A stretch of DNA of 30,710 nucleotides, taken from the NCBI GenBank assembly GCA_016840095.1, contig JAEOSZ010000036.1, positions 1 to 30,710 of the forward strand, read 5' to 3'. Below, one piece after another: positions 1 through 30,710 of this stretch. Under the pieces are notes generated by a model, which saw nothing but the letters and a program-made list of their open reading frames with translations, was not told the DNA's origin and ran no database searches. Position numbers and translations under genes: made by a program. The DNA is from Candidatus Heimdallarchaeota archaeon (GTDB lineage Archaea > Asgardarchaeota > Heimdallarchaeia > Heimdallarchaeales > Heimdallarchaeaceae). Position 1 is the first letter of the stretch; each line of letters begins with the position of its first letter.

Positions 1-2823
1 CTCTCTCTTCTACAAACACTGACATTGAGTAAATTAAAGAGTGAAATAAGAAAGCGTCCAAGCATCGCATCCTTAGGAGTATTTGATGAAGAGACAATCA
101 AGGAAATAGGTGAGTATTATCAGACTATTGATGAAATTCTATATGCCATGGAATCCGAAGATTATGAAGTATCTAGAATGTTGATTAACAAAGTTCAACG
201 AACACTAACTACTCCAGTAAAATTCATTATAGTACCCAAATTATCACTTAAAATCTGGAAAAAACTCAACGCTTCTGAAGATAAAGTAACAGATTTATTG
301 AAACTTTCAGATAAAGATCTTTCAACATTCCTTTCTATACCTCAAAGCGATATTTCTAAGATACGATCTTCTTTCAATGTAGAAAATGTTATCAAAGAAC
401 CATTACTTAAATCGAATATATTCTTATCACAACAAGACATAGAAACACTCACAAAAATAGGCTATAAGACTTATGATCAGCTAATAGAAAACATTGATTT
501 AGATAAATCAATACCAAAAGAAATTAAACCTAAAATAAACTTCATCCAATCTTTTGATATTAAACAATACGAACCTAAACTTGATGAATCTTTAACAGTA
601 TACGAACTGCTCTTCTTGATTAACAGTAAAGATAATCTTGGTATAACAAAGAGACAGAAAGATCTGATAGATTCTGCTGCAGAATTCTTTTTCTCAAAGG
701 GTTCCCAGTTATGTAATGTTTTGAATATTGATCCAACAGCCAAGAAATCACATTGTCCAGATATGACAATAGAATATATGTTTCTTATAGAAAAATACAG
801 TAAGCAATCATTTGACAATATCTGGAATAAACTTCATGATAAGATAAAACCAACTATAGAAACGTTACTATCTTATCTAAGAAGGTCACCAATAATTTTA
901 ACAAAAATCACTCCTGATAATATCTCGCTAATCTCATCTATCAGCTATAGAATGATTAGTGAATTACTATTACTCCCCAGAAATACTTTAAATGAACTAA
1001 TTCCAGATAAAACTCTTCAGCGAAACATCAGAAATATCTCACTAAATGTTCTTCAAGAATTTGAGAAGAATTTAACAAACTACCCTTCGTCTATTCTCTC
1101 TTCAGATGAACTTACTACAATCAAAAGAAACAATATCAACTCAATTGAAGAAGTGTTGGTTTTCTTAGAACAAACTAAGAAATCAGATACTAAGGTTTGG
1201 GGAATATGTGATAAAATTACTAAGATAATGGATACTGATTTATCTGCGATTCCAAGTATTCAACAAGACAAAAGAAAATCAGATGAAGTTATTAGGTTGA
1301 AACTGAATAACGTTTATGATTTAGTGAGATTCTGCCAGAATACTCAACAACCTGAAACCAGAGCACTCTGTTCAGATATCATGTACAAATTAAATTTTAG
1401 TAAGATTACCCAATCTGTTAGCGAAGAACAAAGTAGATTCAGCAGTTTCTTTAGAACAACAGAATATCTGCAATTTCTCAGAAAGAAGAACATACGAACA
1501 TTCGGTTCGCTTCTGAATTATACAAAAACTACTCCAGTTCAGGATTTAGAGCAGGAATTTGAGCAAATACTTTCTGTTCTTCGAGCACCATTATCATTAT
1601 TTACACTTGATCAAACACTTATCAAAAAACTTGGGGAATTAGAAATTCATCAAGTATTGAATCTTGTTATTCCAAAAGATATCAATAAACAAATTAAATC
1701 TAAACTAACAGAGAAACAACAATCACTCCTACAAGGAATATTGAAGCAGTTAAATTTCATCACTATCAATGAATTGTTACTGAGTTCATATCCTATATCG
1801 AAAGTGAGTTTCATTGATGAAAATTCAAAAAAACAACTAATGAGAACAGGTTATAGTACAATATCTCACCTCAATGTTCCAGATGAGATTCTTGTAGAAT
1901 CCACTAAGGTTAGAAGTTTGATTTTATCCAAAATAAAACGCATACTTAGCTCCCCTATTTACTATCTGACAGATATGATCCGCGATAATCCTAGAAGTGT
2001 TTTTGCACTATATGAAAACGATATCACAACATTATGGGGTGTTTATGCTTCTAATACTAAAGATATAGCCAAAATTATCAAGACAACAGATCGACAAGTG
2101 AAAAATTATCTTTCAACTCTAACTGATCAATCTATTCAATTAGCTCGAAAAGATCAGATTCCAGTGAAAGAAACATTACCTTACTTGGAATTATCTACAG
2201 TAACTACTTTACAAAATTCAGGTTTTGAGAGCCTTCAAGAAATCATGTTCCCATCTGAAAATAAAGCTAAATCTACAGCCCTCAAACTACAGCAAGTTTC
2301 TGATTTGAGGAAGTATATGAACAAACCCATAGATGAAATTGATGTAACTGAAGATGTTCTTCAACAAATTAAGCAACTTGGAATAACATCATTCAAGGAG
2401 TTTGTAGTTTATCCTTCTTCAACATTGGACGGGAAAATCAATATCAGTTATGTAGCAATAAAGAGACTCAAAAGCAAGCTTCCATTGAAGAAAATAAAAC
2501 CAACTAAAGCTAAACCAGCATCAAAAACAACAACTAAAAAGCCTTCTACAGCAACAGCAAAAAAAACCTCAACTGCTACCAAAACTTCAACTAAAAAGAC
2601 TCCAACAAAGAAGACTTCTACCAAATCTCCTAGTAAAACTACAGCAGCTTCAACAAAATCTTCTACAAAGACTACTAAGGTAACAACAAAAAAACCTGCT
2701 AGTAAATCTTCAACAAAACAAACTACATTGTTAGACCTTACTTCAAAATCTGCGGAAGTAAAGAAATCTTCGCAAACGAGTAGAAAAGCATCTACTAAAA
2801 ATACAAAGGGTGGAGAAAAATGA
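1..2823 (+). CDS. 5'-truncated large protein with about 11-12 degenerate HhH-like (RadA N-terminal domain / RNAP alpha-CTD-like) repeats and a basic K/T/S/P low-complexity C-terminal tail; putative DNA-binding protein
   Basis: Frame is open from position 1 (LSLLQTLTLSK...), so the TTG at 25 is probably not the true start. Recurrent motif P-h-x(n)-L-x-x-x-G-[YFI]-x-[TS]-h-x-x-h, e.g. LTKIGYKTYDQL, LMRTGYSTISHL, LQNSGFESLQEI, IKQLGITSFKEF. The last ~110 aa are almost only K/T/S/A/P. Confidence 0.75.
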   Translation, partial: LSLLQTLTLSKLKSEIRKRPSIASLGVFDEETIKEIGEYYQTIDEILYAMESEDYEVSRMLINKVQRTLTTPVKFIIVPKLSLKIWKKLNASEDKVTDLLKLSDKDLSTFLSIPQSDISKIRSSFNVENVIKEPLLKSNIFLSQQDIETLTKIGYKTYDQLIENIDLDKSIPKEIKPKINFIQSFDIKQYEPKLDESLTVYELLFLINSKDNLGITKRQKDLIDSAAEFFFSKGSQLCNVLNIDPTAKKSHCPDMTIEYMFLIEKYSKQSFDNIWNKLHDKIKPTIETLLSYLRRSPIILTKITPDNISLISSISYRMISELLLLPRNTLNELIPDKTLQRNIRNISLNVLQEFEKNLTNYPSSILSSDELTTIKRNNINSIEEVLVFLEQTKKSDTKVWGICDKITKIMDTDLSAIPSIQQDKRKSDEVIRLKLNNVYDLVRFCQNTQQPETRALCSDIMYKLNFSKITQSVSEEQSRFSSFFRTTEYLQFLRKKNIRTFGSLLNYTKTTPVQDLEQEFEQILSVLRAPLSLFTLDQTLIKKLGELEIHQVLNLVIPKDINKQIKSKLTEKQQSLLQGILKQLNFITINELLLSSYPISKVSFIDENSKKQLMRTGYSTISHLNVPDEILVESTKVRSLILSKIKRILSSPIYYLTDMIRDNPRSVFALYENDITTLWGVYASNTKDIAKIIKTTDRQVKNYLSTLTDQSIQLARKDQIPVKETLPYLELSTVTTLQNSGFESLQEIMFPSENKAKSTALKLQQVSDLRKYMNKPIDEIDVTEDVLQQIKQLGITSFKEFVVYPSSTLDGKINISYVAIKRLKSKLPLKKIKPTKAKPASKTTTKKPSTATAKKTSTATKTSTKKTPTKKTSTKSPSKTTAASTKSSTKTTKVTTKKPASKSSTKQTTLLDLTSKSAEVKKSSQTSRKASTKNTKGGEK

Positions 2824-4229
2824 CAGAAACATGTAATTTTATATTTTCAAATTCAACAGTTTTACCTGCAACAGAGCGTGCAGGAAGTTTTAGTAAAGAA
2901 ATTGTAACAAGAGAAATGTATGGGTGGGCTAGAGATACTTTTGATCTTAAACGAGGGTCATTTGTTCTATTTCTTAGGAGTAATAAGAAGTGGTATTTAC
3001 TTGAACCCACAAGAAAACTTTCTAGATACCCATTAGAAAAGACTACAATGAGTGTAAGCGTAAAGAAAACTGTATCAGTGGAGAAAATTAAAGCTTTAAG
3101 ACAAGATCTTCTGGAGAAGAAAGAGTATTTTATGCCTTACGGAGTTACTCATGTACAGACCAAATCTTCTCAAGATACTAATAACTTACTAATTGAGTAT
3201 GCTTTAGATTTCTTGAAACAAGCAATAGATAATCCGTCTGAAGCATCTTTTTATATTCCCTCTCGAAGTGGTTCTAATGTAGGTTTTGACGAAGAACAAG
3301 AGTTGGTTTTGATTGGTCGTCAAATGATAGAACGTCAATTTAGGAGTTTATCTTCAGTAAGTTCTGTAGAACAGATGACGATTATAATGAAATTAATACA
3401 TGATCTCCTTTCTAGGGATATTCATAGTACAAAAAGAGATATTTTCTATATGGATGTGAATTCATTTGAAAAACAATCAGTCTCAGACTCATTAGTTGAA
3501 GATCTGAGTGCAATGCTTCAAGTCACAAGATCATCTCTTAACGTTAGTGCTTCTTCTAAAGGAATAGTTGTCGGTAGAATAAGTTTCAAAGAAAAAGGTG
3601 ATTTGATTGATTGTAGAGCTATAGGCGCAGGAAAAGCAATCTCTCCAAATATAGATGACATAGAGGATTTTGATTCAGATGCAGAAATGTGTCTAGTTAT
3701 AGAGAAAGATGCTGTTTTCAATAGGCTTACTGAAGATCACTTTTACGACTATGTACCAAGCATATTAATTACTGCAAAAGGACAACCTGATATAGCAACA
3801 AGACAGTTTCTTAAGAAGATAAACGATGATCTTAATCTACCAATATTTGCATTAATGGATGCAGACCCATATGGTTTTGAAATTATGAGGGTTTATAGTG
3901 TTGGTAGTAAGGCTCTAAGTTTTGAAAGCACAAATCTAGCAGTTCCGAATATTAAATGGTTGGGACTTCTTCCAAGTGATCTCTCTCAAGAAAGTGGGTT
4001 TGATATCCCTCGAAGTGCTCTACTAAAGCTAACTTCAAAGGATATACACAGATCTAAATTGATGTTAGAAGAGGAATTTGTAAAACGTAAACCTCGATGG
4101 GAGGAACAATTGCAGATACTAATTGCAAGTGGATTTAAAGCTGAAATACAAGCACTAAATGCAAGAGATCCACAATATATAACAAATTTCTATCTTCCAC
4201 AAAAAATCGATGCCGGAGACTTTATCTAA
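2820..4229 (+). CDS. top6A: DNA topoisomerase VI subunit A / Spo11 family protein with N-terminal extension
   Basis: Catalytic Tyr motif TKRDIFY (Tyr210), TOPRIM Glu in IEKDAVF, KGQPDIATR, DxD in DADPYG, C-terminal KAEIQAL. ATGA overlap with the upstream gene. Confidence 0.96.
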   Translation: MTETCNFIFSNSTVLPATERAGSFSKEIVTREMYGWARDTFDLKRGSFVLFLRSNKKWYLLEPTRKLSRYPLEKTTMSVSVKKTVSVEKIKALRQDLLEKKEYFMPYGVTHVQTKSSQDTNNLLIEYALDFLKQAIDNPSEASFYIPSRSGSNVGFDEEQELVLIGRQMIERQFRSLSSVSSVEQMTIIMKLIHDLLSRDIHSTKRDIFYMDVNSFEKQSVSDSLVEDLSAMLQVTRSSLNVSASSKGIVVGRISFKEKGDLIDCRAIGAGKAISPNIDDIEDFDSDAEMCLVIEKDAVFNRLTEDHFYDYVPSILITAKGQPDIATRQFLKKINDDLNLPIFALMDADPYGFEIMRVYSVGSKALSFESTNLAVPNIKWLGLLPSDLSQESGFDIPRSALLKLTSKDIHRSKLMLEEEFVKRKPRWEEQLQILIASGFKAEIQALNARDPQYITNFYLPQKIDAGDFI

Positions 4230-4286
4230 CATAAAGTATAAGGGAAAAATTTGAGAAAGGGTTTACTCAAGTAATGTATGTAAAAC

Positions 4287-4640
4287 CTATTTTTTCTTAA
4301 GTATTATTTCAATAGTTGAAACTGTCTTAGGTGGCATATTTTCTTCATCAGATTGAATTTCTTCGGAACCGATTATGACGTCAGTTGTTTCGACCATATC
4401 CTGCAAGAATTTCCTTCTAGTAATTTCTGCAACATCTACTGCTTTAGAAATTTGTCTTCCACGAGCTTGAATATGACATGTATCGCTTTTGTTTAGTATT
4501 GTAACTGCAACTAGAACATAGCTTATGGTGTTTTTCTTACCAATATAGATTATTTGGCTTTGTTCTTGTTTCTTTGCAGGGGCTTTCTTTGCAGGAGCCT
4601 TCTTAGGTGCTTTTTTTTCAGTTGTTTCTTCATCACTCAT
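4287..4640 (-). CDS. albA: Alba chromatin (DNA/RNA-binding) protein with N-terminal KKAP(A) repeat tail
   Basis: IYIGKK..SYV, ARGRQISKAVDVAE and VSTIEI are Alba signatures. ATG at 4640 is preceded by a GGTGA Shine-Dalgarno, so it is preferred over 4649. Confidence 0.95.
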   Translation of the reverse strand: MSDEETTEKKAPKKAPAKKAPAKKQEQSQIIYIGKKNTISYVLVAVTILNKSDTCHIQARGRQISKAVDVAEITRRKFLQDMVETTDVIIGSEEIQSDEENMPPKTVSTIEIILKKK

Positions 4641-4795
4641 TTTGATCACCTGTAATATGTATTTACTATTATGCTTATGAGTAAGTAATAAAATGGCTCA
4701 CAACAAACTTAAAAATATTTCTACCTCAAAAGCATAAAAGAATATAAGTATCTAGTCCTCTGTTCCCCCAAGAAGCCTCTAAAGAGTAGAATGAG

Positions 4796-6505
4796 ATGAA
4801 AAAAAATAGATACCTTCGAGATTTTCTTCTGATTTCAATTAGCGTTTTCTCTCTTTCTATAATTTCTTTAGCCTTTGAATGGTTCTTACCTAAAATAGAC
4901 ACACGTGTTGATTCTCTTTTATATGGAGTAACTATTAGACACTCTGTATTTCTCTACATAGCTGTGGTAATTTCCTTCTTCTTATATGGATGGCACTTGA
5001 GAAGATGGTTCATCAAAAATAACTTCGAAACTGGAGATAAATCCTTTAACCATTTAATCTTGGTTCTTCTACCTATTTTTCTAGTTGGACTTGTTTACTC
5101 AGTAATAATTTCTTTTCTAAATCTTCCTGAACTACACATGTTTGTAAGATTTTCATCTCTCTTTCTAGAAGTTCTGCAATTTGTTGCAGTTAGTGCTATT
5201 TTAGGAGTTTTCTTCTATTCATCAATTGAAAGAAGGATGAGTAATCTGTTCAATAAAGAAATTCTAGAAGTAAAAGATAATGAGCTAGGTATCTCTTTGT
5301 TTCCAAAACAGATAAAACAAAACTCTAGAAAGTTTGGTGTTTTTCTTTCAATAAGTATAGCAAGCGTCTTTATACTCATAAACATGATACTGTTGATAAT
5401 TTATCCATCTGTAAAAGCAGTAACTATTGAAGCTGATTTAGATTTCTTTTATCCAAATTTCTGGTTTCAATTCGACCCTGCAGATGGATTAGCTCAAGAA
5501 TATTTCAAGAGAACATCAATCCCTTCTAATATTGTTTTTGATTGGAAACTTGCTCAAGCTATTCTTTCAGTAGTATTAATTTGTCTAATAATTTCAGTTC
5601 TCATAATAAGGGGAGAAGAAAAAGAAATCAAAAAAAAGACAGAATCAACAAAACTAACCAAAGAAGTAGAAGAAGAAAATCAGGAAGAAATCGCACTTAG
5701 ATTGTTTAATCCTAATACTAAAAATAATGAATATGTTCCCTCAAAATTTATAGAAACTACGACTTCTAGAAAGTATCTTCAATTCTTTTCCAGAGTAAAT
5801 CAAAGTAGTTTTCTACCTGCAATGAAGTTGATTGTGATAGGTATTTTTGCAATTCTATTTTCAGTTACTATCTTGCAAAATACAAATGCTTTGGGAAAAA
5901 TTTCACAAATCAATGATGAATATTCCAACTACATTCGCTTTACTCAGGTAATATGGGAAGGTTTTGGAGAAGAAATTATGTTTAGGCTTATACTATTTGG
6001 TTTACCTCTGTTTGTAATATATGGAGCACTCTATTCTATAAATAGAATATATGATATTCGATTAAAAAACAAATCACAGAATAAGGAAAAATCAATATTC
6101 GAAAGATATTTCATAAAGGAAAAATTGCAAAATCCTCTTTACTTCTTATCAGGTGGGTGGAAAAGATTAGATATACTATCTGTGATTTTGTTGATGTTCT
6201 CCTCTATTTCCTTTGCATATGTTCAAGCTCCTTATGGTTGGAATCCTTGGAAGATGATTTATGCATCAATTCTAGGACTTGTTTGTGGTTATGCATACTG
6301 CAAATATGGTTTGCATACTGCGATTCTGATCAATATTTCAACTTCTTTACTAATGAATTGGATTTTTGTTTCAAACCATGGTATAATACTTAATTCTCCA
6401 TTTTTGGTTTTTATTTGTTTGATCATTGGTTCCATTATTCTTCTGATTTTATTCTCACTAGCACTTTCTAAACTCTTTAAATTAGGTAGTAAATTGTTTA
6501 ATTAG
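4796..6505 (+). CDS. Polytopic membrane protein with C-terminal CPBP (Rce1/Abi, type II CAAX protease) domain, probably catalytically degenerate
   Basis: Many hydrophobic segments. EEIMFR (EExxxR) is present, while motif FxxxH reads FAYVQ and HxxxN reads NISTS. Confidence 0.8.
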   Translation: MKKNRYLRDFLLISISVFSLSIISLAFEWFLPKIDTRVDSLLYGVTIRHSVFLYIAVVISFFLYGWHLRRWFIKNNFETGDKSFNHLILVLLPIFLVGLVYSVIISFLNLPELHMFVRFSSLFLEVLQFVAVSAILGVFFYSSIERRMSNLFNKEILEVKDNELGISLFPKQIKQNSRKFGVFLSISIASVFILINMILLIIYPSVKAVTIEADLDFFYPNFWFQFDPADGLAQEYFKRTSIPSNIVFDWKLAQAILSVVLICLIISVLIIRGEEKEIKKKTESTKLTKEVEEENQEEIALRLFNPNTKNNEYVPSKFIETTTSRKYLQFFSRVNQSSFLPAMKLIVIGIFAILFSVTILQNTNALGKISQINDEYSNYIRFTQVIWEGFGEEIMFRLILFGLPLFVIYGALYSINRIYDIRLKNKSQNKEKSIFERYFIKEKLQNPLYFLSGGWKRLDILSVILLMFSSISFAYVQAPYGWNPWKMIYASILGLVCGYAYCKYGLHTAILINISTSLLMNWIFVSNHGIILNSPFLVFICLIIGSIILLILFSLALSKLFKLGSKLFN

Positions 6506-6543
6506 TACATCTTTGATTTGTCAAATGATTCTAAACTAAGAAA

Positions 6544-7143
6544 GTGATAATTTTGAGCTATGGACAAAAACTCTATTTGAAAGTTATACTTGCTGGAGAA
6601 GCAGGTGTAGGTAAAACTAGTCTTCGTCGATCATACCTGGGAGATGGTTTTATTACTGAACATCTTCAAACAATAGGTGCGGATTTTGCATCGTTACCAA
6701 AAAAAGTCCAGGACTATTCAGTTCTGTTCCAAATATGGGATATTGCTGGACAAAAAATATTTGAAAATTTGAGAATGTTGTACTATAAAGGTGCTTTAGG
6801 AGCATTAATGGTTTTTGACGCTAAAAAATTATCAACTCTTAAGAAACTAGATCAATGGATTGCTGAATTAGAAACTGGAACTGAACGAGGAATAGTTCCA
6901 TTTTCTGTTTTAGGGAATAAAATGGACTTAATTACACCAGCAACCAGAGATAAGATTAGAACACAAGTTAAGGTATATATTCAAACACTGAACAAGAAAT
7001 ATAAGGAAAAAGGATTCAACGTTGAATACTTTGAGACTTCAGCTAAAACTAATGAAAATGTCAGCGATGCTTTTGAGAATCTAGGATCTAAAATTATAGA
7101 TTTTATTCAATTTAGGAAGGATATGAGGAGGAAAAATGCTTGA
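6544..7143 (+). CDS. Rab/Ras-superfamily small GTPase
   Basis: G1 GEAGVGKTS, G2 TIGADF, G3 WDIAGQ, YYKGA, G4 NKMD, G5 ETSAK. No C-terminal Cys. The start may be the TTG at 6553. Confidence 0.95.
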   Translation: MIILSYGQKLYLKVILAGEAGVGKTSLRRSYLGDGFITEHLQTIGADFASLPKKVQDYSVLFQIWDIAGQKIFENLRMLYYKGALGALMVFDAKKLSTLKKLDQWIAELETGTERGIVPFSVLGNKMDLITPATRDKIRTQVKVYIQTLNKKYKEKGFNVEYFETSAKTNENVSDAFENLGSKIIDFIQFRKDMRRKNA

Positions 7144-9491
7144 ATAAAGACTCTATACGCTCTTTTCTTCTCAGCAACCAATCAGAAAGAATTCCTTTAG
7201 GGAATCTTAAGGTACTTCATCTATTAGTCGAATTAATGGCAGATGATGAAGAAAGAATCAGAAAGAAGAGTTCAGAATTAATTTTAAAATCTGGATTTTT
7301 TCCTACAGATAAGATAATTGATTACTATCTGAAAAATCCACATACACATATTAGACAGATAATTATTAAGAATCTTAAATCCTTCATACCTGTTCTCTAC
7401 AAGTATCTAACAAATGATTCAAGCTTTGATTTAATCTATGAGATAACACATTCTCTTAAACCTGAAGAGCTATTTAAGCCATTAAAAGCGGCTTATAAGG
7501 TCGTTCCTACACTTTCAACTCTCACAGAACTTGCATTAAGAACTTGTGATTCAGATTTTTCGAATTTGGAAGATACTTATATAACATTCAATTTCGTTTC
7601 AGAACAATCTAAAGAAATAAAGAAAATTCTATTGTATAGATTAAAGCAATCAAAAACATTGTATAGCGAATTAACACTTCTTACTGTTACTAAATACCCA
7701 GAATTGGCTGAATTGATTATTAAAAGTATCAAAGACATTGTTCTCAAAGACAAAAATGAAGTTAGTATCCAATATGGTGCTTCAGCTTTGATGTTAGTTG
7801 ATGATCCTAAAAACAGTGACGTCTTAATAGAAAGATTGTCGAATAAAACAGATTCAAATGAAACTAAACTAACAATCATAGAAGCTCTAGGTAATCTTGG
7901 TAATACTAATGCTTGCGAAGTTCTAGTAAAACAATTCGAAAAAGGAGAGCCTTTAGCATATTATGCTGCAAGATCTTTGGCATTACTTGGAGAAGCTGTT
8001 CTTCCATTTCTTATTTCTGCTCTTGAAGAAGATAAGAATGTTCCCTATATTATTGAATCTATGAAAAGAATAGGCGAAACAAGCTATGACTCTCTGATGA
8101 GTGCACTTCAAAAGGGTAAGAAAAATGTTAGAAGAAATGCTGCACAATGTCTAACTCTGGTAATGAGTGAAAAATATGGATATGAAGGAGCAATAAGGTT
8201 ACTGACAGGTCAACTAGCAGGAAAGAATCCTGCAGTAATCGAAGCAGTTACAGAAGCCTTACTTACTCTGGGGACACCTTCAATAAGAGTGCTGATAGAA
8301 CAGCTTAATGATGATGATTTAAGGTTAAGGAAGAATGCTGTTGAAGTCTTACATTATTTTGGTGTAAATAATATTGATTTATCATTAGATGGATTACTAG
8401 ATGTTGATAAATTACTTGTAGTAAAACTCGGTATCATTTTGTATATCTATTATCCAGATGAAGAACTTCAGAACTTAGGATATTCTTTTGCTATTCAATC
8501 TGGAAAGATCCAAAGTAAAGATGATGAAATTTTCAAAATTGTTGAACATTCATTGAAGGAAATTGAACCTGAAATTAGGGTAAAAGGATGCGGCATTATG
8601 CCTCAGTTTGGTGCAAAAGCTGTTCCCCCTCTTACTACTCTTCTCACTGATCCAAATATTAAAGTTAGAAGAAGCACAGTTGATTCCCTAAGAAAAATCA
8701 AGAGTAAAAGAGCCTTAATTACTTTGATTAATGCCGCAAAAAGACCTGATGATGTGATTGCAGAAATTGCAACTCGAGCTCTAGGAGAATTAAGAGATCC
8801 TGGAGTTATTGATGTTATCATTAATAATATGAAAAGACCAAAGAAATTAGTTAGGGATGCAGCAGTATATGCAGCTGTTAATATTGGACCTCCAATTGCT
8901 AAGAAGCTGTTTGTTAATCTCAACTCACCAAATAACAATCTAGTTAATGCAACTGTAGAATCTCTTGAACAAATGGATCCTAAAGTTCTAGAGTTTGCAT
9001 TTTCAGATTTAGCCAAGAGAGATGAGAAATGGTTTAGAAATCTACAACGAATTGTTATTAAAATGGGTACTTCCGCTAAGAAAGTACTTAAAGCTAGATA
9101 TACTAAAGAAAAGAACGAGAAAGCTCTAACTAGACTGATTATCTTGCTTTCACATGCTAAAGATACTTCAATAATTTCAAATCTTATTAAGATAATTATC
9201 GAAGACGATGTAAAGACTGGGGTTACAGCCTTTAATAACTTAGGAAAAGATGGTTTAAAACAATTAGTAAAAGAACTGAAGAAAGCATCCCAGAAAAGAC
9301 AAGTCACCTTTATTGAAAAAAGTCGTGGGTTGAAATCTGAGCTAGTAATAGACATCTTAGAGATTTCGAATAAGGAGGATAAGCTAAAGGATTTAACTCC
9401 ACACATAATAAAGAATCACTCAAGAGCAATTAGAAAATATTGTCAAGATAGTAAACTGAATTTTAATGATTACGCTAAGAAATTTCAATGA
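7140..9491 (+). CDS. HEAT-repeat (PBS-lyase-type) alpha-solenoid protein
   Basis: Repeated motifs such as IIEALGNLGN, AARSLALLGE, VRRNAAQCL, LTDPNIKVRRSTVDSLRKI and ATRALGELRD. Overlaps the GTPase stop codon (TTGA). Confidence 0.9.
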   Translation: MNKDSIRSFLLSNQSERIPLGNLKVLHLLVELMADDEERIRKKSSELILKSGFFPTDKIIDYYLKNPHTHIRQIIIKNLKSFIPVLYKYLTNDSSFDLIYEITHSLKPEELFKPLKAAYKVVPTLSTLTELALRTCDSDFSNLEDTYITFNFVSEQSKEIKKILLYRLKQSKTLYSELTLLTVTKYPELAELIIKSIKDIVLKDKNEVSIQYGASALMLVDDPKNSDVLIERLSNKTDSNETKLTIIEALGNLGNTNACEVLVKQFEKGEPLAYYAARSLALLGEAVLPFLISALEEDKNVPYIIESMKRIGETSYDSLMSALQKGKKNVRRNAAQCLTLVMSEKYGYEGAIRLLTGQLAGKNPAVIEAVTEALLTLGTPSIRVLIEQLNDDDLRLRKNAVEVLHYFGVNNIDLSLDGLLDVDKLLVVKLGIILYIYYPDEELQNLGYSFAIQSGKIQSKDDEIFKIVEHSLKEIEPEIRVKGCGIMPQFGAKAVPPLTTLLTDPNIKVRRSTVDSLRKIKSKRALITLINAAKRPDDVIAEIATRALGELRDPGVIDVIINNMKRPKKLVRDAAVYAAVNIGPPIAKKLFVNLNSPNNNLVNATVESLEQMDPKVLEFAFSDLAKRDEKWFRNLQRIVIKMGTSAKKVLKARYTKEKNEKALTRLIILLSHAKDTSIISNLIKIIIEDDVKTGVTAFNNLGKDGLKQLVKELKKASQKRQVTFIEKSRGLKSELVIDILEISNKEDKLKDLTPHIIKNHSRAIRKYCQDSKLNFNDYAKKFQ

Positions 9492-9500
9492 TTCTAAGTT

Positions 9501-10565
9501 TTAGTAAAGTTTTTCTAATGGTATTTGACCTGCACCAATATCTTCTTTTTTATCTAGTAAGCTCGAAAAAGTCTTCACAATACTAGGAGCTGCAGATAAT
9601 TCAAAATATAAGGGTATATTCACGTGGAACATCTTCTTTGATGCTGCTGCAGTTATCCACTCATTTGTAGAATCACAGATACTGACTTGTGTATGATAAG
9701 AATCAATTATTTCCAATGAATCTATTGATGAAAATAATTCTCCAAAATCCTTCTTTACTCTGTTAATACTTTCCTTCTCATTGTTTATTTCTGAAGAGCG
9801 AAGAATATGAAAATAACCTGCTTCTTCCAACCACATAGATGATGCTGTAGATATATCGTAGAGACTAACTCTTGGAAATCTTTCAAGAATAGGAGTAATT
9901 ACTTTCAGTAGTTTTCTCTTTTTCAGTACAGAGTCAGAACACTGATTGGTAGAGGTTGTAACTACGTAATCTTTGGCACAATAAAGAGCATTTTCAGAAA
10001 TAATTTCATCATTTTTGCTAATACTAATTCCTGAATTATCATTAATTACCTTAACATCATTTTCAATAGCTAGCTTCAGGAAAGTTGTGTATAACTCATA
10101 GGGATTAGAACATGTGGCGGAATTGTATATCTCTGTGAGATAAATTTCCTTAGATGTGTTTATGAAAGGGTAATAAGATTCAATTTCTTCAATTGATAAA
10201 TTTGTGTGCCGAATTTTTGTATTTGTAAGTTTATCCCTATGTTCACTCATTTGTTCAATTGAAAATTTATCTCTGTAAAGAACAAGATATGGATTCTGAT
10301 AGAATTCAAAATATGCTGTAGTTGAATGAAGATCTGTAATAATCTCTTTTGTTCTATGAAATACCTTTTCCATTAAGTTAGCTGGTAGTTTAAATAGGGG
10401 GAAAATACTTCCAGGAGTGTATATTGTAGAATTAATATTTTCTGTTTTCCTTAAAACTAGATTTATGGTTTTGTCTTGATTCTTTGTTGAAAGGAAATAC
10501 GAAAACATCGCAGCTACTAATCCTTCTCCTTCAATTAATATATCACTCTGAATATTCTCATCCAT
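9501..10565 (-). CDS. Divergent FAD-dependent oxidoreductase-like protein (DAO / sarcosine oxidase beta fold)
   Basis: N-terminal DILIEGEGLVAAMFSYFL resembles a dinucleotide-binding motif. LSIEEIESYYPFI and NPYELYTTFLKLAIENDVKV match typical DAO-family segments. Confidence 0.6.
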   Translation of the reverse strand: MDENIQSDILIEGEGLVAAMFSYFLSTKNQDKTINLVLRKTENINSTIYTPGSIFPLFKLPANLMEKVFHRTKEIITDLHSTTAYFEFYQNPYLVLYRDKFSIEQMSEHRDKLTNTKIRHTNLSIEEIESYYPFINTSKEIYLTEIYNSATCSNPYELYTTFLKLAIENDVKVINDNSGISISKNDEIISENALYCAKDYVVTTSTNQCSDSVLKKRKLLKVITPILERFPRVSLYDISTASSMWLEEAGYFHILRSSEINNEKESINRVKKDFGELFSSIDSLEIIDSYHTQVSICDSTNEWITAAASKKMFHVNIPLYFELSAAPSIVKTFSSLLDKKEDIGAGQIPLEKLY

Positions 10566-10615
10566 ACAATATAATTTAGGAATAGGTATTTAAACCTTCA
10601 ATTTCTGGAAAGGAT

Positions 10616-10885
10616 ATGGCACATGATATTGTATTAAAAGTAATAAAACAAGAAGGAACTTGTGCAGCTGGACAGAAAATTGGTGATGAAATCCTCATTA
10701 GTTTTGAAAAAAATGAGATAAAGGGAAAGATTTGTTTACACGCTTTATATTCAGTTTTACCCAAAGTATTCGCCATGGCATATGGTGCTGAATTTCCTTG
10801 GCTTGAAGATGGAGATGTTTCTACACATGCTTGTCCTGATGCTTGGAATCCACTAGTTTATGAAGTAAAAAGAATTAGGGAGTAG
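10616..10885 (+). CDS. TIGR04076-family small Cys protein
   Basis: Pattern GTCAAGQKIGD...ICLHAL...FPW...ACPD. Confidence 0.8.
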   Translation: MAHDIVLKVIKQEGTCAAGQKIGDEILISFEKNEIKGKICLHALYSVLPKVFAMAYGAEFPWLEDGDVSTHACPDAWNPLVYEVKRIRE

Positions 10886-11822
10886 AACCTCCCAATACAG
10901 CTAGACGAACAATCTTATCTACAATGAAAACTAGCAGAAAAGCCAAAAATACCCAGAGTAAAATTTCCTTAGTTGTATAAGCCCATTTGGGCTTTTGGTT
11001 GAACAGTATTCCTATTGCAAGAAAGATAGCTAATGCCCCTACACAACATCCAATTACTACACTAGGAATGAATAGTTGTCCTTGGAATATTCCTCCATAA
11101 ATCAAGGCAATTAATGCTCCAGCAATTAATCCTAGAAGAAAAATATGCGCAATAACAGCAGTTTTCTTCTTTCCATATTTTACAGCTATGGTTCTCACTC
11201 CAGCTTCTCTGTCACCTTCAATGTCTGGTAAACCTTTGATTATCTCTCTACCCACATTTCCAGAACCTGCACAAGCACCTACAGCAATTGGAACCCAAGC
11301 AAAAGATCCATAGATCAAATAGGTATGTAATGAACCATAAACAAAGAGAGCTAATACGCAGATACCTATTGAAAGGTTACCCCAAAATCCTAGTTTCTTC
11401 AGTTTAAAATCATATAGATCCAATAAACCTCCAAAGAGAATAGCTGTAGCAACGCTTAAACCATAGAGATTATAGATGATATCAATTGAAATTGCAACAC
11501 CTAGAGCTAAAGATGCAATGATAATTCCATATATCCATGCTGCTTTTACTGAAATTTTTCCAGTAGGTAAAGGTCTATGAGGAGCATTGATTGCATCCTC
11601 CTCTCTGTCTGCTATATCATTAAAAATCATAGCTTGTGATGATACCAACATAGCAGCAATGACGACTAGTATCATGGGAAGAGGGTCGAAATCTATTCCA
11701 TCTGGATAAGAGAGAACAACACCAAAAGCAGCAGCGAAACCTGCAACAATTCCATTAACTAATCTTAGAATTGTAATATATGAAAGAAAAATTTCTTTCT
11801 TAGAAAACTGACTAGTAGCCAT
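10875..11822 (-). CDS. UbiA-family prenyltransferase, probable digeranylgeranylglyceryl phosphate synthase
   Basis: NDIADREEDAINAPHRPLPTG and REIIKGLPDIEGDREAG Asp-rich motifs; multiple TM helices. Confidence 0.88.
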   Translation of the reverse strand: MATSQFSKKEIFLSYITILRLVNGIVAGFAAAFGVVLSYPDGIDFDPLPMILVVIAAMLVSSQAMIFNDIADREEDAINAPHRPLPTGKISVKAAWIYGIIIASLALGVAISIDIIYNLYGLSVATAILFGGLLDLYDFKLKKLGFWGNLSIGICVLALFVYGSLHTYLIYGSFAWVPIAVGACAGSGNVGREIIKGLPDIEGDREAGVRTIAVKYGKKKTAVIAHIFLLGLIAGALIALIYGGIFQGQLFIPSVVIGCCVGALAIFLAIGILFNQKPKWAYTTKEILLWVFLAFLLVFIVDKIVRLAVLGGSTP

Positions 11823-11879
11823 ACCAGAAAGATGTAGAAAGTTAGTTTTAAAATTTACTAAGAAAAGTTAGGTTAGAAT

Positions 11880-12035
11880 CTATAGTTTTACTTTGATCTT
11901 TACATCTTTTACTTCTTCTTCTATACCTTTCAATGAGTCTACAATTGCTAAAACTAATTTCTCAGTAATTGAAGTAACAAATTGATTTAAGGGAACATCT
12001 TTTTCATTAACAAATATTTTTACTTCCTTAGCCAT
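11880..12035 (-). CDS. Small protein resembling a stand-alone MobB C-terminal domain
   Basis: VKIFVNEKDVPLNQFV...SLKG pattern. ATG at 12035 is preferred as start. Confidence 0.55.
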   Translation of the reverse strand: MAKEVKIFVNEKDVPLNQFVTSITEKLVLAIVDSLKGIEEEVKDVKIKVKL

Positions 12036-12135
12036 AATGATCAATTTTACCATTAACTGAGTCATATATATTTTTTTAGGAAACTCAATCAGACAAAAAA
12101 TATGAATGATAGAGATTTACTTAGTTGAATAGATA

Positions 12136-12591
12136 ATGGAAACTGAAACCAAAGAAACCTCGAATTCTGAAAATGGTAATAAGATTCCTATTAAAGAAAG
12201 AATCAAGGGATTTAAGAGAGAATTAATTGTGTTTGCAATTACATTCACACTAAACAGTTCACTTATGTTTCTTATGTTTCTTGCTCCATATGAGACTCAA
12301 GCTTATTGGGTTGGAATGACAGCTGCACCTTTACTTGGAGGTTTTATCAGAGGTTTTTTCAGCAAAAATGAAGGTAAAAAATTCCTTATATTCACTTTCT
12401 TCTGGGGTGTATTTTTGGCTTGTGTCTACATTCCGTTTTATGGAGTTTTGTGGTCAAACTTCGACTGGTTTGGACTCTATGTTATGATGGGTTCTGGTAC
12501 AGCAGCAATTATGTATGCTGCTTCCGGAATTGGTTTTGCACTAAGAAATTCAAAACTGAAACAAATAAGAATATTTCAAAAATCTAAATAA
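12136..12591 (+). CDS. Hypothetical 4-TM membrane protein
   Basis: Four hydrophobic segments in a 151-aa ORF; no family recognised. Confidence 0.7.
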   Translation: METETKETSNSENGNKIPIKERIKGFKRELIVFAITFTLNSSLMFLMFLAPYETQAYWVGMTAAPLLGGFIRGFFSKNEGKKFLIFTFFWGVFLACVYIPFYGVLWSNFDWFGLYVMMGSGTAAIMYAASGIGFALRNSKLKQIRIFQKSK

Positions 12592-12642
12592 TGCAATGTT
12601 AAGTCAAAAATAAAAAATAAAAGTAGAAAAGGATGCTCTTCC

Positions 12643-13440
12643 TTATTTTAGCTTTATAGTTGGATTAGGATCATCTTTTCCGTGCATTTCAATTTCAACT
12701 AGTCCTGCAGCTTCAAGCATTTGAACGTATCTTAAAATTGCGTGAGTTGAAGATCCAGTTGACATTGCTAGTCTTTTAAGTTCAATGACTCTGTATTTTT
12801 CTAGAGTTGACAACCAGCTGTAGGATGGATCTGATTCTGCTATTATTTGAAATCTCTTGAGAGCTTCTTCTTTGTCCCTGAGATCAGTCTTGATTTGTTC
12901 TAATCTAGTAGAATCTGTCAATAGTTCATTGTATTTATTTTCAATTGTAGCCTTTTCGTCTTTTGCTTCTTCTAACTTGGCTTCAATTTCGGACTTGGCA
13001 CTTTCCATCTCTGAAATACTTTCTCTCAGTTTATCGATTGTATGCTGTTTGTCTTGATAATCTTCAGTTTTCTCATTTAGTTCTCTTTGAGCATTAGCTA
13101 AATCTGTTTCCTTTTTCATTGAATCATTTTTTAGTTCTTGAAGTTCATTTGAAAAATTATCTTTCTCTTCTTTGAGTTTAGCATTTTCTTCTTTTAGAGA
13201 ATTCACTTCATTTTCTAGATTTGTTTTTACTGATTCAATATCAGCTAGTCCTTCTAATTTAGCTTTGAGATCATCTAGTTCTTGTTGTTGAGCATTATTC
13301 TTCTCTGAGAGTTCACCATTATTGTTTTCTAACTCTTCAATTTTGGTTTGTAAGTTTTGTATCTTGTTTTCTAACTCTGTGATTTTGATTGCATCACTGA
13401 CTGAAATACTTCCATTTTCATCTGTCAAATTACTCACCAA
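12643..13440 (-). CDS. Long coiled-coil protein with C-terminal winged-helix domain
   Basis: About 185 aa of E/K/N/L heptads, followed by IELKRLAMSTGSSTHAILRYVQMLEAAGLVEI (wHTH pattern). Confidence 0.75.
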   Translation of the reverse strand: MVSNLTDENGSISVSDAIKITELENKIQNLQTKIEELENNNGELSEKNNAQQQELDDLKAKLEGLADIESVKTNLENEVNSLKEENAKLKEEKDNFSNELQELKNDSMKKETDLANAQRELNEKTEDYQDKQHTIDKLRESISEMESAKSEIEAKLEEAKDEKATIENKYNELLTDSTRLEQIKTDLRDKEEALKRFQIIAESDPSYSWLSTLEKYRVIELKRLAMSTGSSTHAILRYVQMLEAAGLVEIEMHGKDDPNPTIKLK

Positions 13441-13510
13441 TAGGTAATAGAAACTATGTTCTTTCTATCAAACAGATTTGATTTCATGTTATTAAAAGAT
13501 TATGAATGTG

Positions 13511-14650
13511 TTAAGTCGTTTCACCAACGTCAACTATTCCCTCAGCTGTAATACTGAAGACAGTTTCTATCTCAGGGATATGAGGACTATCAATAACTCG
13601 AGCTATTCTTTTGTCTCCTTTACCTTTTCTTAGGAAAACTCTAGTTGTGCATGAATGTGCTACAATATTACCTCCAATTGGGAAAATTGTTTCACCATAG
13701 AGAACATCTGGCTTTGTAAGAACCTGATTTGTTGCCAAAACTGCTATATCATAAACTTCGGCTAATCTAAGAAGTTGATGTAAGTATTTGTTTAGCTTCT
13801 GTTGTCTTTCAAGAAGTGAACCTCTTCCAGCATACTCAGCTCTGAAGTGACTTGTTAAAGAATCTATGATCATTAACTTAACATTTCCATCTTTAATAAT
13901 CTTAGGACTTTCAAGAACTAAAACCATCTGATGATCAGAGTTGTAAGCTCTTCCAACATTTATTCGACCTAGAACTTCTTGGGGATCAGCACCAAATCTT
14001 TGACAGATTTGCACTATTCTTTCTGGTCTAAAAGTTCCTTCTGTATCGATATAGACAACTCCAGATTCAAGTCCACCTAATTTTTTATCCATAGCAGTCA
14101 TGACACATAATTGAAAACAGATTTGTGTCTTTCCTGTTCGAAATTCACCTGAAACCTCAGTCAAAGAACTAGTTTCAACTCCACCAGCTAGTAAAGCATC
14201 TAAAGACTTACTTCCTGTTGGTATTTTGACCAATTTCTTTCTAGTTTTTAGTAACTCTTTTGCATTTTGAAATCCTATACCCACTTGACCTCTTGCAGCA
14301 GTAATCAATCGTTTTGCAGTTTGTTCCCCTATCTCACAGTGTTCTACTAATTCTATTGGAGATGCATGAGCAACAGCTGCTAGAGTAAGATAACCCGATG
14401 ACATTAATTTGTCAGCTACAGCTGGACCAATACCCGGAATTCTATTCACAGCAACATCACTAAGGTCTTTTGATTCTTTCTGAGCTGTTTTTGGTCTTTG
14501 TTTGGGAAGAATTTCTTGAATCCAATCCTCAGGGTCTTTTTTCTCTTTTTCTTTTGTATTTTTGGTTACTGGAGGTTTCTTAGCAGGAGGTTTTTTAGTA
14601 GGAGTCTCCTTTGTTTGTGTAGTTTTAGGAGGTTCTTCTTTCTTTGACAT
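13511..14650 (-). CDS. radA: DNA repair and recombination protein RadA (Rad51-like) with K/P/T-rich N-terminal extension
   Basis: N-terminal Hh[13 protein letters not shown], polymerisation motif FQNA, Walker [22 protein letters not shown], Walker B LMIIDS. Confidence 0.97.
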
Positions 14651-14750
14651 GATTTCACTTTCTCTTTTACTGGTAGAATAATATGTTTTCTATATATAAG
14701 AAATGCCTTTTTTCAGTTGATAAACTTAATGGATACCTTGTTTATTATTT

Positions 14751-15236
14751 TTATTCTTTGATATTTTCATTTTGATATTTGCCTGAATATCCCTTCTTTG
14801 TTTCATCTTTGGTTTCAATAAAAACTATTTGAGCAATCCTTGCATTTTGATGAAGAGTTATATTTGCATAAACAAGAAACAGACCTACTCCTCTCCCCTT
14901 ATAACCGGGATCCCAAACAGCTGAACAAACAGTTGCTCCAGATCTCATTAAACTTGATCTAGGTAAAACGATACCTATAGCATTAAGTGGAACATCTACA
15001 ATTTCATTGTACTTCACAAGATATCCTCCTGGTTTGATGTCCCATTTGCCATCTATAGGTGAGATTATTTTGTGTTCAGGAATAACTCTTTTTGAATTAT
15101 CAAAATCAACTACTCCACCATCTTCTAATTCAATAAGCTCTTTAATGGATAAATCAAAACCCGCAATTTGGGTCTGAGTATCGGAGTCAATGTACTCTTT
15201 GATGATTGTATCTGAAAAAGGAGGTAAGAATACCAT
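14751..15236 (-). CDS. dut: Trimeric dUTPase (archaeal dUTPase/dCTP deaminase family)
   Basis: AGFDL, PRSSLMR, VWDPGYKG, RIAQ and YSGKYQ motifs. Confidence 0.85.
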   Translation of the reverse strand: MVFLPPFSDTIIKEYIDSDTQTQIAGFDLSIKELIELEDGGVVDFDNSKRVIPEHKIISPIDGKWDIKPGGYLVKYNEIVDVPLNAIGIVLPRSSLMRSGATVCSAVWDPGYKGRGVGLFLVYANITLHQNARIAQIVFIETKDETKKGYSGKYQNENIKE

Positions 15237-15271
15237 GAGTCTTAATTCATAGTACTGTTTTAAACTTTTTA

Positions 15272-16195
15272 CTATGATTGAAACATCCTAGAAACAAGTT
15301 TTTTCCTGCAATTAGGACACTGTGGTTTTACTTTGATCCATTCAACAATATGTGCAAAGTGTGAAGGAATTTCACAGAACGGACATCTAACAAAACTTTC
15401 TCCAGCTTTAATTGGAGACATACATACACTACATCTCTCATCTAAATCAGAAGTAGCGATTTTCAAAGGTTGTGTAACTGGAGACTTTGATGCAGGTATG
15501 GGTTTAGCTTCTACTTCAGTTTCTTCTTCCTCTTCTTTTACTTCAGCAGCTATTTCCTCTAGTTCTTCCAGGCTTACTTTTTCTTCAACTTCTTGAATAA
15601 CAATAGATTGATCAATTGTACCTACTTCAACTACATCACTTGGTGTTATGTCAGCTACTGATTTTCCAATGGTAGCTAAAACTGCATCAGCTTCTTCTTC
15701 TAAGCCTTTTTCGAAGAGAATGTATGCTGAAATTTCTGTTTCTCCACTGTCATAGAAGTATCTAGAGAGGTTTCTAACCATTTCTTCTTCTCTTTCTGGA
15801 GCATATCTAGAAATAATTTGAATAGAATCTGGAACAAATTCTCTTCCTTTGGCAGCTATAGATTTAGCAGCGCCGAAAACTCTTCCTGTTTTGAGGTATT
15901 CTTCTTTAGCTCTATCGAACATCCCTGCACGGAAGTATTCATCAGCGCTTGCATAAGCAGCACGAGAATCAGATTCAATACTTTCTGAATAGTCAGATCT
16001 GTCTCCAGGTGATGTAGATTCATATGGTGTTACACCTGTTCTGGAAAATTGCGTTTGTCCTGATGGTTGATATGGTTTATACCTCTTCTTTGGAGCATTC
16101 TTCTTCTTCTTGCTTTTAACAGCAGCTCTTGCTGCCACTATCAAAGAGATGGCAATGAAAACCAAGAAGATTAATAATCCGTATTCCATAGGCAT
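15272..16195 (-). CDS. Membrane-anchored protein with short alpha-solenoid and C-terminal RING finger; putative E3 ubiquitin ligase
   Basis: N-terminal TM followed by a poly-Lys stop-transfer. Helical repeats ADEYFRAGMFDRAKEEYLKTG. C-x2-C-x12-C-x2-C-x4-H-x2-H-x3-W-x6-C-P-x-C at the C-terminus. Confidence 0.82.
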   Translation of the reverse strand: MPMEYGLLIFLVFIAISLIVAARAAVKSKKKKNAPKKRYKPYQPSGQTQFSRTGVTPYESTSPGDRSDYSESIESDSRAAYASADEYFRAGMFDRAKEEYLKTGRVFGAAKSIAAKGREFVPDSIQIISRYAPEREEEMVRNLSRYFYDSGETEISAYILFEKGLEEEADAVLATIGKSVADITPSDVVEVGTIDQSIVIQEVEEKVSLEELEEIAAEVKEEEEETEVEAKPIPASKSPVTQPLKIATSDLDERCSVCMSPIKAGESFVRCPFCEIPSHFAHIVEWIKVKPQCPNCRKKLVSRMFQS

Positions 16196-16199
16196 GTTA

Positions 16200-17930
16200 T
16201 CATCCGTGTATGTAATTCATCTTTACTTTATCTGTTATTTTATTAACTTTTGTATACCCAAAGCGTTCAAGTTGAACAATCTCACCAATCTTGAGATTTT
16301 TTAGTTCTTTTTCCCCATAACCTTGGATATGTTTCAAGCTATCTTTGTTTATTCGATTATTTAAATATAACATTTCTGGCTTCACAATTTCAACAGAAAC
16401 AGGATCAGATACCCATTGGACTCGAGGAACATTACCCAACAGTTCATCACTCATTATATCTGCTTTAAATTCTGTTTCCGACACTTTTTCCACTATCTTA
16501 ATGTTGTATAGGTCCTTCATTCTAATAATTGTATCAATATTCAAAATATTTAGATCCATTTTACTCAAATAAAGAATATCTTCAACATTAACTTGTCTTG
16601 ATCCAAGTTCTTTGTTGTTAGGATGTAAATCAATATCAACTTTTAGTGACATTGGATTGTTAATCTTAATTGTAATAGGATCATCAACGAAGAAGAAATG
16701 TTTGGAATCTGGCTCGATAAATTTTCTATTAATTGAAGAAATTAACGACCAGTCTATGCTAGTAGTTGACTTTGTAGCTCCAACTCTTTTGATCATCTCA
16801 ACAAAGGTTTCTGGTTGAATACCTCTTCTCTTGAGCGCTTGATATGTTACTAATCTATAATCATCCCATCCAGTGACAATTTTCTGATCAACCAACTCTC
16901 TGATAACTCTACCCTGAGTTGGTGCTCCTATAACATTAAATCTCGCATATTCCAAGAATTGTGGTATTTTCAAACCTAGTTTTGCTGATATCAAACTTTG
17001 AAGCTCTTCCCTCATTTTACCAAATTCAATACTCCGCAAAATGTGGGTTACTCCAGTATAATCTTCCATTATTGGAGATTCAAAATCATACATAGGCCAG
17101 AGAACATAATTATCTCCTTGGATGCAATGTGCATGATTAGAAATTCTTAGCAACACTGGATCTCTAAGAACTGCATTTTTGGAGGACATGTCTCCCCTTA
17201 ATCTAATGACCGCATCTCCTGGATCATAATGACCTTCAAGTATTTTTTCGAAAAACTCAAGATTTTTTTCTACTGAATTTTCTAAATTGCATGAACAAGG
17301 TTTTTCTTCGTTACGCAATTTTGCCATGGTGTCTCTATCACAAGTACAAACAAAAGTTTCATTTTTCTCTATAAGTTCCTTAGCCTTTTCATAGTATAAA
17401 CTAAGATGATCTGAAGCAAGTACTTCATCATCTACTTTTAGATTCATCCATTGGATAGCTTCTCTGAAACTATCATAGAATTCTAATTGAACTTTCTCAG
17501 GATTAGTATCATCAAATCTAAGAATCCTTTGACCCTCGTATCTCTCTGCAATTAAATGATTAATACTGAAAGATAGCATTTGACCAATATGAGGGTGCTT
17601 TGATGGTTCTGGAGGATATCTGACAGTTACTTCTCCTTTAACTGCATTAATAATTTCCGGAAGATAGTCTCTTTCCTTTTTCTCTTCAATAATACTTTCA
17701 GGATATTTTTCTTCCACAATTTCCTGCAACTTACTAGTAGGCATTTCATTGGTTTCAGAAATAATATTATCTAGTAATGGTTGAATTTCCTTAACTTGAC
17801 TTCTAAGCTCAGGATAATTAGCCATTAATTTTTTGAGAACTATTTTTTTATCTGCTGTGCCATATTTGTAGGCATTTATCATAACTTCTTTGTAGATAAT
17901 ATCTTCAGCATTACTCATGTTATGATTCAC
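16200..17930 (-). CDS. gltX: Glutamate--tRNA ligase, archaeal type
   Basis: RYPPEPSKHPHIGQ, LRFDDTNP, WPMYDF, THILRS and IVQLERFGY. The start may be the ATG at 17918. Confidence 0.95.
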   Translation of the reverse strand: MNHNMSNAEDIIYKEVMINAYKYGTADKKIVLKKLMANYPELRSQVKEIQPLLDNIISETNEMPTSKLQEIVEEKYPESIIEEKKERDYLPEIINAVKGEVTVRYPPEPSKHPHIGQMLSFSINHLIAERYEGQRILRFDDTNPEKVQLEFYDSFREAIQWMNLKVDDEVLASDHLSLYYEKAKELIEKNETFVCTCDRDTMAKLRNEEKPCSCNLENSVEKNLEFFEKILEGHYDPGDAVIRLRGDMSSKNAVLRDPVLLRISNHAHCIQGDNYVLWPMYDFESPIMEDYTGVTHILRSIEFGKMREELQSLISAKLGLKIPQFLEYARFNVIGAPTQGRVIRELVDQKIVTGWDDYRLVTYQALKRRGIQPETFVEMIKRVGATKSTTSIDWSLISSINRKFIEPDSKHFFFVDDPITIKINNPMSLKVDIDLHPNNKELGSRQVNVEDILYLSKMDLNILNIDTIIRMKDLYNIKIVEKVSETEFKADIMSDELLGNVPRVQWVSDPVSVEIVKPEMLYLNNRINKDSLKHIQGYGEKELKNLKIGEIVQLERFGYTKVNKITDKVKMNYIHG

Positions 17931-18009
17931 TTAAATTCTCACTTTAAATACTTGATTGTTTAGAATAAAAACTTCTATGCTCTGAAAAGAGAATTTAAGA
18001 TATAAAAAT

Positions 18010-18339
18010 CTATGATAAGACCTGTGGTGAGAAGTTTATCATAGTTTCTCTTTCTAATAGTTTCTCTTCTTGTGCGAGTTCTAATAACCTTGGAGCGGTT
18101 TTTCTAATAAGAACTTGATGTTTATCTTTCTGAATTTTTGAACAAAGTAATCCTTTGTTACAAGAACCTTTACCAAAATATACTGTTTTTTTAGTATCGT
18201 AAAACAGTGAACCCCCTTTTGACGGACAATTGCAGATTTCTAAGAATATTGGAGAATCAGTATATCCGTTGCTAGTTTTTATCCTTGCAATAGCTTTTTC
18301 GAGCTTGTAGTTGAGAAATGTATCTTTAGTTGTTCTCAT
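18010..18339 (-). CDS. Hypothetical basic protein with four Cys
   Basis: 109-aa ATG ORF filling an intergenic gap; no family recognised. Confidence 0.5.
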   Translation of the reverse strand: MRTTKDTFLNYKLEKAIARIKTSNGYTDSPIFLEICNCPSKGGSLFYDTKKTVYFGKGSCNKGLLCSKIQKDKHQVLIRKTAPRLLELAQEEKLLERETMINFSPQVLS

Positions 18340-18498
18340 TTAACTCAGAGAAAAATATTATTCATATATTAAGTAGTGTTGTAATATCCGGAAATTATAC
18401 TAGCCATGTCACAGATAAATTCCAGATATCATCCAGTTATTTCATTGAGAGGAAAAAATTAAAAACACTGTCATAATTACACACTTGAGGAACTGAAA

Positions 18499-19191
18499 GT
18501 GTGGATTGCAAAAATCTCAGGTGTAACTAACTTTGACACAGCCTTATCTGTAGATGTATCAGAGTATTTTGCCATAGGTGCAATAATTGACAACATAAAT
18601 GATATAAGATCCGTCAGTATGGTAGATGCTCGTAGAATCTTTGCGAATATCAGAAAGTGTACAACAATTGCAGAAATTGTTCCTTCTTCACTTGATGATA
18701 TCTTCGAAACTCAAGATGTATGTCAACCCAAAATGATTCAAATTAATGGAGAATTTTTCAATGATATTAACAATTTAATTGCTCTCCAATCTACTGCAAC
18801 AATTCCTATTATAGGTTCTTTATTCTTAGATAAAGAAACATTGGAATCTAATATACTTGACCCTGATCCAATAAAAGCTGCTCAAACCCTAGATCAATTC
18901 GTTCAAATCATTAACATTAATCTTCCACTTGGTGCAAATTGGGAGTCTGAGGAAACAAAGAAGAAGCTAGTTGATATGATTGTAAGAATCGAAGAAGTCA
19001 TTACAAAACCTTTAGTTATTGGCGGAGGATTAAATTCTTCCAATGTTGGAGATGTTATTGAAGCTCTTACACCAAATGCTGTTGATGTTTCATCAGGTGT
19101 GGAAAAATTAAGTGGAATTAAGAATCCTGAATTAATGCAAGAATTCTTGCAAGCTGTATATGATCATAAAGAGCTTTTAGAAGGTGTGTAA
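18499..19191 (+). CDS. TrpF (phosphoribosylanthranilate isomerase)-like TIM-barrel protein lacking catalytic residues
   Basis: KISGV (canonical KICG), IQING, GGGLNSSNV and VDVSSGVE...K. GAGG Shine-Dalgarno before the GTG start. Confidence 0.8.
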   Translation: MWIAKISGVTNFDTALSVDVSEYFAIGAIIDNINDIRSVSMVDARRIFANIRKCTTIAEIVPSSLDDIFETQDVCQPKMIQINGEFFNDINNLIALQSTATIPIIGSLFLDKETLESNILDPDPIKAAQTLDQFVQIININLPLGANWESEETKKKLVDMIVRIEEVITKPLVIGGGLNSSNVGDVIEALTPNAVDVSSGVEKLSGIKNPELMQEFLQAVYDHKELLEGV

Positions 19192-19197
19192 GTTAGC

Positions 19198-19908
19198 TTA
19201 AAAAAGTGATTTGAAATACAACCATATCACTTTTTTAGAAATTTTTGATTCTCCAGAATGTCTAGTTCCAAAAACATAATCTACATGTCCAACCTTTAAT
19301 TTCAAGCGATAAGTTTTCAAGAAATCAAAAAGGACTTTATATCCTTCAAGAATGAATTTGCTCTTATTTTCTTTGATATATTCTTGCCAAATCTCTGTTT
19401 TAGATGCAAACAACCCAGTCATTACATCCTTTACCCTATTCCTTCCACGAAATATCAGTGCTAATTTTCCGAGTAATCTTGCTACAAATGACATAAGTTT
19501 TCTATAAAAGGACCAATTTCCAACAATTTCAACTCGATTTCCAGCAACTAAATCATAATCCTCTTCTAGTAATTTAAGAAATCCTGGAATGGCATTAGGC
19601 GGATGTTGTAGATCCCCATCCATGACAAGAAAATATGAAGTTGTACAATTTAGAATAGCATCTAAAACACTAACAGTTAATCCATGAACATCTTCATTTA
19701 CTCTATCCAGGAAGAGAGTTTCAAGTTTTCCTTCGAAAGTTTCTGTTATCTCTTTAGTTTTATCTTTTGATCCATCATCAGAAACAATAACTTTGCAATT
19801 TGGACAATTCTTCTCTAGTAAAACTAATAGGTCACCTAGAGATTTTTCTTCATTTAGGGTCGGAATGATTACAGTAAGATTGCTGAAATCTAAATTTACT
19901 TCAGTCAT
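19198..19908 (-). CDS. GT2 glycosyltransferase, dolichol-phosphate mannosyltransferase (DPM1-like)
   Basis: IIPTLNE, SDDGSKD, MDGDLQHPP, GYKVL and FGTRHSGESKI. ATG at 19908 fits the family N-terminus better than 19986. Confidence 0.85.
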   Translation of the reverse strand: MTEVNLDFSNLTVIIPTLNEEKSLGDLLVLLEKNCPNCKVIVSDDGSKDKTKEITETFEGKLETLFLDRVNEDVHGLTVSVLDAILNCTTSYFLVMDGDLQHPPNAIPGFLKLLEEDYDLVAGNRVEIVGNWSFYRKLMSFVARLLGKLALIFRGRNRVKDVMTGLFASKTEIWQEYIKENKSKFILEGYKVLFDFLKTYRLKLKVGHVDYVFGTRHSGESKISKKVIWLYFKSLF

Positions 19909-20045
19909 CTCTTTCTTTTTGTTTAGAACATTTAAAAAAGTTAACGTATCAATGTAATCAGTGTGTAATTCTTGAGCAATATGCACAGCTCTTTCCTTAC
20001 ATCTTTAACAAACCTCATATAGTAATTCCAGTTTATTTTATTAGA

Positions 20046-20579
20046 ATGTCATTACCTCCCAATGTTACTTACATCATTAAAATTATCAATGCTGGAGATT
20101 ATGCGGTTGGTAAAACAAGTTTAGCAATTCGCTATACTCAAAACCGTTTTTCATCCTCGTATCTTCCAACACTTGGTGTAGATTTCTATAGTAAAATGAT
20201 TCAACATGATGAAGATACAACATTGAGGTTAGTTCTCTTTGATACAGTAGGTCAGGAAAAATTAGTTACTCTCAGAAAACGATATTATACAGGTGCTCAT
20301 GGAGCTGTTGTAGTTTTTGACATAACTAGAAAAGAATCCTTTGAACACATAGAAAATTGGATCAATGAAGTCGAAGAAAAGTGTACTGATATCCCTATTA
20401 TTATTGTGGGAAACAAAACTGACCTAGATGAAGAAAGGGCTGTAGATTTCAAAGATCTGGAAAAGAAATGGGGCTCAAAAGGTTATACAGTACTAGAATC
20501 GTCAGCTAAACTGGGAGAAGGAGTTAACGATATTTATACGATAATTGCAAAGAAAGTAATGGAGAAAATGGGATATTAA
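20046..20579 (+). CDS. Rab-like small GTPase
   Basis: G1 GDYAVGKTS, G2 YLPTLGVDF, G3 DTVGQE, YYTGAHG, G4 GNKTD, G5 ESSAK. No hypervariable tail or terminal Cys. Confidence 0.95.
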   Translation: MSLPPNVTYIIKIINAGDYAVGKTSLAIRYTQNRFSSSYLPTLGVDFYSKMIQHDEDTTLRLVLFDTVGQEKLVTLRKRYYTGAHGAVVVFDITRKESFEHIENWINEVEEKCTDIPIIIVGNKTDLDEERAVDFKDLEKKWGSKGYTVLESSAKLGEGVNDIYTIIAKKVMEKMGY

Positions 20580-21292
20580 TTTTGTCTCCATAATTCTACA
20601 GCAATGATTTTACCATTTTCTAGAAACAATCTAGGTATATAATCATCTGCAACGAACGAACCATCTGGAAGTTTTACTTTAGAATCAGAATCCGGTTCCT
20701 CAATATTTTCAGGAGCTATAAAGAGCGAATCTCCTACAAGTACATAATCTCTAATACTGTCTTTTATTGGAGGAAGAACTTGGAGTTGTCTAAAAATATG
20801 TTCTACATCAATGATTTTTGTTGAAACAGCTTTAGGTTCATATCTTTTTGGTTCTGTTTTCTTAGTCTCCTTAGGTTGAGTAGTTTTTTTTGGTGTTTCT
20901 TTTGGAACTTCCTTCTTCTCAGGTTTAGGCTTTGCTTCAGTTTTTGGTTCTGGTTTAGGTTCAGTTTTTGGTTCTGGTTTAGGTTTAGGTTTTGGCTTTG
21001 CAGCTGTTCCTCCCGAAGTAGCATTGATAGCTTCATCAATTGCATCAAGGAATTCGTTACTAGTTGCGGATTCTTCGAGATTAACAATTTTATAACCCAG
21101 TTCCATTCTCAATCGAGCTGTTTCTCTTGCACAAGCAAATTTAGAGTGAGGTGATGATTGACCACCTATCCATGTGTAAATCTTTTTCTGATTATGAGAT
21201 ATGACTACCAAAACATTAGCAGAATCTAAGGCAACTTCCTTATTAGTGCACTCAGTCATTTCTCCAGTAGACTGTATAATATATAGAGTCAT
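20576..21292 (-). CDS. Single gelsolin-like domain + PK/PE-rich linker + unknown C-terminal domain
   Basis: LDSANVLVVI...KIYTWIGGQSS...KFACAR...EESATSNEF matches the gelsolin repeat pattern. Start placed at ATG 21292, because the longer ORF runs into a structured non-coding region. Confidence 0.78.
   Translation of the reverse strand: MTLYIIQSTGEMTECTNKEVALDSANVLVVISHNQKKIYTWIGGQSSPHSKFACARETARLRMELGYKIVNLEESATSNEFLDAIDEAINATSGGTAAKPKPKPKPEPKTEPKPEPKTEAKPKPEKKEVPKETPKKTTQPKETKKTEPKRYEPKAVSTKIIDVEHIFRQLQVLPPIKDSIRDYVLVGDSLFIAPENIEEPDSDSKVKLPDGSFVADDYIPRLFLENGKIIAVELWRQN
20936..20983. repeat. Two perfect 24-bp tandem copies encoding PKPEPKTE in the gelsolin-protein linker
   Basis: TTCAGTTTTTGGTTCTGGTTTAGG x2, flanked by degenerate 6-bp AGGTTT units. 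Confidence 0.9.
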
Positions 21293-21326
21293 TTGATTCG
21301 AGTAAAAACATAGTTTTATCATTTTT

Positions 21327-21540
21327 ATAGTTAGTGATAGTTCTCTTTGGACTATCTGACTGTAGATATGTGTTGTATGATGAGTTTTTGTCATGTTGGC
21401 ATCTTAGCAATTGCCAAACATTGTTGAGCATGTTTCATAGTCGATGTGGGTATCATTCCTGGTGGGTCCAAACGCACCCTACGAGGATACGTGATGTATC
21501 CCCTTAGAGTGAGTATTGCAAATATATACTGAACTCTAAG
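21327..21540 (+). ncRNA. Candidate structured non-coding RNA of unknown class
   Basis: About 40% GC by hand count, against very AT-rich neighbouring intergenic DNA. Hairpins at 21327-21363, 21393-21421, 21485-21501 and 21503-21540. G-U pairs form on the + strand. Confidence 0.5.
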
Positions 21541-21730
21541 AAATAGATTCAACTAATCTTATCTAAAGTGATAGATGGAAAAACTCATCAAAATTACTGC
21601 TAGTTTCCTCCTTTTTCCAGATTCTAGCTTTCTTTTACTGATTCTTTTGTTTCTGCTACTCTCAAATTCTGAAACATGAAAAGAAGGAAAAAATTTCTTT
21701 GTTGCATATAGAAAAAGTTTCAAAAGAAAT

Positions 21731-21807
21731 ATATACGAAATAAATATACGAATAAATGTTAAATAGTCCTTATACAATATAGTGTTGTAGAATACTATAT
21801 TACTATA
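21731..21807 (+). promoter_or_regulatory. Putative promoter/operator region of the pilus platform operon
   Basis: Direct repeat ATATACGAA at 21731 and 21744, TATA-like TTAAATA at ~21759, imperfect inverted repeat at 21778-21807. Confidence 0.35.
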
Positions 21808-21825
21808 AGTCTCGAGGCTAAAAAA

Positions 21826-22689
21826 ATGAGTTCAAAAATAATAGAATCTATAGCGTATTCTTATATAGGGAGGTTTATTGAACCATATCTTGCAGAATTT
21901 GATGGGTTAAAAACAAGCCTACGGAAGGCTGGAATAGATAAGAGTGTGAGAATGTATCTCAGTGTTAGAATCTTTTGGGCTATAATTCTATCAATTGTTT
22001 CTCTTGTTGTTCTTATAGCTGTAAAAATAGTGGTAAGTGAATTTTCTGTAATTCTTGTAATTGTTCTGCCAATTTTAGTTCTAGTTAGTATGTTTGTGTT
22101 TACATGGGTATACCCTAGCTACCAAGTAGGAGAAAGAAAACGAAAATTGGAAGCTGCATTACCAACTGCCGCAGGATATATGACCGCTATGGCTTCTGCA
22201 GGGGTTACTCCAGATAGGATATTTCTATCTCTGACAAAAGAGAAAATTGGAGAAGCAATTGTAAAAGATGCAAAGAAAATATCCAGAGACATACAAGTGT
22301 TTGGTTATGATATAGTACATGCTTTAAGTGAGGCATCTCTCAGATCACCTTCAGCTAAATACTCAAGTTTCTTGGAAGGAATCGTTGGGACTTTCACTTC
22401 AGGTGGAGAGTTACAAAGATACTTGGAAGTATCTTCTGAAACTTTGATGAATGACAAAGTTCAGAGTGAGAAGAATTTCATTGATACTCTGGGAATAATG
22501 GCTGAATTGTTTATGGTTTTAGGAGTAGTTGCTCCGATATTCTTCATTGTTATACTTGCAATGATGTCGATGCTAGGAGGTTCAGCAGGAAACGCGAATC
22601 TTCTAATGGCTGTTCTAGTGTATATAATTATACCTGTTTCAGAACTAGTAATTATTGTGCTGATTGATGCACAACAACCGGAGATGTAG
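21826..22689 (+). CDS. Type II secretion system F-domain membrane platform protein (TadC/ArlJ-like)
   Basis: LRKAG...Y, two TMs, ERKRKLEAALP, G.DIVHAL....RSPS, SGGEL, two C-terminal TMs. Confidence 0.92.
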   Translation: MSSKIIESIAYSYIGRFIEPYLAEFDGLKTSLRKAGIDKSVRMYLSVRIFWAIILSIVSLVVLIAVKIVVSEFSVILVIVLPILVLVSMFVFTWVYPSYQVGERKRKLEAALPTAAGYMTAMASAGVTPDRIFLSLTKEKIGEAIVKDAKKISRDIQVFGYDIVHALSEASLRSPSAKYSSFLEGIVGTFTSGGELQRYLEVSSETLMNDKVQSEKNFIDTLGIMAELFMVLGVVAPIFFIVILAMMSMLGGSAGNANLLMAVLVYIIIPVSELVIIVLIDAQQPEM

Positions 22690-22698
22690 GTGAAGAAA

Positions 22699-23628
22699 AT
22701 GGCAATAAGTGACGAAGTTGAAGTTGAGGTTAAAAGGTTTCAAATCACACAAGATATAATTTATTGGATAATCGCTGGAGTTGCTGGTGTAATTCTAGTT
22801 ACATTAGGTATTATTGATGTTATCTCTCAAAAGGCTGGTGGAGATTTTATTTCGATTCTTGATATTAATGATTTTATAATTCTAGCCATTATTATTGTAG
22901 TAGGAATACCCACATTTCTGATCATATATAGAGAGGAAAGAAGACAAGCTAGAATAGATGAAAATCTCCCATATCTTTTAAGAGAGATTAGTAATGCACA
23001 GAGAACTGGTATGGCACTCCCAAGAGCTATCCAAGAATCAGCAAAAAGACATTATGGACCTTTGACTCCAGAATTAAGAAAAATGTCAAGTAAAATCTCA
23101 TGGGGTATTCCATTCAATCAAGCAATGGGTGATTTCCAAGAATCTATCGATACTCCTTTAGCTCAAAGAGCTACTCTATTGATATTGGAAGCTGAAAGAT
23201 CTGGTGGAAATCTTGAAGAAATTTTTGAAGCAACTGAAAAATATGTTCAAACTCTCTTAAATCTCAAGAAAGAAAGAGAGGGTGCAATGAGACCCTATGT
23301 TTGGATTGTTTATGCATCCTTTATAATATTCATTTTGGTTGTAGTAATTCTCTTTCAAACATTCTTTATACCGTTCTTCTCTGCGAATATCTCATCAGAA
23401 CAAACTGCTGGTATGTTCTTAGTCAATATTGATCTAGATGTACTCGAAGTTCTCTTCTTACACATGCTTGCTATACAGGGATTCTTCTCTGGATTGGTAG
23501 CAGGTAAAATGTCCAAAATGTCAATAAAAGCAGGAATGATGCACTCAGTAGTATTGATGTTCATAGGATGGTTTGCATTTAAGATCTTTATACAGCCTGA
23601 TAACCCTATTTTCAATATAGGGATATAG
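22699..23628 (+). CDS. Second type II secretion system F-domain protein (TadB/TadC-like)
   Basis: IDENLPYLLREI...TGM.L..AI, YGPLTPEL, WGIPF, ERSGG and QGFFSGLVAGKM. ATG at 22699 follows an AGGTGA Shine-Dalgarno. Confidence 0.92.
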   Translation: MAISDEVEVEVKRFQITQDIIYWIIAGVAGVILVTLGIIDVISQKAGGDFISILDINDFIILAIIIVVGIPTFLIIYREERRQARIDENLPYLLREISNAQRTGMALPRAIQESAKRHYGPLTPELRKMSSKISWGIPFNQAMGDFQESIDTPLAQRATLLILEAERSGGNLEEIFEATEKYVQTLLNLKKEREGAMRPYVWIVYASFIIFILVVVILFQTFFIPFFSANISSEQTAGMFLVNIDLDVLEVLFLHMLAIQGFFSGLVAGKMSKMSIKAGMMHSVVLMFIGWFAFKIFIQPDNPIFNIGI

Positions 23629-23648
23629 TAATCGGTGATGATGAAATT

Positions 23649-24077
23649 ATGGGAAAACTTGAAGACGACGTTAAAAACATAAAGGAACAAGTCGAAGAAC
23701 TACAGAAACTAGTAAATAATATGAGCTTCAATGTAATTCGAATTATGGGGACTCTAGAAAAGGGTGTAGCTCCTTCTGTTGATGGAGAATCTGGAGGAGA
23801 AGTTGGGTCTGTTTCAGTTGATCTTGGTCCATTAGAAGACAAACTTGAGCAACTTGAAACATCCATGATCACTAAAGAAGACTTAGGTCAGATCAAAGAA
23901 CAGATCGATAATTTGGTTTCCGAAAAAATTCAAAAAGCAGAAGATATGCAAGAAAGAGCATCCAATTTGCTTGATAAAGGAATGGAGTTAGTTGAACTGG
24001 AAGCAACTCTTGCAGAGATTAAATCTCTTCTTGAAGAACGAATTTTAGGCGATGATGTAGAAGTTAAAGGAGAATAA
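23649..24077 (+). CDS. Acidic coiled-coil protein in the pilus operon
   Basis: Two heptad segments separated by a G/S/E linker; no TM; GGTGA Shine-Dalgarno. Confidence 0.7.
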   Translation: MGKLEDDVKNIKEQVEELQKLVNNMSFNVIRIMGTLEKGVAPSVDGESGGEVGSVSVDLGPLEDKLEQLETSMITKEDLGQIKEQIDNLVSEKIQKAEDMQERASNLLDKGMELVELEATLAEIKSLLEERILGDDVEVKGE

Positions 24078-24081
24078 TCAG

Positions 24082-25242
24082 TTGAAAGAATCTAAGAAAA
24101 CCAAAGGATTGAAAGCAATTCTTAAAGGAAAAAGAGCTCAAATAAGAGGTGTTGATTTCGCATTAGCTCTTCTAATCTTTGTTATTGCATTCAGTCAAGT
24201 TATCATAGTTCTTTCAAATCTACTGATTCCTTCTCTAGTACAAATGCAAACTTATTCTCAAGAACAGGAACTGAATAAGCTTTATAGTAATATTTTCTTC
24301 TCTGAAGGTAATCCAAGTAATTGGGGAACCATAGCAACTAGTTCTTTTACTGATTTCAAACTGGGACTTATGCACACTTCAGGTAGTCTTGATTTTACAA
24401 AAATTAACAGATTAACTAATGATCTTTCTTCTTACTGGAATATTAATTACTTGAATGCTAAATTGTCCTACAATCTGATCAAAGACTTTGCGGTTAGTGT
24501 ATATTCTCCTATAACGGTTACTGTTGATGATTATACAGCTGCTTTCGGCTTAATCACTCTTTATGGACAAGTACTGGAGTATCAGACCCCTATTGAAAAT
24601 GCGAAAATTTGGGCTTTTGCTGTGGATAACAATGACAATGTAGTTACAAACTTTACAACAACTCAAGATATCTCAGGTTCAATAAGCTATACAGCAACAT
24701 TAAATGGTCCTGATTCTAATTACTTCACTGTAGTAGTTTTTGCTCAAGTTGGGGAAATTTATCAAGATTACAAAGTTATACGACTTGAAAGAGAAAGTGC
24801 TGGTCTAGAATATGAGATAGTTGATTTTCATTTTAGACCATTTGTAAGAGAAAATACTGCCTCGATAAGTTCAGCAGTAGATTTAACCGTTGAAAGGGAT
24901 GTTCTAAGTGATGAGGCAAGTGTAGTCGTTGTATTTCCATTCTCTGATTATGGAGTTGAATATTATTTAGGAAACTTAACTCAAACAACAACTGCTGAAG
25001 GAGAGGTCTATGAAGGAGTAGGAATTTCTATACCTTCTGATGGTTTAGCAGTAGTAATAGTGAACGAACGAACTGAGTCTACATTTTCAGCAGGTTATAT
25101 GGGTGTCCCAATGTTTCTAAGCTCTGAGCATGGAGGTATCTTCTCTCATTCCTCATTTGAAGAACAACAATCTTACATTTCAAAAACACAGTTGCTGTTA
25201 ATCAGAAATGTACTTCTAAAATGTCAAATATGGTACTGGTGA
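24082..25242 (+). CDS. Large type IV pilin-like protein (class III signal peptide)
   Basis: Basic leader ending KGKRA, then QIRGVDFALALLIF hydrophobic helix and a beta-rich ectodomain. Confidence 0.8.
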   Translation: MKESKKTKGLKAILKGKRAQIRGVDFALALLIFVIAFSQVIIVLSNLLIPSLVQMQTYSQEQELNKLYSNIFFSEGNPSNWGTIATSSFTDFKLGLMHTSGSLDFTKINRLTNDLSSYWNINYLNAKLSYNLIKDFAVSVYSPITVTVDDYTAAFGLITLYGQVLEYQTPIENAKIWAFAVDNNDNVVTNFTTTQDISGSISYTATLNGPDSNYFTVVVFAQVGEIYQDYKVIRLERESAGLEYEIVDFHFRPFVRENTASISSAVDLTVERDVLSDEASVVVVFPFSDYGVEYYLGNLTQTTTAEGEVYEGVGISIPSDGLAVVIVNERTESTFSAGYMGVPMFLSSEHGGIFSHSSFEEQQSYISKTQLLLIRNVLLKCQIWYW

Positions 25243-25246
25243 TAAT

Positions 25247-25714
25247 ATGAAAAAATTAACAAAAAATAGAAAAGCACAACTCTTTATTATAGAAGCTTTT
25301 ATCGCTGTATCTGTTATGATTATCATGGTTACTGCGTTGTATGAGGTTCAAATAGCAACACAACCTCCAATAGTACCTAATTATCATGAAGAAGTATACA
25401 CTTCTCTCGAATCACTAGATGCAATCAATGTACTTGATAATTATATTTATTCAGTTATCAATAGTATGACTGAGAATATAACTTATTATCGTAATATTAT
25501 AAAAGAGGGTATTTATGGTTCTCTACCTGATAATGGTGAATTTAATCTTTACTATGAAAATATAACTTCAGGTATAGAATACACGGGAAGCTGGATAAAT
25601 AACCATCTCAGTCCTCCAACAGAAGCTATGGGTATTGATTATCTTATTGCAGAAGTAAATGGTGAATTGATTCCATGCACAATCCATCTGAAAGTATGGT
25701 TAAAAGGTGTTTAA
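25247..25714 (+). CDS. Type IV pilin-like protein (class III signal peptide)
   Basis: KNRKA|QLFIIEAFIAVSVMII. Confidence 0.85.
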   Translation: MKKLTKNRKAQLFIIEAFIAVSVMIIMVTALYEVQIATQPPIVPNYHEEVYTSLESLDAINVLDNYIYSVINSMTENITYYRNIIKEGIYGSLPDNGEFNLYYENITSGIEYTGSWINNHLSPPTEAMGIDYLIAEVNGELIPCTIHLKVWLKGV

Positions 25715-26393
25715 AATGAAAAGAATGCTTCGTAAAAACAAACAAGGGCAGGTTTTCTTACTGCTTTCAATAACTATACTTATCTTTCTTATAATTCTCT
25801 CAGCAACAGTATACCAAATAACACAAAGCCCATATATTAATCCCGCTCCAAATCAAAAACAATTATTGAACTATTTAGATAATGGAATTAATGCAATTGA
25901 TGATCTATCGAATGTTGCGCTATCGCAATTTTCTTTAGGAGCAAACCGTGATGATGTTCTTACAATTATGGATGATGGACTAAGTCAAATAGAAACCTAT
26001 TTTGATGATCACAATCTCCCTGCGATATTGACTTATGATGATCTAAATCTGGTTATAGTAAATTCTACAACAAATGTCAATCCAGTTTACATTCACTTCG
26101 AAGTAGAAGTTTCAATTCACATCAACAGTTTAGATTTATTCTATGAAAGTGTGATTTATCTGAATACTTCAATTTATATGGAGGCTTCCACTACTGTTGG
26201 CAACTTGAATTATGTCTACTTATACAAGGAAACAAATGGAATCAGATCAATGATAAATGATGCAACAGTATCCATTACACCTGTTACCCCTGTAACAAAT
26301 ATGGGTGATGGAAGTTATAGTGCAGATCTAATTGGTGGACAGACCATTACAGCAATACTTCCTCATAACATCTGGTTACAACTAGAATTATAA
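25707..26393 (+). CDS. Type IV pilin-like protein (class III signal peptide)
   Basis: KNKQG|QVFLLLSITILIFLII. The start could be the ATG at 25716. Confidence 0.8.
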   Translation: MFKMKRMLRKNKQGQVFLLLSITILIFLIILSATVYQITQSPYINPAPNQKQLLNYLDNGINAIDDLSNVALSQFSLGANRDDVLTIMDDGLSQIETYFDDHNLPAILTYDDLNLVIVNSTTNVNPVYIHFEVEVSIHINSLDLFYESVIYLNTSIYMEASTTVGNLNYVYLYKETNGIRSMINDATVSITPVTPVTNMGDGSYSADLIGGQTITAILPHNIWLQLEL

Positions 26394-26407
26394 AGAAAGA
26401 AGAATAT

Positions 26408-27034
26408 TTAATCTACATTTATTTTATGACCTTTGTCTTCTTTTTCTTGTTTTTTCCTTTTGATTACTACTTCCAAAACTCCATTCTTATATTTGGCTTT
26501 GGCAGTTGAGATATCTACGGGAACAGGCAGACTAACAGCTTTTTCATATTTCCTCGAATCTGAATGAGCCTTAATTCTTAGAGTTTCCTCAGTTCCAGTC
26601 AGATTTATGTCTCCTTTATTAATTCCAGGAACTTCAGCTATCACTCTAACAATATCTTTTTCTTTGAAAACATCTATCAATGGTTCTCTAGTTTCAGAAG
26701 TTTCTATATCACCATATGCTTTTGGTTTAAGATTTCCAAATTGATTGAAATTAGGATTCCCATCCTCATCTACCCCTATTTTGAAACCATAAACGAAAGG
26801 ATTGTTCAGCATATTTTCTAACATGCTAGGATCTATACCGTCTTCAAAATTATCCATAAGTTTCTTCAACATCTCATCAATCATTTTTCCAAATGATGAA
26901 CCTCTAATGAAGGGAAGAAAGTTTTCCATAATTTTGTTCATGTCTATATCCTCTCCTCCAAAGAAATCAAATGGATTATAAGAATCATCAGAAGGTTTTT
27001 CTTTCTTTTTTTTATCATCATCTTCTGGGGTCAT
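26408..27034 (-). CDS. hsp20: Archaeal small heat shock protein (Hsp20/alpha-crystallin)
   Basis: PFVYGF.I.....G.P....FGN, REPLIDV, AEVPG and AKYKNGVLEV. Confidence 0.95.
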   Translation of the reverse strand: MTPEDDDKKKKEKPSDDSYNPFDFFGGEDIDMNKIMENFLPFIRGSSFGKMIDEMLKKLMDNFEDGIDPSMLENMLNNPFVYGFKIGVDEDGNPNFNQFGNLKPKAYGDIETSETREPLIDVFKEKDIVRVIAEVPGINKGDINLTGTEETLRIKAHSDSRKYEKAVSLPVPVDISTAKAKYKNGVLEVVIKRKKQEKEDKGHKINVD

Positions 27035-27076
27035 AATAACTCACTAGTATTTGATAATAAAAAGTGGATAACTTTC

Positions 27077-27096
27077 TATATAAATAAGCTTATTTA
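27077..27096 (-). promoter_or_regulatory. hsp20 promoter: TATA box overlapped by a perfect 16-bp palindrome
   Basis: Minus-strand TTTATATA at 27084-27077; TAAATAAGCTTATTTA at 27081-27096. Confidence 0.55.
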
Positions 27097-27099
27097 GTG

Positions 27100-27130
27100 A
27101 AAAATAAAAGGAAAAGACTTGTAAGTCTTT
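27100..27130 (-). terminator. Inverted repeat plus T-rich tract downstream of the ATPase stop
   Basis: AAAGACTT-GT-AAGTCTTT at 27113-27130, followed on the minus strand by TCCTTTTATTTTT. Confidence 0.5.
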
Positions 27131-27131
27131 A

Positions 27132-28667
27132 TTATGCCTTAAGGCCTTTTCTTGCCTTTTCAAGGGTTCTATCAGGATCAGAATTATATTCTTGAATTAC
27201 TGAAGCTACATCTTCGAAGTATCGAATTCTTTTCTTAACCATCCATCTAAGGACTGTTTTTCTTTGCTCAAGTTCGTCAAAAATTTCTTGTTCAGCTAAA
27301 CCGGTATTCTCCATGATTTTTTCTAGAACATAGCTTCTTCCGAAGTAAATGAATGTATCATCTCTTGGATTCCACTGATAAAGTTTGTTTGTCAGAATTT
27401 CTTCTGTTACTGGATCCAAACCAATTAATTCTGTAACTGACTGAGTACGGCGTGCAAATTTAGATTGTAGTCTTACTTTCCTAATAACATGAATCAAATC
27501 TAATGATTTCATCATGCTTCGTGGAATGTTCATAGGTTTACTCTCTAATCTATGGATAACTCCTTCTACAGAATCACCGTGAATGGTTCCTAAACCTCTG
27601 TGACCAGTGCTCATTGCTTGGAACATGGCATATGCTTCTTCTCCTCTGATTTCACCTACTATTATGTAGTCTGGTCTTTGTCTCATTGCTGCACGAAGCA
27701 ATTCATACATCGAAATTTGACCTCTTCTAAACCCTGATTCAGTAGTTTCACCAAAACCTGAACGAACAACACTTGGAATCCAGTTTTCATGAGCTAAATT
27801 CAACTCAGCTGTATCCTCAATTGTTACTACTTTCATGTCTGGTTTAATCATCATAGAAATTGTATTCAGCAGTGTGGTTTTTCCAGCAGCTGTTCCTCCA
27901 GCAATTAATGTACTGATATTATGTTCCATTGTAAACCAGTAATAAGCTGCTATATCTAGATCAATAGTATTGTAAAGAATTAAATCTGTGATTGTGAAAG
28001 GATCAGCTTTGAATTTTCTTGCAGTAAATGTAGAACCTCGTTGAGTTACTTCTTTACCATATGTCAATTGTATTCTGCTACCATCAGGTAGAGAAGCATC
28101 TAAAAGAGGATTTGCAATACTAATATGTCTGTTAGCTCTCTGAGCAAGTTTTATGATAAAACTATCTAACTCCTCCTCTGTATCTAATGAGATGTTTGTA
28201 GATATAGATTCATATTTTCTATGCCAAACATAAATTGGGATACCAGTTCCATCACATGAGATATCTTCAATATTTGGATCCAACATAAAGGGTTGAATCT
28301 TACCATATCCGATTAAATCTCGTGAAAGATAATACATAATTTTTTCAAATTGTGATTCATTTAGTGCAATACGATAACGCTTAATGATATCTACTATTTT
28401 CTTTTTTAGAAATTCTTCTGCCTTTTCTGTTGATTTAAGGACTGTAAAGTCAACATCTAGTTCATCCACCATTATTGAAAAGATTTTATTATAAATGGCG
28501 GTTTCCTTGCTATCTAGCGGAATTTCCACTACCATATATTGAGTACGTTTAGTGGTAGGATCAGTCTGAATGAGAACATAAGAGAAAGGAGGGCTTACTG
28601 GATATGTCTCTTCAAGAATCGGAACTGCCGCTGTATCAACAAAGGCTTCACCAGTATCTTCTTGCAT
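27132..28667 (-). CDS. Type II/IV secretion system ATPase (archaeal pilus assembly ATPase, ArlI/TadA-like)
   Basis: DPNIEDISCDG, Walker A GGTAAGKTT, Asp box IEDTAEL, Walker B RPDYIIVGEIRG, His box TGHRGLGTIH. Confidence 0.95.
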   Translation of the reverse strand: MQEDTGEAFVDTAAVPILEETYPVSPPFSYVLIQTDPTTKRTQYMVVEIPLDSKETAIYNKIFSIMVDELDVDFTVLKSTEKAEEFLKKKIVDIIKRYRIALNESQFEKIMYYLSRDLIGYGKIQPFMLDPNIEDISCDGTGIPIYVWHRKYESISTNISLDTEEELDSFIIKLAQRANRHISIANPLLDASLPDGSRIQLTYGKEVTQRGSTFTARKFKADPFTITDLILYNTIDLDIAAYYWFTMEHNISTLIAGGTAAGKTTLLNTISMMIKPDMKVVTIEDTAELNLAHENWIPSVVRSGFGETTESGFRRGQISMYELLRAAMRQRPDYIIVGEIRGEEAYAMFQAMSTGHRGLGTIHGDSVEGVIHRLESKPMNIPRSMMKSLDLIHVIRKVRLQSKFARRTQSVTELIGLDPVTEEILTNKLYQWNPRDDTFIYFGRSYVLEKIMENTGLAEQEIFDELEQRKTVLRWMVKKRIRYFEDVASVIQEYNSDPDRTLEKARKGLKA

Positions 28668-28741
28668 GAATTAATAATATCTACTACACTTTTTAAAGAT
28701 TGTTTTCATATTAGCTTAAAAATGTTAAAATAAAATAGAAA

Positions 28742-29206
28742 TTAATCAATTAAGGTTACACTAACATCTAAGCCATCATATTCATAGACTATTGTTGGAG
28801 CAGGATTTAAACTTGAAATAGTTCCTGACATTAACAATACTGTAGGCTCTATAAACAATGAAATTGTTACATAAACCTCTGCGTTTTCAATTGCAGTTGC
28901 TTTTAATGAATATGAACTTACTGTAGAAGTTACTTCGATAAGATAAGGTTCTCCTTGAACTTCTTCCGGAAGCGATAACGGTCGCTGCATCGTAATAGAT
29001 AGAGCACCTAGGGTAATTTGATTTTGACCTTCATTTACAAGATTATGAATCGTTTCCGCCAGATTCTGTAAAATGTTCTCCAAATTCGTCTCAAAAGCCG
29101 TTTCTTCCATAGTATTATTTATAGCCATCATTGTGACTGATATGCCTGCTATTGCTAGGGTTCCTACAAGAAGAATGGATAAATACATGATATACTCGCT
29201 TGGCAT
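28742..29206 (-). CDS. Pilin-like protein lacking a basic leader
   Basis: N-terminal hydrophobic helix, an amphipathic helix, then a small beta domain. Lies between a pilin gene and the ATPase; GGAG Shine-Dalgarno. Confidence 0.65.
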   Translation of the reverse strand: MPSEYIMYLSILLVGTLAIAGISVTMMAINNTMEETAFETNLENILQNLAETIHNLVNEGQNQITLGALSITMQRPLSLPEEVQGEPYLIEVTSTVSSYSLKATAIENAEVYVTISLFIEPTVLLMSGTISSLNPAPTIVYEYDGLDVSVTLID

Positions 29207-29216
29207 GAAACTCTCC

Positions 29217-30077
29217 TTAACTTAATGATACGTTTATTACTATATTAATTTGATTTGCAATAATTCTGTGGACAGTATAATCTGGATTTGCTGGGAAATA
29301 AATCGGGTACTCATACAACCGATATCTATACTGGTTTATCAATGTGATTTCACCTTGCATATCGTTATTATAAGTTATCTCTCCAAGATATTGGGTTTCT
29401 GTTCCAGCATATGTTAGTTGGATATCGATATACTTCTGTGTGTCAAAGAATAATGTTGGTAACTCTTCTTGAACAAATTTCACATTAACTATATCCATGT
29501 AGTAGATTTCTTCAATTCCTGCAGCATAGTACTCAGTTATTAATGAATATCTGTAATAGAGTGCCAGTTCTAGATAAGCTGGTTCATATACATTTCTTGA
29601 AGCATTTAAAACAGATATATCATTGTAGACTGTGCTACTTCCATTTAGAAATAAATAGTCCTGTTCTTGAGGTCCAACAATATACCTGTGCTCTCCTTCA
29701 TTAAAATCTTCGACTGCTGTACTACGATGAGTAATCCTCGTTACATTATCTTGAAAAACCAAATTCGTTTGAATCCCTAAGATATCCTTCAACACAAATG
29801 CAAAAGTCCAATCTTCAACTACTTGCAGACTTCCTTCTTCTTGAACATAGAGAAAGTCAGTACTTCTTGGAGGTAGATTCTGGATCAAATCTTGAATTGT
29901 TGCATCAAGAGCAATGAAATACAGATTAGTGCTATTATTGTAACTCTTATCCTTAAACTGGGTAATGCTTGGCATCATATAAACTAGCGAAATCCCTATT
30001 GCAGCAATTATTAGTGCAAACATTAACACTACTGATACAATAGGAGAGATAGCTCTTCGATTCATTCTGAATTTCAT
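29217..30077 (-). CDS. Type IV pilin-like protein (archaeal pilin N-terminal motif)
   Basis: MNRRA|ISPIVSVVLMFALII is a canonical archaeal class III signal peptide. Confidence 0.88.
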   Translation of the reverse strand: MKFRMNRRAISPIVSVVLMFALIIAAIGISLVYMMPSITQFKDKSYNNSTNLYFIALDATIQDLIQNLPPRSTDFLYVQEEGSLQVVEDWTFAFVLKDILGIQTNLVFQDNVTRITHRSTAVEDFNEGEHRYIVGPQEQDYLFLNGSSTVYNDISVLNASRNVYEPAYLELALYYRYSLITEYYAAGIEEIYYMDIVNVKFVQEELPTLFFDTQKYIDIQLTYAGTETQYLGEITYNNDMQGEITLINQYRYRLYEYPIYFPANPDYTVHRIIANQINIVINVSLS

Positions 30078-30389
30078 TGTATGGAATTAATATAACATGC
30101 CTAAATTAAAGTTTATCGGAATTCTCCTTCAAAATATATATTCTGATTCGTGTAAGGCATGATTTTTTGAGTTGTTGTTTATAATGCTTTTAAAATCACT
30201 TTGACAAGCGTAATTTTCTCGTATTATTTTTGTCGGATATTTCAAGGCTTAAAAAAGAATTTTACCTTAATTAGATGATTGTAGTAAAGGCTTAAATATG
30301 ATTTTGAATCTTCTATTGTACCTACTTGAAACACTAGGATTTGTAAAATCATAAACCAAGTAGAAAACTCGTCGGGGTTTATTAACTAA

Positions 30390-30710
<321 letters not shown>

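Follow-up and report, generated by a model that had tools for sequence, protein, structure and literature searches.

A conserved gene trio of Heimdallarchaeaceae, predicted to be an operon, joins a Rab-like GTPase gene to genes for a CPBP-domain membrane protein and a HEAT solenoid

Introduction

The genomes of Asgard archaea carry eukaryote-like small GTPases by the dozen, the one considered here having 25. Their genes rarely adjoin those of regulators, so that gene order gives no hint of their partners (PMC10933270; 10.1101/2020.10.19.343400), and a conserved neighbourhood is also lacking for most Asgard ESP genes (10.1101/2020.10.19.343400). In a contig of 30,710 nucleotides from Candidatus Heimdallarchaeota archaeon (GCA_016840095.1, JAEOSZ010000036.1; this whole stretch is called the window), the gene for a Rab-like GTPase lies between one for a membrane protein (MEM) and one for a 783-residue HEAT repeat protein (HEAT783). 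Do these three genes belong together, and if they do, what kind of module would they encode? We followed the trio through related genomes, characterized each of the three proteins, and compared the arrangement with known systems.

Results

Three closely adjoining genes

The ORF coordinates place all three genes on the + strand, with a 38-bp gap followed by a 4-bp overlap, and thus bear out the arrangement described in an earlier note on this DNA. The features of the locus are as follows.

4796..6505, + strand: MEM, 569 aa, ATG start (ORF listing and translation)
6506..6543: MEM-GTPase spacer, 38 bp
6544..7143, + strand: Rab-like small GTPase, 199 aa, GTG start (ORF listing and translation)
7125..7131, + strand: GAGGAGG Shine-Dalgarno-like motif, within the GTPase tail codons (M-R-R-K), 8 nt before the HEAT783 TTG
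7140..7143: GTPase-HEAT overlap, 4 bp (TTGA), in which the HEAT783 TTG start overlaps the GTPase stop
7140..9491, + strand: HEAT783, 783 aa, TTG start (ORF listing and translation)

The non-ATG starts of the GTPase and HEAT783 genes are supported by the N-termini of their orthologs, which align at the same positions. In the 17 loci compared, the MEM-GTPase junction measures -4 to +38 bp and the GTPase-HEAT junction -4 to +24 bp, and nearly all of these loci have a purine-rich motif of the GAGG/GGAG type directly 5' of the HEAT start.

The trio is conserved throughout Heimdallarchaeaceae

The full-length HEAT protein was found in all 30 of the other Heimdallarchaeaceae genomes, which represent 5 genera, and all loci of the family with enough flanking DNA, in every genus searched, had the complete trio. 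The GTPase gene is always found between the gene for the 12-helix MEM and that for the ~780-aa HEAT solenoid, with stop and start codons touching or overlapping. Since the three-gene arrangement recurs in every related locus examined, it is not a product of chance. We give a probability of about 0.55 to the reading that the trio is a single conserved operon, predicted to be co-transcribed and translationally coupled, which is specific to Heimdallarchaeaceae and encodes a membrane-associated small-GTPase switch module.

Genome and protein-library searches confined the full-length HEAT protein and MEM to this family. Five other families of the class yielded no full-length HEAT protein, the HEAT profile giving short repeat-level matches only, and neither the closest GTPases in three of these families (f3, f5 and f6) nor a second one in the sister family (f2) had a HEAT or MEM neighbour. 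The conserved gene neighbourhood that the earlier note had proposed to look for in Asgard genomes is therefore present in Heimdallarchaeaceae but is not Asgard-wide. In one sister-family genome the GTPase gene closest to that of the trio is paired with the gene of an 826-aa HEAT protein, the only other HEAT783-like protein found; MEM is absent and an HTH-like gene stands in its place. The GTPase of this pair takes a weak sister position to the trio GTPases (support 87/51), and its best BLAST match in the window's genome is not the trio GTPase but the C3 paralog (52% vs 43%). Because of the HTH-like gene and this best match, the membership of MEM in the module is weaker than the pairing of GTPase and HEAT protein.

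These comparisons also bear on a different explanation, namely that the three genes act independently and are neighbours by descent only, in a housekeeping region that is slow to rearrange (top6, alba, ubiA, radA). Within a genus the whole block is collinear; across genera several flanking genes are still syntenic, and within the family a large part of the 15-kb block around the trio (Alba, orf354, UbiA and RadA) is syntenic too. Moreover, the trio proteins occur in one family only, so that conservation is gauged over limited divergence, and the conservation of the trio could in part be gene order inherited among related genomes. Against this, stop/start overlaps and junctions of 0-2 bp recur where HEAT identity is down to 37-45% and where the flanks are broken on both sides: the trio persists without top6 upstream in two complete genomes (L028 and L029), without Alba in L022 and L031, and without orf354 in L018. 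In addition, the GTPase coding sequence contains the Shine-Dalgarno-like motif of the HEAT gene, and the GTPase-HEAT pair is found in a different context in the sister family. Descent alone is, on this evidence, an unlikely explanation of the trio.

The GTPase is Rab-like and lacks a lipid-anchor cysteine

The GTPase matches Pfam Ras (1.5e-36), and its top PDB matches are Rab7 (1.2e-28), Ypt51, Rab11 and Rab18, and also the Thorarchaeota Rab 7ezb. Its G1 (GEAGVGKT), switch I Thr (T43), G3 (WDIAGQ, with Q70), G4 (NKMD) and G5 (SAK) motifs are kept in 16/16 aligned sequences, and the RabF-like motifs IGADF, FQIWD and YYKGA are present. The sequence thus identifies a Rab-like member of the Ras superfamily, as had been claimed earlier, with no particular eukaryotic Rab implied; it has all of the catalytic motifs of an active Ras/Rab-type switch and lacks the lipid-anchor cysteine. 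The trio GTPases form one clade (support 100/100), apart from the 17 genome paralogs placed in the tree. An extended G4-G5 region was considered as a marker of this clade and rejected, as several paralogs share the feature.

The C-terminal tail (FRKDMRRKNA) is basic and free of Cys, and Cys is likewise missing from the tails of all 16 orthologs. Among the 25 small GTPases of the genome (the trio GTPase and 24 paralogs) not one has a C-terminal Cys, and the trio GTPase is the only one with a polybasic tail. The basic tail may be conserved partly on account of the embedded Shine-Dalgarno motif rather than for membrane binding. No match to the prenyltransferase alpha subunit (PPTA) was found in the genome, which is 89% complete; the corresponding beta-subunit search carries no weight, its control having been silent. 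CPBP proteins were present in 11 of 14 control genomes and are thus ordinary in prokaryotes. The suggestion that a Rce1-like protein adjoins the GTPase gene in order to process prenylated Ras-family tails is consequently not supported for this genome.

HEAT783 is a solenoid of prokaryotic type

HEAT783 matches HEAT_2 in four stretches (9.8e-37) and HEAT_PBS (2e-11) in Pfam, and its AF2 model is an all-alpha solenoid with a pLDDT of 90.9. Conservation is highest at residues ~330-420, which are followed by canonical repeats of the PBS/alphaRep type (~460-680). By both sequence and structure its best matches are alphaRep (21-27% identity, Z 13-15.6) and bilin-lyase repeats (MpeQ, Z 13). Its scores fall far short of the NCBIfam equivalog cut-offs for NblB (56.2 vs 300 bits) and CpcF (50.4 vs 220 bits). 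HEAT783 is a HEAT repeat protein of the prokaryotic PBS/alphaRep type, whose hallmarks are tandem repeats of ~31 residues and an all-alpha solenoid fold, and the caveat of the earlier note that the repeats look like those of PBS lyases was well founded.

The same note had linked the solenoid to those of the Ran-importin beta and Arf-adaptin systems, and this raises the possibility that the trio is a proto-trafficking module homologous to these systems, with tail processing of the Rce1 type. In its favour, the GTPase is Rab-like, with Rab7, Ypt51 and Rab11 as its best solved relatives, and long HEAT solenoids match karyopherins, CAND1, SF3B1 and AP2 generically. However, the eukaryotic solenoids (9-13% identity to HEAT783, Z about 11-13, TM 0.16-0.25) are surpassed by the PBS/alphaRep and bilin-lyase repeats, and karyopherins and AP2 do not score above SF3B1, CAND1 and Integrator. 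Fold searches returned generic solenoids and alphaRep only, with no specific eukaryotic family and hence no specific karyopherin or adaptin match, and Adaptin_N and IBN_N are absent from the Pfam families matched. As the GTPases lack a C-terminal Cys, PPTA gave no match, CPBP proteins are widespread among prokaryotes of both domains, and the module is confined to one family, we consider such homology very improbable. A complex prediction for GTPase residues 10-189 (with GTP and Mg) and HEAT783, run with custom alignments, scored 0.00 vs a mark of 0.32 and carries no weight either way. With only about 40 orthologs, the set is too small for co-evolution statistics.

MEM carries a CPBP domain that has lost its histidines in one subclade

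The AF2 model of MEM (pLDDT 71) has about 12 long helices. From the positive-inside rule we infer an N-in/C-in topology, with K/E-rich cytoplasmic loops at ~272-338 and ~411-458. The N-terminal half (residues 1-335) is multi-helix and matches no known family, and the C-terminal half is a CPBP/Rce1-like domain, matched by PF02517 at residues 383-513 with 23.7 bits vs a cut-off of 22.4 (25.9 bits in the genome-wide search). The Pfam match is marginal, with E<=0.01 in only 2 of 15 MEM orthologs; NCBI names the orthologs CPBP family intramembrane protease. Residues 219-560 of the model align with SpdC (6u0o; Z 6.2, 190 aligned) and MmRce1 (4cad; Z 5.7, 171 aligned), these being modest Z values for a whole-protein model of pLDDT 71. 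Foldseek of the model against the PDB gave no match at E<=0.001, and a MEM profile search gave none among PDB sequences. The next-closest CPBP proteins, in a library of 1.8 billion proteins, were DZR zinc-ribbon/CPBP fusions paired with HycI; we set these aside as a different family.

The catalytic motifs of CPBP proteins are EExxxR, FxxxH and HxxxN, and in the window they read as follows.

5969..5986, + strand: CPBP motif 1 (EExxxR), EEIMFR, residues 392-397; intact, and invariant across orthologs
6212..6226, + strand: CPBP motif 2 (FxxxH), FAYVQ, His replaced by Gln
6332..6346, + strand: CPBP motif 3 (HxxxN), NISTS, with Asn in place of His and without the Asn-Asn pair

Both replacements are fixed in the window's subclade (the window, L002, L012, L013, P0065-P0073 and P0075), in which the operon is still intact. 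For motif 2 the other orthologs all have FG(Y/F)(V/A)H, and for motif 3 nearly all have HxxN(N/D), the library representative P0084 (HVTMD) being an exception outside the subclade. Judged by these motifs, the MEM family as a whole is CPBP, with a window copy that is likely a pseudo-protease, and in most members the domain is probably an active intramembrane protease. MEM is the fastest-evolving of the three proteins, with 26-53% identity among orthologs vs 56-91% for the GTPase and 37-75% for the HEAT protein, a point against the reading as a single operon.

The trio might instead encode a regulated intramembrane protease, with the CPBP domain as its catalytic output and with the GTPase and HEAT protein delivering or gating a non-prenylated substrate. 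The retention of all three motifs in most orthologs speaks for this, as do the fold matches to Rce1 and SpdC and the NCBI ortholog names. It is countered by the window's subclade, which stably lacks both histidines and the Asn with the operon intact, and by the lack of a candidate substrate, a C-terminal Cys being found in none of the 25 small GTPases; we therefore regard a protease output as unlikely. The replacement of both histidines in a subclade that has kept the operon implies that the conserved role of MEM is more likely scaffolding or reception than proteolysis.

Discussion

If the trio is a membrane-associated switch module, as we prefer to read it, its parts could work together in the following way. 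Since prenylation is precluded for the GTPase, MEM would probably serve as its membrane platform, either as a receptor or as a regulated output; the two large cytoplasmic loops of MEM are likely candidate docking sites. The HEAT solenoid would probably be a nucleotide-state-dependent partner of the GTPase, i.e. an effector scaffold or a regulator of the GEF/GAP type. A more specific version, which we hold to be quite doubtful, is that a Rab-like switch is placed at the membrane in a self-contained way, independently of a lipid anchor: a dedicated polytopic receptor of CPBP-protease origin would recruit the GTPase, which in its GTP state would recruit the large alpha-solenoid scaffold, in a manner analogous to, and independent of, eukaryotic coat recruitment.

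Literature searches found no published description of a MEM-GTPase-HEAT operon, and several known systems resemble it in part. Liu et al. (10.1101/2020.10.19.343400) reported a putative Asgard operon of a LAMTOR1-like Roadblock protein, a Rab-like GTPase and a DENN protein, described as conserved in most Asgard archaea. Both clusters are conserved in Asgard genomes and join a Rab-like GTPase to candidate regulators or partners, but the candidate partners here are MEM and HEAT783 in place of Roadblock and DENN proteins, and the trio is confined to Heimdallarchaeaceae. The ArvA-ArvB-ArvC operon of Haloferax volcanii acts at the membrane in the formation of extracellular vesicles; ArvA is compared with the Arf-family vesicle GTPases of eukaryotes rather than with Rabs, ArvB has DUF2073, and the vesicles are enriched in a HEAT-PBS alpha-solenoid protein, HVO_1020, which is not reported within the operon (PMC10927574). 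Here too an archaeal small GTPase is encoded in a three-gene operon, joint membrane action being known for Arv; ArvB and ArvC are, however, different proteins from MEM and HEAT783, and the likeness is one of description.

Similar comparisons can be made for the separate parts. MEM shares with CPBP/Rce1-like proteins (the protease MmRce1, 4cad, and the S. aureus scaffold SpdC, 6u0o) the three motifs of most orthologs, with a modest fold match besides, and departs from them in its extra N-terminal half of ~335 residues, its marginal Pfam scores, the absence of a prenylated substrate and the His-less window copy. HEAT783 is like PBS-lyase-type HEAT proteins (HEAT_PBS, PF03130; CpcE/F, NblB, MpeQ; the alphaRep design family) in its repeats at ~460-680, but it is 3-4 times longer, has a family-specific centre (330-420), comes from a non-phototrophic archaeon and adjoins a GTPase.

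Since Asgard GTPase genes are mostly outside operons with regulators, a conserved operon is informative, and the trio is a rare case in which two fixed candidate partners of an Asgard Rab-like GTPase can be read from gene order. By itself the operon has no bearing on the origin of eukaryotic trafficking; its parts are prokaryotic in type and occur in a single family. It does pose the question of how a non-prenylated Asgard GTPase reaches the membrane and of what it switches there, and the subclade without the protease histidines, set beside the rest of the family that has them, provides a natural experiment which separates a scaffold role of MEM from a catalytic one. If the receptor-switch-scaffold reading is true, the trio would represent a prokaryotic architecture of this kind in an archaeon that is among the nearest relatives of eukaryotes.

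A conserved three-gene operon

The earlier note's description of three co-oriented genes was accurate. The ORFs, the 38-bp spacer between the genes for MEM (a polytopic membrane protein) and the Rab-like GTPase, the 4-bp overlap (TTGA) between the GTPase gene and that for HEAT783 (a HEAT-repeat solenoid), and the Pfam assignments were all found.

4796-6505, + strand: MEM, 569 aa; PF02517-type Rce1-like/CPBP Pfam match
6544-7143, + strand: GTPase, 199 aa, GTG start; Pfam Ras
7125-7131, + strand: GAGGAGG motif, 8 nt 5' of the HEAT783 TTG start
7140-9491, + strand: HEAT783, 783 aa, TTG start; Pfam HEAT_2 and HEAT_PBS

The E-values were 1.5e-36 for Ras, 9.8e-37 for HEAT_2 and 2e-11 for HEAT_PBS; the MEM match was weak (23.7 bits vs a cut-off of 22.4, residues 383-513).

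Of 24 same-genus genomes searched with the HEAT783 protein, 23 had a single full-length copy, and a profile built from 15 orthologs found it at full length in 30/30 other Heimdallarchaeaceae genomes, which span five genera. Elsewhere in the class, in five further families, the profile matched only short stretches at the level of repeats. The source names on the orthologs were Candidatus Heimdallarchaeaceae or Heimdallarchaeota. Loci were compared among same-genus genomes, four of the five Heimdallarchaeaceae genera and metagenome contigs, and the order MEM-GTPase-HEAT was kept on a single strand in every locus with sufficient flanking DNA. Across 17 loci the genes were spaced by -4 to +38 bp at the MEM-GTPase junction and by -4 to +24 bp at the GTPase-HEAT junction, and nearly all had an SD-like purine-rich motif (GAGG/GGAG-type) 5' of the HEAT start.

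Inherited synteny alone is a rival explanation for this arrangement. Same-genus synteny is little informative here, because a whole 15-kb block is fully collinear within the genus. Across genera the flanks break: top6 is missing upstream in two complete genomes (L028 and L029), alba in L022 and L031, and the convergent gene orf354 in L018, and the order of radA, dCTP deaminase and RING genes varies. The trio was unbroken even where HEAT identity was just 37-45% (compared with the window proteins, the GTPase was 56-91% identical, HEAT 37-75% and MEM 26-53%). The neighbourhood check proposed earlier thus found the trio's order kept across Heimdallarchaeaceae genera despite broken flanks. The operon is real and conserved.

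Genomic setting

The window assembly comprises 3.44 Mb in 165 contigs, is 89% complete and contains 25 small GTPase paralogs. The trio's surroundings are housekeeping genes, in the order Top6B-fused giant ORF (C-terminal end), top6A, alba (opposite strand), the trio, orf354 (convergent), UbiA prenyltransferase and radA; the region is neither a mobile nor a defence island.

1-2823, + strand: C-terminal end of the giant ORF, 5'-open; 4-bp overlap with top6A at 2820-2823
9501-10565, - strand: orf354, 354 aa; 9-bp gap to the convergent HEAT783 gene
15272-16195, - strand: RING-finger protein, 307 aa; C-terminal zf-RING_2, Prok-RING_1
20046-20579, + strand: second small GTPase paralog, 36% identity to the trio GTPase; separate clade in the tree

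The giant protein is 4,144-4,341 aa long in relatives, with a Topo VI B transducer domain (PF09239) in at least one, and in Heimdallarchaeaceae a very long HhH-rich stretch appears to be joined to Top6B. orf354 adjoins the trio in nearly all loci and had no Pfam match; its N-terminus (ILIEGEGLVAA) resembles a dinucleotide-binding motif in degenerate form, and a faint DAO match was seen for one ortholog. The RING protein is encoded close to radA and to the gene for dCTP deaminase, and relatives carry genes annotated as RING-finger at shifted positions in the corresponding regions.

The GTPase and its C-terminal tail

In the ortholog alignment the G motifs, switch I Thr and catalytic Gln were all conserved, and the closest solved structures were Rab7, Ypt51, Rab11, Rab18 and a Thorarchaeota Rab. 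The earlier note's appeal to Rce1 acting on prenylated tails was not supported: a tail Cys was absent from every ortholog aligned, the last six residues lacked Cys in 25/25 small GTPases of the window genome, and searching that 89%-complete genome for PPTA (prenyltransferase alpha) gave no match (in the beta-subunit search the control was silent). CPBP proteins are moreover ordinary in prokaryotes, occurring in 11 of 14 control genomes, and alongside MEM the window genome encodes three canonical ones.

At its C-terminus the GTPase is set apart only by a basic tail, (F/Y)RKxMRxK, absent from the paralogs. In the window its codons ATG AGG AGG AAA encode M-R-R-K (7123-7134). Conservation of the tail is not simply interpretable as a membrane-binding signal, because the same AGG codons form the SD motif of the HEAT gene; protein and RNA constraints on the tail are confounded.

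MEM

The AF2 model of MEM has about 12 long helices (pLDDT 71). Its C-terminal half was covered by fold matches to two structures only, both CPBP structures that the library of representatives contains: SpdC (Z 6.2, 190 aligned residues) and MmRce1 (Z 5.7, 171 aligned). The N-terminal 335 residues matched nothing known. The charge distribution of MEM suggests that the topology is N-in/C-in and that two large loops face the cytoplasm.

A rival reading is that the operon encodes a regulated protease. Most MEM orthologs contain EExxxR, FG(Y/F)(V/A)H and HxxN(N/D), the three CPBP motifs, and those outside the window subclade keep them. Within that subclade of the genus (the window, L002, L012, L013 and about ten database clusters, P0065-P0073 and P0075) the second and third motifs read FAYVQ or YAYVQ (6212-6226 in the window) and NISTS or NIATE (6332-6346), so that loss of both CPBP histidines is fixed. 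Because one subclade has lost the catalytic histidines yet retains the operon, the alignment argues for a conserved role of MEM other than proteolysis.

When 1.8 billion representatives were searched with a profile, full-length MEM relatives turned up in only about ten clusters. The next-tier matches were 600-640-aa zinc-ribbon/CPBP fusions paired with HycI, and were rejected as a different family. Their CPBP domains are the closest to MEM outside the family:

L032, 2019-4521: zinc-ribbon/CPBP + HycI pair
L033, 1440-3845: zinc-ribbon/CPBP + HycI pair
L034, 6001-8415: zinc-ribbon/CPBP + HycI pair

Each CPBP protein has an N-terminal double zinc ribbon, and its gene is followed by one for a HycI-type hydrogenase maturation protease, apparently a further conserved pair.

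HEAT783

HEAT783 is modelled by AF2 with high confidence (pLDDT 90.9) as entirely helical, and its conserved centre, residues 330-420, is specific to the family. Among solved structures its sequence matched only alphaRep designs and another HEAT-repeat protein (residues about 460-630). Structural re-ranking placed alphaRep top (Z 13-15.6, 21-27% identity). The bilin lyase MpeQ scored Z 13, and Z was about 11-13, with 9-13% identity, for SF3B1, karyopherins, CAND1, Integrator, beta-catenin and AP2; scores against lyase equivalog models were far under the cut-offs. Since alphaRep and MpeQ rank above the eukaryotic solenoids, HEAT783 is a long solenoid of prokaryotic-type repeats, which bears out the earlier caveat that the repeats were of the PBS-lyase type; these comparisons gave no specific tie to importins or adaptins.

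The GTPase-HEAT pair outside the family

A locus of a sister-family genome (L017, contig C174 of G025) contains a GTPase gene (2842-3417) followed, after a 91-bp gap, by a gene for an 826-aa HEAT protein (3509-5989), with an HTH-like gene instead of MEM upstream. The HEAT protein is collinear with HEAT783 (319-548 vs 332-592), non-repeat stretches included, and HEAT783 was its sole match in the window genome. The best BLAST match of the L017 GTPase there was another paralog, C3 (52% vs 43% for the trio GTPase); the maximum-likelihood tree made it the sister of the trio clade, weakly supported (87/51), whereas the trio clade as such had a long stem and support of 100/100. No HEAT or MEM neighbour was found beside the closest GTPases of three further families, nor beside the second one of G025. 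The L017 pair lacking MEM and its position in the tree therefore suggest, from this one locus, that the GTPase-HEAT pairing may be older than the Heimdallarchaeaceae and that MEM may have joined later.

Interpretation

On the best-supported reading, the trio is a translationally coupled operon, specific to the family, whose products would make up a membrane-located GTPase switch module. Because the architecture is conserved and a lipid anchor is absent, MEM would likely serve as a platform for the GTPase and HEAT783 as its state-dependent partner. True homology to eukaryotic trafficking modules is the least supported of the rival explanations, and the eukaryote-like framing of the trio was not supported.

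No published description of the MEM-GTPase-HEAT combination was found in the literature, and the operon is apparently undescribed. In Haloferax, ArvA acts in vesicle formation together with ArvB and ArvC, which share its operon, and the vesicles are enriched in a HEAT-PBS solenoid (PMC10927574). Liu et al. reported a putative Roadblock-Rab-like-DENN operon, conserved neighbourhoods being absent for most ESP genes (10.1101/2020.10.19.343400). According to Tran et al., Asgard GTPase partners are hard to predict because the GTPase genes do not as a rule share operons with genes for Roadblock, longin or TRAPPC3 (PMC10933270). The trio is a testable Asgard GTPase-partner set.
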